A stretch of DNA of 64,000 nt, taken from the NCBI GenBank assembly GCA_965279375.1, contig OZ257156.1:2944001-3008000 (forward strand). Direction: 5' to 3'. This DNA comes from Gemmatimonas sp. GTDB lineage: Bacteria; Gemmatimonadota; Gemmatimonadetes; Gemmatimonadales; Gemmatimonadaceae. The position numbers and the translations under genes are program-made. Shown here piece by piece: positions 1-64,000 of this stretch (its first letter is position 1; each line of letters opens with the position of its first letter). The notes beneath the pieces are model-generated. The model did not search any database, had not been told where the DNA came from, and worked only from the letters and a program-made list of their open reading frames with translations.

Positions 1-99
1 CTTGTACGACGGCGCTACATTGACGGAAGAGTATCCCACCAAGCGGCCGGGACCTGATGTCCCCAATCGGCCGATCGCGCCGAATGCGAAAGCGGGCCG

Positions 100-3000
100 A
101 TGATGCGTCACGCCATACCTAACCACTCCATGCACCCTTCCCGCGAATCGTCGCGATCGGTCACGCCACAGCGCCTCGCGCTGCGTTCGCTCGCGTCCAT
201 GTTCGTCCTCGCGACGGCGGCGGTGCCTGCAGCCGCACAGTCGCCATCGGGTACGCGCCTGTTGCGCACGCCAAGCGTGAGCGCGTCGCACATCGCCTTC
301 GCGTACGCCAACAACATCTGGGTGGCCGAACGTTCGGGCGGTGCAGCGCGACGTCTGACGAGCTTCCAGGGGCAGACGCAGTTCCCCAAGCTGTCGCCCG
401 ACGGCCAGACGATCGCGTTCAGCGCGGAATACGGCGGCAATACCGACGTCTACACCGTACCAGTCGAGGGCGGTCAGCCGAAGCGGGTTACGTGGCATCC
501 TTCCGCAGACTTGGTGCAGGGATGGACGCCCGACGGCAAGTCGATCGTCTTCGCGAGCACACGTGCGACGTGGGCGCCGAGTGCGGCGCCACGCTTCTGG
601 ATGATTCCGGCAGTCGGCGGCGTGGAGGAGGCGATGCCGATGCCGCGCGCATATCAGGGCAAGCTGTCGCCGGACGGCAAGCGCATCGCGTATCGGATGC
701 CCAGCTCGTGGGATGAAGAGCGCCGCAACTATCGCGGCGGGCAGAACCGTCCGATCTGGATTCTGGATCTGCAGACATTCGCGCTGGATACGACGCCCTT
801 TGCCGGATCGAAGGAGATGGACCCGGCGTGGGTGGGCGACCTCGTGTACTTCCTTTCCGATCGCGATGGGGTGTCGAATGTGTGGAGCTACGACACCAAG
901 TCGAAGAAGCTCACGCAGGCGACATCGTTCAGCGATTTCGATGTGAAGTCGCTCGACGCGGGTGCGGGCGTGGTGGTGTTCGAGCAGGCGGGATACATCC
1001 ACGAGCTCGATCCCAAGACGAACAAGTCGAAGATCGTCAGCATCACGACGGCCGGCGACTTCCCGTGGATGATGGCGCAGTGGAAGGACGTCTCGTCACG
1101 CATCAGCAACCTCTCGCTGTCGAGCACGGGCAAGCGTGCGGCGGTGGAAGCGCGCGGCGAGATCTTCACGATCCCGGCGGAGAAGGGTGACGTTCGCAAT
1201 CTCACGAACGCGGGTGGCAGTGCGGAGATTCTTCCCACGTGGTCGCCTGATGGCAGCCGCGTGGCGTACTTCAGCGACAAGAGCGGTGAGTACAAGCTGG
1301 TGATTGCGAATCAGGACGGTCTGGGCACGCCCCGTGAGATCGTGCTGCCGGAACCCAGTCGTCCGTATGCGCCCGCATGGTCGCCGAACGGCCGGAAGAT
1401 CACCTTTCAGGATTCCCACTTCCGCATCTGGCTGGTGGATGTGGCGACGGGTACGGCGAAGGTGGCGGACAACGATCCGTACTTCGCAGCGGATCGTTCG
1501 ATAGTGGCGACGTGGAGCCCGGACTCGCGTTGGCTGGCGTATCCCAAGCGGCTCAAGTCGCTCTATCGCGCGATCTTCGTCTACGATGTCGAGACCGGTA
1601 CGAAGAAGCAGATCACCGACGCGATGGCCGATGCCACCGAGCCCACGTGGGACGCGAGCGGCAAGTATCTGTGGTTTTTCGCGAGCACCAACTTCGGCCT
1701 GCACTCGTCGCTGCTGGACATGTCGGCTTACGACAAGCCGGAGACCAAGGCGCTGTACCTGACGGTGCTGAGCAACACCGAGGCGAGTCCGTTGCTTCCG
1801 GAGAGCGATGACGAACGCGCACGGAGCGACAGTGCGCGCACGACGCCGCCGGCGGCGGGCGGAGCTGTGGCGAGCGATTCATCGCGGACCGCGGCGCCGG
1901 CACTCGCGGCGGGACGTACGGTGCGCATTGATTTCGATGGTATTCAGCAGCGCGTGATGGCGGTGCCGGGTATCGCCGAGCGTGACTACTCGCTGTTGCG
2001 CGCAGGGCCGTCGGGCTCGGTGTTCTTCTGGGAGCCGATTCCGGCCACGGGCACGAACGCAGGCGGTCCCGGTGGCGCGGGCGGCACCATTCATCGCTTT
2101 CAGCTGAGTGCACGTCGCGCGCAGCCGTTCGTGATGGGCGCCGCGCAGTACGTCGTGAGCGGCGACGGGAAGAAGCTGCTCTATCGCACCGGCGGCGCGC
2201 AGGGCGGGCTCTATCTGGTGGATGCGGACAAGGCGGCGCCTGCGGCCGGCACCGGACGGTTAAACGCCACGCTTCGCGCGTACATCGATCCGCGCGACGA
2301 GTTCCGGCAGATCTTCAACGAAGGGTGGCGCAACGAGCGCAACAATCTCTACGTGCAGAACATGCACGGCAGCGATTGGCCCGCGATGAAGCAGATGTAT
2401 GAGCCGTTGCTGGCGCACGTGATGCATCGCGCGGACCTCAACTACCTGATGGACATGATGGGCGCGGAGATCGCGATCGGGCATTCGTACGTGCGCGGCG
2501 GCGATATCCCCGAGGTGCCGAACGCCAACGGCGGCCTGCTCGGTGCGGATTTCACGATCGATCAGGGGCGCTATCGTATCGCCAAGATCTATGATACCGA
2601 GACGTGGAACCCCGAACTGCGTGCGCCGCTCTCGATGCCCGGCGTTGCGGTGCGCGCGGGCGACTACGTGCTCGCGATCAACGGTGTGGAGTTGCGCGCG
2701 CCGGAGAACATGTATCGTCTGCTGGATGGAACGGCGAACCGCCAAACGGTTCTGACGATCAACTCGCGTCCTGTGATGGACGGTGCGCGTCAGATCACGG
2801 TGGTTCCCGTCGCGAACGAGCAGGGGCTGCGTACGCGGGCGTGGGTGGAGCGCAATCGTCGCATCGTGGACTCGTTGTCCGGCGGCAAGTTGGCGTATGT
2901 CTATCTGCCGAACACGGGACAGCCGGGCTACACGAGCTTCAACCGCTACTACTTCGCGCAGCAGGATCGCATTGGCGTGGTCGTCGACGAGCGCTACAAC

Positions 3001-3510
3001 GGCGGCGGCTCCGCGGCGGACTACATCGTCGATTTGTTGGGTCGTGACTTCGACGGCTACTTCAACAACCCCGTTGGTGAGCGCTACCCGTACACCAGCC
3101 CCGCGAACGGCATCTGGGGCCCGAAGGTGATGATCATCAACGAGATGGCGGGCAGCGGTGGCGACCTCATGCCGTTCATGTTCAAGCGGCGGAAGTTGGG
3201 GACGCTGGTGGGCAAGCGGACGTGGGGCGGACTCGTCGCCACGACTGACACGCCGCCGTTCGTTGACGGGGGTTCGATGATTGCGCCGCGCTTTGGCTTC
3301 TTCGATCGCAACGACAAGTTTGCGGTGGAGAACGAAGGCGTCGCACCGGACATCGACGTCGAGAACTGGCCCAAGGATGTGATCGCTGGACACGATCCGC
3401 AGCTCGAGCGTGCGGTGCAGGAAGGGCTGCGGCTGATCAACGCGAAGGCGAGCGATCGTGCAGCCAAGGAGCCGGTGGCGCCGGTGTGGGGGAAGCGGAT
3501 CAAGAAGTGA
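100..3510 (+). CDS. Tricorn-like protease (peptidase S41; beta-propellers, PDZ, catalytic domain), probably exported
   Basis: Signal-peptide-like segment (FVLATAAVPAAAQ), TRLLRTPSVS start of mature protein, repeated W/LSPDG propeller motifs, YVYLPNT, DERYNGGG, catalytic AGSGGD, GKRTWGG, ENEGVAPDIDV. True start may be a later ATG. Confidence 0.93.
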   Translation: MMRHAIPNHSMHPSRESSRSVTPQRLALRSLASMFVLATAAVPAAAQSPSGTRLLRTPSVSASHIAFAYANNIWVAERSGGAARRLTSFQGQTQFPKLSPDGQTIAFSAEYGGNTDVYTVPVEGGQPKRVTWHPSADLVQGWTPDGKSIVFASTRATWAPSAAPRFWMIPAVGGVEEAMPMPRAYQGKLSPDGKRIAYRMPSSWDEERRNYRGGQNRPIWILDLQTFALDTTPFAGSKEMDPAWVGDLVYFLSDRDGVSNVWSYDTKSKKLTQATSFSDFDVKSLDAGAGVVVFEQAGYIHELDPKTNKSKIVSITTAGDFPWMMAQWKDVSSRISNLSLSSTGKRAAVEARGEIFTIPAEKGDVRNLTNAGGSAEILPTWSPDGSRVAYFSDKSGEYKLVIANQDGLGTPREIVLPEPSRPYAPAWSPNGRKITFQDSHFRIWLVDVATGTAKVADNDPYFAADRSIVATWSPDSRWLAYPKRLKSLYRAIFVYDVETGTKKQITDAMADATEPTWDASGKYLWFFASTNFGLHSSLLDMSAYDKPETKALYLTVLSNTEASPLLPESDDERARSDSARTTPPAAGGAVASDSSRTAAPALAAGRTVRIDFDGIQQRVMAVPGIAERDYSLLRAGPSGSVFFWEPIPATGTNAGGPGGAGGTIHRFQLSARRAQPFVMGAAQYVVSGDGKKLLYRTGGAQGGLYLVDADKAAPAAGTGRLNATLRAYIDPRDEFRQIFNEGWRNERNNLYVQNMHGSDWPAMKQMYEPLLAHVMHRADLNYLMDMMGAEIAIGHSYVRGGDIPEVPNANGGLLGADFTIDQGRYRIAKIYDTETWNPELRAPLSMPGVAVRAGDYVLAINGVELRAPENMYRLLDGTANRQTVLTINSRPVMDGARQITVVPVANEQGLRTRAWVERNRRIVDSLSGGKLAYVYLPNTGQPGYTSFNRYYFAQQDRIGVVVDERYNGGGSAADYIVDLLGRDFDGYFNNPVGERYPYTSPANGIWGPKVMIINEMAGSGGDLMPFMFKRRKLGTLVGKRTWGGLVATTDTPPFVDGGSMIAPRFGFFDRNDKFAVENEGVAPDIDVENWPKDVIAGHDPQLERAVQEGLRLINAKASDRAAKEPVAPVWGKRIKK

Positions 3511-3633
3511 TGCAGCCCGCGGCGTGGCTCGTGACGCGGATGTGGTTGGCACTCTGACGCGTGGGCGGTAGCTTCGGCAGTTCTCCCGCCACACTGGTTT
3601 CGCTGGACTCGTCCTTCGATCCGACGTCTTCCC

Positions 3634-5847
3634 ATGCCGGCTGCTCCGCACGATCTAGACGCGTTCCGCACGCAATACCGCGCATTCATTAGCGACCTGA
3701 TGCGTGCGGTCGGGGGCGACGGCTCGTCGCCCCCGCAGTGGCTGCGCCTTCTCGAGGCGCAGCCATTTGAGTTTCCCAATGGGATTCCCGTCAATGCGGA
3801 CACCATCGCACTGCGAGGCCGTCTGCTTGCGCTGGTAGTGATGGCGGCTGATGACGATGCGTACGCGCGCGCTGCGTCGGCGGAGGTACGCCGCATGCTC
3901 TCCGTCGATGCAGATGAGGATGCGCAGTCGGAGGAAATCACCCGGGGCCCCACGCGCGGCTCTACGCGTGGGCCGACACGAGGCCCGAAGCGGAGTCGAC
4001 CGACGGCGATGGCAGAGCCACCGGACCGGCTCGACTTCGGCGCAGACGATGGCGGCGGCGGCGTGTCGAGCAAGCCTCCCACGGGTGCGTCTGCTGGCTC
4101 GGCGCCCGACGATGGACTGCTCAGCGCGGACCCGCTGGTGACGCGCAGCGTGGACTCCGACGAGGCGGCGCCTGCTGCAGCGGCGGCGCCAGCGACGCCG
4201 GCAGCACCACCCGTCGCTGCGCCGCCGCGCTACATGAATGCGGGGATCAAGGGGCAGGACCGCGACGATCCGCTGGTGGTGGGCGAGATGTACGTGCTGC
4301 AGTTCGGCGTCGATATGAAAAAGGGTGGCGAGACGGGCACCGACTTCGCCGCACGCATCCCTGACGTGAGTGTGCTGCTTCGCCCGGAGGAGGACTCGGG
4401 GGAACTCACCATTCAACTCGATGGCGACGCGTTCGACATTCCGACGCGAACGCAGGTGCTGCAAGTGCCGCGCACCGGGCCATCAGCTCGCAAGGTGAGC
4501 TTCGCGATCACGCCGACGCGTGAAGGGCGCGCGACACTGACGGCAACCGTGCACAAGGCGGGCAACTTTCTGTTCGAAATGGAGCTGTCGTACTCCGTTG
4601 GCGTGGTCGACGCGCGGCCGGCGACGACGGAGGTGCATGGACGCGCCCTCAGTGCGGCGAGCGCGATCATGCCGCGCGAGTTGGGACTTCGTATCAAGCC
4701 GGTGGAGAGCGGCTACGAATGCACCGTGTGGGGGGAGGTCAACAATCAGGTCACGTTGCCCATCACGACGGTCGAGCTCAAGGAGATGGTCGCGCGCGCG
4801 CGTGACGCGATGATGGATGTGGTGCTGCATGCGAACAGCGCGAACATCAAGATCTTCCAGCAGTCGGTGGACATCGACGATGCTTCGCGTGAGTACGCAT
4901 TGAAGACGCTCGCCTTCGCCGGTGCGGAGCTGTTTCAGCGCTTGTTCTACGGGCCTTCGGCTGGACCAGAGGTGAATCTCGTGGGCGACTGGCTGCGCGC
5001 ACGCGCCTCAAAGCCCGGACGCGTGCTCAAACTGCAGATCGTCGCGGAGCGATTCCCGATTCCGTGGGGACTGCTCTACATGGGCGAGACGGCGGACGGT
5101 GCCGCGCTCGACTGGCAGCACTTTCTTGGGATGCGGCACATCATCGAGCAGATCCCGCGTCAGGCGAACATGCTCGTCGATGACTTCGTGATTCCGAGCG
5201 ACGCCCCGTCGCTGGCGGTGAGCGTCACCGTGAATACCGGCATCGACGTGCAGATGAAGCGCGAGCTGGTCGCCCCTCAGGTGAAGTACTGGACGGATCG
5301 CGGTGCGTCACCCAAGAACGACGTGCAGCTGCAACAGCGGACCACCAAAGCCGACTTGATCAAGGCGTTGCGTTCGCAAAGCGCCGAGCAAGTGATGTAC
5401 CTGTACTGTCATGCCATCACGAGTGGCGTGAACGATCCGGGGGGCATCATGGCATCGTGTCTGGTGCTCTCCGGCGACGAACGCGTGACGCTGGGTGAAC
5501 TCAACCGCGAAGCGCCGATGCGCCAGGCGCTCCCGGGAAATCCGCTGGTGTTTCTCAATGCCTGCGAGTCTGCAGAGCTTACGCCGGAATTCTACGACGG
5601 CTTTGTGCCGTACTTCATGGCGAAGGGCGCGCGCGGCGTCGTCGGTACGGAGTGCAAGACACCGGCGCTGTTCGCCACGGCGTGGGCACAGGAGTTCTTC
5701 CCGCGCTTTCTCGCCGGTCAGCCGCTTGGCGAACTGTTTCGCGATTTGCGCAGTGAGTTTTGTCTCAAGCACGGCAATCCGCTCGGTCTTCTCTATGCCG
5801 TGTACTGTGATGGCGACACGCAGATTCAACCTGGCCTTCCTTCCTGA
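3634..5847 (+). CDS. CHAT (caspase-like) domain protein with helical N-terminus, low-complexity linker and beta-rich middle domain
   Basis: CHAT motifs FPIPWGLLY, YLYCHA (His), PLVFLNACES (Cys), GARGVVGTE, NPLGLLYAVYCD. Ala/Pro/Gly/Asp-rich linker at about aa 90-200. Confidence 0.85.
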   Translation: MPAAPHDLDAFRTQYRAFISDLMRAVGGDGSSPPQWLRLLEAQPFEFPNGIPVNADTIALRGRLLALVVMAADDDAYARAASAEVRRMLSVDADEDAQSEEITRGPTRGSTRGPTRGPKRSRPTAMAEPPDRLDFGADDGGGGVSSKPPTGASAGSAPDDGLLSADPLVTRSVDSDEAAPAAAAAPATPAAPPVAAPPRYMNAGIKGQDRDDPLVVGEMYVLQFGVDMKKGGETGTDFAARIPDVSVLLRPEEDSGELTIQLDGDAFDIPTRTQVLQVPRTGPSARKVSFAITPTREGRATLTATVHKAGNFLFEMELSYSVGVVDARPATTEVHGRALSAASAIMPRELGLRIKPVESGYECTVWGEVNNQVTLPITTVELKEMVARARDAMMDVVLHANSANIKIFQQSVDIDDASREYALKTLAFAGAELFQRLFYGPSAGPEVNLVGDWLRARASKPGRVLKLQIVAERFPIPWGLLYMGETADGAALDWQHFLGMRHIIEQIPRQANMLVDDFVIPSDAPSLAVSVTVNTGIDVQMKRELVAPQVKYWTDRGASPKNDVQLQQRTTKADLIKALRSQSAEQVMYLYCHAITSGVNDPGGIMASCLVLSGDERVTLGELNREAPMRQALPGNPLVFLNACESAELTPEFYDGFVPYFMAKGARGVVGTECKTPALFATAWAQEFFPRFLAGQPLGELFRDLRSEFCLKHGNPLGLLYAVYCDGDTQIQPGLPS
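3940..3987 (+). repeat. In-frame tandem repeat encoding TRGP-TRGS-TRGP-TRGP
   Basis: acc cgg ggc ccc / acg cgc ggc tct / acg cgt ggg ccg / aca cga ggc ccg: four 12-bp units, near-identical in protein and divergent in DNA. Confidence 0.9.
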
Positions 5848-5857
5848 GGAATTCTGA

Positions 5858-7237
5858 ATGCCTGTACGCACTATTCCGGGCACGAATGTGCAGTACCATC
5901 TGATTAATTTCGACGCCGACGGCGTCGAGCGGGCGGAGAGCGATGGCACCATGCTGAGCGCCGAAGTTCGGGCACGCATTGCGTCGTCCACCGATCCAAT
6001 CAGCGACGTGTTCTTCTGCAGCCATGGGTGGCAGGGTGACATACCCGCCGCCATCGCGCAGTACGACAAATGGGTGGCCGCGATGGCTGCCTCGCCAGAC
6101 TTCGCGGTCGCGAAGGCCAAGCGCCCCGGCTTTTCACCGATCGTTGTCGGGGTGCACTGGCCCAGCCTGCCGTATGGCGATGAGAACCTGCCCGAAGCCG
6201 GCGTGCTCGGCGTGGATGATGGCACGCAGATCGAGGCACAGATCGATGCGTTCGCCGCGACGATTTCCAACACGAAAGCGGCACGTGATGCAATTCGCGT
6301 GATTCTGACTGCCGCGCAGCAGGATGACGGCGAGCGCGAGACGTTGCCCGAGCACGTGCGCAATGCGTACGAGCTGCTCGCGTTGGAGGCTGCACTGCCG
6401 GACGGTGGCAGCAATCCGGGTGGACCACCGGGAGAGGAGTTGGGCGCGTGGGATGCGGACGCGCTCTACGCTGATGCCCGAGAGATTGCGAAGACAGATG
6501 GCGCTTCGGATGGCGAAGGAGCGCCGGGTTTGCTGAGCGGAGGATTCTTCGGCAAGCTCAAGGGGCTGGTCGTCGCGCCGCTGCAGCAGATGTCGTTCTG
6601 GAAGATGAAGGATCGTGCGCGATCCATCGGTGAAGGCGGCGTGCACTCATTGCTCATCTCGCTGCAGGAAGCCTCCGAGCCCAGCACGCAGTTCCATCTC
6701 ATGGGGCACAGCTTTGGCTGCATCGTGATGTCGGCGACCGTCGCAGGCGCTGCGAACGGCGCGCCGCTCAAGCGGCCGGTCGATTCGCTTTTTCTGGTAC
6801 AGGGCGCGGTATCGCTGTGGTCGTACTCGCCCAACATTCCCGTCGAGCCCGGAAAGGTGGGCTACTTCAATCGCATTCTTGCGCAGAAGCTGGTGCGCGG
6901 GCCCATCGTGACGACGCAGTCGTCGCACGACACAGCCGTGGGCAAGCTCTATCCCGCAGCGGTACGCGTGAAGTCGCAGTTCCTGCTCGGCGACGAATAC
7001 CCGAAGTACGGCGGCATCGGGACGTTCGGCATTCAAGGTGTCGGCGACATCGGACAGAACCTCGAGATGTCTGACGCCACGCACCAGTATGCGTTCAAGC
7101 CGGGGCGTGTCTACAATCTCGAGTCGAGTGGGATCATCAAGGTGAGCAGCGGCCTGGCTTCCGGTGCGCACAGCGACATCGCCCATCCGGAAGTGGCGCA
7201 CGCCTTCTGGCAGGCTGTTCTCCACTCGGCCGCGTGA
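5858..7237 (+). CDS. Alpha/beta-hydrolase fold protein (putative lipase/esterase), cytoplasmic
   Basis: Oxyanion-type FCSHGW, GVHWPS, nucleophile elbow HLMGHSFG, candidate Asp in SSHDTAV, candidate His in GAHSDI. SD-like GAGGA overlaps the upstream stop. No signal peptide. Confidence 0.85.
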   Translation: MPVRTIPGTNVQYHLINFDADGVERAESDGTMLSAEVRARIASSTDPISDVFFCSHGWQGDIPAAIAQYDKWVAAMAASPDFAVAKAKRPGFSPIVVGVHWPSLPYGDENLPEAGVLGVDDGTQIEAQIDAFAATISNTKAARDAIRVILTAAQQDDGERETLPEHVRNAYELLALEAALPDGGSNPGGPPGEELGAWDADALYADAREIAKTDGASDGEGAPGLLSGGFFGKLKGLVVAPLQQMSFWKMKDRARSIGEGGVHSLLISLQEASEPSTQFHLMGHSFGCIVMSATVAGAANGAPLKRPVDSLFLVQGAVSLWSYSPNIPVEPGKVGYFNRILAQKLVRGPIVTTQSSHDTAVGKLYPAAVRVKSQFLLGDEYPKYGGIGTFGIQGVGDIGQNLEMSDATHQYAFKPGRVYNLESSGIIKVSSGLASGAHSDIAHPEVAHAFWQAVLHSAA

Positions 7238-7238
7238 C

Positions 7239-10100
7239 ATGAGCCACACCGGTACGCTTCCGGCGCCGCTTCGCGTCACGGTGACGAACGCGAACCTCAA
7301 GTTCATTCGCCATCCGATGATGGTTGGGCACTATCGCTCGATGGTGCTTACCGGCACCGAGTTGGCGATGGACATGCTGCTCGGCGGTACGATGACCACG
7401 TCGCTGCGCATGGGGCTGTATCCGGATCAACCTGGTTCGCAGCAGATCTTCCTGAATACGCATGCCAATCACGACAATCCCATGCAACCGCCGCGACCAG
7501 ACGCGGTGATTGTCGTGGGATTGGGTGAGGAAGGAAAGCTGCGCGCGCCTGCGCTGGCCAGCACGGTTCGCCAAGGCGTAATGGCGTGGGCGCAGCGACT
7601 GCAGGGCAGTTCGGCCAAGAAGGTACCGTCGTTCGAACTGGCCGCATCGCTGATCGGCAGTAGCGGCTCCGGAAACAACGCTGGACAGGCGGCGCGATTG
7701 GTCGCTCAGGGCGTACGTGACGCCAACATACGCCTGCTCGAAGCGGGATGGCCCATCGTGCAGCACCTGCATCTCGTCGAGTTGTTTCTCGATCGTGCGA
7801 CGGAAGCGTGGCGCTCGCTGCAGATACTCGCCACGGCGTCGCCGGGCGAGTTCGTGATCTCGCCGTTCTTGCAGACGGGGCTGGGTGGCTTGCAGCGTCC
7901 ACTCAACCCGAGCTATCGCGGGTCGGAGTTCGACCTGATCACTGCGGTCACGCAGCAGGACAGTCACGGCGACTCGCTGATTGCATATACGGTCGATACG
8001 CGACGTGCTCGCACCGAAGTGCGCGCGCAGACAACGCAGATCAAACTGCTGCGCGAGCTCACCACGAGCGCCGCCGACAACGAGAGCACGGACAAGCAAA
8101 TCGGCCGCTCGCTCTTTCGCCTGCTCGTTCCGTTGGAGATGCAGCCGTTTCTCGGTGGCTCCGATGCGATGGTCATCGAATTGGACAGCGGCACGGCGGG
8201 AATTCCGTGGGAACTGCTCGACGCGTCTACCGGAACAGAACAGGGGCGCGCCGCGATGCCGTGGGCGCTGCGCACGAAATTGCTTCGCAAGCTTCGCACG
8301 GTGGACTTCCGCATGCAGGTGCAGGATTCCACAGCCGACGCGCACGTGTTGATCATCGGCGAGCCGCGGTGCGATGATCCCGCGTTTCCGCGACTTCCCG
8401 CCGCGCGCGAGGAAGCGCGCGACATCGCGCGACTGTTCAGCAGTCAGGGAAACTTGCCGTCGGCATCGGTCAAGGAGCTGATCTGCGGCCCCGGCCCGCG
8501 TGATGTCGGCCCCGATGCGCGCACGGTCATCAACGCACTGCTCGAGCGAGACTGGCGCATCATTCACATCGCTGGCCATGGTGAGCCGCCGGACGCCGCG
8601 ACGAGTGCGTCCGCTGCCGATGGCGTGCTACGTGCCGCATCGGATCCGCGCGGGGTCGTGCTTTCCAACGGCACCTACCTTGGCCCGCGTGAGATCGCGA
8701 CGATGTCCGTCGTGCCGGAGCTGGTGTTCGTGAATTGCTGCTACACCGCGGTCAGCAATGCGGAGGACATTCTCGACGCCAGCCCCGCCGACCGCCGCGA
8801 TCGCGCGCGCTTTGCCGCGGGCGTCGCAGAAGAGCTGATCCGCATTGGGGTGCGTTGTGTGATCGCCTCTGGCTGGGCCGTGGAAGACGAGCCCGCGATG
8901 GAGTTCGCGCGCACGTTTTACCGCGAGTTGCTACAGGGCAATCGATTCATCGATGCAGTCGCTGAAGCGCGGACGGCATCGTGGAGGAAGGGCGGCAACA
9001 CGTGGGCCGCATATCAGTGCTACGGCGATCCTGACTGGCGTTTTGTGCCGGCATCGGTGGAGGTGCAGCAGTCGTCCCGAAATCCGGAAGACAAGTACGC
9101 CGGTGTGGCATCGTGGCGCGTGCTGTTGCTGGCGCTCGAGGCGCTCGCTGTCGAGAGTCGCTACAAGGGATACGATCACGACAAGGGGCGCGCGAGTCTG
9201 CTGTTGCTGGAGCAACGCTTCGCCGCCGTGTGGGGAAACATCGGTGCGGTCGCGGAGGCGTTTGGGTTGGCCTGGTCGCAGCTTGGCGACCGCAACAAGG
9301 CGATCGAGTGGTACACACGTTCGGTTGCCACCAATGACAGCAGCGCTTCAATCAAGTCGGTTCAGGAGCTGGGTAACCTGCGCGCACGCGTCGCGTTGGA
9401 GAACGCCGATGCCGTCAAGGCGATGTGCGACTCCACCGGGGACACGACAGCGCTCACGACCGCCATCAACGCGGCCCGTGAGGAGATTCGGACCGCGCTG
9501 GCGATGCTGGAGCAGGTGGCGGGACTGCAGCCGACGATCGATCGAGAGAGTCGATGCGGCTCCGCGTGGAAGCGGTTGTCCATGTTGGAGGCGATGGCTG
9601 GTGATGCCAAGGCCGAGCAGGAGGCGATCGCGCGGATGAAGGAGCGCTATGACAACGCCGAAGAGTTGGCGCGTCGGACGCAGCATCCTGAGTTGTTCTA
9701 TCCGGCATTGAACCGCATGGCGGCGGAGCTGATCGTGGCGGGCCAAGCCGAGTCGTGGCGCGGGTTCGATCCCACTCATGTAGCAGAGATTCGCGAAAGT
9801 CTGCTGGCCAAGACGCGCGACGATCCTGATTTCTGGAGCGTGTCCGGTGTGACGCAGCTACGCATGTACGAAGCGATGGCGCATCGCGCGATGGCCGCCA
9901 ACCTCGATGCGATTCTGGATGAGTATGCCTCGCTCAACGAGCGGGTCAGCGCGACGTGGCTATGGGCGTCGGTGTACGATCAGGCGCGTTGGGTGGTGCC
10001 CAAGTACATGGAACGCGTGGATGAGGTCGAAGACGAAGCGGCGCGGCGCCTACTCGAACGGCTGGCGACGTACGCGGGAGTGCGCTCAGTCACAATTTGA
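7239..10100 (+). CDS. CHAT domain protein (about 953 aa) with N-terminal alpha/beta domain and C-terminal helical/TPR-like region
   Basis: ATG 1 bp after the hydrolase stop. CHAT motifs IPWELL, LPAAREEA, IIHIAGHG (His), VFVNCC (Cys), SGWAVED, TWAAYQCYGDP. TPR-like helix pair (AFGLAWSQLGDRNKAIEWYTRSV). N-terminal VIVVGLGEEGKL resembles the leucyl-aminopeptidase N-terminal fold. Confidence 0.87.
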   Translation: MSHTGTLPAPLRVTVTNANLKFIRHPMMVGHYRSMVLTGTELAMDMLLGGTMTTSLRMGLYPDQPGSQQIFLNTHANHDNPMQPPRPDAVIVVGLGEEGKLRAPALASTVRQGVMAWAQRLQGSSAKKVPSFELAASLIGSSGSGNNAGQAARLVAQGVRDANIRLLEAGWPIVQHLHLVELFLDRATEAWRSLQILATASPGEFVISPFLQTGLGGLQRPLNPSYRGSEFDLITAVTQQDSHGDSLIAYTVDTRRARTEVRAQTTQIKLLRELTTSAADNESTDKQIGRSLFRLLVPLEMQPFLGGSDAMVIELDSGTAGIPWELLDASTGTEQGRAAMPWALRTKLLRKLRTVDFRMQVQDSTADAHVLIIGEPRCDDPAFPRLPAAREEARDIARLFSSQGNLPSASVKELICGPGPRDVGPDARTVINALLERDWRIIHIAGHGEPPDAATSASAADGVLRAASDPRGVVLSNGTYLGPREIATMSVVPELVFVNCCYTAVSNAEDILDASPADRRDRARFAAGVAEELIRIGVRCVIASGWAVEDEPAMEFARTFYRELLQGNRFIDAVAEARTASWRKGGNTWAAYQCYGDPDWRFVPASVEVQQSSRNPEDKYAGVASWRVLLLALEALAVESRYKGYDHDKGRASLLLLEQRFAAVWGNIGAVAEAFGLAWSQLGDRNKAIEWYTRSVATNDSSASIKSVQELGNLRARVALENADAVKAMCDSTGDTTALTTAINAAREEIRTALAMLEQVAGLQPTIDRESRCGSAWKRLSMLEAMAGDAKAEQEAIARMKERYDNAEELARRTQHPELFYPALNRMAAELIVAGQAESWRGFDPTHVAEIRESLLAKTRDDPDFWSVSGVTQLRMYEAMAHRAMAANLDAILDEYASLNERVSATWLWASVYDQARWVVPKYMERVDEVEDEAARRLLERLATYAGVRSVTI

Positions 10101-10245
10101 GACGGTTCGGTCCGCCTCAGTATCTGTTGCGGATCACAGGTTTGGCGCGAGTATACAGGGACGGGCGCCGTGCTCATCACAGGCAGACGGCCCCGACCCA
10201 TTGGCGCCAGCGTTTGACGCTGGCCAGTCCGCCACTTGCGACCGC

Positions 10246-13200
10246 ATGCGACTCGATACGCGCACGATCCTGTTCGTGATCTCGCTGGTGAGTTTCACGA
10301 ATGCGATGGCGATGTTCATTGGCTGGCGCACGTATCTGCGCCAGCGACAAATGGCGTGGTGGCTGGCGTCGAGCTTCAGTTTGACGCTGGGCATCTGCTT
10401 GCTGACGCTGCGCGGCTTGGTACCCGACGTTGTGCCGGTGGTTTTCGGCAATTTTGCCGTTCTGATCAGCATGGGGACGCTGCTGATCGGCTGCGAGCTG
10501 TCCGTAGATGCACGGCCGTCGTGGCGCGGGGCCGGTTCGCTGCTCGGCGTGCTCGCTGCGGTGCATCTCTACTTCTTCTTTGGTTTCGATTCCTTCCTGG
10601 CGCGCACGGTGGTGATGTCTATTGCCTCGGCCGCCTTTCCCCTCGCGTCGGCGCGCGTGCTCTTCCGTGCGCAACGGCAGCCGTCTACGTCCACGCGATT
10701 CATTGCGGCGGGGCTGTTGTTCTTGATTGGCGGGGCGCAGGCACTTCGCGGCATCCTGGCGCTGCGCGGCGCGACGCCGACGGACCTGGTGGGTGACAAC
10801 GTCGCGGTTACGGTCAATCTGACGTTGGCACTCATGCTGTGGCTGCTGTTGTCGTTCGTGTCGATGGTGATGACGGGTGAGCGACTGCAGGAAGAGACGC
10901 GCGTGGCGCGGGCCGCGCTCGATGCGTCCACGCAGGCGGGTCTGCAGGCATTGCGCCGCAGCGAGGAGCGCTTCTCGCTCGCCGTGGAAGGATCGAATGC
11001 GGGCATCTGGGATTGGGACGTGGCGTCGAACACGTTCTTCCTGTCGGCGCTCGGCAAGTCGCTGCTTGGCTACGCCGACGACGAAGCCGAAGGGAGCTAC
11101 GAACGGTGGTTTCAGTTGCTGCACCCAGATGATTCCCCGCGTGCGGTGCAGACGATTCGTCAGTACCTGCGCAGTGGGCAATCGGAGCTGGTGCTGGAGC
11201 ATCGGTTGCGTCACCGTGACGGAACCTATCGTTGGATGCTCGGTCGCGGTGCGGCGCGACGCGATGCGGCGCTGCGTGTGTATCGCATCGCCGGCTCGAT
11301 CGAGGACATTACGGAACGTCGAACGACGGAGGATGCGCAGGAATTTCTTGCGCGCCACGCACATCTCGGGCTCGGCGAAGACTTCTTCGACTCCCTCTGT
11401 CGCTATCTCCTGCAGGCGCTCAGCGCCGATGCTGTCTTCTTCGATCGTCTCTCGGCAGATGGATCGAGCGCGGTGGTCGAAGCGTCGTGTACGATTGGAG
11501 TCATCGGCGTGCCTGCGGTGCGCGAGTTGGAGGGGAGTGCAGTTGGCGAGTGCGTGAAGGAGGGCAACTGGTCGATGCTCCGCGGCGTTCGGGAGCGCTT
11601 TCCCACCGATGCGAGGCTGCGCGCCGTTGGCGCCGAGGCGTGTGTGGGAACGACATTGCGCATGACCAATGGTCAGCCGATCGGTGTGATCACGGTCGTG
11701 ACTCGAACTCCGCTCGCGGATTCCCGGACCGCGGAGTTGCTGCTGTCGCTCTTTGCCGTGCCGGCGTCCGGTGAACTCATTCGCAAGCAGGCGGACGAGG
11801 CATTGCGGCGTCGCGAGGAGTATTCGCGGCACCTGCTGACGAGCCTCCCTGCCGGCGTGGTCGTGCATTCGCCAGACACAGCGGTGCTCGACTGTAACGC
11901 GATGGCGAGTGCGATGATGGGGCTGACGCTCGACCAGATGCGTGGCCGCACGGCCGTCGATCCATCGTGGAGTTTTGTGCGCGAGGATCGCACGACGATG
12001 ACGCTGGATGAGTATCCGGTTCGGCGTGTCGCTGCGACCGGAGCGCCCGTGAGTGGGTTGGTGGTGGGCATGCAGGTGCCTGGACGCGGTGATGTCACGT
12101 GGGCGGTGTGCAACGCCTATCCGATCGACGACGATGACGGTGCACTCTCGCAGATCGTGGTGACGTTCGTGGACGTCACGGAGCGCATCCGATCGGAGGA
12201 GGCACGCGCGCAGCTGGAGTCGCAGTTGCGACAGTCGCAGAAGATGGAGGCGGTTGGGCAGCTGGCCGGTGGAATCGCGCACGATTTCAATAACCTGCTC
12301 ACCGTGATCACCGGCATTGCGGATGTCGCCGCGCGCAGTTTGTCGCCAGAGGATCCGTTTCGTCGCGATCTCACCGACATCCAACGCGCAGGGCAGCGCG
12401 CCGCGGTGCTCACTCGTCAGCTACTCGCGTTCGGCCGCAAGCAGACCATTGCACCGGAGATTTTGAACCTTGGCGTGTTGATCGACGACTTGCAGCCACT
12501 GCTGACGCGCGTCATTCGCGAGAATATCCGCCTTGAGCTGCGGGCCTGCCGCGGCCCGTGTGAGGTGCTCGCCGATCCCGGACAGATCGAGCAGGTGCTG
12601 CTCAACCTTGCGTTGAACGCGCGGGATGCGATGCCGCACGGCGGCACGCTCACCTTCGAGCTGAGCGAGACTACGCTCGACCCGGCGTTCGTGCGCTCGC
12701 ATCCGGGCGTGCGTCCGGGGCCGCATGTGCGAATGAATGTGCGCGACACCGGCGTCGGGATGGACGAGTCCACGCGTGCGCGCGTTTTCGAACCGTTCTA
12801 TACCACCAAGGCGCCGGGGCAGGGGACTGGGCTTGGCCTGGCGACGGTGTATGGGATCGTCTCGCAGTCGCGTGGAGCCATCGAGGTGGTCAGCGCGCCG
12901 GGACAAGGCACGACGTTCTCCGTCTACCTGCCGTTGGTGCGCGGTGCGTCACACGCGGGCGAAGGATCCGCGCTCCGGGTACGCACGCCGAGGGATACGC
13001 CGTCCGTACCGATGTACGAGGTATCCGAGGAAGCATTCTCGGGGACGGGGAGCATTCTCGTGGTGGAAGACGAGGGAGCGATCCGTCGCCTCGCGCAGCG
13101 CATTCTCCAGAGTGCGGGGTACACGGTTCTGACGGCGTGCGACGGTGTGGATGCCTTGCGCGTACTCGAAGAGCGTGGCTCGGCGGTGGACCTGTTGCTG

Positions 13201-13419
13201 ACCGACGTGATCATGCCCAACATGGGCGGACCGGAGCTCGCCAAACGGCTGTCAGAGTTGCACCCGTCCACGAAGGTGCTGTACGCTTCGGGTTACGCGG
13301 GCGACGCGGAGTTGCGCCTCAACGCGATTGGCGAGTCCAGCAATTTTCTGGGCAAGCCGTATCAAGTAGTGGAGCTGACACGGAAAGTGCGAGAGATCAT
13401 GGCCACAGGCAAAGCGTGA
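10246..13419 (+). CDS. Membrane-bound hybrid sensor histidine kinase (multi-TM, PAS, GAF-like, PAS, HisKA, HATPase, REC)
   Basis: About 7 hydrophobic helices, PAS GIWDWD...LHPDD...HRDGTYRW, H-box GGIAHDFNNLL, N-box NLALNARDAM, DTGVGM, FYTTK, GTGLGL, receiver VVEDE...LLTDVIMP...KPY. Start placed at ATG 10246 (MRLDTRT). Confidence 0.95.
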   Translation: MRLDTRTILFVISLVSFTNAMAMFIGWRTYLRQRQMAWWLASSFSLTLGICLLTLRGLVPDVVPVVFGNFAVLISMGTLLIGCELSVDARPSWRGAGSLLGVLAAVHLYFFFGFDSFLARTVVMSIASAAFPLASARVLFRAQRQPSTSTRFIAAGLLFLIGGAQALRGILALRGATPTDLVGDNVAVTVNLTLALMLWLLLSFVSMVMTGERLQEETRVARAALDASTQAGLQALRRSEERFSLAVEGSNAGIWDWDVASNTFFLSALGKSLLGYADDEAEGSYERWFQLLHPDDSPRAVQTIRQYLRSGQSELVLEHRLRHRDGTYRWMLGRGAARRDAALRVYRIAGSIEDITERRTTEDAQEFLARHAHLGLGEDFFDSLCRYLLQALSADAVFFDRLSADGSSAVVEASCTIGVIGVPAVRELEGSAVGECVKEGNWSMLRGVRERFPTDARLRAVGAEACVGTTLRMTNGQPIGVITVVTRTPLADSRTAELLLSLFAVPASGELIRKQADEALRRREEYSRHLLTSLPAGVVVHSPDTAVLDCNAMASAMMGLTLDQMRGRTAVDPSWSFVREDRTTMTLDEYPVRRVAATGAPVSGLVVGMQVPGRGDVTWAVCNAYPIDDDDGALSQIVVTFVDVTERIRSEEARAQLESQLRQSQKMEAVGQLAGGIAHDFNNLLTVITGIADVAARSLSPEDPFRRDLTDIQRAGQRAAVLTRQLLAFGRKQTIAPEILNLGVLIDDLQPLLTRVIRENIRLELRACRGPCEVLADPGQIEQVLLNLALNARDAMPHGGTLTFELSETTLDPAFVRSHPGVRPGPHVRMNVRDTGVGMDESTRARVFEPFYTTKAPGQGTGLGLATVYGIVSQSRGAIEVVSAPGQGTTFSVYLPLVRGASHAGEGSALRVRTPRDTPSVPMYEVSEEAFSGTGSILVVEDEGAIRRLAQRILQSAGYTVLTACDGVDALRVLEERGSAVDLLLTDVIMPNMGGPELAKRLSELHPSTKVLYASGYAGDAELRLNAIGESSNFLGKPYQVVELTRKVREIMATGKA

Positions 13420-14159
13420 GCACGCAGGATCACAACGACGGGACGGATCGACGCGGCTTCCTTGCGCGCGTCGGCGTCGCGGCGGCGTCGCTGATGGTCT
13501 CCGCGCGCACGTCGGCGGCATTGACGCCACGCAGTCGAGCGCTTCCCTCGGAGTTCGCGTTCGCTCGGCTGCGCTACGATTCGGGCGATTGGGACTACAA
13601 CCCCAAGGTGTGCGCCAACGTGCTCGACGCGATCGTGCAATACACCGGCATTCCGATCCAGCAGCGCGAAGTGGTCATCACGGCGGATTCGGCGGAACTG
13701 CAGTCGTTCCCGTTTCTCTTCATGACCGGACACAAGCTGGTGCGCTTCAATGAGAAGGAACGTCGCGGGCTCGTGCGCTTTGTCGAGAATGGCGGGCTGC
13801 TCTTCTCGGACGACTGCAATCACGACGTGAACGGCCTGTACGCCAAGTCATTCGAGGCGGAGATGAAGAAGGCGTTCACCGGCAGCGGTGTGCTCGACAA
13901 GATCCCCAATTCGCACGCGCTCTATCGCAGCTTCTTCCAGTTTGACGGACCGCCGCAGACCAGCCACGAACTCAATGGCTGGGGCGACAACGTGCTGCAC
14001 AACTACCTGCGCGGCGTGGAGCGCAACGGCCGGCTAGGCGTCGTGTACGCCAACCAGGACTACGGCTGCGAGTGGGACTACAGCTGGAAGAACAAGAAGT
14101 ACCGTACAAAAGACAACACCAGGTTCGTGGTGAACCTGGTGGTCTATGCGATGACGTAG
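13416..14159 (+). CDS. DUF4159 family protein with Tat signal
   Basis: GTG overlaps the kinase stop (GTGA). DRRGFL twin-arginine motif. FARLRYDSGDW, PFLFMTGH, NGGLLFSDDC, DYGCEWD, NLVVYAMT. Confidence 0.85.
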   Translation: MSTQDHNDGTDRRGFLARVGVAAASLMVSARTSAALTPRSRALPSEFAFARLRYDSGDWDYNPKVCANVLDAIVQYTGIPIQQREVVITADSAELQSFPFLFMTGHKLVRFNEKERRGLVRFVENGGLLFSDDCNHDVNGLYAKSFEAEMKKAFTGSGVLDKIPNSHALYRSFFQFDGPPQTSHELNGWGDNVLHNYLRGVERNGRLGVVYANQDYGCEWDYSWKNKKYRTKDNTRFVVNLVVYAMT

Positions 14160-14177
14160 CAGGACGAAGGCGCGCGC

Positions 14178-15878
14178 TCAGTCGAACGCGGCGCCCACCA
14201 TCATCTTGCGGATGAGCAGCCACGGTGAGCCGTGCGAGATGGAATTAGTCTGCGTCGGCTGTCCCTTGGCGTCGCCACCTGTTCCGTGCTTCTGATACTC
14301 GCTCGGGCCGGTGATGCCGTCGAGATTGCCCCAGAAGTCGGTCGTGATCGCGTTGTACGTCACGTCGGTCACCTGACGCGTGATCTTGCCGTTCTTGATT
14401 TCCCAGAAGATGTGGCCGCCGAACTGGCCGTTGTAGCGCTGCTGGTCGATGGAGTAGCTGCCACGTCCGTCGATCATGACGCCGTTCTTCACGTCGCCGA
14501 TGAGTGCTTCGAGCTTGGGTGAGTTGTCCGGTCCCGGCTCCACGTGCACGTTGGGCATACGCAGGAACGGATAGTCGCGCCACGAGTTACCGAAGGTGCA
14601 GCCGCGGCTGAAGTCCTCGCCGATCAGGTGCGCCGTCTCGCGATTGGTCTGCAGGCCAACGAGTGTGCCTTCGCGAATGAGCGGCCACTTCATCGACTTC
14701 ACGCCGTCATCGTCGTAGCCGACCGAGCCGATGCCATCATCCGTCTTGTCGCAGGTGACGTTCATCAGCTTGGAGCCGTACTTGAGCTTGCCCACATCGG
14801 AGAGCTTCACGAAGCTCGTGCCGGCGTAGTTGGCTTCGTAGCCCATGATGCGATCGAGTTCCGTGGCATGCGCGACGATCTCGTGGATCGTGAGCATCGC
14901 GTGCGACGGAGAGAGAATGAGGTCGCGCAGGCCGCTCGAACCCAGCGGCTTGGCGGTGCACATCTCAACGGCATCGTTGGCCACGCGTTCGGCCGACGCC
15001 AGCAGATCGGAACGCTCGGCGACTTCCCAACCACCGGCTGATGCAACGCCGGGATAGTTGCGCGTCTTGGTCACGTCGCCGACCTTCGCCGTGACGCTGA
15101 GCGTGGGCGAGGTGGTGAAGAGCTCCTGCTCGATATACGAGCCTTCGCTCGACGCGAAGTAACGCCACTCGTAGCTGTGCGTGGCGGCGACGTTCACCGC
15201 CGTCACGCCCTTCACCGCGCTCGCCTTGTCGACGATCGATTGCGCCCAGGCCTGCTTGTCCGTCTGCGATACCGACGTGGGATGCTTGACCATCGGCGTG
15301 ACGTAGTTGGTCACGTAGGCCGGCACCGGCGCGAGCTTGAGGTTCGCCTTTTTGGCGATCGCGCTGGCTTTGGCAACTTCCGTCGCGACGCGCGTGATGC
15401 GCTTGATCTCATCTTCGGTCACGATCGGGCTTGAAGCGAAGCCCCAGACGCCGCTGTGCACGACGCGCACACCGAAACCTGCGGCCTGACGGTCCGCTTC
15501 CGTGGGGATTCCGCGCGCTGCCGCACCGCCTCCACGTCCACCACCACCTCCTCCTCCGCCGCGTCCCGCTCCGCCACCGCCACCGCCACCCGGGAATCCG
15601 CCGCCACCGCCGCCGCCCGGACCACCGGTGCCGGCCGTGCGGAAGAAGGCATTTCCGCCGGGTACGTTGGCAGTCATGGTGAAGCGCACGTCGGCGTAGG
15701 TGCATCCTGCCGTCTTCGCTTCCTTGAGCACGATGTCTGCCATGCCCTTGAACTTCGAGTCGGTCACGCGCCCCTTGGGCGACGTGGCGACGATTTCGGC
15801 CATCAGATCATGCGAGTACAACGAGAGGGCGGCGGTTGCGCCGAGTCCCTTCAGAAAATCGCGACGAGTTGGGCTCAT
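14178..15878 (-). CDS. tldD: TldD-family metalloprotease with Tat signal and Gly-rich insertion
   Basis: TRRDFLK Tat motif, YADVRF, GFGVRVVHSGVWGFASS, HEIVAHATELD metal motif, YDDDGV, RMPNV, KGQPTQTNSISHGSP. Confidence 0.9.
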   Translation of the reverse strand: MSPTRRDFLKGLGATAALSLYSHDLMAEIVATSPKGRVTDSKFKGMADIVLKEAKTAGCTYADVRFTMTANVPGGNAFFRTAGTGGPGGGGGGGFPGGGGGGGAGRGGGGGGGGRGGGAAARGIPTEADRQAAGFGVRVVHSGVWGFASSPIVTEDEIKRITRVATEVAKASAIAKKANLKLAPVPAYVTNYVTPMVKHPTSVSQTDKQAWAQSIVDKASAVKGVTAVNVAATHSYEWRYFASSEGSYIEQELFTTSPTLSVTAKVGDVTKTRNYPGVASAGGWEVAERSDLLASAERVANDAVEMCTAKPLGSSGLRDLILSPSHAMLTIHEIVAHATELDRIMGYEANYAGTSFVKLSDVGKLKYGSKLMNVTCDKTDDGIGSVGYDDDGVKSMKWPLIREGTLVGLQTNRETAHLIGEDFSRGCTFGNSWRDYPFLRMPNVHVEPGPDNSPKLEALIGDVKNGVMIDGRGSYSIDQQRYNGQFGGHIFWEIKNGKITRQVTDVTYNAITTDFWGNLDGITGPSEYQKHGTGGDAKGQPTQTNSISHGSPWLLIRKMMVGAAFD

Positions 15879-15890
15879 GTCGGTTCGTGC

Positions 15891-17351
15891 TCAGACGGCG
15901 GGTGAGACAGAAGTCATGTAGAACTCTTCGATCCGCACCGGCGGAATCAGAGCGGCTTGTCCAAGGTCGAACGACTCGCCGAGTCCCATTGGGACTGGCT
16001 TGCCCACGAGCGTGAGATTGTTGTAAGCGACGAGTGGGGACATGTTCCAGCGGAAATTCTGCACCGGGCCCACGATCTCGCCGTTCTCGATCAGGAACAG
16101 ACCGTCGCGCGTCATGCCGGTGTTGAGCAAGGGCTGACCGTCGGCCGGCACACCGCGAATGTACCAGAAGCTCGTAACCAGCAGCCCGCGACGCGTCTGC
16201 TTGATCATGTCTTCGATGGACAGGTTGGAGCCTTCCTGCACGAGGCTGAGATTGGGCGTCGCCGGCTGTCCGCTGGTGAAGTTGCGCAGCACGCCCTTGT
16301 CCACCCACGTGACCGGCGCGGCCGGCTTGTAGTCGCCCAAGATCGTGTTCTGACGCAGCATGTCGTTACCGACATCGCTGCGCAACGTGAACAGATCGCT
16401 GAACAGCTTGTCGCCGGGCTTCTTGCCGTTCATGAAGGCGCCGGCACCGCCGAACGCGCCACCACCAAAGATGCCGCCACCACCGCCGCCGCCCGGAGGG
16501 CCACCGCCCGGGGGACCTCCACCCGGAGGACCGCCTGCGGCCGGATCAGCGCCCGGAGGAGGGCCGCCTGCACCGGGGAATCCACCGCCGCCGCCTCGTC
16601 CGCCGGCACCGCCGTTGTTGAAGATGCCCGTCATCAACGACAGAAACCGCGCGTTAGCACGCGGCTCCAGGATCACCGTGTAGCGCCCCGGCTCGATGGC
16701 CTTCGCATTGCGGCTCTTGAGCGCCTTGTTCGCGGCGACTTCCGTGAGTGCCTTGGCGTCGACGCCGCGGATGTCCTTGATGCCCATCGTACCAGACCAA
16801 CCTGACCCACTGCCATCCGGCATGCGACACGTCAGCACGAATCCCATCTCGGCGTTGCGATAGTAGGCGAAGAGCCCATTCGAATTCGCCGTGCAGGTCG
16901 TCTGGTCGACCTTGGGGATGTACCCCGCGCCAAGCACGCCTTTCTTCTCGGCCAGGTCGATGCTGTCACGCACCATGCGCGCACGCTCGGCCGGCCCGTA
17001 GTTCACCAAGTTCGGGATCGCCGAGTCGACGGGCAGATAGGTCTGTGCCCCGAGGAGTGGCGGCAGGTTGGGATTGTCGATGCCCGCCTGCGCGTTGGCG
17101 AGCGCTTCCTTCACCATTGCCTGCAGGCCAGCGTCGCTGAAGTCGCGTGTGTTCGCGCTCCCCGATTTCTGGCCGACGCGGACCGTGGCGGTGAGCTGGC
17201 GATCGTACTGCACCAGGTTGGTCGTGATCGACGAATTGGCCCAGCGGGTGCCGGAGCGTTCGCCGCCCGTGAGGTTTACCTCGACGGCGTCGGCTTTGGC
17301 CATGTTGATGACCTTGTCGACGATGGCTTTGACTTCTTCGCGGGTATACAT
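15891..17351 (-). CDS. TldE/PmbA-family partner subunit with Gly/Pro-rich insertion, no signal peptide
   Basis: [64 protein letters not shown]. No HExxxH. Directly upstream of tldD. Confidence 0.87.
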
Positions 17352-17359
17352 GGCGGCAG

Positions 17360-17388
17360 AGCGTAGGGAATGCAGCGGGGGCTGTCAA
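17360..17388 (-). promoter_or_regulatory. Sigma-70-type promoter for tldE-tldD, likely leaderless
   Basis: Minus strand: TTGACA (17388-17383), 17-bp spacer, TACGCT (17365-17360), 8 nt, then ATG 17351. No SD. Confidence 0.7.
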
Positions 17389-17509
17389 GCACGCCGTTGA
17401 GGGCGAACCGGAGACGTCGCAACGGCTCTCCAGAGAATGCGCGCAACGCGCCGATTTCGTTGACAGCTCGGCGCACGAGATTCGACCACGTGCGCGGACG
17501 CAGGCGCGA

Positions 17510-19471
17510 TCAGGCGAGGCCGCGTCGGCGACGCAGCCACCATTCGAGGCTCAACGCCAGTGCGAAGGGGACCAGCCACCATGGCGATCGCATCGGATGC
17601 CACTGTTCGCGCCGTGGCGCGGCCCGCAGCGTGCGCGCCAACTCCCGGCCGAAGGCGTCGACGTCGGACGCTTGCACCACGCGCCCTCCGTGCGCGGCGA
17701 CCCACGCGGCGAGCAGCGTACCGTCGTCGGCGGCAGGGGAGGTTCGGCTCGAATCGACGATGATCGGCAACGAGGCACGCGCATCTCCGGCGGTCACCAC
17801 CAAGTGCGCGGTCCCCGACAACTCCGGCGCACGGATGGTCCCTCGAAACCACCCCGGCGTACCAGTCGGCCACAGTCGAATGCCAATTCGCTGAGTCGTT
17901 TTTCCCTCTGCCACATCGAGCAAAGCGGAGACGGCCGCCTCTGTGGAGATGGGCGAGGTGGGATCCGATACGCTTCGGGCGGCGCTTCGCACGGCCACTG
18001 TGAAATCCAGCAGCTCCCCGGGCGCGATGACATTGCGCGGCAGGGAGACGTCAACCGACGGGAGCGCGGCGGAGGCGGCGCTGGCGACGGCGTTTTGCCA
18101 GAAGGGGTCAAAGACCGAGGTGGTGATATCGCGAAATCGCCACGCGTCGATGGCACCGCCGATGAGCAGCTGTCCTCGACCGACCGTGGTTTGCCAGACG
18201 ACGGGGAGCGAGCGGCGAGTGCTGTTCTGCGCTCCGGACGCTGACGCAGAGCGGTCCGAGGTGGTCTCGATCGTCGTGGAGAGCACGGTGGCGGCGGCTG
18301 GCAGCGACGATGGCCAGGCGATCTGTGTGGCGCGCCACGCGGTAAGGGCCGACCGTCTCGGCTCGCGAGGTGGCTCGCTGGTTCGTGCGGCCGTGGCGGG
18401 CGATCCTGCGGGAGTCGATGCGGCGCCGTGTGCATTGCCGACGCCGAGTGGGATGCCCGTCGCCTCGCTGCGGAACTGCCAGCCGCCAATGCCGGAGAGC
18501 TGTTCGACGGCGCTGGTCGCGCGCTGGTCGAGCAGCAGCACGACGCTGCCACCACGCTGACGCAGGAATGTCTCGAGTCCTCGCACGTCACTCGCGCTCA
18601 GCGCGTCCGGTGCGCCAACCACGATCGCGTCGAATAGGGAGAGAGCGCTCGCGTCGTCGAGACGGAGCGGCGGTGCGCCGGTTGCCGTGCTCAGATTGCG
18701 CGATGTGACGATGCGACTCGTCACCGCAAAGCGCGGGTCGCGCTCGAGCGCGCGGCGCACGAAGGTCGAGCTCCAGGTTGGGCGCGGGTCGAACACCAGA
18801 ACCGTATGGGTTGCGGCTTTCACGTCGATCGCGAGATCTGCGGCGGCGAGCGGCATCTGGCCATTGCTGCTGTTCAACGACCCCTCGATGCGCAGCGGTA
18901 CCAGCGCGGTGTCGGCCGGCACGAAAGCGAGTTCGGTGAGCACCGTCGTGTCGACACTCGAGACAACGATCGACGTGCTGTCTACCACCACGCCCGCAGC
19001 ACGCAGCGTGAGCCTTACCGATGAACCACGCGCTTCGCGCACGCGCAGCACGATGCGCACGGGTACGCGTTCATGCACGGTGGCGCGCGAAGGAGCGTCC
19101 GCTTGCGTGAAGACAACGCGCGCAGCGGTCGTGTCCGGAGAGACGGCATACGTTGGCGAGGTGGCAGCGGCGAGCGCGGGACGCGAGCGATGGGGCCGTC
19201 CGCGACCGACGAGCACTGTAGCATCGGCCGTCTGCAGTGGTCCATCGATCACGCGCAGCCGACGACGCAACGCCTCGGCGACATCTGCCGCCATCGCGCG
19301 ATCGTCGATCGGACTAAGCGGCACCACCGCGACCATCGGCCGCCGCGTGCGCGCGGTAGTGATCGCCGGATCGATCGCGGCGAGCATCGCGATCGTCACC
19401 GCAAGCAGTCGCAGCGCTGCTCGCACCGACGGCTCCCACGAGGCGGCGGAACGCGGCTCGTCAGTCATCAT
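17510..19471 (-). CDS. Membrane-anchored protein of MoxR cluster (Ig-like plus glutamine-amidotransferase-like domains)
   Basis: N-terminal TM, FDAIVVGAPDAL...FLRQRGGSVVLL, VGRGQ...DAWRFR...FWQ, C-terminal TM ending LEWWLRRRRGL, typical of MoxR/vWA cluster proteins. Confidence 0.7.
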   Translation of the reverse strand: MMTDEPRSAASWEPSVRAALRLLAVTIAMLAAIDPAITTARTRRPMVAVVPLSPIDDRAMAADVAEALRRRLRVIDGPLQTADATVLVGRGRPHRSRPALAAATSPTYAVSPDTTAARVVFTQADAPSRATVHERVPVRIVLRVREARGSSVRLTLRAAGVVVDSTSIVVSSVDTTVLTELAFVPADTALVPLRIEGSLNSSNGQMPLAAADLAIDVKAATHTVLVFDPRPTWSSTFVRRALERDPRFAVTSRIVTSRNLSTATGAPPLRLDDASALSLFDAIVVGAPDALSASDVRGLETFLRQRGGSVVLLLDQRATSAVEQLSGIGGWQFRSEATGIPLGVGNAHGAASTPAGSPATAARTSEPPREPRRSALTAWRATQIAWPSSLPAAATVLSTTIETTSDRSASASGAQNSTRRSLPVVWQTTVGRGQLLIGGAIDAWRFRDITTSVFDPFWQNAVASAASAALPSVDVSLPRNVIAPGELLDFTVAVRSAARSVSDPTSPISTEAAVSALLDVAEGKTTQRIGIRLWPTGTPGWFRGTIRAPELSGTAHLVVTAGDARASLPIIVDSSRTSPAADDGTLLAAWVAAHGGRVVQASDVDAFGRELARTLRAAPRREQWHPMRSPWWLVPFALALSLEWWLRRRRGLA

Positions 19472-21765
19472 CGGCGAACACCAGCGCCCGCCGAATCCGC
19501 GCTCGATCGCGCGCGCTGTCTGGCCGTCGGCTTCGCGTCGCCCTTCGCGTCGCGCTTCGCACCGCGACTCGCACGACGTTCGGCCTCGCCAAGCGCCGCA
19601 CGCAGCTCCCGTTCGGCCCCGGGCGTCGCAGGCGCTGCACGCCGCGTCACGGCATTGCGCAAGAGCGCCGAGATGGTTGACGACGCGGCGTCGAGGAGCG
19701 GCCCTACCTCGGCCCCTCTATTGCGCGCCAACGCCGCCGACGCGTCGGAGAGGCGCGCCGCTGCGTCCTGCAGCGCACGGTTGGCCGGGTCGATGCGCAA
19801 CGTCTGCTGAGCCACCTGCGCAAGGCGCGCGGACTGTCTCGCAACGACGTCGTCACCGGCGGACGGCAGCTCGCGAGACGTACCCACCTCGCGCAGCACC
19901 TGCGCCACATCCGCGAGCGCGCGCCGCAACGCGACGCGCGCTGGATCGGCAAGCGGCGTGAGAATTGCGCGCGACGCCGAGCGCGCCTCCGTAAGCGTGC
20001 CCGAGAGGCGACGTGACAGATCGAGCGCCTCACGTTCGCTGAGCGCGCGCAAAATGATTCGTGTACGCGAGAACGCCAGCTCGATCTGCGCCAAAGCCGA
20101 CTTCTCCGCGGCGAGCGCCGGGGCCAAATCCGCCACCGTGAGCAGCGTCTGTGCGCGACTCATCAATCGGATTGCGCGGGCCAACGACACGCGACCTTGA
20201 TTGGCAAGGCGACCAGCAAGAATGTCGTCTTCCGCCTCCGCCTCGGCCACTTCGTTCAGCTCTGTCATGCTCGCGTCGGGCGACGGTGCGTCCTCGAGTT
20301 CGCCGCCCATCATGAACACGAACTCCGAGCGAACCTTGCGCTGTTCCGCAGCTATCTCCTGCGATGCCACGGTTGCGGAGTCGTCCGACATCGACGCGCG
20401 CCGTGCGATCAGTCGCTCCGTCTTGAGGATGACCATCTGCTGCGATACGGCATATCGCTCCTGATCGGGATCGATCGCGAAGCCGGCCGCCGCATCGCTG
20501 CCGGGCGCGATCACCTCCGCGATGCGCGCATCTGATTCCTGGGGCGCAGAGCCCGGGCGGGTATCCTTCGTGATGGCGCGGTAGACGACCATGTCACCGG
20601 GCGTGAGTGCCAGCGTGTCGAGCGGCCAGCGCACGGACGCGCTCCAGTGTCGCGCGTCGCGGCGCACGACCGTGAGTGGCACGTCGCCATCGGTGAACGT
20701 GAATCGCTCGCCCGATCCTGAGACACGCGTGAAGCGCAGTCGCAGCGAGGCCACACCGATGTCGTCTTCTGCCTCGATGCCCACGCTGAGAGTCTGCTTT
20801 CCGTCGCGCAGTCGCACGTCCCCGCTTGGCGTCACGATGCGCACGCGTGGCACTGCGTCCGGGAGCACCGTCACGCCGATCCATCGCGCGGCGCCATCGC
20901 GGCCGTCCCGCAGACGCGGCGCGAGCGAGACGAAGCCGTCCACGTCGACGGTACGATCCACGATGAACAGCCCGGCAGAGGACGGCCCGACGCGGGCGAC
21001 ACCGCTCAATGTCTGTACGTCGAGCGAGTCCGCCGTGGACCGTATGCTGAGCCGAATGGTACTGCCCGCGAGTGCCTCCACGCGCGCCGGATTGCGCAAA
21101 CGCTCGGGAGAACGTGCCGCGTACGCAGGCGCCGTCACGACCAGCGCGATGTCATCGATGGAGGCAGTCGATGCCGGGGCCACGGAAGCGATCGCGCGTT
21201 CGGCCACCCGCAACGGCAGCGTGTCGCGCGCGGCAACCAGCACGAAAGCCAGCGCGACCATCGCCAAATATGTCGCATCGCGCGTACGCGGAAAGAGTCG
21301 TCGAAGGTCCAGACGACGTGCGACGTTCGCGGCATCGTGCGCGACCATCGCCAGCGCGTACGGCGCGACCGCAGCAGCGCCGCGCTCCCCATTCGCGCGC
21401 GCTGTATCAAGCAGCTCGGCGGCGGTGATGAGCACGTTCCGACACTCGGGCGCGCGTGCTTCGATGGCGTAGGCGGCGCGCGTTCTCCGAGCAGCGATGA
21501 ATCCAAGCGCGCCGCCCGCGAGTACGCCGAAGACGCCCGCGATTGCGAGCGCGAACGTCGCGCCACGCGCAGGCACGCCCGCAAGCGCAGCAAGGAGCAT
21601 GATGGCGATGCCAATCGCCGATCCGCGTAGCGCGCCATTAATGGCGACGCGCTGCTCCGCGCGTCGCAGCAGCGTGCGAATAGTCGTCGCATCGCCGGCG
21701 TGCGGCGCGGCAGCTTCGTCGTGAGGAGTACGGCCTGACTGCCGGACGTTTGGAGTCGTCAGCAT
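19468..21765 (-). CDS. DUF4175-like membrane protein with Ig-like domains and C-terminal coiled coil
   Basis: ATG at 21765 overlaps the upstream stop. N-terminal TMs, VTAPAY, PDAVPRVRI, AEDDIGV, LTPGDMVVY, SQQMVILKTERL, helical tail. Confidence 0.7.
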   Translation of the reverse strand: MLTTPNVRQSGRTPHDEAAAPHAGDATTIRTLLRRAEQRVAINGALRGSAIGIAIMLLAALAGVPARGATFALAIAGVFGVLAGGALGFIAARRTRAAYAIEARAPECRNVLITAAELLDTARANGERGAAAVAPYALAMVAHDAANVARRLDLRRLFPRTRDATYLAMVALAFVLVAARDTLPLRVAERAIASVAPASTASIDDIALVVTAPAYAARSPERLRNPARVEALAGSTIRLSIRSTADSLDVQTLSGVARVGPSSAGLFIVDRTVDVDGFVSLAPRLRDGRDGAARWIGVTVLPDAVPRVRIVTPSGDVRLRDGKQTLSVGIEAEDDIGVASLRLRFTRVSGSGERFTFTDGDVPLTVVRRDARHWSASVRWPLDTLALTPGDMVVYRAITKDTRPGSAPQESDARIAEVIAPGSDAAAGFAIDPDQERYAVSQQMVILKTERLIARRASMSDDSATVASQEIAAEQRKVRSEFVFMMGGELEDAPSPDASMTELNEVAEAEAEDDILAGRLANQGRVSLARAIRLMSRAQTLLTVADLAPALAAEKSALAQIELAFSRTRIILRALSEREALDLSRRLSGTLTEARSASRAILTPLADPARVALRRALADVAQVLREVGTSRELPSAGDDVVARQSARLAQVAQQTLRIDPANRALQDAAARLSDASAALARNRGAEVGPLLDAASSTISALLRNAVTRRAAPATPGAERELRAALGEAERRASRGAKRDAKGDAKPTARQRARSSADSAGAGVRR

Positions 21766-23216
21766 CAGCTCGACTCGACCGCGCTGCGGGCGCTGCGCCG
21801 AAGCAGTTGCTCTGCACCGATGAGCACGAGCACGGCAAACCAGAACCATCGCGCGTCCGACGGCCCTTGGTCCGAATCGAGCTGTGCGCTGCTCATGGAC
21901 GCGCGCTCGTCCGTCGCCGGCGGCCGTTCCCACGAAATCAGCACGCTATCCGACAACACACTCGGCTCACGCTCCGCGCGATCGCGGTCTGCTTGTAGCT
22001 CGCGCACGGCAACGGTCAACGCTGCGACCGAGAAGTCTCGGGCGCTGGTCTGCACGAGCAGCAGCAGTCGATGACTTCCGTCGATGATCCCCTCACGCGC
22101 AACAACCACTGCCGCGCCGTGCCGGTCGGTGACCACCGGAATGCCCTTCGTGCTGTCGGTGCTCGTGAGCGGCGAAGCGTTCAGCGCGGCATCGCGCAGG
22201 AGCTCGCTCTCGTGCAACTGCGCAACTGCATGCAGCATCCACGTCGAGCGAACCGCGATGGACGACTGGAGCAACGCGGTACGGTCAGGGGCGTGCGGTG
22301 TTACGATCGTCACGCCCTGCGGATCGTCGGAGGGCACGCGCGCAGAGTCGGCGCGCAAGGCGATGCTATGCCGCGCAGCGTCGAGAGCCAACGCGAGCGC
22401 GGCTCTCTCCTCAGCGCCTCCCACCAGCGTGAGTGCAAGCGTGTCTTCGCGGCGGACGCTCCGTCGCGAGGTCCAACTCGCGCTTGTGCCAGGCGGCAAC
22501 GCGTTCGACGACGATGCGCCAGGCGCGCCGCTGAGCGAAGTCCGTAGGTCGAACGTTGCGTCGCCCAACGTCACAGCGCTCGCTGGTGGGCCGGAGTCGC
22601 GGGCCGCAGCCAGTGCGCCCTCTGGGGTAGCGCCAGCAGCGTCACGTTCGATCGTTGCGCGTCCGCCCCGCGCACGCACGAGCCGCACCCCGATGTCGCG
22701 CGGGACGCGACGCAATTGCTCAGACGAGAGCTCTCCCGACGGAAAGTCGCTGACGATGACGAGTTCCGCACGAGTCGGTTGCTGCCTCAGCCAAGACACG
22801 GCCCCGTCGATCGATCGCTCGAGGGACGAGGTGGCGATGAGCACGTGCACTGCGGCCGAGTCCGCGAGGCGTCGTGCGGCCGCAAGTTTGCGCGCGCCGG
22901 CCGAGGCGTCTTCTGCGCTCGTGTCCACCACGACCGCGCGCGATAGCGTGCTGGCGAATGCGCGTGTGCGTTCCGGTGTAGACCAGAGCGGCTGCGCCAG
23001 CGCGGCGACGGCTACAGCCAGTGTCAGCACGCGCAACGCAAGCAGCAGGAGGTCGCGCAGTCGGGTGCGGCGTGTGGGCAGCAGTCGCGTACGTCGGACG
23101 AAGCGAAGCGATGGAAACGGCACTGTGCGCGCGTCGCCGCGGCCGAGCAGGTGGATGATCACCGGCAACGCCAAGGCTACGAGTCCTGCCCACGCGATCG
23201 GCTGCTGCCAGATCAC
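21765..23216 (-). CDS. BatA-domain membrane protein (degenerate vWA)
   Basis: GTG overlaps the DUF58 stop. BatA signature LALPVIIHLL...VPFPSLRF...LLLALRVL...ALAQP, VVVDTS, LVIVSDF, C-terminal TM. Confidence 0.8.
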   Translation of the reverse strand: MIWQQPIAWAGLVALALPVIIHLLGRGDARTVPFPSLRFVRRTRLLPTRRTRLRDLLLLALRVLTLAVAVAALAQPLWSTPERTRAFASTLSRAVVVDTSAEDASAGARKLAAARRLADSAAVHVLIATSSLERSIDGAVSWLRQQPTRAELVIVSDFPSGELSSEQLRRVPRDIGVRLVRARGGRATIERDAAGATPEGALAAARDSGPPASAVTLGDATFDLRTSLSGAPGASSSNALPPGTSASWTSRRSVRREDTLALTLVGGAEERAALALALDAARHSIALRADSARVPSDDPQGVTIVTPHAPDRTALLQSSIAVRSTWMLHAVAQLHESELLRDAALNASPLTSTDSTKGIPVVTDRHGAAVVVAREGIIDGSHRLLLLVQTSARDFSVAALTVAVRELQADRDRAEREPSVLSDSVLISWERPPATDERASMSSAQLDSDQGPSDARWFWFAVLVLIGAEQLLRRSARSAVESS

Positions 23217-24127
23217 GGCGGTGGCGCCCCGCGCGTGTGACCAGCGGCGCCTCGTCGACCGCGGCGCAGGAGATAGTCGCGCAGCGCGTCTTCTGGAGGC
23301 GTATCCGTCTTGAGCAACGCGTAGTCGATGCCATCTCGCAGCGCATGTACACGGCACCGCGTGAGGAATTCGTTGACGGCGCTGCGGTACGTGTCGGCGA
23401 TCGCTGCGGCATCGATGCGCTCGCGCGCGTCAGACTCGAGGTCCTCGAGCTCAACCTGCCCGCGGAACGGCAACGAGAGTTCGTCGGGAGACAGAATCTG
23501 CAGCATGGCGACGTCATGTCCGCGCTGCACGACACGGCGCAGTTCGCGACGCGTTTCGTCTTCGCCATCGTAGAAATCCGAGATGACGATCACCACGCCA
23601 CGTCGCTGCAGCAGCTGCGATCCCCGCGCGATCGTGCGCGCCGGGTCCCACGCACCGGTCGGCGTGGCGCGGTCGAGTCGCGCCAGCAGCGAACGCAGAT
23701 GCGGACGCCCGCCGCGCGCAGGCAGATACGACAGACTGTCGTGCGTCATCGTCATCATGCCGACGGCATGGCCCTGCTCGGACACGAGATACGCCAGCGC
23801 CGCCGCAACGATCGCCGCGTAGCGCGCTTTGGACAGCCCCATGGCGGGATAGGCCATCGAGGCGCTCGTGTCCAGCACGAGCATGACGGACAGATTGGTC
23901 GTTTCGCGAAACTGTCGCGTGTACAGCCGATCGCTGCGCGCGAACAGCTTCCAGTCGAGATACTTGAGATCATCGCCGGCGCGATACGGACGATGCTGGC
24001 GGAACTCGGTGCTGTAGCCGTGAAACGGACTGCGATGTCCGCCCGTGCGAAGTCCTTCCACCACGAGACGTGCAGCGAGTTCGAGATCGTCGATCGCTGC
24101 GACAACGGCCGGGGACAGCGCGGTCAT
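23213..24127 (-). CDS. DUF58 family (vWA-like) protein
   Basis: GGHRSPFHGYSTEFRQHRPYRAGDDLKYLDWK, MIDAS-like LDTSASM, VISDF. Confidence 0.93.
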   Translation of the reverse strand: MTALSPAVVAAIDDLELAARLVVEGLRTGGHRSPFHGYSTEFRQHRPYRAGDDLKYLDWKLFARSDRLYTRQFRETTNLSVMLVLDTSASMAYPAMGLSKARYAAIVAAALAYLVSEQGHAVGMMTMTHDSLSYLPARGGRPHLRSLLARLDRATPTGAWDPARTIARGSQLLQRRGVVIVISDFYDGEDETRRELRRVVQRGHDVAMLQILSPDELSLPFRGQVELEDLESDARERIDAAAIADTYRSAVNEFLTRCRVHALRDGIDYALLKTDTPPEDALRDYLLRRGRRGAAGHTRGAPPP

Positions 24128-24154
24128 CAGTCCTGCTCGCGGACGCGCATCACC

Positions 24155-25168
24155 TCAGGGCCTCACGACCTCGAGCAGTTTGCCGATCACGGCATCGGGC
24201 GAGATACCGTCTGCTTCCGCCTGAAAGTTCACCAGCACGCGATGACGCAGTACAGGGAGCGCCACACGCGTGACGTCGTCTGGCGCGGGCACCGAGCGAC
24301 CATCGAGGAGCGCGGCCGCCTTTGCACCCAGCAGGAGCGCCTGCCCAGCGCGCGGTCCCACGCCCCAGCGCACCCATTCCTTGATCGGCTTGGGCGCGGT
24401 CGGATCGGCCGGGCGCGTCGCGCGGATGAGGCGCAGCGCATAGTCCACCACGTTGTCTGCCGCTGGCAGATCGCGCACGAGCTTCCGCACCATCTCGAGC
24501 TCTTCGCCCGATGCCACCGGCTTCGCCGCGCGATCACCGCCGCTGGTCGTCTCCGAGAGAATGCGACGTTCGTCCGTGGCATCGGGGTAGTCGATGACCA
24601 CGTTGAACATGAAGCGATCCAACTGGGCCTCGGGGAGCGGATAGGTGCCTTCCTGCTCGATCGGATTCTCCGTGGCCAGCACGAAGAGTGGCCGTTCGAG
24701 CGGATAACGCACGCCACCGACGGTCACCTGATACTCCTGCATCGCTTCCAGCAGCGCGGCCTGCGTGCGCGGTGGCGTGCGATTGATTTCGTCGGCCAGA
24801 ATGATGTTGGCGAACACCGGCCCGGGGATGAACCGCACGTGCCGCTTGCCACCGGTGGCGTCGTCCTCGATGACTTCTGTGCCGAGGATATCCGAGGGCA
24901 TCAGGTCCGGCGTGAACTGGATGCGGCTGAACTTGAGCCGCACCGTGTCCGCGAGGGTCTTGATGAGCAGCGTCTTGGCGAGTCCGGGCACACCTCGCAG
25001 CAGACAGTGTCCGCCGGCAAAGAGGCAGGTCAGAATCTCGCGGCGCACCTGTTGCTGCCCGATGATCACCCGCCCGATCTCCTGATCGAGCGACTTCACC
25101 AACGCCCCAACGGCATCGACGGAGGGCCGTGCGGTACGCGCGGCGTCTGGCTGCGAAGAAGTAGTCAC
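24155..25168 (-). CDS. moxR: MoxR-family AAA+ ATPase
   Basis: Walker A GVPGLAKT, RIQFTPDLMPSD, Walker B ILADEINR, ALLEAMQE, NPIEQEGTYPLPEAQLDRF, LRHR. Start placed at GTG 25168, 8 nt after TACTAT. Confidence 0.95.
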   Translation of the reverse strand: MTTSSQPDAARTARPSVDAVGALVKSLDQEIGRVIIGQQQVRREILTCLFAGGHCLLRGVPGLAKTLLIKTLADTVRLKFSRIQFTPDLMPSDILGTEVIEDDATGGKRHVRFIPGPVFANIILADEINRTPPRTQAALLEAMQEYQVTVGGVRYPLERPLFVLATENPIEQEGTYPLPEAQLDRFMFNVVIDYPDATDERRILSETTSGGDRAAKPVASGEELEMVRKLVRDLPAADNVVDYALRLIRATRPADPTAPKPIKEWVRWGVGPRAGQALLLGAKAAALLDGRSVPAPDDVTRVALPVLRHRVLVNFQAEADGISPDAVIGKLLEVVRP

Positions 25169-25295
25169 GATCGCGGATAGTAGTGCAGGGCGTTCGGGCT
25201 GGCCAGTTCGCACCGATGTCGCAACGACACCACCCGTGCATGACATACGCGACAGAGCAGTCAACCGTTGCCGCGACTACCGGATGAACGCGGCG

Positions 25296-26741
25296 CTAGC
25301 CGGTGCCGTGCAGACGCCGTCGTTCCTGCTCTCGAGCCGAGACGGAGTTCGCGTTGCAGCCGACGATTCGCCCGCGACAACCAGTGCTGCCGCAGCGGCA
25401 GTCGAAGGGAGCGCTCACCTCGGACATCGAGTGTCCGTAGTCGAGGGTCAGCTCTTCGCCCGCGGCAATGGCGCGCAGGGCGACCACATTCAGACCATCA
25501 AAGGCAGTGTTGGGCGAGCACGAGTGATTCTGCGGCGCCCACGCTGACGGATTGGCGTCCCACAGCGCAAACACTTCGTCACTCAGCGGGTAGGCGTACT
25601 GCGCGAACACGTGCCGATCCTCTTCGCTCCAAGTGGACTCGACATGACGCCGCGTGACGATGCGATGCGGTGCCGCTTCGCTCCGGAAGACGACCTCGCC
25701 GCTGGCCAGCGCCTGCGCTGCAAAGATCCCGTACCCGGCGACAGCGCTTCCCTGCATGACATACCGCGGGCGGCGCCGTGCGTGGCGAGCGATCCCCTCG
25801 GCGACAATGCGTCGCGCAAAGCCGCGTTGTCCCATACCGTCGTGAATCAGGATGTAGTCGGCGGAGCCTTCGAAGCCGTTCGCGTAGAAGACCGAGCAGG
25901 TGAAGTTCACTTCGAGAAAATAGAGCTCGCCGTGAGCATCCATGCGGAAATCCATGCGCGCGTAGCCCACTCCGTCAAACGCACGAAAGAGCCGCGTGGC
26001 CAGCGACTGGAGTCGCCCGGCTAGGGCAGCGTCCCGCACCGGCACGTTTGCGCTCGGATGCAACTCGCTTGTCTTGAGCGCATACGTCTTGAAGTGCGAA
26101 CCGGCAGGGAATTCGAACTCGACGGGAGCGAGCGCCCTCGACGCGCCATCCCCATCGGGATCGGCCACCACCAGTACGGTGAACTCGCGCCCATCCACGT
26201 ACTCTTCCACGAGCAACTCCGGGTACTCCGGCAGCAACGTCGCCACCTGCGCCGCGAGTGCGTTCGCGTCATCCACGCGTGAATGTTCGTCCACACCAAG
26301 GCTATCCCCGGCGTGCGACGGTTTGACGAACAGCGGGTAGCGCAGCGTCGGGCCGATCTCCCGCAGGTCGTCGAGCGATTGCACCAGGCGATGCGCCGGC
26401 GTACGCAGTCCTGCTGTGTGGGCGACGTATTTCATCAGCACTTTCGACGGATCGTACAGCGTCGCGCTGGGTCCGGTGTACGGCAGTCCCAACTGGTCCA
26501 GTGCGTGGATCACGTCGATCGAGGGGACATCCCAGTCGAGGTAGCCTTCGCACAAGTTGACGTAAATGTCGAAGCCCATCGGCACCGTCGCCTTGAGCTG
26601 CCGATAGGTGGTCCGCTTGTCGAGGTAGACGTGGTGTACCTCGTCGTCCGGGAAGACGCTCGAGAGATCACGTCTGGGATCGTAGTGCCGATAGTCCACC
26701 GACGACGCCGTGTAGTCGGGCTGCAGCACACACACCTTCAT
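25296..26741 (-). CDS. ATP-grasp (D-Ala-D-Ala-ligase-like) domain fused to SET/post-SET methyltransferase
   Basis: ATP-grasp: PYTGPS, PLFVKP...DSLGV, LVEEYVDGREFTV, GYARMDFR, FLEVN. SET: GYGIFA, NHSCSPN, GEELTLDYG, post-SET CRCGSTGCRG. ATG overlaps the upstream stop (ATGA). Confidence 0.9.
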   Translation of the reverse strand: MKVCVLQPDYTASSVDYRHYDPRRDLSSVFPDDEVHHVYLDKRTTYRQLKATVPMGFDIYVNLCEGYLDWDVPSIDVIHALDQLGLPYTGPSATLYDPSKVLMKYVAHTAGLRTPAHRLVQSLDDLREIGPTLRYPLFVKPSHAGDSLGVDEHSRVDDANALAAQVATLLPEYPELLVEEYVDGREFTVLVVADPDGDGASRALAPVEFEFPAGSHFKTYALKTSELHPSANVPVRDAALAGRLQSLATRLFRAFDGVGYARMDFRMDAHGELYFLEVNFTCSVFYANGFEGSADYILIHDGMGQRGFARRIVAEGIARHARRRPRYVMQGSAVAGYGIFAAQALASGEVVFRSEAAPHRIVTRRHVESTWSEEDRHVFAQYAYPLSDEVFALWDANPSAWAPQNHSCSPNTAFDGLNVVALRAIAAGEELTLDYGHSMSEVSAPFDCRCGSTGCRGRIVGCNANSVSAREQERRRLHGTG

Positions 26742-27943
26742 TCGACGCCCATGCCTGAGTCCTGCCGGCGCATCGCGTCGTCGAGAATGGCGCGCACCGC
26801 TCGAGAAAACGGCACGCCGGCAAAGCGAAGGATTGCTCCGATCGACGTGTAGTTCTCGTCCTCGGAGAGTCCGCACTGCGAGTTCACTTCCAGCACGAAC
26901 AGTTCGCCCGTGTCGGCGTCCATGCGCAGATCCACGCGTCCGTAGCCGCGTCCGTCCACTGCGGCGTACGCAGCCCAACTCACGTCCATGATGCGCTGCG
27001 CCAGCGGCTGCAGCACGGGACCGTACTCCCAGAGATACTCGGAGTCGCCGAGCGACGATTCGCGCTCGTAGATCTCCCAGAGCCGATCGAACGAAAGAAA
27101 CTGCTCGGTGGGCGGAAGCCGTCGGTTAAAGACTCGTTCGACGGGCGGATACACGACGCACTGGTCAGCGGCGTCCGCCGACCCGACGATGAATGTCGTG
27201 TACTCCGCTCCCACAATGAACCGCTCCACAAGCACGCCGCCGCCTGTCAGATCCCAGCCGCGGTAGCCATCGCGCAGCAACGCCCGCTGCGTCTCCAGCG
27301 CCTCGCGCGCGTGCACGACGGAGTCGATTGTGATTCCCATGCTCCCCGCCGAGATCGCGGGCTTGATGATCAGCGGCGAGCCGCAGCGTGCAAAGAGGTC
27401 GTCGGCAGTCGCGTCGTCGTGAAGGATCGCCCAGGGTGACGTTGGAACGCTGGCGAGATCGAAGCGCTCCTTCATCGTGATCTTGGAGGTGGTCACGTCG
27501 TAGAACGCGCTGTCCGCGCCGGTGAAGCAGAGCCCCTTCGCTTCGAGATACCGGACCACGGACAATCCCGGCACACCGTTCGTTTCGTCGCCGTCGCACA
27601 GATTGAGCACCACCGCGTGCGAACGGTCGTCCGCGTTGATGATTTTGTCGATGACGCGCTCGTAGTCGCTGAGCAGTACCGGCGTCCAGTTCCACGCGTG
27701 TCCGAGGGCAGCGAACACCCGCGCATACTCGGCGCGGCTCTGACTGTAGTCGTTGTAGTAGGCGAGGTTCGGATCACTCGTCTCGACGAACGGCACCAGC
27801 ACCCAGATCGTGAGCGGTCGAGTTGTTCCCGCAACAGGCGAGCGGACCGTCGAGGCTACAGAGGAGTCGCTGGTCGCGTCGCGCTCCGCATCGAACGCTG
27901 CAACCGCCGCCGGCTCGGCGGGGGAAATGGTTCCTGAGTCCAT
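26738..27943 (-). CDS. Stand-alone D-Ala-D-Ala-ligase-like ATP-grasp protein
   Basis: LNLCDG, FTGAD...SKITMK, PLIIKP...GSMGI, LVERFIVGAEYT, GYGRVDLR, LEVNSQCG. Start uncertain. Confidence 0.85.
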   Translation of the reverse strand: MDSGTISPAEPAAVAAFDAERDATSDSSVASTVRSPVAGTTRPLTIWVLVPFVETSDPNLAYYNDYSQSRAEYARVFAALGHAWNWTPVLLSDYERVIDKIINADDRSHAVVLNLCDGDETNGVPGLSVVRYLEAKGLCFTGADSAFYDVTTSKITMKERFDLASVPTSPWAILHDDATADDLFARCGSPLIIKPAISAGSMGITIDSVVHAREALETQRALLRDGYRGWDLTGGGVLVERFIVGAEYTTFIVGSADAADQCVVYPPVERVFNRRLPPTEQFLSFDRLWEIYERESSLGDSEYLWEYGPVLQPLAQRIMDVSWAAYAAVDGRGYGRVDLRMDADTGELFVLEVNSQCGLSEDENYTSIGAILRFAGVPFSRAVRAILDDAMRRQDSGMGVE

Positions 27944-28145
27944 GACGTCCGGATGAGGGCGAGGCACCACGGGAGGGCGCACAGGGATCGCGAAGGAGCG
28001 ACCAGCGACCAAGAAGCGAACACGAGCTTGGCCGATTGTAAAGACGAGCCTGCAGGCCGACTTGCGTCACGCGGCGCTGGACACAGGGGTCGATTCGGTG
28101 CACGGTTACGCCGCGACCACTCCGCCTCCCCACACAGACGTCCTC

Positions 28146-29942
28146 ATGCACCTCGTTATGCACCTCGTCTCACGTTCAGTCATTCGCACGCTCTCCCTCT
28201 CGTTGCTGGCGGCAGGCGTTGCCTGCGGACGGACCACCAGCACCTCGAGTTCGTCCATCGGCGTCGGATCGGCGGGCGCCGGGCAGACCGCCGCGCCATC
28301 GTCGGCCACGCAAGGCGGCAACGCGCAGGGAGTCGGTGCGCCGCGCGGGATGGTCGTGTCAGCGAGCGCGATTGCCAGTCAGGCTGGCCGGGATGCGTTG
28401 GCCGCCGGTGGAAACGCGGTAGACGCGGCGATCGCGACGGGCTTCGCACTGGCAGTCACGTATCCGGCGGCCGGTAACATCGGCGGTGGCGGATTCATGG
28501 TCATTCGTCAGCCTGACGGCCGCGCGACGACGATCGACTTCCGCGAGAAGGCGCCGGCCGCCGCCACGCCGGAGATGTTCACCGACTCTACCGGCAACTA
28601 CTCGGCGCGTATTCATCATCGCAGTCATCTCGCAGTTGGCGTGCCGGGCACCGTCGCCGGCTTCGCCTTGGCACATGAGAAGTATGGGAAGCGCGCGTGG
28701 AAGTCGCTGGTCGATCCAGCGGTACGTCTCGCACGCGACGGATTCGACGTGCCGACTGGCCTGGCGGCGTCGCTCAGTGGCTCGTTGACACGCTTCAAGA
28801 CGTATCCGGCCACGGAAGCCGCGTATTCGAAGAGCGGTGTTGCCTACGCGGCCGGTGAGCGCATGCGACTACCCGATCTTGGACGCACGCTCACGCGCAT
28901 TCGCGATGACGGGCGCGATGGCTTCTACCGTGGTGAGACGGCGCGTCTGATTGCGGAGGAGATGAAGCGGGGCGGCGGTGTGATCACGGAGGCGGACCTC
29001 GCGGCGTATCAAGCGAAGGAGCGCGCACCGATCCGCGGCACGTATCGCGGCTACGACATCATCTCCATGGCGCCGCCGAGTTCCGGCGGCGTGGCGATGG
29101 TGGAGATGCTGAACATTCTCGAGGGCTTCGATCTCAAGGCCGCGGGGCACAACTCACCGCAGTATGTGCACCTGGTGGTGGAGTCGATGCGTCGCGCGTT
29201 TCTCGACCGTGCGCGTTTTCTTGGTGATGCGGACTTCGTGCCGGCACCCCTCGACCGTCTGACGAGTAAGCAATACGCGGCAGAGTTGCGGAAGTCGATC
29301 ACGCTCGATCGCGCCACTCCGTCTGCGCCGTCGCAGGTGGTGCAGGGCTACGAAAGCCCGGAGACGACGCACTTCAGCGTCGTGGACGCGAATGGCATGG
29401 CGGTGTCGGTGACGTACACGCTCGAAGCTGGCTATGGGCTTGGCGCTGTCGTGGCGGGCGCTGGATTCCTGCTCAACAACGAGATGGGCGATTTCAACGG
29501 CAAGCCGGGGCTCACCGACAGCACCGGTTTGATCGGCACGCCTGCCAACGTCGCGCGACCGGGGAAACGCATGCTGTCGAGCATGACGCCGTCGATCATT
29601 GCCAAGGACGGCAAGCTCGTGGCAGTGGTGGGCAGCCCGGGCGGTCGCACGATCATCAATACCGTGCTGCAGGTGATCCTCAACGTGATCGACTTCGGCA
29701 TGCCGATGCAGGATGCGGTGAATGCAACGCGCTTTCATCACCAGTGGCTTCCGAACGTGATCTCGGTGGAGCGGAACGGACTGCCGGCGACCACGGTGAG
29801 TGCGTTGCAAGCGCTGGGGCACGAAGTGCGCTTGGGCGGCACACAGGGCACCGCGCACTCAATCATGCTCGATGCGAAGACAGGTCGTCGCATTGGCGCA
29901 GCCGACCCGCGCGACAAGGACGCGGGCGCCGTCGGCTACTGA
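28146..29942 (+). CDS. ggt: Gamma-glutamyltransferase, probable lipoprotein
   Basis: Lipobox-like AGVAC, GGNAVDAA, IDFREKAP, PPSSGG, autocatalytic Thr in ETTHFS, LNNEMGDF, PGKRMLSSMTP, GSPGG, ADPR. Start ATG 28146 or 28158. Confidence 0.95.
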   Translation: MHLVMHLVSRSVIRTLSLSLLAAGVACGRTTSTSSSSIGVGSAGAGQTAAPSSATQGGNAQGVGAPRGMVVSASAIASQAGRDALAAGGNAVDAAIATGFALAVTYPAAGNIGGGGFMVIRQPDGRATTIDFREKAPAAATPEMFTDSTGNYSARIHHRSHLAVGVPGTVAGFALAHEKYGKRAWKSLVDPAVRLARDGFDVPTGLAASLSGSLTRFKTYPATEAAYSKSGVAYAAGERMRLPDLGRTLTRIRDDGRDGFYRGETARLIAEEMKRGGGVITEADLAAYQAKERAPIRGTYRGYDIISMAPPSSGGVAMVEMLNILEGFDLKAAGHNSPQYVHLVVESMRRAFLDRARFLGDADFVPAPLDRLTSKQYAAELRKSITLDRATPSAPSQVVQGYESPETTHFSVVDANGMAVSVTYTLEAGYGLGAVVAGAGFLLNNEMGDFNGKPGLTDSTGLIGTPANVARPGKRMLSSMTPSIIAKDGKLVAVVGSPGGRTIINTVLQVILNVIDFGMPMQDAVNATRFHHQWLPNVISVERNGLPATTVSALQALGHEVRLGGTQGTAHSIMLDAKTGRRIGAADPRDKDAGAVGY

Positions 29943-29969
29943 GGCACCGAAGCTGTGGGTGAAATGCAC

Positions 29970-30002
29970 ACGGGGCGCCGACCGCAGTGGTCGGCGCCCC
30001 GT
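29970..30002. terminator. Hairpin between convergent genes (probable bidirectional terminator)
   Basis: acggggcgccgacc-gcagt-ggtcggcgccccgt, perfect 14-bp stem. Confidence 0.7.
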
Positions 30003-30027
30003 CGTGCGATGGAACGAGCGCGAACGC

Positions 30028-30603
30028 TTACTTGACCGTGAAAGCCGCGTGTGCCTTGGTCTTGTCCCACATGATCGCGAAGTTGCCGCCCTTGCCGGCG
30101 GGGGTCACTTCGATCGTCATCTTCTCGACGACGGCCGGCGTCGCCTCGACCGTCAGCGGAATGCGCACCAGATCCTGCTTGGCGTCGTACTCCGTTCCCC
30201 ACTGTTCGGTCTGCTTGTTCACGATCAGCATCCACTTACCGCCCTGATCCAGCAGGGTGAAGAGCGTGTACGTGCCGGCCGGCACGGCCAGCGCGCCGAA
30301 CTGCAGTGCCTTGCTGGTGGTGAAGTGCGTGGCCTTGTTCGCACCCGTGCGCCACACCATGCCCCACTTCATGTCATTGAGGCCACCAAAGATTTCGCGG
30401 CCGCGCTTGGACGGACGACCGTAGTCCACGAAGATGTTCGCGCCGGCAATCGTCGCCTTGACGGAGTCGCGAGGAGAGGCAGGCGCCTGTCCGGCCTTGG
30501 GGGCCATTCCGGCCATGCTGCCCTGCGCAGCGGCTGGCATGGCGAGGAGTGAAAGCGCCGCAAGCGTGGCGGCGGTGCGGATCATCGGAGTACGAAGGGA
30601 CAT
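30028..30603 (-). CDS. DUF2911 family exported protein
   Basis: Signal peptide, ASPRD, VDYGRPSKRGREIFG, VWRTGAN, VPAGTYTLF, QWGTEYD. Start ATG 30603 or 30585. Confidence 0.88.
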   Translation of the reverse strand: MSLRTPMIRTAATLAALSLLAMPAAAQGSMAGMAPKAGQAPASPRDSVKATIAGANIFVDYGRPSKRGREIFGGLNDMKWGMVWRTGANKATHFTTSKALQFGALAVPAGTYTLFTLLDQGGKWMLIVNKQTEQWGTEYDAKQDLVRIPLTVEATPAVVEKMTIEVTPAGKGGNFAIMWDKTKAHAAFTVK

Positions 30604-30745
30604 GTGCAGTAGGATGGTCGGAGGGGCGGGATAAACAGGCTGCGGACGGCAGCTGGAATTATACCGCGTCTGGTGCGACTGAGGTTCCAATCGCGTCACC
30701 CGTGGCACGTTCGTCGCCGCCCGGACCTGCGGTTACGTTCTTCCG

Positions 30746-31933
30746 ATGTTCGCTTCTCGCATGTTCTCACACTCCGCGCCCTCTTCCCCCACGGAACGGC
30801 GTGGGACGTCGCTGCTGACGCTGGCGCTGGCGATGCTCCTGGTCGCGGCGCCCTCTCTCGCGCAGCAACCCGCAGCCGCGCCGGCCCGCACCCGGTCGGA
30901 CAGTGCGCGCGCATTTGGGGCACTCGTCGCGTCGCTCTCCGAGGCGGGTGGCTACTTCGACACCGACAACCTGATCTCGAACGAGCGCAGCTATCTGCAC
31001 GTGATGAGTGGGCTCGACCGGCTGGGTGTACGAGGTGGCGGTTACATCGGTGTTGGCCCTGATCAGAACTTCTCGTACATCGCGCGCATCAAGCCGAGCA
31101 TCGCCTTCATCGTCGATGTGCGCCGCGACAATCTGCTGCAGCAGCTGATGTTCAAGGCGCTGTTCGCGCGTGCGCGCAATCGTGCGGAGTATCTGGCGCT
31201 TTGGCTGGGGAAACCGCTTCCGGATGACGTCGCAGCGCTCTCCAATGCGAACATCGATGCCATCGTGGCGCGGCTCGACGCGCTGACCTCAACGCCGATC
31301 AGCGCTCGCGCCGCACACGCCGCGGTGCAGGACGAGGTGCAGCGATTCGGCATTCCGCTTTCGACGCAGGATCTCGCCACGATCGAACGCTTCCATGCGG
31401 CCTTCATCGCCTCAGGGCTCTCTCTGCAGTTCACGTCCACCGGTCGTCGTCCGCGCGAGTACTACCCGACGCTGCGCCAGCTCATTCTCGAACGAGATCT
31501 GAACGGTGTACAAGCCAGCTACCTTGCCCGCGAGACGGACTTTCAGTTCGTGAAGTCGCTCGAAGCGCGCGATCTCGTGGTGCCCGTGGTGGGTGACCTG
31601 GGCGGAACCAAAGCGATGCGTGCAATTGGCGCGTTGCTCACGCAACGTGGCGAACGGCTTTCTGCACTCTATGCGTCGAACGCCGAAGACTACGTGATGC
31701 GAGGCGGCGGCTTCGCGCGCTATGCGAAGAGCGTGCTGGCGATGCCGCGCGACGCGAAGAGTGTCTTCATTCGGAGTTGGTTTGGCGGAGAGGGGAGTCA
31801 TCCCCAGAACGTGCGTGGCTACTACAGCACGCAGCTCTTGCAGACCATCGATGATTTCGCAGGCGACTTCCCCTCAGGTGCGTTCCCCTCCTACTACGAC
31901 CTGACACACCGCCGTACCGTACCGCTGCGCTAG
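30746..31933 (+). CDS. Exported conserved hypothetical protein, possible Rossmann/SAM-methyltransferase-like fold
   Basis: Signal peptide (LALAMLLVAAPSLAQ), GYFDTDNLISNE, YIGVGPDQNFSY, FIVD, VVGDL, LYASNAEDY. Confidence 0.7.
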   Translation: MFASRMFSHSAPSSPTERRGTSLLTLALAMLLVAAPSLAQQPAAAPARTRSDSARAFGALVASLSEAGGYFDTDNLISNERSYLHVMSGLDRLGVRGGGYIGVGPDQNFSYIARIKPSIAFIVDVRRDNLLQQLMFKALFARARNRAEYLALWLGKPLPDDVAALSNANIDAIVARLDALTSTPISARAAHAAVQDEVQRFGIPLSTQDLATIERFHAAFIASGLSLQFTSTGRRPREYYPTLRQLILERDLNGVQASYLARETDFQFVKSLEARDLVVPVVGDLGGTKAMRAIGALLTQRGERLSALYASNAEDYVMRGGGFARYAKSVLAMPRDAKSVFIRSWFGGEGSHPQNVRGYYSTQLLQTIDDFAGDFPSGAFPSYYDLTHRRTVPLR

Positions 31934-31981
31934 CAGGCGGCCGACCTCGCGGTTCGGAGGCGGTGCCGGTATGTTCGGCCA

Positions 31982-32527
31982 ATGAAGCCTCTTCTTCTGC
32001 TCACGGCGGCGCTGGCGGTCAGCGGCTGCGCTCTCCATAAATCGCCCAAGCTTCCGGCGCCGATACCGCCCCTCAAGGGCACGCCGCAGGTCGCCTTCGC
32101 GCTGCGCTACGTCGATATCGCGACCGGAACCGGTGCCGAAGCGGCGCCACGCAAGTGCATCTTTGCGCACTACACGGGTTGGACGACGGACGGCAAAAAG
32201 TTTGACTCGTCGCGTGACACGATGCCCAACGGTCGGGAGAAAACGCCGATCGCGTTCGCGCAGGGCGCGCGCGGGGTCATCGCCGGCTGGGATACCGGTT
32301 TCGACGGGATGCGCGTGGGCGCGCGCCGACGGCTGTTCATTCCGTATCAGCTCGGATACGGCGCGCCGGGCCGCCCGCCCGTGATTCCGCCCAAGGCAGA
32401 ATTGATATTCGATGTGGAACTGATGGCCGTCGCCGACACGTTGCCTCGCACGGAGCCACCGGTGCGTGGGCAGCCGGCAACACCGGCGCGATGCCCGACC
32501 TGGGCGACCGTCAGCGGCGGAAAGTGA
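31982..32527 (+). CDS. FKBP-type peptidyl-prolyl isomerase, lipoprotein
   Basis: Lipobox VSGC, HYTGW...KFDSSRD, VIAGWD.G..GMRVG, IPYQLGYG, IPPKAELIFDVEL. Confidence 0.93.
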   Translation: MKPLLLLTAALAVSGCALHKSPKLPAPIPPLKGTPQVAFALRYVDIATGTGAEAAPRKCIFAHYTGWTTDGKKFDSSRDTMPNGREKTPIAFAQGARGVIAGWDTGFDGMRVGARRRLFIPYQLGYGAPGRPPVIPPKAELIFDVELMAVADTLPRTEPPVRGQPATPARCPTWATVSGGK

Positions 32528-32598
32528 CGCGCCACGCGTCTCGATCCTTTGTCATGACAAGGGGTAGGCGACAGTGGACTCTTGAACTGGAGACTCGC

Positions 32599-33357
32599 AT
32601 GATCGGAATGATGGCGTGGCAGGATCGGTCCGCCCGTCTGAGGCACTGCCTCCGGCTGCTCGTCGTGCTGCTCGCCGCGGTGTTCGTCCGGCCATCGACG
32701 GCGAGTGCGCAGGGGATGCCGCTCATCGGCTTCGTGCGCGATGAACTCGGCCAGCCGATCGAGGGCGTCGAGATCCTCCTCGGCAGTCTCGAGGTCCGCG
32801 CACGCACCGACGAGTACGGTCGCTTTCGCATCTTCCCGTTGCCGCAGGGACTGACATACGTCGCGGCGCGGCGCGTCGGATTTCTCCCGGTGGCTGACCT
32901 CGTGCGCATCACCCCGACGGACACGATCGAATTCATGATGGATCGCATCGGACAGCGGATGGATACCGTCCGCGTGGTCTCCCGCGCGGAAGCCGCCTGG
33001 GAGCGCGATCTGCGGCGCTACGAGTGGGCAACCGCAGCGGCGCGGAGCGGCTGGGTGCTGACCGATCGTGATATCGCCAAACGCGGCCCCGTATGGACGT
33101 CTGATCTGCTGATGGGGCGTCCCGGCTTTCAGGTCGTCGGCAACGGTGGACAGGCGCGTGTGATTGGCACACGAGGGCGTTGCACGCCGCTGCTGATCGT
33201 GGATGGACAGCCGCTGGTTGGCTTTGTGCTGAATGACATCGCCCCCTCCACGATCAAGGCGATGATCACCTACAACAGCGCAGCTTCACTGCCCATCGAA
33301 ATGCAGACCATGCGCGGCAATCTGAGTTGCGGCGTGATCGCGATCATCTCGCAGTAG
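32599..33357 (+). CDS. Carboxypeptidase-regulatory-like domain protein with plug-like C-terminus
   Basis: SD GGAGA before ATG 32599, signal peptide, GFVRDELGQPIEGVEI...TDEYGRF, ARRVGF, C.PLLIVDG, CGVIAI. Confidence 0.72.
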   Translation: MIGMMAWQDRSARLRHCLRLLVVLLAAVFVRPSTASAQGMPLIGFVRDELGQPIEGVEILLGSLEVRARTDEYGRFRIFPLPQGLTYVAARRVGFLPVADLVRITPTDTIEFMMDRIGQRMDTVRVVSRAEAAWERDLRRYEWATAAARSGWVLTDRDIAKRGPVWTSDLLMGRPGFQVVGNGGQARVIGTRGRCTPLLIVDGQPLVGFVLNDIAPSTIKAMITYNSAASLPIEMQTMRGNLSCGVIAIISQ

Positions 33358-33383
33358 GAGGCTGACGCGCCGGAGAGGCGCAG

Positions 33384-33593
33384 CTATTTCTTCGCGAGAT
33401 ACGCCGCGACGAGCGCGTTGGCGTGTCCGTGACCCATCGCGTGCGTGGTCTTCAGTAGCGCCACCAGTTCCATGTGCTTGAGCGGGCCCGCCTTCTGCAG
33501 GATCGTCATCCAGTGCTCGATCGGCTCTCCGTACTTCTTCTCGATCGACGGAAAGTACGATGCGGGGCCCTGCACTTTGACTGGCTTGTCCAT
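33384..33593 (-). CDS. DUF4287 family small protein
   Basis: GPASYFPSIEKKYG...KHMELVALLK..HAMGHGHANALV. Confidence 0.88.
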   Translation of the reverse strand: MDKPVKVQGPASYFPSIEKKYGEPIEHWMTILQKAGPLKHMELVALLKTTHAMGHGHANALVAAYLAKK

Positions 33594-33642
33594 GAAATGG
33601 TCTCGAAGCGATGAAGAGGTAGTGGGGGAGCGAGTCTGTCGC

Positions 33643-34683
33643 TCAACGTCCGTCGACCAGCCACTCCCACACGATGCGTGAGCAGTCCGCGATCAACGCC
33701 GCGGCGACCTTCTCGTCCGTGATGCCGCGCGTCAGCACCGCGAGTACGTAGGGAGACTTCCCCGCGGGATACACGATGCCGGCGTCGTGCAACGTCGCGG
33801 TGATGGATCCCGTTTTGTGGGCCACGCGCGTGCCGCGCGGCAGGCCGGCGGGAATTTCGTCGTTGAACGCCTGCGCCTCAAGAATCGCCAGCATCTCGCG
33901 CGTGCTGGCCGCGTTGGCGACTTGGCCGGTCTGCAGCGCGCTGAAGAGCGCGACCAGATCGTTGGCCGTGGTCGTGTTGTTGAGCCCTGCCCGAAACGCG
34001 ACGTTGTCCTCCACACCGCGCCGCACCATCAGGCGGGTTGCGCCCAAGCCGCGCGTGAGCTCCGTGACTTTCACCGGGTCGAGCAGTGCGATCAGCGCAT
34101 TCGTGGCAAGGTTGCTCGAGTGCGTGATCATGCGTGTGGCCAGATCGCGCAGCGGGACTTCGGTGCCGACCAGCGCGTACACACTGCTGTCGCTGTCGTC
34201 GCTGGCGCTGAGCGTGTAGGCCGAGCTGTCTACGATCGACTTGAACGCATTGACGAGTCGCAACGTCTGATTCGCCTTGAGCGCCCCCGATTCGATGTTC
34301 CGATACAGCGCGAAGAGCACGGGGACTTTCATCGTGCTCGCCGCGTGAAAGACCGTGTCCCCCGCGATGTCCATCCGACGAGATGTGCCAAGATCGCGTA
34401 CGGACAGTCCCACCTGTGCGCCCGGCACCTGCGCGATGCGTGTGAGCAAGCGCGCGCGAACGACGTCTGCACTCGGTCCGGGTTGCGCCGAAAGAGAGCC
34501 GCCAGCGAGTACCGTCCCGGCCAGCACGCTGCTTGCGAGCGCGACGCGACGCAGAGCCACGTGATGCATCGCGACACGGCGAGTCGGTTCGGGCAGGCCC
34601 GCGGCACGAGGAGGCGTGGCACTCGATCGACTCAGACGAGCGAACACCGCACCGACCGGGCGCAGCAGGGGGCGCAAGGACAT
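33643..34683 (-). CDS. Class A beta-lactamase-like serine hydrolase, exported
   Basis: SxxK (AASTMK), SSN, NTTTAND, HKTG, HDAGIV. Start uncertain. Confidence 0.85.
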   Translation of the reverse strand: MSLRPLLRPVGAVFARLSRSSATPPRAAGLPEPTRRVAMHHVALRRVALASSVLAGTVLAGGSLSAQPGPSADVVRARLLTRIAQVPGAQVGLSVRDLGTSRRMDIAGDTVFHAASTMKVPVLFALYRNIESGALKANQTLRLVNAFKSIVDSSAYTLSASDDSDSSVYALVGTEVPLRDLATRMITHSSNLATNALIALLDPVKVTELTRGLGATRLMVRRGVEDNVAFRAGLNNTTTANDLVALFSALQTGQVANAASTREMLAILEAQAFNDEIPAGLPRGTRVAHKTGSITATLHDAGIVYPAGKSPYVLAVLTRGITDEKVAAALIADCSRIVWEWLVDGR

Positions 34684-34787
34684 TCTCATGCGGCACATTC
34701 TGGATGCTGCAATCCACCAACGCAACGAGGGGCGATCATTCGATCGCCCCTCTGAAGACTTTCGCGCGGCGCGGTGAGCGCTGTGAC

Positions 34788-35456
34788 TCAGGCGCGACGA
34801 CGGCGCATCATCACGCCGAGCAGCCCGACGCCAGCACCCATCAGAACGAACGACGAGGGCTCCGGTACCGTGGAGGTGTTGATGCCCGTGCCCACCACAC
34901 TCACGTTGTCCAGGAAATCGCCATAGCTGGTCTGGTTGCCGCGCGAACGGAACTCGAGCATGGTGCTGGTGCCCGTCGCGACGAACAGCTGCGAGAAGTC
35001 CGTCCACTGATACGGCGCGGTGATCTGGCCGGTGGACATCAGGAAGTTGTTGTTCACGTACACGTCGATCTGGCTGTAGCCGTTGCGATCACGCGGGCGA
35101 TGCGCGGCCCAGAAGTCGAGCGCGTACTCGGCGCCAACCGTCGTGGTGAGCGACTGCTGAATGGACGTGGAGCTGTTCACCTGCAGTTCCAGATGGCTGT
35201 TGCCGTCTTGCGCGGCGAACCCGTTGAACGAGTTGGTCCAGCGCTCGAACGTGCCCGAGCTGGAATTCCCGAGTGACGTCCACGAGGTCACGTTGGCGTT
35301 CGGGTAGTCCGCGCCATTGCGAAGCGGCGTACCCAGCTCGAAGCTGCAGTTCTGAACCAGGTTGTTCGCCATGGTGCGGCAGGACTGCGCGGAGGCGACA
35401 GCGGGGGCGGCGAGCAGGGCAGAGACAGAGGCGGCGAACGCGAGGCGGCGAAGCAT
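34788..35456 (-). CDS. PEP-CTERM sorting-domain protein with DUF642/carbohydrate-binding-like jelly-roll
   Basis: Signal peptide, NLVQNCSFE, LDNVSV, C-terminal VPEPSS followed by a TM and RRRRA. Confidence 0.92.
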   Translation of the reverse strand: MLRRLAFAASVSALLAAPAVASAQSCRTMANNLVQNCSFELGTPLRNGADYPNANVTSWTSLGNSSSGTFERWTNSFNGFAAQDGNSHLELQVNSSTSIQQSLTTTVGAEYALDFWAAHRPRDRNGYSQIDVYVNNNFLMSTGQITAPYQWTDFSQLFVATGTSTMLEFRSRGNQTSYGDFLDNVSVVGTGINTSTVPEPSSFVLMGAGVGLLGVMMRRRRA

Positions 35457-35491
35457 TGATTGAATCCCGTTTGGAAGTTGCCACGCTGTAA

Positions 35492-35508
35492 TGCAACGAT
35501 GATGCCAA
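35492..35508 (-). promoter_or_regulatory. Sigma-54 (-24/-12) promoter of the PEP-CTERM gene
   Basis: Minus strand TTGGCATCATCGTTGCA = GG-N10-GC, 35 nt upstream of the ATG. Confidence 0.78.
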
Positions 35509-35786
35509 ACTCAGCCTTACGTGTGGTTTCGCCTAAACCGTTATCTGGCAACGTCTTAAGGGTAGAGGCGGTCGCGGGACGTCGTTCAGCCAAACGCGCC
35601 CGGATGAGAGACTGTCGCGTCGGCGCTACTCGCGTTGTGGCGCTACGCTCCACGCTCGGAATGGTCACAAGCGGCGCTCTGGGGACGAGTCGCTGCAGGG
35701 GTCAAGGATCCGCACGCGTAGCGAAACCGAACGCTGTCGTACCATCGTAAGGTCGGCATGACTCAACGCCTTGTACGGAGCCCGTC

Positions 35787-36530
35787 GTGACTGCGAACCG
35801 CCGCTATCAGGAGCAGGAAATCGCCCTCATCCTCGAGCAGGCGGGCGCTGCGCAGGAGCGGGCGCAGGAGAAGGGCGCCATTGCGTTGCCGGCCGCGGAC
35901 TCACATGGCCTGACGTTGCAGCAGCTGCAGGAAATCGGCGCCGAGGTTGGGATATCCCCCGAGTACGTCGAGCGCGCCGCACGGGCCGTGGATCGCGGTG
36001 ACCTCGTTCCCACCCAACGTCGGACCTGGCTTGGGCTGCCGGTGGGCGTGGCGCGGACGATCGATTTCGGGCGCAACGTCTCCGATGCGGAATGGGATCG
36101 CATCGTGGTGACGCTACGTGAGACCTTCGAGGCGCGGGGGCGATTACAGCGCGACGGTTCCTTCCGTCAGTGGACCAACGGAAACCTGCAGGCGTTGCTC
36201 GAGCCGACGCCCTCCGGGCACCGCTTGCGGCTCAGCACCCGAAAGGGGGACGCCACCGCGATGGTGGCCATGGGCGTCTCCCTGATCGCCGGCGCCGCGC
36301 TGATCGCGGCGGCGGCCGTGTTGCGGACCGACGAGCTCACGGCGCGAATTCTCCTCGCGCCTGTCGTGATGGGAATCGGCGGGGTGCTCAGCCTCCTCTC
36401 AGTCGGTGTGCAGCTCCCCCGCTGGGCCCGGACACGTGCGGCGCAGATGGAAAGCATCGCCGCGCGCACGCTCGAGGAACCGGCCGGCCTTCCCGGCAAC
36501 ATCACACCCGCGCTGCCGGACGCGCGCTGA
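35787..36530 (+). CDS. Hypothetical membrane protein (2 TM)
   Basis: GTG start with GGAG. YQEQEIALIL...LTLQQLQEIGAEVGISP N-terminus and two C-terminal hydrophobic helices. Confidence 0.75.
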   Translation: MTANRRYQEQEIALILEQAGAAQERAQEKGAIALPAADSHGLTLQQLQEIGAEVGISPEYVERAARAVDRGDLVPTQRRTWLGLPVGVARTIDFGRNVSDAEWDRIVVTLRETFEARGRLQRDGSFRQWTNGNLQALLEPTPSGHRLRLSTRKGDATAMVAMGVSLIAGAALIAAAAVLRTDELTARILLAPVVMGIGGVLSLLSVGVQLPRWARTRAAQMESIAARTLEEPAGLPGNITPALPDAR

Positions 36531-36579
36531 CCTCATATGCTCGGCGCACTCCATCGCGTGCGCCGTGCGTGCGCGATGA

Positions 36580-38355
36580 CTACTTCTTGACGCGCCGCAC
36601 AACTTCAACGGCCTGAATGCCATCGCCTTCCTCGATGCGATCGATCAGCGACAGTCCGCTGGTGATGCGCGCGAACACCGTGTAATCGTGATCGAGGCGG
36701 AAGTTGTCCACGAGGTTGATGAAGAGCTGACCGTCGCCCGTGTCACGACCGCGCGTGGAAATGCCGAGCGTGCCGCGCTTGTGTGAACGCAGCCCGACCT
36801 CGTCGCGCATGAATCCCGACGAGATGCCATCATATTCGTCCGCGCCCGGCGAGCCACCCTGCACGACGAAATTCGGCACGATGCGATGCAGCGTTAGGCC
36901 GGTGAACTTGCCGGAGTCGGCGAGCTGCACCAGCGTCGCGACGGTCAGCGGTGCTTCGTCCGGGAAGAGCTCCATCGTGATCGTCCCCAGCCCGCGAAAG
37001 CGGATCTTGAGCATTGCCCCGTCCAGTCCGGCCAGAAACGCCTCGCTGGGGAGCGGCTCGATCGGATAATCCGCCACTGCGGGCACGACAATCGGCGATC
37101 CCGCCTCGCGCAGCCGCTCCGCGATCGCCACCAACGGGTCACGCTGAGTCGAGCGCTTCTGTGCCAGCAGACGGTCCGCCGTCGCGCGCAGTGGTGCGAC
37201 GGCGCGCGGCAGATCGGTGGAGCCCTTGAGCTGCGCCGCGGCCGCCAGTAGAAGCCCGGCGTGATCGCTGCTGAGTGCGCGCAGCGCGTCGTCGGTGTTG
37301 GACATCGCAGCGATGGCGACGTTGGGGGCATTGTCGCGAGCCAGCGCGGCAAGCGTGGCGCTGTCGTGGAGCAGCTTGGCTGCGGTGGCGGCGTAGACAC
37401 GTTCCTGCCAGGTGCGCGACGTCGCCGAGGCCGCGAGCGCGGGCTGGGCGAGTGCCGGTGCAATCCGGGCCAATGCGACGAGCGCATGCGCGCGCATGCG
37501 CCACGTGGTGCCGTCGCTCATGACCATCTGCAGCGTGGATGCGTACGTGTTCGCGTCGCAGGACTTCTCGCCGATCAGGTCGATCGCGGCCAGCGCAACA
37601 TGCTCGCTGCCGTCGCGAAGCGAGGCGAGCGCCCGTTCGCAGGTGCCGGCGACGCGCAGTGCCTGATAGCGCACGAAAGGCGACGGATCGTCGAGCCACT
37701 GTCGTGTGGCGGCGACGGCCAGCCGTCGCACCTGCGCGCTGGAGTCGCGCAACGCGAGTGCCATCGTGCTCGAGTCGCGATCGCCGGCGGCGGTGAGCGC
37801 CAACAGTACGAGCTGGCGCATCTCCTCGCCGCGGTTGGCGCGGAAGGCCTGCCGCAGCGCTTGCACCGTGCTCGCGGTCGGCTTGTTGCTCCGCGCGGTG
37901 CGACGCAGTAGCGACTCGAGTCCGCGGGCCGCCCCCAGCCGCTCTGTGGCATCGCGTGCGGCGGCGCCCAGATGTGTGGCCAGCGTCTGCTCCACTGAGC
38001 CCGTGGCCGCACTGCTGCGCCCCATGGTGGAGAGCAGCATTGCGCGCACGTCGCTGCGCAGCTCCTTGCTGAGCGGGGCCACGAAGTCGAACGGGGCCTT
38101 CATCTGCCCGAGCGCGTTGATCGCTTCGAGCCGCACTTGCGGGCTCTTGTCCGTCACGAAGGGAACAACGCTATCCCGCAGTGCTGGTCGCTCGAAGCGA
38201 CCGATCGCACGGACGGCGCGCGCACGCAACGTCTGATCACTCCCACGCGCGGCGCGCATGAGCACGGAGATGTCGGCACCGCGAGCATGCTCCGCCTCCA
38301 GCACCTGACGGGGCGACGGCGTCTGAACCACGAGGGACAGCATCAGCAACCACAT
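36580..38355 (-). CDS. HEAT-repeat protein with C-terminal cyclophilin-type PPIase
   Basis: HEAT repeats (DKSPQVRLEAINALG, DSSAQVRRLAV). Cyclophilin HRIVPNFVVQGG, DTGDGQLFIN, LDHDYTVFA. Confidence 0.88.
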   Translation of the reverse strand: MWLLMLSLVVQTPSPRQVLEAEHARGADISVLMRAARGSDQTLRARAVRAIGRFERPALRDSVVPFVTDKSPQVRLEAINALGQMKAPFDFVAPLSKELRSDVRAMLLSTMGRSSAATGSVEQTLATHLGAAARDATERLGAARGLESLLRRTARSNKPTASTVQALRQAFRANRGEEMRQLVLLALTAAGDRDSSTMALALRDSSAQVRRLAVAATRQWLDDPSPFVRYQALRVAGTCERALASLRDGSEHVALAAIDLIGEKSCDANTYASTLQMVMSDGTTWRMRAHALVALARIAPALAQPALAASATSRTWQERVYAATAAKLLHDSATLAALARDNAPNVAIAAMSNTDDALRALSSDHAGLLLAAAAQLKGSTDLPRAVAPLRATADRLLAQKRSTQRDPLVAIAERLREAGSPIVVPAVADYPIEPLPSEAFLAGLDGAMLKIRFRGLGTITMELFPDEAPLTVATLVQLADSGKFTGLTLHRIVPNFVVQGGSPGADEYDGISSGFMRDEVGLRSHKRGTLGISTRGRDTGDGQLFINLVDNFRLDHDYTVFARITSGLSLIDRIEEGDGIQAVEVVRRVKK

Positions 38356-38486
38356 CGGCAGCTCGGCGGTGAAGGGAACGGGCGCCTGCGGACGCCACGG
38401 TGGGAGAATATGCCTCCGCGACGGTGCGCCATTCCAGAGACGGTCCCGCGTGTTGCCGCTTCGTCCCCCGAACCGGATATTCGGGC

Positions 38487-41400
38487 ATGCGACCCTTTTC
38501 GACCGAACGCTTCCTCGGATACAGCGTGCTGCGCGCGGCGGCCCCTCTGGGCCTGCTGCTGAGCGCCTCCGCCCCCACGGCCACGCGCGATGTGCATGCC
38601 TACACGGGCGCAGCGGCAGCCACCGGCCGCCCGCTCGCCGCTGCGGCGGACAGCCTGCACTACGGCACTGGGACCTGGGAGCCAGACTCGCTGGGCAATC
38701 ATCGCGCGGTACTGCGCGTGGCGTCCGCGAGTGAGGCCGTCTACGTGCGGATCTCCTGGCGGCGGCGCGATGGCTCGCCCGAGCAGGTGGATGCGATCGT
38801 CATGAACGCGCAAACGGGAGCGCGAGTGCGCAACGTCGCGCGCGTGGCGATCAATCGCGAGTTCGGTGACTTTGTTTTCGAGGCCGCCGCGGCAGGCGCG
38901 TACTACGTGTACTACATGCCGTACACGGGCACCTTCAAGTCCAACTACCCGAAGATCACCTACCGCACGCCGATGGCGACGGCCGACGTGGCTTGGGCCG
39001 CTCGACACGCGTCTGCGGAGTCCATTCGCGCGGAGTCGCTGCGCGCGCTGCCCGCCGCCGTGGTGACCGGTTTCGATGCGGTGAATGAGTTTTCGCGCTT
39101 CACGCCGATGGAGTACATCGCCACGGCCGCGGAGCGCGCGGCGCTGATTGCGAAGCACCCAACGGCGGGCTACCTCGCGTTTCCTGAGGATCGCTCGCGC
39201 TCCATCCGCATGACGCACGACATTCCACAGCTCTGGGCGGAGCGTGGCGCGTTCGTGCCGTTCTCGGGCAAGGCGGAGCGCGGCGAGTCATACAGCTTCC
39301 AGATTGGCGTGTGGGCACATCGCGGGGCGCTCGATTCGGTGCGCTATCGTGCGAGCGACTTTGTGCGAGCTGGTGGAGGTCGCATCGCGGCGTCGGCGCT
39401 GACCGCGTACAACCTTGAAGGGGTGGACTGGTCGGGGGCGCGCTTTGTGCGCGCGTTGCACGTGGATGCGGGAGCGGTGCAGCCGTTGTGGTTCGGGCTG
39501 AACGTGCCGGAGACAGCAACCGCCGGTACATACACGGGACGCATCACGCTGTCCGTTGCGCATCAGCCCGATCGCGAGATCCCCGTCAGCATCACCGTGT
39601 TGCCCACGCGCGCCATCGCGCACGGCGACGACGCGCCGGAGAATCTCACACGACTGCGCTGGCTCAATTCGCGCATGGCCGCCGATGACGAGCTTGTGAA
39701 GCCCTACACGGCGCTGCGTGTGGCGCGCAGTGCGAAGGGTACGACGATTTCGCTGCTCGGTCGCGCGATGACGGTGGGCGGCAATGGCTTCCCAACGCAG
39801 GTGCGATCGTTCTTCACCGATGGCAACACGCGCATCGGTTCGAGCGCGCAGGAAGTTCTCGCGGCGCCCATCGCCCTTGTCGTGAACGATTCCGCTGGAC
39901 ACACAATGTCGTTCAGCGGCGCGGCAGCGCGCATCATGTCGCAATCGCCCGGCGCGGTGACGTGGCGTGCCGAACATCGTGCCGGTCCGATGGGCATGGC
40001 GCTGGCGGCGAAGATGGAATTCGAAGGCACGACCGAGTATCGCGTGACGCTGCGTGCGACCAAGCGCACGACGCTCTCGGATGTGCGCATCGAAGTGCCG
40101 CTCCGCAGCGAGGCGGCGCGCTACATGATGGGGCTGGGGCAGAAGGGAGGGCTCCGGCCGAGCGAGTTCCACTGGAAATGGGACGTCACCAAGAAGAACC
40201 AGGACGCCGTGTGGCTGGGGGGCGTGAGTGCGGGCATGCAACTCACGCTCAAGGACGACGCCTACGTCCGGCCGCTCAACACCAACTTTTACCTGAGCAA
40301 GCCCCTCGTCGAGCCACGCTCGTGGGCCAATGGCGGCAAGGGTGGCTGCGATATCGTCGAGCGCAACAACGCGGTGCGGTTGTCGTGCTATAGCGGCGCG
40401 CGCGTCATGGAAGCGGGGGATTCGCTGCGCTTCGATTTCCGGTTGATGCTGACACCGTTCAAGCCACTCGATACAGCCGGGCAGTGGGAGACGAGATTCT
40501 TTCACGCGTTCGTGCCGGTGGACTCCATCGTGAAGCGCTCCGCCAATACGGTCAATGTGCATCACGCCAACCGCGTGAATCCGTGGATCAACTATCCGTT
40601 CATCGAGACGGCGGCGATGCGCTCATACATCGACTCGACGCACGCTCGGGGACTGCGCACGAAGATCTACTACACGGTGCGCGAACTCACGAATCATGCG
40701 CCGGAGATTTTCGCGCTGCGCTCGCTCGGCGACGAAGTTCTGTCGAACGGGCCCGGCGGCGGCTTTTCTTGGCTGCAGGAGCATCTGGGCGGTGACTATC
40801 TCGCGGCGTGGCACGTGCCGACCAACAAGGATGCAGCGGTGGTCAACAGCGGCGTATCGCGCTGGCACAACTTCTACATCGAAGGACTCAACTGGCTGGT
40901 GCAGCACGAGAAGATCGATGGGCTCTATCTCGACGACGTGGCCTTCGATCGGCTGACGATGAAGCGTGTGCGCCGTGTGCTGGATCGAGGCAATCCGCGC
41001 GCGCTGCTCGATCTGCACTCGGCCAACCAGTACAACCCGCGCGATGGCTTTGCGTCGAGCGCCAATCTCTATCTCGAGCACTTCCCGTTCATCAATCGGC
41101 TCTGGTTCGGCGAGTACTTCGACTACGACTCGAAGCCGGACTATTGGTTAGTCGAGATCTCGGGCATCCCGTTCGGTCTGATGGGTGAGATGCTCGAGAA
41201 AGGCGGCAATCCATGGCGCGGCATGACGATGGGGATGACGGCTCGGCTGCCGTGGTCCGGCGATCCAGCGCCGCTCTGGAAACAGTGGGACAGCTTTGGC
41301 ATCCAGCAGAGCCGCATGGCCGGCTGGTGGGGTGATAGTCACCCGGTGACGACGAGCGACGCCAACGTCCTGGCGACGACGTGGGTAAAGCAGGGGACGG

Positions 41401-41606
41401 CCATGGTCTCGCTGGGGTCGTGGTTGGAGACCGACACGCAGGTGCGACTTGCGATCGACTGGAAGGCACTTGGTCTCGATCCTGCTCGAACGCGAGTGCG
41501 CGCACCGGCGATCGATGCGTTTCAGTCGGCGGGCGAGTGGGCGCCAGACGCGCTGATTCCCGTGCCGGCCAAGAAGGGGTTGTTGCTCGTGCTCGAATCA
41601 CGCTGA
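38487..41606 (+). CDS. DUF6067 / glycoside-hydrolase-like (GH123-related) exported protein
   Basis: LGNHRAV, WRRRD, NPWINYPF, KIYYTVREL, DGLYLDDVAFDR, DLHSAN, LWFGE. Start placed at ATG 38487. Confidence 0.78.
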   Translation: MRPFSTERFLGYSVLRAAAPLGLLLSASAPTATRDVHAYTGAAAATGRPLAAAADSLHYGTGTWEPDSLGNHRAVLRVASASEAVYVRISWRRRDGSPEQVDAIVMNAQTGARVRNVARVAINREFGDFVFEAAAAGAYYVYYMPYTGTFKSNYPKITYRTPMATADVAWAARHASAESIRAESLRALPAAVVTGFDAVNEFSRFTPMEYIATAAERAALIAKHPTAGYLAFPEDRSRSIRMTHDIPQLWAERGAFVPFSGKAERGESYSFQIGVWAHRGALDSVRYRASDFVRAGGGRIAASALTAYNLEGVDWSGARFVRALHVDAGAVQPLWFGLNVPETATAGTYTGRITLSVAHQPDREIPVSITVLPTRAIAHGDDAPENLTRLRWLNSRMAADDELVKPYTALRVARSAKGTTISLLGRAMTVGGNGFPTQVRSFFTDGNTRIGSSAQEVLAAPIALVVNDSAGHTMSFSGAAARIMSQSPGAVTWRAEHRAGPMGMALAAKMEFEGTTEYRVTLRATKRTTLSDVRIEVPLRSEAARYMMGLGQKGGLRPSEFHWKWDVTKKNQDAVWLGGVSAGMQLTLKDDAYVRPLNTNFYLSKPLVEPRSWANGGKGGCDIVERNNAVRLSCYSGARVMEAGDSLRFDFRLMLTPFKPLDTAGQWETRFFHAFVPVDSIVKRSANTVNVHHANRVNPWINYPFIETAAMRSYIDSTHARGLRTKIYYTVRELTNHAPEIFALRSLGDEVLSNGPGGGFSWLQEHLGGDYLAAWHVPTNKDAAVVNSGVSRWHNFYIEGLNWLVQHEKIDGLYLDDVAFDRLTMKRVRRVLDRGNPRALLDLHSANQYNPRDGFASSANLYLEHFPFINRLWFGEYFDYDSKPDYWLVEISGIPFGLMGEMLEKGGNPWRGMTMGMTARLPWSGDPAPLWKQWDSFGIQQSRMAGWWGDSHPVTTSDANVLATTWVKQGTAMVSLGSWLETDTQVRLAIDWKALGLDPARTRVRAPAIDAFQSAGEWAPDALIPVPAKKGLLLVLESR

Positions 41607-41617
41607 TACGCAACGCT

Positions 41618-41655
41618 GCATCAGACTCGCATCCGATTCGCATCCAATTGCATCC
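41618..41655 (+). repeat. Four phased GCATC(C) direct repeats in an intergenic gap
   Basis: GCATC at 41618, 41629, 41640 and 41650 (spacing 11, 11, 10). Confidence 0.7.
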
Positions 41656-41665
41656 AAGAGGCCCG

Positions 41666-43969
41666 ATGACTCGCCGCTCCCGATTCGCACTCGCCATCAG
41701 CGTCATGGCGACCGCGACGGCCACCATGACTGCGTCCGCGCAGACCAAACCGACGGTCGAGCAGTTTCTATCGCCAGCGTCCCCACTCATGCTCGCGTCG
41801 GCCCACAAGGCGGATCGTGTGGCGTGGATGGCGTACGACCGTGGTATGCGCAACGTCTACACTGCGGCCGCTCCCAGCTTCGCGCCGGTGCGCGTGACCA
41901 ACTTTCTCGAAGACGATGGCAACGACCTGACCGACGTGTCGCTCTCCGACGACGGGTCAATCATCGTCTTCGTGCGCGGCTCGGCGCCCAATCGCTTTGG
42001 CTGGGTGGCCAACCCCAGTCATGACGCCAACGGCGCGGAGCGCGCCATCTGGGCGGTGCGTTCGAGCGGCGGACCGGCGTGGCGCGTAGCCGAGGGCGCG
42101 TCGCCCGAGTTGTCGCCCGACGGCAAGTACGTGCTGTACGTGAAGGACGGACAGATCTATCGCGCGACGGTGGTGCGCACGCGGCCGGCGACGGCGCACG
42201 ACACGGGCGGCGTACCTTTCATTCGTGAGTGGGGGCGCAACGGAAGCCCGCGTTGGTCGCCTGATGGTCAGAAGATCTCGTATGTGAGCGATCGCGAGAA
42301 TCACGCGTTCGTGGCTGTGTACGACATGCGCACGCGCAAGGTCACGTATGTGAGCCCGAGTGTCGATTGCGATGGTGGCCCCACGTGGAGCCCCGACAGC
42401 AAGCGCATCGCGTTCTATCGTCGGCCGGGTACGCCGTTCGGCTTGCAGGCGCAGGTGGGGCAGGGTGGCATCGGCAATCCGCCCGGACCGGCCGCGCCGG
42501 GAGGAGCGTTTGCTGCGCAGCCTCAGCGCGTGGCACCGGCATCTGGGTGTGGCGGCGGTGGCTTTGGCGGACGCGGTGGAGCGCCGGTCGCGACGGATAC
42601 GAATGCGCGCGGCGGCAACCCGATGCGTCGTTCACCCGGCTTCTATTCGTCCACGTTCGCTGGTGGGCACACGCTCGCGCTGATGATTGCCGATGCAACG
42701 ACCGGTGAAGCGAGGGAGACGTGGCACAACGCGCCGCGCGACAGCGTCTTCACGAGCTTGAACAACATGGTGTGGGCGAATGACCACGTCGTCTTTCCGG
42801 TGACGTTTCCCAAGGACGAGTTCGAGCGCTGGTACACGCTGAGCGTGAACGGTGGATCGCCGGTGCGCTTGACGACGACGGATGGTCTGATCGAAGACGC
42901 CACGTCGGTCGCGATGTCGAAGGACGGCAAGACGATGTTCTACTGCACGAATGCGACGGACATCGAGCGTCGGCACATCTGGTCAGTCCCCACCGCGGGC
43001 GGCGCGGCACCAGTGCGCATCTCGACGGGCGATGGCATCGAGACCTATCCGCAGCCGCTGGCGTCGGGCAAGAGCGTGGCGGTCATCTACTTCGACGCGC
43101 ATACGCCGGCCTCCATCGCGCTTGTGCCCACGCAGGGTGCGAAGCCGACGATTGTCTTCCCCAAGCTGGGCAAGGACTTCCCCACGGCCGCACACGTGAC
43201 GCCGGAGATCGTGTGGACGACGGCTGCCGACGGCATGAACATCAGCAACCAACTCTTCCTGCCGAAGGACATGAAGGCTGGCGAGAAGCGACCGGCGATG
43301 GTGTTCGTGCATGGCGGTCCGCAGCGGCAGATGATGCCCGGCTATCACTACATGCAGTTCTATCACTGGGCGTACGCATACAACCAGTGGCTCGCCAGCC
43401 AGGGCTACATCGTGCTGTCGATCAACTATCGGAGCGGCATCGGCTACGGTCGCAGCTTTCGCAACGCCGAGAAGACGCAGGCGCGCGGCAACTCGGAGTA
43501 TCAGGACGTGCTGGCCGGTGCCAAGTTCCTGCAGGGGCGCGCCGATGTCGACGTCTCGCGCATCGGCATCTGGGGATTGTCCTACGGCGGACTGCTCACG
43601 TCGCAGGCTCTGGCGCGCAACTCGGACATCTTCGTGGCCGGCGCCGATCTGGCCGGCGTGCATCTCTACGGCAATGTGATCGACACGACGAGTCTCGCCT
43701 TCCGATCCAGCGCTGTGTCGGCCATCGACAGCTGGAAGTCACCCGTGTTTCTGGTGCACGGCGACGACGATCGCAACGTGGACTTCGCACAGACGGTCGG
43801 ACTCGTGCAGCTGCTGCGCGCGCGCAAGATCTATCACGAGCTGATCGTGGTGCCCGATGACCTGCACGAATCGATGCTGCACAAGAACTGGATCGACACC
43901 TTCGACCGCATGGGGGTCTTCTTCAAGCGGTTCGTGTGGGACAAGCAAAAGCCGCCGACCAGTGAGTGA
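41666..43969 (+). CDS. S9 family prolyl-oligopeptidase/dipeptidyl-peptidase-like protein
   Basis: Signal peptide, WSPDG propeller repeats, VHGGP, nucleophile WGLSYGG, HGDDDRNV (Asp), PDDLH (His). Confidence 0.92.
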   Translation: MTRRSRFALAISVMATATATMTASAQTKPTVEQFLSPASPLMLASAHKADRVAWMAYDRGMRNVYTAAAPSFAPVRVTNFLEDDGNDLTDVSLSDDGSIIVFVRGSAPNRFGWVANPSHDANGAERAIWAVRSSGGPAWRVAEGASPELSPDGKYVLYVKDGQIYRATVVRTRPATAHDTGGVPFIREWGRNGSPRWSPDGQKISYVSDRENHAFVAVYDMRTRKVTYVSPSVDCDGGPTWSPDSKRIAFYRRPGTPFGLQAQVGQGGIGNPPGPAAPGGAFAAQPQRVAPASGCGGGGFGGRGGAPVATDTNARGGNPMRRSPGFYSSTFAGGHTLALMIADATTGEARETWHNAPRDSVFTSLNNMVWANDHVVFPVTFPKDEFERWYTLSVNGGSPVRLTTTDGLIEDATSVAMSKDGKTMFYCTNATDIERRHIWSVPTAGGAAPVRISTGDGIETYPQPLASGKSVAVIYFDAHTPASIALVPTQGAKPTIVFPKLGKDFPTAAHVTPEIVWTTAADGMNISNQLFLPKDMKAGEKRPAMVFVHGGPQRQMMPGYHYMQFYHWAYAYNQWLASQGYIVLSINYRSGIGYGRSFRNAEKTQARGNSEYQDVLAGAKFLQGRADVDVSRIGIWGLSYGGLLTSQALARNSDIFVAGADLAGVHLYGNVIDTTSLAFRSSAVSAIDSWKSPVFLVHGDDDRNVDFAQTVGLVQLLRARKIYHELIVVPDDLHESMLHKNWIDTFDRMGVFFKRFVWDKQKPPTSE

Positions 43970-44016
43970 CTGATCGGCGGCGCAGATGCTGCTGGCCTTT
44001 TAACGCTTCGTGACGT

Positions 44017-45618
44017 TCAGCGGATCGGCCGGTCGAGCGCTTCGTAGCGTGCACGATGTTGTTCAGGCGCCGCCTTCGACGTGACGTCGAGTGTCATGAC
44101 GGGGTTCCCCTTCGCCGCCTCGTACGCGGGCCAGAGGGGGAGCCCTTTTCCATTCGGATTGCCGGTGCGCGCAAAGTTGCTCCAGTATCGAAGCATCTGC
44201 GACGACAGCGCGTGATCCGCCGGCTCCCACGTCACCTTGGGAACGGACTCCAGCGCGCCGAAGACGTACTCGATCTCGCCGGCATGTCGCGCACCGACAT
44301 CGCGCGCGCTCAGCGTGCGACCGTTCGGGAGCGTGGTCGGCGCGATTGGAATCTGGCGGGCGAAGAGATAGCGATAGACGGGCTTGCCGCTTGTGGCGCG
44401 ATGTGTCTCGATCCACTTCCACGTGCCGTAGCTGATGAACTGATCGCTCGTCAGCGCGGCGGACGACTCCGTCGCGACGGAATCGTTGGTGGCAGGATAG
44501 GCGGCGAGCATTTCGTCGGCGCGTGGACCAAAGCGTGTACGCACCGACGTCGTGAACGAGGCGGCCGTGGTCGGCGTGGGGTTGAGCGTCACGGCGGAAC
44601 GCATCTCGTCGGAGTTCCAGCCGGCCAGCAAAGGAATGCGCTGCTGCTCGCCGGCGGCGTAGATGTCGCGCACAGGCTTGGGGAGCACGACGCCGTCGAT
44701 GATCGCACTGAAGCTGCGCCCGGGCTTGGCGCGCGACGCCTTGAGTATCGAATCGGCGGAGATCGCCCGGAGCGCGACGATGGAGGTGGCGCCGATGTCC
44801 GCGCCGAACGCGGCGCCCGCCTTCTCCGCAACGGCGAGCGTTGGCGCGCCCAGGGTGGCCCCAAAGAAGGCCCCGCTTTCACCGATCGCCTTGTGAACGA
44901 TGCCCTTGGCGAGCGGCGAGGCGACAAGTGCGCTCACGCTGAACGAGCCCGCCGATTCGCCGAAGATGGTGACGTTGGCCGGATCGCCACCAAACGCGGC
45001 GACGTTGTCGTGCACCCACCGTAGCGCGGCGAGCTGGTCGAGCAGCGCGTAGTTGCCCGAGGTTCCACGCTTGGACTCCGCCGTCAGCTCGGGATGTGCG
45101 AGGAAGCCGAAGACGCCGAGCCGATAGTTGAGGCTGACGACCACCACTCCGTTCGTGGCGAGCCGTGCACCATCCTGTCGTGGTTCCGACGCAGAGCCCG
45201 CCTGAAAGCCGCCGCCATAAATCCACACCATCACGGGCAGCTTCTGTGCGGCGCGCCTCGCTGGTGTCCACACGTTCAGGTAGAGGCAGTCTTCGCTCAC
45301 CTGATCGCGGAAGATCATGTCGGAGTAGATCGGCGCTTGCATGCAGCGCGGACCGAACGCCGTGGCTTCACGAACGCCGGGCCACGGCTCGACTGGTTGT
45401 GGCTCTCGCCAGCGCCTCTCTCCCGTTGGCGCCTGAGCGAACGGGATTCCCAGGAAGGTGCGGACCCCGCTCGAGGAGACCGGGAGCCCCTGCAGCGTGC
45501 CTGCGGCGATGCGCACCGTCGTTGTGCTCTGGGACGAAACGGGTCGAGCGCCGCCGAGCGAGAGGGCTGCGATGCCGATCGCGACGGCGAGCGGTTGCCG
45601 GAAGGAGTGCACGGACAT
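44017..45618 (-). CDS. Type-B carboxylesterase/lipase, exported
   Basis: FLGIPFA, SEDCLYLNVW, WIYGGGF, NYRLG, FGESAG, HAGEIEYVFG. Confidence 0.94.
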   Translation of the reverse strand: MSVHSFRQPLAVAIGIAALSLGGARPVSSQSTTTVRIAAGTLQGLPVSSSGVRTFLGIPFAQAPTGERRWREPQPVEPWPGVREATAFGPRCMQAPIYSDMIFRDQVSEDCLYLNVWTPARRAAQKLPVMVWIYGGGFQAGSASEPRQDGARLATNGVVVVSLNYRLGVFGFLAHPELTAESKRGTSGNYALLDQLAALRWVHDNVAAFGGDPANVTIFGESAGSFSVSALVASPLAKGIVHKAIGESGAFFGATLGAPTLAVAEKAGAAFGADIGATSIVALRAISADSILKASRAKPGRSFSAIIDGVVLPKPVRDIYAAGEQQRIPLLAGWNSDEMRSAVTLNPTPTTAASFTTSVRTRFGPRADEMLAAYPATNDSVATESSAALTSDQFISYGTWKWIETHRATSGKPVYRYLFARQIPIAPTTLPNGRTLSARDVGARHAGEIEYVFGALESVPKVTWEPADHALSSQMLRYWSNFARTGNPNGKGLPLWPAYEAAKGNPVMTLDVTSKAAPEQHRARYEALDRPIR

Positions 45619-45772
45619 GATGGTCCCGGAAAAGAGGTGTGCTACGTGCGGAATGTTCGGATCGGCCCCGAGCGCGTCAAGTTGCGCGCCACCGCTGGCA
45701 CTTCGCGAGCGGCGGCGCATGATTTCACAAAGTACCACGTCACACCCTGACTCTCACTCGGCCGGAGTATTC

Positions 45773-47581
45773 ATGCCGTTGTATCGCACTTCCCGTATTG
45801 CAGGACTCGCGGCGGGGCTCTCGCTCGTCGCGGCGTCGACTGCGTTCGCGCAGGCGGCACCCAAGCTCAACGTGTACGGCAGTCCGCAGCGTGTTGCGCC
45901 CGCGCCGACCAAGTCGACGATCGACGTGCGTGACCTGCAGATCCGTCTCTACCAGTTCGCCGACGATTCGATGCAGGGGCGCCAGGTTGGGCGCGCCGGC
46001 AACATGAAGGGCACGGACTACATCGCGGCTGAACTCAAGCGCATGGGACTGGTGCCGGCCGGCGACAACGGCACGTACTTCCAGACGCTGCCCTACCACG
46101 TGCGGAAGTTTACGAACCACTCACGTTTAACGATGGACGGCAATCCGCTGACGTTCAACGCGGAGTGGGTGGCGGTACCGGGCGCGCGTGCGCCCCGCGC
46201 GATCAGCAATGCCGAAGTGGTCTATGGTGGCGTTACCGGCGACTCGAGCACGTATGTGCCTGCGGCACAGACTGCAGGAAAGTTCGTCGTGATGGCGCCG
46301 GCGAATCGTCCGGCGCAGCCGCAGGGTGGTCGCGGCGGATTCGCTCCGCCGCCACCGTCACCGTATCCGGATGCTGCGGCGATCGCGACGGTGGATCTCG
46401 ATGCGCTGACACCGGCGCAGCGCGCGGCGATCAATGAGCCGACCGTTGCGTCGTCGGGTGCTGGCGGCCGCGGTGGTCGTGGTGGCGGCGCGCCGGGCGG
46501 TGCGGTCGATTCGCTGGCGTTGCTCAAGCAGCAGCTTGCCGCGTTCACTCCGCAGGCGGCGATCCGTCTCACGCGGGACGCGGCGACGCAGCTGTTCAAG
46601 GGGAAGCCCATCGACGCACTGAGCCCGGGCGCCAAGGGCGGTGTGGTGACGGCGTCACTCGACTTTGTCGAGTTGCCCACCGATTGGGCGCGCAACGTGG
46701 TGGCGATCGTGCCGGGCAGCGACCCGAAGCTCAAGAACCAGTACGTCGCCATTGGTGCGCACAACGACCACGTCGGCTTCGCCACACCGGTGGACAAGGA
46801 TTCGATTCGCGCCTACAACATCGCGAAGAATCGCTATCTGTTGGCGAACGGCATGGATCAGCTCAAGGCGTCGGGTGCGATGAACGCCGACGGCTGGAAG
46901 GTGAACATGGACAGCATTCGCAAGGTGTATCCGAAGCCGCGCATCGACTCGATCAACAACGGTGCGGACGACGACGGTTCGGGTTCGATGGGTGTGCTGG
47001 AGATCGCCGAGGCGATCTCGTCGATGCCGGTGAAGCCCAAGCGCTCGACGCTGTTCGTGTGGCACACGGGCGAAGAGGGTGGGCTGGTTGGCTCGGCGTT
47101 CTTCGTCGCCAACCCGACCGTGCCGCTCGACTCCGTGGTGGCGCAGATCAACGTGGACATGATCGGACGCGGTCGTGCGGAAGACTTGCCCGGCGGCGGC
47201 GATGACTACGTGGGCGTGGTTGGATCGTGGTTCGATTCCAAGGACTTGGGCGAGACCGTGCAGGCGGTGAACAAGAAGCGCGCCAAGCCGCTGGAGCTGG
47301 ACTACAAGTTCGACGATCCCATCGCGTGGGGTGGCTACAACAACATCTATGCGCGCAGCGATCACTACAACTACGCGCGCTCTGGTGTGCCGATCGCGTT
47401 CTTCTTCACGGGTTTGCATGGCGATTATCACCAGCGCAGCGACGAACCTGAGTTCATCGACTATCCGCACTACGCGAAGATCGCCAACTACCTCAAGGAT
47501 CTGACGGTCGAGGTGGGCAACGGTCCGCGTCCGCGCCTGAATGGCACGAAGCCGGCCAAGCCGCGCGTCATCACGCCGTAA
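45773..47581 (+). CDS. M28 family aminopeptidase, exported
   Basis: SD GGAG, signal peptide, GAHNDHVG, NGADDDGSG, GEEGGL.GS, NVDMIGR, RSDHY, DYH. Confidence 0.93.
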   Translation: MPLYRTSRIAGLAAGLSLVAASTAFAQAAPKLNVYGSPQRVAPAPTKSTIDVRDLQIRLYQFADDSMQGRQVGRAGNMKGTDYIAAELKRMGLVPAGDNGTYFQTLPYHVRKFTNHSRLTMDGNPLTFNAEWVAVPGARAPRAISNAEVVYGGVTGDSSTYVPAAQTAGKFVVMAPANRPAQPQGGRGGFAPPPPSPYPDAAAIATVDLDALTPAQRAAINEPTVASSGAGGRGGRGGGAPGGAVDSLALLKQQLAAFTPQAAIRLTRDAATQLFKGKPIDALSPGAKGGVVTASLDFVELPTDWARNVVAIVPGSDPKLKNQYVAIGAHNDHVGFATPVDKDSIRAYNIAKNRYLLANGMDQLKASGAMNADGWKVNMDSIRKVYPKPRIDSINNGADDDGSGSMGVLEIAEAISSMPVKPKRSTLFVWHTGEEGGLVGSAFFVANPTVPLDSVVAQINVDMIGRGRAEDLPGGGDDYVGVVGSWFDSKDLGETVQAVNKKRAKPLELDYKFDDPIAWGGYNNIYARSDHYNYARSGVPIAFFFTGLHGDYHQRSDEPEFIDYPHYAKIANYLKDLTVEVGNGPRPRLNGTKPAKPRVITP

Positions 47582-47601
47582 GGGTCAGCTCTGTAGATAC
47601 G

Positions 47602-47638
47602 AACGCCGCGTGCTTCTCGAGAGAGTGCACGCGGCGTT
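47602..47638. terminator. Hairpin between convergent genes (probable terminator)
   Basis: aacgccgcgtgc...gcacgcggcgtt, 12-bp stem followed by T-rich tgtgtttc. Confidence 0.7.
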
Positions 47639-47673
47639 TGTGTTTCGTGCCCGTGGTGCGCGACGCGCGCCCT

Positions 47674-48489
47674 TCAGCGCATTCTGAGTGCCGTCAGTCG
47701 CGTGTAGAAGATGTGCGAGTTCATTCCCGGGTTCGAGCCGCCGAAGCTCGCATTGGACACGTGGTGCAGCGTGTAGCCGAAGGCCACTCGCGTGCGTGGC
47801 GACGCCTGCCACTGCAGCGATGCGCCGGGAGACACGGTGAAGTTGGCCTGCGTGGCCTGGCCATACGGCACCACCTTGCTGAACCACGCGACGCCCGACG
47901 TGACCTGAACGACCGTGGAGAACCTCGGCGAATGCGGAATCTCCGCTTGCGCGCTGAGTGGAGAGATGCCGACTCCCCAGCTATCGTGGTCGAAGTAGCG
48001 CGCGGCCTGTTTGGGGTCAACGCGATGATCCGGCTCGCGAAGCACGGCAGGAATGCGTACTGGTGGCGCACTGCTGGAGACGAGCATCAGCGGGAGCGCT
48101 TCGGTAACCCAGCTGAAGCGCGCGCGATGCCAGGCGAAGAGGTCGCGTGTCCACTGCACGCCCAGGATGCGCATCGAGCCGCCCTGGATGGTCTCATTGT
48201 CGGACGCTGTCTGCGCGAGGACCGACCCGCCCAACCACACGTTGAATCCATCGCGCGGCGGCAGGCGCCGGAACGCACTGGCGTGCACGCCATCGCGTGC
48301 GACCGGCGCGGCGGTGGTGGCCGGCGCAGCGGGTGGGGTTGCGCCGGGACCCTGCGCCGCGAGCGGTGCGGCGCACAGGAGCGACGCGCCCGCGATGAGC
48401 GCAGCGGTACGCGTCGCGCGCCGTGCGGCGGTCGGCGCCGAACGATCGTGGGCCGGCACGTTGGCCCTCCCAGACGAGTGATGAACCAT
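47674..48489 (-). CDS. Acyloxyacyl hydrolase / PagL-like outer-membrane beta-barrel (lipid A deacylase family)
   Basis: Signal peptide, amphipathic strands, QANF, and HHVSNASFGGSNPGMN matching the H-x-S-N...N-P-G-x-N signature. Start uncertain. Confidence 0.78.
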   Translation of the reverse strand: MVHHSSGRANVPAHDRSAPTAARRATRTAALIAGASLLCAAPLAAQGPGATPPAAPATTAAPVARDGVHASAFRRLPPRDGFNVWLGGSVLAQTASDNETIQGGSMRILGVQWTRDLFAWHRARFSWVTEALPLMLVSSSAPPVRIPAVLREPDHRVDPKQAARYFDHDSWGVGISPLSAQAEIPHSPRFSTVVQVTSGVAWFSKVVPYGQATQANFTVSPGASLQWQASPRTRVAFGYTLHHVSNASFGGSNPGMNSHIFYTRLTALRMR

Positions 48490-48690
48490 GCAGCAATCTC
48501 GACAGTACGGTGCGGATTGGCAAATCGACGTGGTAGTCAACGGACACCGCGCCGTTGCAGAACGGAGATACTTCTTTACGCGGGCGTCGTGCGTTCCCCG
48601 CCGCGTTGTGACCTGTGTATCCGAGCTTGGGCCTTCGATCCGCAGCATCCACCTGCTGATCACCCCAACCTTTCGGAGCATCGACAGATC

Positions 48691-51024
48691 ATGCGTCATC
48701 CCCTCCTTACTGTTGCTGGCGTCGCGCTCTGCGTTTCGCAGCTCGGCGCGACCCCGCTCGGCGCACAGCAGCCGACCGCGCCGACCGCCAAGAAGGACAC
48801 CACCCAGAAGCTCGGCGCCGTGACAATCACCGCGACCGCATCAGGGCAGGGTGAATCGCGCGCCGCCAACGCATTGACCAAGAGCGAGCTGCAGGAGCGT
48901 CCCGCCGGAACGACGGCGCTCAAGGCGCTCGAGCGACTGCCGGGCGTGAACTTCAACAGCTCGGATCCGTGGGGCCAGTACGAATGGTCCAACCGTATCA
49001 CGATGCGAGGCTTCCAGACGCAACAGGTTGGTCAGACCTTCGACGGCCTGCCGCTTGGCGACATGAGCTACGGCAACTTCAACGGGCTCGGAATCGGTCG
49101 CGCGGTGGATTCCGAGAACCTCGGTGGCGCGAGCGTGGCGCAGGGCAGCGGGGCGCTTGGCACCTCATCCGCGAACAACCTGGGCGGTGTGGTGCAGTAC
49201 GCCTCCGATGCGCCAGCCGCGCGGCGCACGTTGCTGCTCAAACAGACGGTCGGCGGCGCCAACACCTATCGCACGACCGGCCGCTTCGACACGGGCTTCT
49301 GGAGCTCGGGCGAGAATGGTGCGAGCGCGTACGTGAGCTTCACGCGGCAGGACAATGACAAGTGGAAGGGCGGCGGCCAGGCCGCGTCGCCAGTGAACAA
49401 GGGCATTCTCGGTCGCAATGGCCTCTTCCGCGATGGCGAAACGTGGCTCGAGCAGATCAACGCCAAGGCCGTCGCGTATCTGGGCAGCGCGAAGTTCACG
49501 GGCTTCTACTCGTTCTCCAATCGCAGCGAAGCGGACTATGTGGACCTCACGCTCGCGCGTTACAAGCAGAGCGGCCGCGAGTGGGATCAGTTCAGCGATT
49601 GGAATCTCGCGAAGCAGTACGCCAGCACGTCGGGTCAGGAAGACGAAGCGTACTGGCAGTCGTCGTTGGGCGCGCGTCGCGACAACCTCGCGTACGCACT
49701 CGCTGACTTCTCACTGGGCGAGAATGCGCACCTGACCGTGCAGCCGTACTTCCACGCGAACAAGGGTAACGGCGATTGGCACGCGCCGACCTACGGTCCG
49801 AGCACGTGGAGCAAGGATCCGATCTTCTTCCGTCAGACGCAGTACGACGGACAGCGCACCGGCACCAATGCCAAGTTCACCACGACGCTGGCGGGTAACG
49901 CAATCGAGGCGGGCCTCTGGTACGAGAGCAACACGACGAACATTCGTCGTCAGGGGTGGGGCCTGGTGAACTATCAGACTGGACCGGCGGTGGACTTCAA
50001 CAACAACATCCGCCTGTTCTTCGATCGTACCGGCGACATCACCACCACGATGATGTACGCGCAGAACACGAACGTCTTCGCCAGCAACCGGCTCAAGCTG
50101 ACGTATGGCGCCAAGTACCTGAATGTGCAGGCCGATTTCAAGAGCAACGGCAACACGTCCAACGCCAAGACGTTCGGCGATCCTAACCGCCCGTCGTTGA
50201 GCGTCACCGCCAAGGGCGAGTTCCTGCCGCAGCTGGGCGCGATCTGGATGCTCAACGGCACCGAGCAGCTGTTCGCGAACTACTCCGAGAATGTGAATCA
50301 GTATCCGCTCAGCCCGCAGTCGGGCATCTACAACCTGTCGGCTGGCGGCTTCGATGCGTTCAAGGCCAACACGAAGCCCGAGCGCGCGACCTCGATCGAC
50401 CTCGGCGTGCGGACGCGCCGTGAGAAGTTGGAGGCGTCCATCTCCGGTTACGCGATCGACTATCGCAATCGTCTCGTCGCGACGGCCAACTGCCAGCTCA
50501 CCGCGACTTGCGCGTCAGTGATCTCGAACGTCGGTACGGTGTCGTCGTATGGCATGGAAGGCTTGCTGAACCTCAATCTCAACAAGGCGCTCAGCTGGGC
50601 CAACAGCGCGTCGTTCAACAGCTCCAAAATCAACGACGACTACAAGACCGGCACGAGCACGATCAAGTCGGGTGGGAAGAACGTCGTCGATGCGCCGCAG
50701 CTCATGGCCAGCAGCACGATGCGCTTTGCGCAGCAGGGTTGGAATGGCTCGTTGGGTGCGCGCTTCGTCGACAAGCGCTACATCACGATCGAGAACGATC
50801 TCTCGGTGCCGTCGTACACCACGATGGACCTCGGCGCCGGCTATCTGTTTGCCAACATCGGCAAGGCCAAGAACGTGTCGGTTCAGCTCAACGTCGTGAA
50901 CCTGTTCGACACGGACTACATCGGGTCGGTGGGGACCGGTGGCTTCGCGGCGCGCGGCGACATTCAGACGCTGCAGAACGGCGCACGGCGCATGGTCTTC
51001 CTCTCGTTGGGCTCCAGCTTCTAG
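48691..51024 (+). CDS. TonB-dependent receptor
   Basis: SD GGAG, signal peptide, TonB-box-like AVTITA, plug LERLPGV...ITMRGF...FDGLP, NVVNLFD, terminal Phe. Confidence 0.93.
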   Translation: MRHPLLTVAGVALCVSQLGATPLGAQQPTAPTAKKDTTQKLGAVTITATASGQGESRAANALTKSELQERPAGTTALKALERLPGVNFNSSDPWGQYEWSNRITMRGFQTQQVGQTFDGLPLGDMSYGNFNGLGIGRAVDSENLGGASVAQGSGALGTSSANNLGGVVQYASDAPAARRTLLLKQTVGGANTYRTTGRFDTGFWSSGENGASAYVSFTRQDNDKWKGGGQAASPVNKGILGRNGLFRDGETWLEQINAKAVAYLGSAKFTGFYSFSNRSEADYVDLTLARYKQSGREWDQFSDWNLAKQYASTSGQEDEAYWQSSLGARRDNLAYALADFSLGENAHLTVQPYFHANKGNGDWHAPTYGPSTWSKDPIFFRQTQYDGQRTGTNAKFTTTLAGNAIEAGLWYESNTTNIRRQGWGLVNYQTGPAVDFNNNIRLFFDRTGDITTTMMYAQNTNVFASNRLKLTYGAKYLNVQADFKSNGNTSNAKTFGDPNRPSLSVTAKGEFLPQLGAIWMLNGTEQLFANYSENVNQYPLSPQSGIYNLSAGGFDAFKANTKPERATSIDLGVRTRREKLEASISGYAIDYRNRLVATANCQLTATCASVISNVGTVSSYGMEGLLNLNLNKALSWANSASFNSSKINDDYKTGTSTIKSGGKNVVDAPQLMASSTMRFAQQGWNGSLGARFVDKRYITIENDLSVPSYTTMDLGAGYLFANIGKAKNVSVQLNVVNLFDTDYIGSVGTGGFAARGDIQTLQNGARRMVFLSLGSSF

Positions 51025-51069
51025 TCCGCGCTCGAGACGAGCTGCGATTCGGCTCGTCCCGAAAACATC

Positions 51070-51103
51070 ACGCCCCCGATCTGCTGCGGCAGGTCGGGGG
51101 CGT
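51070..51103 (+). terminator. Hairpin downstream of the TonB receptor
   Basis: acgcccccgatctgc-tgcg-gcaggtcgggggcgt, 15-bp stem with one G-U pair. Confidence 0.68.
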
Positions 51104-51215
51104 CGTGTTGCTGCGCTATGGCACCATGCCATATTTCGTCGGTACAAGAGCCGTGACGCGGGTGGTACTGTCGCGTCGACGGAAGACCGGACGATTCAAC
51201 AAGGACGAAAGCGGC

Positions 51216-51677
51216 ATGGCGGCAGACGAGGGGCAGGGGAGCACGGGAGAGTCGGGGGGCGAACTGCCCACGGAACTGCCGGTGGCATCGGCGAACGATC
51301 TGGCCAAGCTCGATCGCGCGCGCAATGAGCTCCTGCGGGTGCACCGGGCGCTTCTCGAGACCGAGCGGATGCGCTATGAAAAAGTGCATGGCCGTGTCGC
51401 CAACAACAGCGCATTTCTTCAGCTGGTTATCGCCGATCCGTGGTTCGAGTGGCTGCGTCCGATGGCGCAGCTGGTGCTCCTCATCGACGAACGCACCAGC
51501 GACAAGAAGTCCAAACTCGGCACCGAAGAGGCCTCCTCTCTCTTCGAGCGTGCACGTGGGCTGCTGCGCGCGGACGCCGAGGGAGATCTGTTCCAACGCC
51601 TGTTCGCGGAGTCGGTCCAGCATTCGCCGTCGTTGGCGGTGTTGGCGCGGCAGGTAGCGGCCAGCCTCGCGAACTGA
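51216..51677 (+). CDS. Conserved hypothetical helical protein
   Basis: LLRVHRALLETER..YE..HG...FLQLVI.DP.F.WLRP. Abuts the next gene. The upstream part of the ORF-track frame is shadow sequence. Confidence 0.75.
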   Translation: MAADEGQGSTGESGGELPTELPVASANDLAKLDRARNELLRVHRALLETERMRYEKVHGRVANNSAFLQLVIADPWFEWLRPMAQLVLLIDERTSDKKSKLGTEEASSLFERARGLLRADAEGDLFQRLFAESVQHSPSLAVLARQVAASLAN

Positions 51678-52817
51678 GTGAACCCCGTGTCCCGCAGGAC
51701 TACGCGCATGCTGCTGGTGTGTGCGTCGTTGCTGGGGGGAGCGCTTGGCTGCTCGTCAGGCCCGTCGTTCGGCTTGCGACGGCAGGCGCCGGTGCCGCCG
51801 CCGGCTAGCTACGCAGAACAGTTCGATGTCTTGTGGGAGCGGTTTCAGTCGCTCTATCCATCGTTCGGCTATAAGGGCGTGGACTGGCGCGGCCAACGCG
51901 TCGCGTATCGAGATCGTGCGCTGCACGCTCGGTCGCAGGATGAGTTCATCGCGATCGCTCGTGAGATGCTCGCGCCGCTACACGACCTGCATGTCTGGTT
52001 CGTGGATCCGCGCGGCCAGGTCGTGCCCACGTATCGCCCGCCAACCGTCGCCAACTTTGAGCGGTCGCGCTGGGAGCGTACGCTGCGGGATGCCGGCGCG
52101 GTCAATCGCGGCGGTGATGTGCGCGAAGCGGTAGTGGGTGGCTACGGCTACCTGTTCATCGGCTCATGGAAGTCTCCAAACGACGCTGCGTCGCTCGACA
52201 TGTCGCTGGCGCGTTTGCGCGATCTGCCGGGGCTGATCATCGACGTGCGTACCAACGGCGGCGGCATCGACGCGACGGCGCTGTCGCTCGTCTCGCGCTT
52301 TGCGTCGACGCCGTTCGCCGCATCCTACGTGCAGGTGCGCAATGGCCCGTCGGCTGGCGACCTCGATGAACCGACCGCGCGCATGGTTAACCCGCGCGGT
52401 GCGTGGCAGTACACCCGTCCGGTAGTGATCATCGCGGGGCGCGCAGGCTTCAGCGCCACGGAGAGCTTTGTCGCTGCGATGCGCACACTCCCGCAAGTCA
52501 CCGTCATCGGCGACACCACGGGCGGCGCCTCCGGCAATCCCGCCATGTTTTCACTCGGCCGCGGGTGGCAGTTCACCGTGCCGCGCTGGCTCGAGTATGG
52601 CCCGGACCACAAGCCGATCGAGGGGCGCGGCGTGGCGCCGCAGCTGCCGATCTCCTGGTCGCCATCGCAGTACGCGCGTGGCCGCGATCCACTCATCGAC
52701 GCTGCGGTCGGTCTGCTTGGCGAGCGCAACGGCCTCTATCGCATGGCGCCCGCAGCGGGACCGAATGGCCCTGCTGATGAGCCCAAGTCAGCGCCGAGTG
52801 GCACGCGTGGACGCTGA
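51678..52817 (+). CDS. S41 family peptidase, probable lipoprotein
   Basis: Lipobox-like ALGC, LHDLH, LIIDVRTNGGG, FSATESF, GDTTGG, IEGRGVAP. Confidence 0.9.
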   Translation: MNPVSRRTTRMLLVCASLLGGALGCSSGPSFGLRRQAPVPPPASYAEQFDVLWERFQSLYPSFGYKGVDWRGQRVAYRDRALHARSQDEFIAIAREMLAPLHDLHVWFVDPRGQVVPTYRPPTVANFERSRWERTLRDAGAVNRGGDVREAVVGGYGYLFIGSWKSPNDAASLDMSLARLRDLPGLIIDVRTNGGGIDATALSLVSRFASTPFAASYVQVRNGPSAGDLDEPTARMVNPRGAWQYTRPVVIIAGRAGFSATESFVAAMRTLPQVTVIGDTTGGASGNPAMFSLGRGWQFTVPRWLEYGPDHKPIEGRGVAPQLPISWSPSQYARGRDPLIDAAVGLLGERNGLYRMAPAAGPNGPADEPKSAPSGTRGR

Positions 52818-53985
52818 CACGCTGTCCGCGCAGCGCGCGCCGGATCTGTTCGTGGACGGCCCCAACCTTCCAGTGTGGGACGATGCACGCTGGCGTCCGC
52901 TGCCAGCGCTCGAAGGAAACGTGGTCGCCGATACGTGCGTCATCGGCCTGGGTGGGTCGGGGCTGACGGCCATCGAGGAGCTGCTCGCGCGCGGACAGCG
53001 CGTGGTTGGCATCGACGCGGCCGATGTGGCGGCGGGAGCGGCCGGTCGGAACGGCGGCTTTCTGTTGGCGGGTGCCTACGACTTCTACCACGACGCGGTG
53101 CGGCTGCATGGTCGCGAACGCGCACAGTCGATTTATCAGGCGACGCTTGGGGAAATGCAACGCATTGCCGAGGCCGCGCCTGGCACCGTGCGCTTTGTTG
53201 GGTCGCGGCGCATTGCAGCAAGCGCGGCCGAGACTGAGGATTGTCGCGAACAGCTGCGCGTGATGCAGGCGGACGGCCTGCCGTGCGAGTGGTACGAGGG
53301 TGATGACGGCGTCGGGCTGACCATCCCGACCGATGCGTCATTCAATCCGCTGGCGCGCTGCCGCATACTCGCACAGCGAGCGATGTCAGAGGGCGCGCAG
53401 CTGTTCGCTCGTTCTCCCGTCACGGCGATGACGCGCGGGCGCGTGGAGACGCCTCACGGCGTCGTGACCTGCGAGCGCGTGATCGTGGCGGTGGACGGCG
53501 GACTCGAGCTGCTGTTGCCGGAGCTGGTCGGTCGGGTGCGCACGGCGCGGCTGCAGATGCTCGCCACCGCGCCCACGTCCGAGCGGACGGTGCCGTGTCC
53601 GATGTACTACCGCGAAGGCTACGAGTACTGGCAGCAGCTTGAGGACGGCTCGATCGCGATCGGTGGATTCCGCGACAAGGCCGGCCCCAGCGAATGGACT
53701 ACCGACGCCCGCCCAACCGAACTGGTGCAAGGGATGCTCGAGGCGTTCCTGCGCGAGCAGTTGGGCGTGCAGGCGCCGATCACGCACCGATGGGCGGCGC
53801 GTGCGGCGTTCTCGTCCACGGGGCTGCCGGTGCTGGCGCAGGTACGCGACGGCATCTGGGCGATTGGCGCCTACAGTGGCACGGGTAACGTGATCGGGGC
53901 GCTGTGCGGACGTGCGGTGGTGGCGCTGGCCGTCGACGGCAACCGTGCGCCAGCGCACGCCCTCGTGGGTGCGGCCGCGGGATAA
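52777..53985 (+). CDS. FAD-dependent oxidoreductase (DAO/PuuB-like)
   Basis: VIGLGGSG, GAAGRNGG, FNP, YSGTG. Start ATG 52777 or GTG 52807. Confidence 0.88.
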   Translation: MSPSQRRVARVDADTLSAQRAPDLFVDGPNLPVWDDARWRPLPALEGNVVADTCVIGLGGSGLTAIEELLARGQRVVGIDAADVAAGAAGRNGGFLLAGAYDFYHDAVRLHGRERAQSIYQATLGEMQRIAEAAPGTVRFVGSRRIAASAAETEDCREQLRVMQADGLPCEWYEGDDGVGLTIPTDASFNPLARCRILAQRAMSEGAQLFARSPVTAMTRGRVETPHGVVTCERVIVAVDGGLELLLPELVGRVRTARLQMLATAPTSERTVPCPMYYREGYEYWQQLEDGSIAIGGFRDKAGPSEWTTDARPTELVQGMLEAFLREQLGVQAPITHRWAARAAFSSTGLPVLAQVRDGIWAIGAYSGTGNVIGALCGRAVVALAVDGNRAPAHALVGAAAG

Positions 53986-54083
53986 CCGGGCGGTGAGGCT
54001 GTAGGACGCCGCCGGAGGCTGTACATTGCGACGCGGCTCGTCCCCTCTCTGCCGCGCTGCAGTCGAAGTCTCTTCCCTCAGCG

Positions 54084-54521
54084 ATGCTCCTTCCGCTCCG
54101 TCCACTCCTCATGGCCTCGTTGCTCGCCCTGTACTGGCATGCGCCACAACAAGCGACCGCGGACAACGTGCTCGCGGCGTGCCCCGATACGCCCAATTGC
54201 GTATCGACAGAGGCGACGCGCGAGTCGCAGCGTGTGCCCACGGTCGCGTTCGCCGACAGCCCGACCGCGGCGCTGGCGCGCGCACGAGCGGCGGTGCTGG
54301 CCGAGCCGCGCAGCAAGATCACGGTGGAGCGGGCGGGGTACGTACGTGCGGAGTGTCGCAGCATGATCTTCCGCTTCGTTGACGACGTAGACGTTGTGGT
54401 CGATTCGCAGGCGCACGTCTTTCGCTTTCGCTCGGCGTCGCGCGTAGGGCGGAGCGATCTGGGTGTCAATCGCAAGCGCGTGGCGCGCATCGCCGAACGC
54501 CTGAAGACGGTGACACCGTGA
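54084..54521 (+). CDS. DUF1499 family protein
   Basis: CPDTPNCVST, FRFVDDV, RSASRVGRSDLGVNRKR. Confidence 0.92.
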   Translation: MLLPLRPLLMASLLALYWHAPQQATADNVLAACPDTPNCVSTEATRESQRVPTVAFADSPTAALARARAAVLAEPRSKITVERAGYVRAECRSMIFRFVDDVDVVVDSQAHVFRFRSASRVGRSDLGVNRKRVARIAERLKTVTP

Positions 54522-54531
54522 GTGTGTGCGT

Positions 54532-55020
54532 ATGAGTGACACGACGATTCGCTCGGCGACGGCGGCCGACGTTCCGCTGATTCGCGAGCTGATTGAAGGG
54601 TTGGCCGAGTACGAGAAGCTGCGACACGAGTGTGTGGCAAGCGATGCGTTGTTGCACGAGTCGCTGTTTGGAGCGCGCCCCTACGCCGAAGTGCTGATCG
54701 CGGAACGCGATGGTGCCGCGGCGGGCTTCGCGCTCTTCTTTCACAACTATTCGACGTTTCTGGCGCGCCCGGGGATCTACCTCGAGGATCTGTATGTGCG
54801 CCCCGAGTGCCGCGGGCATGGTGTAGGGAAGACGCTGCTTCGGCGACTGGCAGCGTTGGCGGTGGAACGGAACTGCGGTCGCCTCGAGTGGTCCGTGTTG
54901 AACTGGAACACGGACGCGATCGGCTTTTACGAACAGTTGGGCGCTCGTCCGCAGGATGAGTGGACTGTCTACCGCGTCACCGGCGATGCCCTGACGCACC
55001 TCGCAAACGGAGAAGCGTGA
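54532..55020 (+). CDS. GNAT N-acetyltransferase (spermidine/diamine acetyltransferase-like)
   Basis: LAEYEK, NYSTF, IYLEDLYV.PE.RG.GVG, RLEWSVLNWN..AIGFY. Confidence 0.92.
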   Translation: MSDTTIRSATAADVPLIRELIEGLAEYEKLRHECVASDALLHESLFGARPYAEVLIAERDGAAAGFALFFHNYSTFLARPGIYLEDLYVRPECRGHGVGKTLLRRLAALAVERNCGRLEWSVLNWNTDAIGFYEQLGARPQDEWTVYRVTGDALTHLANGEA

Positions 55021-55901
55021 TGAGTGACCAATTCGTGCGGGCGACGACGCGCCGCGATGTGTTGCGTCTGCTGGCCGCGGGCGTGGCGGGTGGTACGCTG
55101 ATGCCCTCGCTCGCCAAGGCGGCGTCGCGTGATGGAGTGTGGGGCGCGGAGTCGCGCCGCATCGATCACATCGGCTTGCAGCTGTACACGGTGCGTGACG
55201 CGATGGCGAAGGATCTCGAAGGAACCATCGCGGCGGTGGCGGCGGCTGGGGTGACCGATCTCGAGTTCGCCGGCTACTACGACAAGGATCCGACGTGGTG
55301 GAAGGCGACGCTCAAGAAGTACAACCTGACCGCACCGTCGGCGCACTTGCCGTTGCCGGAAACGGACGCCGGTTGGGACAAGCACATGGAGCTGGCGAAT
55401 GCGATGGGGCACAAGATCGTGATCATGCCGTACCTGTTGCCCGATCAGCGCAAGACCAAGGATGACTGGAAACGTGTTGCAGATCGCTTGAACGTCGGCG
55501 GCACCAAGGCGAAGGCGGCCGGGCTCGAGTTCGGCTATCACAATCACGACTTCGAATTTGCGCCGATCGAGGGCACGACGGGGTGGGACATCATCACGTC
55601 GCAGGCGGACAAGTCGCTCGTGCACCTGGAGATGGACCTGTACTGGACGGTGAAGGCGGGGAAGGATCCCGTGGCACTGATGGAGCAGCACAAGGGCCGC
55701 GTGACTTGCTGTCACGTGAAGGACATGGGGCCTGCCCCGAAGAAGGATTTCGCCGATGTGGGCGCCGGCTCGATCGATTTCAAGACGATCCTGACCAAGG
55801 GGCGCGCGCTTGGGCTCAAGCACTGGTTCATCGAGCGCGACGTGTCGCCCGATCCGCTCGCGAGCGTGCGTGCCGGCGCACTCGCGATGAAGAAGCTGTG
55901 A
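55020..55901 (+). CDS. Sugar phosphate isomerase/epimerase (TIM barrel) with Tat signal
   Basis: TRRDVL Tat motif, GLQLYTVRD, YHNHDFEF, EMDLYW, HVKD, FIERD. Confidence 0.9.
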   Translation: MSDQFVRATTRRDVLRLLAAGVAGGTLMPSLAKAASRDGVWGAESRRIDHIGLQLYTVRDAMAKDLEGTIAAVAAAGVTDLEFAGYYDKDPTWWKATLKKYNLTAPSAHLPLPETDAGWDKHMELANAMGHKIVIMPYLLPDQRKTKDDWKRVADRLNVGGTKAKAAGLEFGYHNHDFEFAPIEGTTGWDIITSQADKSLVHLEMDLYWTVKAGKDPVALMEQHKGRVTCCHVKDMGPAPKKDFADVGAGSIDFKTILTKGRALGLKHWFIERDVSPDPLASVRAGALAMKKL

Positions 55902-57307
55902 TGCGCGGGGTTCGTTGGCGTGCGCTGCTCAGTGCGAGCATCGGCCTCGCACTGCCCGTCGTGCTGCGCGCACAGGCGGCGCCCGCCGTCGAGCCCTTGG
56001 CGCGACGCATTCTGTCGGAGTTGGTAGCGATCAACACCACGGTCAGCACGGGCTCGTCCACGCCAGCCGCGCGCAAGCTGGCCGCGCGGTTCTTGGCCGC
56101 AGGATTTCCCGCGGCCGATGTGATGGTGATGGGGCGTGGCCCCAAGAGTCAGAACGTGATCGTGCGTCTGCGCGGAAAATCGAAGGCCAAGCCGATTCTC
56201 TTCAACGCGCATCTCGACGTGGTCGAAGCGCCGCGACTGGATTGGGGTTCCGACCCGTTCGTCCTGACGGAAAGGGATGGTTACCTGTACGGCCGCGGTG
56301 TCACCGACGACAAGGGACCGGCGTCATCGATGGCGGCGGCATTCATCGTCGCGAAGCAGCGGAAGCTGGTGCCGGAGCGCGACCTGCTGCTTGCGCTCAC
56401 CACAGGCGAGGAGAGCGACGTCGAGAACGGCGCCGTGTGGCTGCTGGAGAAGCAGCGTGCGCTCGTGGATGTCGCATACGTGCTCAATCTCGACGCGGGC
56501 GGCGCGAGCGTGGAGAAGGGGAAGGTGATCTCATACGGCATCGAGGCCGCCGAGAAGGTGTATATGGATCTCGACGTCGTGGCCCGCGGCGCTGGCGGTC
56601 ATAGCTCCGTGCCGCCCGTCGAGACGCCCATCGACCATTTGGCGCGCGCGCTCGACAAGATCGGCCGCTACAAGTTCAAGGCGCAGATCAATCCGGTCAT
56701 GCGCAGCTACTTCGCCAAGGCCGGACCGCTCGAAGGTGGAGCCATGGGTGCAGCGATGAGCGCGCTCGCCGCCAATCCCGACGATCAGGCGGCGCAGGCA
56801 ACGCTCAGTGCCGATCGGAGCAAAAATGCGTTGCTGCGCACGACGTGCATCGCGACCATCCTGCGCGGCGGCACCGCTCCGAACGCCATTCCGCAGGAAG
56901 TGTCGGCGAACGTGAACTGCCGCGTGCTTCCGGGCACGCCGCAGGACGACATCCTTCGCGCGCTGCGCGATGTCGTCGCGGATACGTCCATCGATATTCG
57001 TGTCGCGTCTCCGATGCATCCGAGCGATCCGTCCATGCCTCCGCCGGCGATCCTCGAGCTGATCGAGCGCGTGGTGCATGCGGAGTATCCGGGTATTCCG
57101 GTCATGCCGTACATGGAGACAGGCGCGACGGACGGACTGTGGTTCCGCAACGCCGGCATCCCGGTGTATGGTGTGACGGGGTTCTATATCGAGTCCGGTG
57201 ATCTGAATCGCGCGCACGGCAAGGATGAGCGGATCTCGCTGGCGGGATTCGGCGCGATGGTGCGACACGCGGTCCGCCTGCTGGACGAGGTTGCCAAGGC
57301 GAAGTAG
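55901..57307 (+). CDS. M20/M25/M40 family metallo-hydrolase, exported
   Basis: AHLDVV, YGRGVTDDKG, GEES, GGHSS, GATDG, HGKDERI. Confidence 0.92.
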   Translation: MRGVRWRALLSASIGLALPVVLRAQAAPAVEPLARRILSELVAINTTVSTGSSTPAARKLAARFLAAGFPAADVMVMGRGPKSQNVIVRLRGKSKAKPILFNAHLDVVEAPRLDWGSDPFVLTERDGYLYGRGVTDDKGPASSMAAAFIVAKQRKLVPERDLLLALTTGEESDVENGAVWLLEKQRALVDVAYVLNLDAGGASVEKGKVISYGIEAAEKVYMDLDVVARGAGGHSSVPPVETPIDHLARALDKIGRYKFKAQINPVMRSYFAKAGPLEGGAMGAAMSALAANPDDQAAQATLSADRSKNALLRTTCIATILRGGTAPNAIPQEVSANVNCRVLPGTPQDDILRALRDVVADTSIDIRVASPMHPSDPSMPPPAILELIERVVHAEYPGIPVMPYMETGATDGLWFRNAGIPVYGVTGFYIESGDLNRAHGKDERISLAGFGAMVRHAVRLLDEVAKAK

Positions 57308-57345
57308 CTTCGCGACGCACGCCCTCTCCCTCCCGGTGCGTCTCT

Positions 57346-58929
57346 ATGATTCTGCGAAGCAACCTTCCCGACGTCGTCATCCCCGACACGCCGTTGGTGC
57401 CGTTCATCCTGCAGCATGCCGAAAGGCTGCGCGACAAGACGGCGATCGTCTGCGGAGTGACCGGCAGCTCGTATACGTACGGCGAGCTCGCCGATCACAT
57501 TCACCGCGTGGCCGCAGGGCTGCACGCGGCCGGAATTCGCAAGGGTGATGTCGTCGGTTTGGTGAGCCCCAACATCCCGCAATTCGCCGTCGTCTTCTTT
57601 GCCGTCGTGCAATTGGGCGCGATCTGCTCGACGGTGAATCCGATCGCCACGGCGGAGGAGATCGGCGCACAGTTCGCCGACTCCGAAGCGGTCGCACTAT
57701 TCACCATCCCCGCGATGGTGGAGAAGTGTCAGGCTGCTGCGCGGCTCGCGTCGACAGTGCGCACGCTCTATGTCATCGGCGAGTCCGAGCACGACGGCGT
57801 GTTGCCCTTCGCCTCGCTGCTCACGCATGGCGACACGCCGCCGCACGTCGACATCGATCCGGCCAACGATCTCGCCGCCCTGCCGTACTCGAGCGGCACG
57901 TCGGGGATTCCCAAGGGCGTGATGCTCACGCATCGCAACCTCGTGGCGAATCTCGTGCAGATGCATTCACTCGAATTCGTGTTCGAGTCGGATATCGCGT
58001 TGGGAGTGCTGCCGTTCTTTCACATCTACGGCATGGTCGTGGTGATGGGAGGAGTGTTCACGCAGGGCGGCACTGTCGTCTCCATCCCACGATTCGAACT
58101 GGAGCCGGTTCTCAAGATCATTCAGGATCACAAGATCACAGTGGCGAACGTGGTGCCGCCGATCATTCTCGCGTTGGCCAAGCATCCTGCCGTGTCCAAC
58201 TACGACGTGAGCAGCCTGCGCATGATCTTCAGCGGCGCGGCGCCACTGGGTGCGGAGCTCGCGAGTGCCTGTTCGGCGCGACTCAAGCTGCGCGTGCGTC
58301 AGGGATACGGTCTCACGGAGACGAGTCCCGTCACGCACAGCCACCCGATGTCGGATGCGTTCGAGAAGCTGGAGTCGGTGGGGCCGCCGGTGCCCAACAC
58401 CGAATGCCGCATCGTCATTCCCGGCACCGACGAAGACGCACCGATCGGCGAACGCGGCGAGCTCTGGATGCGGGGACCACAAGTGATGAAGGGCTACTTC
58501 AACAAGCCCGAAGCCACAGCGATGTGCATGACATCGGACGGCTGGTTCAAAACCGGCGACGTGGCGGTGGTGGACGAGCGCGGCTGGTTCGCGATCGTCG
58601 ATCGCGTGAAGGAGCTGATCAAGTACAAGGGACTGCAGGTCGCGCCGGCCGAGCTCGAGGCGATTCTGCTCTCACATCCGAACGTCGCGGACGCCGCTGT
58701 CATCCCGGTGCCCGACGACGACGCCGGCGAGATTCCCAAGGCGTACATCGTATCTCGCGGTGAGCTGACCGCGGAGGCGGTGATGGAGTTCGTCGCCGAG
58801 CGCGTCTCGCCCTACAAGAAAGTGCGTCAGGTGGAGTTCGTGGACACGATTCCCAAGTCGCCGTCGGGGAAGATTCTGCGACGCTTGCTGGTGGACCGCG
58901 AACGCGCGCGCGTTGCGGCCACATCGTAG
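57346..58929 (+). CDS. AMP-binding enzyme, 4-coumarate-CoA-ligase-like
   Basis: YSSGTSGIPKGV, LPFFHIYG, QGYGLTE, GELWMRGPQVMKGY, KTGD, DRVKELIKYKG.QVAPAELE, PKSPSGKILRR. Confidence 0.92.
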   Translation: MILRSNLPDVVIPDTPLVPFILQHAERLRDKTAIVCGVTGSSYTYGELADHIHRVAAGLHAAGIRKGDVVGLVSPNIPQFAVVFFAVVQLGAICSTVNPIATAEEIGAQFADSEAVALFTIPAMVEKCQAAARLASTVRTLYVIGESEHDGVLPFASLLTHGDTPPHVDIDPANDLAALPYSSGTSGIPKGVMLTHRNLVANLVQMHSLEFVFESDIALGVLPFFHIYGMVVVMGGVFTQGGTVVSIPRFELEPVLKIIQDHKITVANVVPPIILALAKHPAVSNYDVSSLRMIFSGAAPLGAELASACSARLKLRVRQGYGLTETSPVTHSHPMSDAFEKLESVGPPVPNTECRIVIPGTDEDAPIGERGELWMRGPQVMKGYFNKPEATAMCMTSDGWFKTGDVAVVDERGWFAIVDRVKELIKYKGLQVAPAELEAILLSHPNVADAAVIPVPDDDAGEIPKAYIVSRGELTAEAVMEFVAERVSPYKKVRQVEFVDTIPKSPSGKILRRLLVDRERARVAATS

Positions 58930-58969
58930 CGTGTCGCGCGGTGCTGAACTCGGCGATGAGATCGGGCAT

Positions 58970-59932
58970 GTGAAGCAGCACGGCGCAGGATGGGCCCGTC
59001 GCTTCGCGTTTGCCGTGGGGCTGCTGCTGTGCGCATGGACCAACACTGCCTACGCGCAACGGCGCTTCACGACCACGCAGCGCTGCAGTGCAGCGCAACG
59101 TGCGGCCGGATGTCTGATCGTGCTGGGCTCTGGCTTTCCGGTACCTGACCCCGAGCGCGCAGGGCCCGCGTACGCCGTCGTGTACGGTGATCGTACCTTC
59201 CTGTTCGACGCAGGGGCCGGTGTGATGCGTCGCGTGGCAGCGGCTGGATTGCCCATCGATGGCGTGACGCGACTCTTTCTGACGCATCTGCACAGCGACC
59301 ACACGTTAGGGCTGCCCGATGTCATCTTCACCACGTGGGTGATGGGGCGGAAGACGACGATGCCGATCAGTGGCCCTCCTGGCACTCGACAGATGACAGA
59401 TCATCTGCTGGCGGCGTGGCAGGAAGACATTCGCATTCGCACGGATGGTCTCGAGCGGGGGCAGCGCAACGGCGAGCGTGTGCAGGTGAGCGAGACGCGC
59501 GGCGGCGTCGTGTACGACAGTGCGGGGGTGCGCATCACGGCGGTGCGTGTGCCGCACGGCGACTGGGAAACGGCACTCGGCTACGTGATCGAGACGCCGA
59601 CGCGCAAGCTCGTGATTTCCGGCGATACCGGTCCGTCGGATGCGCTCTTCGATGCGGCGCGCAACGCCGACGTGCTCGTGCACGAAGCGTATCCCGCGGT
59701 GCGCCTCAAGGCGGAGAATCGGCCCGGCGGCGATGAGTGGCCGAGGTACATGCGCGCTGTCCACACGAGTGACGCCGAGATCGGCGCGATGGCCGCGACG
59801 CGTGGCATCAAGACGGTTGTGTTGTCGCACATCATCTGGCAGGGCGGCACACCCGCCGAGGTGCTCGCGGGCGTACGTCGCGGTGGCTATCGCGGCGCGG
59901 TGCGCGTGGCCAACGACCTCGACGTCTACTGA
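58970..59932 (+). CDS. MBL-fold metallo-hydrolase (RNase Z/arylsulfatase-like), probably exported
   Basis: LGSG.P, FDAG.G, THLHSDH, ISGDT, LVHE, HT, LSH. Signal-like N-terminus, GTG start uncertain. Confidence 0.87.
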   Translation: MKQHGAGWARRFAFAVGLLLCAWTNTAYAQRRFTTTQRCSAAQRAAGCLIVLGSGFPVPDPERAGPAYAVVYGDRTFLFDAGAGVMRRVAAAGLPIDGVTRLFLTHLHSDHTLGLPDVIFTTWVMGRKTTMPISGPPGTRQMTDHLLAAWQEDIRIRTDGLERGQRNGERVQVSETRGGVVYDSAGVRITAVRVPHGDWETALGYVIETPTRKLVISGDTGPSDALFDAARNADVLVHEAYPAVRLKAENRPGGDEWPRYMRAVHTSDAEIGAMAATRGIKTVVLSHIIWQGGTPAEVLAGVRRGGYRGAVRVANDLDVY

Positions 59933-60053
59933 GATCCGCAGAACCGGGCGCGAAGCCCGTGGATCGCGCCTTGCATGGAATCCTGATGCACCTCCCCGGT
60001 TCGCGCGACATGATCGCGCTGAGCTCGCCGGGGGACAGCTGAGTGGAGCCAAC

Positions 60054-60653
60054 ATGCACAAGAAGATCCGCACCATTGCGCTAGTCGCTGTGGCGATGAG
60101 CGCGAGCGCCTGCGACAAGAAGCCTTCTGCAACAGCCGATTCGTTGGCCGCCCAGCCGAGTAACGGCAGCGCGATGGACTCCGCCGCGTTGATGGCGCCG
60201 TCTGTTCTCTCTGACGCGAACATCGTGTATCTCATCGACGGAGCGCACGTCGCCGACAGTACGCGAGGAGCGTTGGCGGTGACCAAGGGCACGCATCCGG
60301 AAGTGCGCTCGTTTGGCACGCAGATGATTGCGGATCATCATTCACTCCGCGCTGACGAAATCGCGATGACGACGACGCTCGCTATCTCGCAGATGGCACC
60401 GTCTGGCGACAGGAGCGAAGCGGATGACAAGGCGCAGCTTGACGCGCTCACGACCGAGAGCAAGGGCGTCGCGTGGGATCAGCGGTACATGGAGTACGAG
60501 ATCACGCACTTGCGCGCGTTCCTCGAAACGATCAATCGCGCGACCGCAGCGACGTCATCGCAGCCACTCAAGCTTCAGCTGATGAAGTCCACGCCGATAC
60601 TGCAAAGTCATCTCGATCAGGCGATCGCTCTGCAGTCCAAGCTGCCGCACTGA
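60054..60653 (+). CDS. DUF4142 family lipoprotein
   Basis: SD GGAG, lipobox ASAC, LA...G..PEVRSFG.QMIADH, WDQRYM...H, LQSHLDQA. Confidence 0.85.
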   Translation: MHKKIRTIALVAVAMSASACDKKPSATADSLAAQPSNGSAMDSAALMAPSVLSDANIVYLIDGAHVADSTRGALAVTKGTHPEVRSFGTQMIADHHSLRADEIAMTTTLAISQMAPSGDRSEADDKAQLDALTTESKGVAWDQRYMEYEITHLRAFLETINRATAATSSQPLKLQLMKSTPILQSHLDQAIALQSKLPH

Positions 60654-60683
60654 TCGGCGGCAGCTTGGCGTTAGGGACACACT

Positions 60684-61811
60684 TTACGCGAGTTGCGTTT
60701 CCACGAACTCCGGCGCCATCAGCCCCTGCAGCGACCGGCCGTGCGGGTCCTGCGTGGCGCGCACCTTGTTGACCAACTGCAGCGCGGTCTCGGTGCAGGG
60801 CGGCAGCTCGCGGTCGGATGTGCCAAGCGGCGTGACGCGACTGCCCCACTTCACCAGCAGCGAGCAGTAGGTGAGTCCGCCGCCAAACGCTGGCATGAGA
60901 ATGGTGGCACCGGGCTTCACGCGCCCTTGTTCCAGCGCTTCCACCAACGCGACGGGCACGGTGGCGGCGCTCATGTTGCCGTACTTGTGCACCGTCACGA
61001 TCACCTTCTCCATCGGGATCTGCGCGTACTTGGCCACCGCTTCGATGATGCGCAGGTTGGCCTGATGCGGCACGACGAGATCGACCGCGTCCGGGCTCAC
61101 GTTGCACTGCTGCATCACGCGCGCTGAAGCATCGGCCATCGCGTGCACGGCGCGCTTGAAGATCACCTGGCCGTCGAAATCCCAGATCGTGTCGCCGAAG
61201 TTCACGTCGAGTCCTGCGTACGTGCAACCGAAGCCGCGCACACGCAGACTCTGTCGCGCTTCGGCGTCGCAGCCGAGGATGCTGCCGAGCATCCCCTCTT
61301 CGTTGTCGGAGGCCTGGAGTACGACTGCGGCCGCGCCGTCGCCGAAAAGCACGGCCACGTTGCGATTGCTCCAGTCCATGTAACGGCTGATGAGCTCCAC
61401 GCCGATGACGATGGCGTTGCGGACCATGCCGCTCCGGATCATGGCCGTTGCCGTCGCGAGTCCGTAACAGAAACTGGTGCAGGCGGTGTTCAGATCAATG
61501 GCGGCCGCCTTGGTGGCACCAAGGGCGATCTGCACGCCGGAGGCGCTGTTGGGCACCAGCTCGTCGTTGCTGACGCCACCGTAGATGATCAGATCTACAT
61601 CCGTCGCATCGAGGCCGGCGCAGGCCAGTGCGCGCGCAGACGCCACGGCCGACAGATCAATCGCGCTGACGTGGGAGATGCGTCGTTCGCGCATACCCGT
61701 TCGCGACGTGATCCACTCGTCGGAGGTCTCGAGAAACGTGGAGAGGTCGTCGTTACTGAGGACGGCCGGGGGCATGCAGGCGCCCCATCCGGTGATTGCA
61801 GCGTAGGTCAT
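60684..61811 (-). CDS. fabH: Beta-ketoacyl-ACP synthase III
   Basis: TSDEWI..RTG, catalytic Cys (TACTSF), LFGDGAAA, His (PHQAN), Asn (YGNMS), FGGGLT. Confidence 0.92.
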   Translation of the reverse strand: MTYAAITGWGACMPPAVLSNDDLSTFLETSDEWITSRTGMRERRISHVSAIDLSAVASARALACAGLDATDVDLIIYGGVSNDELVPNSASGVQIALGATKAAAIDLNTACTSFCYGLATATAMIRSGMVRNAIVIGVELISRYMDWSNRNVAVLFGDGAAAVVLQASDNEEGMLGSILGCDAEARQSLRVRGFGCTYAGLDVNFGDTIWDFDGQVIFKRAVHAMADASARVMQQCNVSPDAVDLVVPHQANLRIIEAVAKYAQIPMEKVIVTVHKYGNMSAATVPVALVEALEQGRVKPGATILMPAFGGGLTYCSLLVKWGSRVTPLGTSDRELPPCTETALQLVNKVRATQDPHGRSLQGLMAPEFVETQLA

Positions 61812-61939
61812 GCGGAAGGGAGGTGGAGGGACGGGTAGTATCGCACCGCGGCGCGCCATTGACGAGTGTTTCGGCGCTGGCCACTGGCGGCTGCCATAGG
61901 CCGCTGGCTCTCGGTGGGTTCACGTTGCAACTTCCCGAG

Positions 61940-64000
<2,061 letters not shown>

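Follow-up and report, generated by a model that had tools for sequence, protein, structure and literature searches.

Closest described systems

Pairs of a caspase and an alpha/beta-hydrolase were predicted earlier (Kaur 2020, PMC7159879), and in the LcCaspase/LcHydrolase pair the hydrolase is a death effector, made active by cleavage at two sites that flank an insert (Evans 2025, PMC12642450). The CHAT protease of the Runella gasdermin system cuts after Leu and requires Gly at P1' (bioRxiv 2021.06.07.447441), and a cascade from SAVED-CHAT to PCaspase has been proposed for type III-B CRISPR (Steens 2023, bioRxiv 2023.06.23.546230). In separase, the P1 Arg is bound via an Asp located 41 residues after the catalytic Cys, and this Asp is replaced by Lys in a CHAT protease that is not specific for Arg (PMC10317155, PMC9729208). 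In the portion of PMC8195603 that is available, hydrolases appear only as generic effectors and C25 peptidases are not mentioned.

The locus described here consists of three genes, A, B and C (Table 1), in a window of 64,000 nucleotides, which is the whole stretch of DNA that was analysed and covers positions 2944001-3008000 of its contig. Similar to the caspase-hydrolase module (PMC7159879, PMC12642450), a cytoplasmic hydrolase adjoins a caspase-fold protease with an intact dyad, and the sensor partners are many; as in LcHydrolase, two sites flank an insert after the first core strands, a likeness that was judged by eye against Table S1. However, B has 459 aa and three candidate sites, while LcHydrolase has 296 aa and two, and the loops of B carry Leu motifs in place of Arg-Gly, its only RG (residue 347) being located in the core. 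Moreover, the partner of B is a CHAT or C25 protease, often fused to it, rather than the Lc caspase, and an extra CHAT (C) is present at this locus. Because the Arg-Gly feature is absent, B was not filed as a member of the LcHydrolase module, and a motif scan of this genome and of the collected loci found no LcHydrolase family member to align.

The proposed A-B step shares with the Runella gasdermin CHAT (bioRxiv 2021.06.07.447441) a Leu that is located in an exposed loop, with Gly at P1', and the release of an effector, but B is an enzyme with three candidate sites and not a pore former, and A has no counterpart of the Roc-COR region found in the Runella protease. No gasdermin gene was found among A, B, C and the tricorn, DUF4159 and kinase genes, all of which match other families. 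As in SAVED-CHAT/PCaspase (bioRxiv 2023.06.23.546230), the proposal is that a CHAT with a ligand domain activates another protease of caspase fold; unlike in that system, C has a Macro fold and not SAVED, the second protease (A) is itself a CHAT and would have a substrate of its own, and no CRISPR gene occurs among the neighbours scanned. The Macro domain recalls Thoeris II, in which it is a receptor of an ADP-ribose derivative, and a signal-activated Arg-specific caspase is known from Thoeris IV (bioRxiv 2024.10.24.620036; 10.64898/2025.12.03.692087), whereas here no TIR gene is adjacent, and the putative Macro receptor, CHAT and TPR-S are joined in one chain. With respect to the VMAP/MoxR-vWA ternary system, no MoxR, vWA or VMAP was found among the four inserted genes. 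Nothing on the B family, on a change of sites between Leu and Phe or on a Macro-CHAT-TPR-S protein was found in the literature covered, in which few subscription papers are represented; families of this kind may be listed in the supplements of Evans 2025 and Kaur 2020. The locus was initially regarded as a distinct and possibly undescribed architecture; it resembles an already published class, the protease-triggered self-destruct defences, and its new parts are the enzyme family and the candidate Leu cut sites.

Locus organization and distribution in the genus

A preliminary description of the window, made from the sequence alone, had reported three co-oriented genes with gaps of 10 and 1 bp, a CHAT dyad in both flanking proteins and a full Ser-Asp-His set in the middle one, all of which were confirmed, as well as a lack of signal peptides. 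In the aligned homologs, the dyads are conserved both in A (H593 in 64 of 65, C644 in 65 of 65) and in C (H447 and C501, each in 50 of 50), and S285, D358 and H438 of B occur in 83, 82 and 82 of the 83 clusters, respectively. In a crude hydropathy scan, A, B and C showed no N-terminal hydrophobic run, no 19-residue window above 1.54 and neither a signal segment nor a membrane segment. That description did not include the sensor kinase co-inserted with the triad, the TRG repeats in the linker of A, the motifs in the loops of B or the Macro fold of C. An upstream GTG at 7164 was rejected as the start of C because the C of a relative begins at the same MSH.

Table 1. Features of the locus (nucleotide positions in the window unless given as residues)
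Feature	Position	Strand	Remarks
Gene A, CHAT protease, 737 aa	3634-5847	+	PF12770 match, His-Cys dyad
A, helical N-domain (variable) with low-complexity linker	residues 1-198	+	
A, conserved core: beta-rich domain with weak similarity to DUF7363, followed by CHAT	residues 199-737	+	
A linker, four TRG repeats	3940-3984	+	R104, R108, R112, R116; candidate Arg-Gly sites for C
A linker, GLLS	4114-4125	+	residues 161-164; candidate self-processing site; motif as in B loops
Gene B, alpha/beta-hydrolase, candidate zymogen, 459 aa	5858-7237	+	predicted fold, S285/D358/H438
B candidate site 1, L117 (GVL-G)	6206-6208	+	low-pLDDT loop 107-121
B candidate site 2, L226 (GLL-S)	6533-6535	+	low-pLDDT loop 218-231
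B candidate site 3, L377 (FLL-G)	6986-6988	+	low-pLDDT loop 368-384
Gene C, Macro/LAP-N fold, CHAT and TPR-S-like region, 953 aa	7239-10100	+	H447/C501, D550; facultative; candidate sensor or initiator
C, Macro-fold domain	7266-7853	+	invariant G30-H31-Y32, G39, E41, S141, G143
Membrane hybrid sensor kinase	10246-13419 (start approximate)	+	PAS, HisKA, HATPase, receiver

Among 86 other genomes of the genus, many of which are incomplete, C was found in 9, the B profile matched in 21 (9 strongly), and the flanking tricorn protease was present in 76. The complete triad occurs in six of them (G107, G022, G088, G025, G086 and G099, where it is split over two contigs), in agreement with the patchiness that was looked for. 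These genomes are among the closest by tricorn identity, except G099, which gave no match in the tricorn search. The equally close G078 has an empty site, with the DUF4159 gene 13 bases after tricorn, and the block missing there comprises A, B, C and the hybrid sensor kinase; G077 and six more distant genomes carry other genes after tricorn. The G+C content of the block is genome-like, so that a recent transfer gains no support from this side, and a scan for promoters and terminators at the locus gave results at chance level. An ortholog of the kinase was detected in seven of the 86 genomes, five times directly after C, and the kinase is a candidate passenger or regulator of the triad. In a sample of 300 further genomes from the phylum, the A profile matched in one.

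Conservation of the A-B pair

From a set of 105 loci, nine short search loci or repeats (L008-L015, L026) and two loci without a full B frame (L056, L063) were dropped, and the 95 B sequences, including this locus, were grouped into 83 clusters at 90%, in which close kin are over-represented, since the metagenome scan kept the best 80 of 494 relatives. An A-type CHAT is located within the locus in 41 of the 83 clusters, while the others are partnered by a C25 peptidase (22), an S8 peptidase (5) or no protease (15). Hence 68 of the 83 have one of these proteases nearby, and the remaining 15 are mostly short contigs. In 17 clusters A and B are fused, and 8 of 150 A representatives carry B. C is found beside A-B in six clusters only (seven with L004, whose contig is cut at the start of C), five of which form one clade, and in L075 a distant C-like gene follows B and its C25 peptidase. 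The idea of the triad as a conserved unit was therefore not borne out: the conserved unit is the A-B pair, and C is facultative.

B is an alpha/beta-hydrolase, as its fold, the G-x-S-x-G elbow (S285 in GHSFG), the Asp and the His are all present. The predicted structure (pTM 0.85) gave a best Z of 13.1 (rmsd 3.9, 197 aligned), and among the 50 structural matches listed most are hydrolases of the alpha/beta fold, the top neighbours being tied between folds of lipase, esterase and thioesterase type (Z 13.1 to 11); Foldseek returned no match at E 0.001. On this modelled structure, B is a candidate cytoplasmic zymogen of lipase/esterase-like type with a helical insertion.

Candidate cleavage sites in B

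B contains exactly three [VLF]L[GS] motifs, ending at L117, L226 and L377, which coincide with three of its five low-pLDDT segments (pLDDT <50), and the first two flank the helical insert. In its wider form the motif is [VLIMT]L-[GSAD], which B carries in these three loops, all predicted to be disordered. Scored with patterns that were defined after the sequences had been viewed, and at site 3 by alignment column (looser motif typing gave mixed calls there), A-partnered B proteins have Leu at sites 1, 2 and 3 in 40 of 41, 39 of 40 readable and 41 of 41 clusters, respectively, against 8.1 and 11.4 in shuffles, and a fourth flexible loop, used as control, carries the Leu motif in 0 of 41. C25-partnered B proteins instead have Phe/Tyr at the three sites (22/22, 21/22 and 21/22; shuffles 9.8 and 11.4), with Leu in 1, 0 and 1 clusters, and the five S8-partnered clusters show neither motif where readable. 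Two members, L047 of the A class and G091, are without sites 1 and 2. Both are accompanied by a large multidomain gene with a Macro part and by an additional CHAT.

In a B tree made by a quick method from 76 rows with the loops excluded, the Phe-type proteins fall into a single clade (SH-aLRT 95), apart from L007, which sits elsewhere on a long branch, and because of this single clade the Leu-to-Phe covariation counts as about one evolutionary event. As well, CHAT-STAND genes are frequent in the C25 loci, and either protease could be the cutter there.

The protease-zymogen logic proposed at the outset is thus upheld in that A and B are adjacent or fused across phyla and the three loop motifs track the partner protease. 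Because these motifs follow the partner, recur in the linker of A and have a precedent in Leu-Gly cleavage by a CHAT, A probably cuts B, and it is also likely, though somewhat less so, that this cleavage activates B. A complex prediction of A(199-737) with B scored 0.01 twice, with controls not folded, and was counted neither way.

Gene A

A matches the CHAT family PF12770 with 44.9 bits over residues 476-704 (cut-off 24). In the 100 residues preceding the core, which were counted in 124 of 150 homologs, G[LVF]L[GS] occurs in 27 linkers, compared with 2.0 in shuffles (maximum 8); RGG (25 vs 7.7) and the Phe motifs SFG, DFG and SFD are likewise enriched. A PDB sequence search gave a single match for A under E 0.01, the CHAT of 8ROT, which we take to be the anti-sigma factor DdvA; apart from it, single-sequence searches of the PDB brought no informative relative for A or B. 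In the alignment column of the 8ROT CHAT Asp, A has Ala678, which would fit a non-polar pocket. In addition, 9 of 53 long A representatives carry an LCAT-type hydrolase, and three A homologs have N-termini that look receiver-like by eye.

Gene C and the possible step from C to A

C matches PF12770 with 99.4 bits over residues 288-597 (cut-off 24), while NCBIfam returned a caspase match below cut-off only. The TPR region of the preliminary description holds in part, as TPR-S scores 24.2 bits in C, below the cut-off of 27.6, but exceeds it in three homologs. Residues 10-205 are predicted with a pLDDT of 85.7 to adopt the fold of Macro and leucyl-aminopeptidase N-domains. Structural ranking placed leucyl aminopeptidase N-domains first (Z 17.5 and 16.8) and ADP-ribose-binding macrodomains next (5FUD, Z 15.6, rmsd 2.9, 169 aligned), and Foldseek placed macrodomains first (best E 3e-6, PARP14 macro 1). 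A Gly/Ser loop at 140-145 and N17-x-[ND]19 are conserved; they presumably resemble the binding loops of macrodomains, and we regard them as a putative ligand site. In the protease part, D550 lies 49 residues after C501 and is conserved in two sets of homologs (49 of 50 and 29 of 29). We assume that it is the equivalent of the separase Asp on a Trp+4 register rather than on superposition, so that C appears to retain a separase-like acid which A seems to lack.

The homologs of C are mostly tied to hydrolases of their own: 45 of 120 have more than 400 extra N-terminal residues, many of them matching DUF7379 or LCAT, and a search of 400 genomes from the order to which G383 belongs gave matches in 33 published ones (the unpublished G408 being left out), with 33 of 35 match places in frames of at least 1400 aa. 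A and C thus represent two unrelated CHAT clades that are each tied to hydrolases, and C at this locus is without one. C also stands alone, without A or B, in G098, in G077 and on a Rhizobium plasmid; no match to C was obtained in the genomes of L005, L006 and L007, which are incomplete.

As to a step from C to A, xRG is found in all six A linkers that occur with C (mean 2.0) and in 12 of 28 without C (mean 0.57), where five of the six come from one clade and L004 is misfiled among the 28. In C-fused extensions, TRG was counted 12 times vs 2.6 in shuffles (13 clusters). Among 25 fusions from Burkholderiales, the proximal 300-500 residues showed no TRG enrichment (6 vs 4.1), while [TSV]RG reached 27 vs 14.5, equal to the shuffle maximum, and Arg-Gly was seen by eye about 40-45 residues before the Macro fold in 15 of the 25. 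The earlier suggestion that the TPR-bearing CHAT acts as a sensor activating the other CHAT is therefore plausible, but the linker counts are confounded by kinship, and it is only tentatively suggested that C may act upstream by cutting the TRG repeats of the A linker.

Alternatively, there may be no cascade, the A-B pair and C being separate modules that came to lie side by side, and C cutting host proteins or another substrate in parallel. The scarcity of C among the B clusters, the hydrolases that most of its homologs bring along, its standalone copies and the xRG motifs in linkers without C all point in this direction. However, C joined A-B at least twice (in the genus clade and in L055), a C-like gene is found after B-C25 in L075, every A linker with C has xRG, and A-B is repeatedly accompanied by a different second protease of caspase fold (L036, L057, L073 and L087), and this alternative is considered a minority possibility, though one of some weight.

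Proposed mechanism

The best explanation of the whole locus, for which the chances appear even, is that A and B form a protease-zymogen module to which C is an upstream add-on. A, as a Leu-specific CHAT, would cut B after L117, L226 and L377, and the cuts would remove or loosen the 11-kDa helical insert and the loop near the catalytic Asp, so that the cut B may become a freed lipase/esterase-like enzyme. C would be an addition to the pair, which elsewhere normally acts for the hydrolases fused to it and is here without any; its Macro-fold or TPR-S region might sense a signal, upon which its Arg-preferring CHAT would cut the TRG repeats in the A linker. Death or dormancy of the cell during conflict with phage or other invaders would be the most likely outcome.

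A more far-reaching cascade of three tiers is rather improbable. A Macro-fold receptor of ADP-ribose type would act on the Arg-specific CHAT C, C on the Leu-specific CHAT A, and A on the lipase zymogen, with the signal coming from TIR genes elsewhere in the genome and the cut-site code of B being rewritten from Leu to Phe when A was swapped for a gingipain-like C25 peptidase. TIR_2 matched six times in the whole genome, and the closest match lies about 128 kb away from A. If this cascade were true, C25 peptidases would be placed in intracellular immunity, and should C act on A, three genes would unite the sensing of a signal, an initiator and an executioner protease, and an effector specific to them. 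The loop motifs lead to residue-level predictions for a second hydrolase-zymogen family and to specificity predictions for two uncharacterised CHAT clades and one intracellular C25 clade; moreover, linker motifs are suggested as a readout of protease-substrate wiring from genomes.

Defence or signalling

The neighbours of B relatives include CHAT-nSTAND1-WD40, CHAT-SIR2, TIR and MoxR genes, and the B relative in L007 precedes a MoxR-type ATPase. The standalone C of Rhizobium lies between two TIR-nSTAND1-WD40 genes, and a fused C in Azotobacter is located beside restriction-modification and Fic genes. The statement that no NLR gene is present is correct for the locus itself, but NLR-like genes flank many B relatives. 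PADLOC recognised C (residues 428-635) only as the CHAT part of SAVED_CHAT. Because of the neighbourhoods of the relatives and because a measured analogue kills cells, defence or programmed death or dormancy against phage or other invaders is somewhat favoured as the outcome. Weighing against it are the missing PADLOC match for A and B, the absence of TIR genes next to the triad, a G+C content like that of the genome, the constant place of the block within a subclade and the accompanying kinase.

It is improbable, in comparison, that the locus serves signalling and not defence, with a kinase or other cue controlling the proteases and B making or removing a lipid or ester signal. Such a role would suit the kinase, which follows C in five of six triad genomes and is absent together with the triad at the empty site, the PAS-GAF kinases preceding CHAT and B-A fusions in L057 and L087, the receiver-like N-termini and the presumed anti-sigma factor match of A, the position of the block, which is kept across one subclade, and PADLOC, which has no model for A or B. 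However, leaving aside the genus as well as L057 and L087, the neighbours scanned are STAND, SIR2, TIR, MoxR and transposase genes, the kinase has orthologs in G035 and G076, where the triad is missing, and the tested analogue LcHydrolase is a death effector (PMC12642450).

Least probable is that the motifs of B are docking or latch elements rather than scissile bonds, with B activated by binding or constitutively active, since the single clade-level Leu-to-Phe switch, a short predicted strand at site 3 and the C25 propeptides, in which an echo of the Phe of B was sought and not found (Phe in 7, Leu in 8 and neither in 3 among the rows listed), are outweighed by the location of the motifs in unconserved loops, their recurrence in unrelated A linkers, the small residue kept after Leu, which fits the measured CHAT specificity, and the nearly invariant dyad of A.

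Finally, no B relative was found among 33 pattern matches in viral contigs. The B family is large, without annotation and located beside a protease in nearly all cases, with 2349 matches among 8000 candidates scored, and clusters of B look-alikes have been automatically named serine/threonine kinase.

Relatives of the A-B-C genes

The alpha/beta-hydrolase B is paired with an intracellular C25 (gingipain-like) peptidase at loci L020, L022, L060, L066, L077, L085, L093, L097, L100 and others, where a CHAT-nSTAND1-WD40 protein frequently accompanies the pair. With this peptidase as partner, all three loops of B carry Phe (L020, L022, L060 and like loci), and the C25 peptidases themselves conserve a hydrophobic position, preceded by an N-terminal segment of 55-75 residues. 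The B-C25 pair looks like a sister system.

At L047 and L130, the large protein following B combines its Macro domain with caspase-like, Ig or VMAP-M1 parts. Distant relatives of B occur at L018, L019, L024 and L025, with matches also in genomes G061, G062 and G063; in the four loci read, an S8 subtilase directly precedes the relative, and the Leu or Phe motifs are absent where readable.

The gene order at L057 and L087 ties the A-B module to sensor kinases a second time. As for the A homologs, the N-terminal domain of the one at L036 resembles, by eye, a glycoside hydrolase 19 (lysozyme/chitinase) domain.

The standalone Macro-fold CHAT TPR-S (C-type) protein of L139, a locus also holding a glycosyl hydrolase 108, is a candidate TIR-signal-activated protease. 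At L120 and L121, the C gene and a C14 caspase gene are divergently oriented; the caspase's N-terminal tail is rich in Lys/Arg.

Features at related loci and in the window's genome (G000)
Feature	Location	Remark
Standalone C, TIR-nSTAND1-WD40 on both sides	L139:2969-16859	Rhizobium leguminosarum plasmid CP050083.1
Standalone C after amidase-SH3 gene	L120:2441-7518	G098
Standalone C after amidase-SH3 gene	L121:557-5566	G077
PAS-GAF sensor protein, CHAT, B-A fusion	L057:3-7643; L087:2628-11222	in this order
Long polyglutamine runs	L005:2800-3173; L027:1200-1382	linker ahead of A core
A homolog	L036:2049-2790	
B lacking sites 1 and 2, then 1750-1880 aa Macro-domain protein, additional CHAT	L047:5321-12321; L130:184-6821	
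Tricorn-type S41 protease	window 100-3510	insertion-site marker
Distant CHAT-like frames (three further)	C1:846051-849338; 907337-910999; 2200086-2202359	G000

Genomic surroundings

The tricorn-type protease is conserved in 76 of 86 genomes from the genus. It serves as a marker of the insertion site and does not belong to the A-B-C system. Elsewhere in G000, TIR_2 has six matches.
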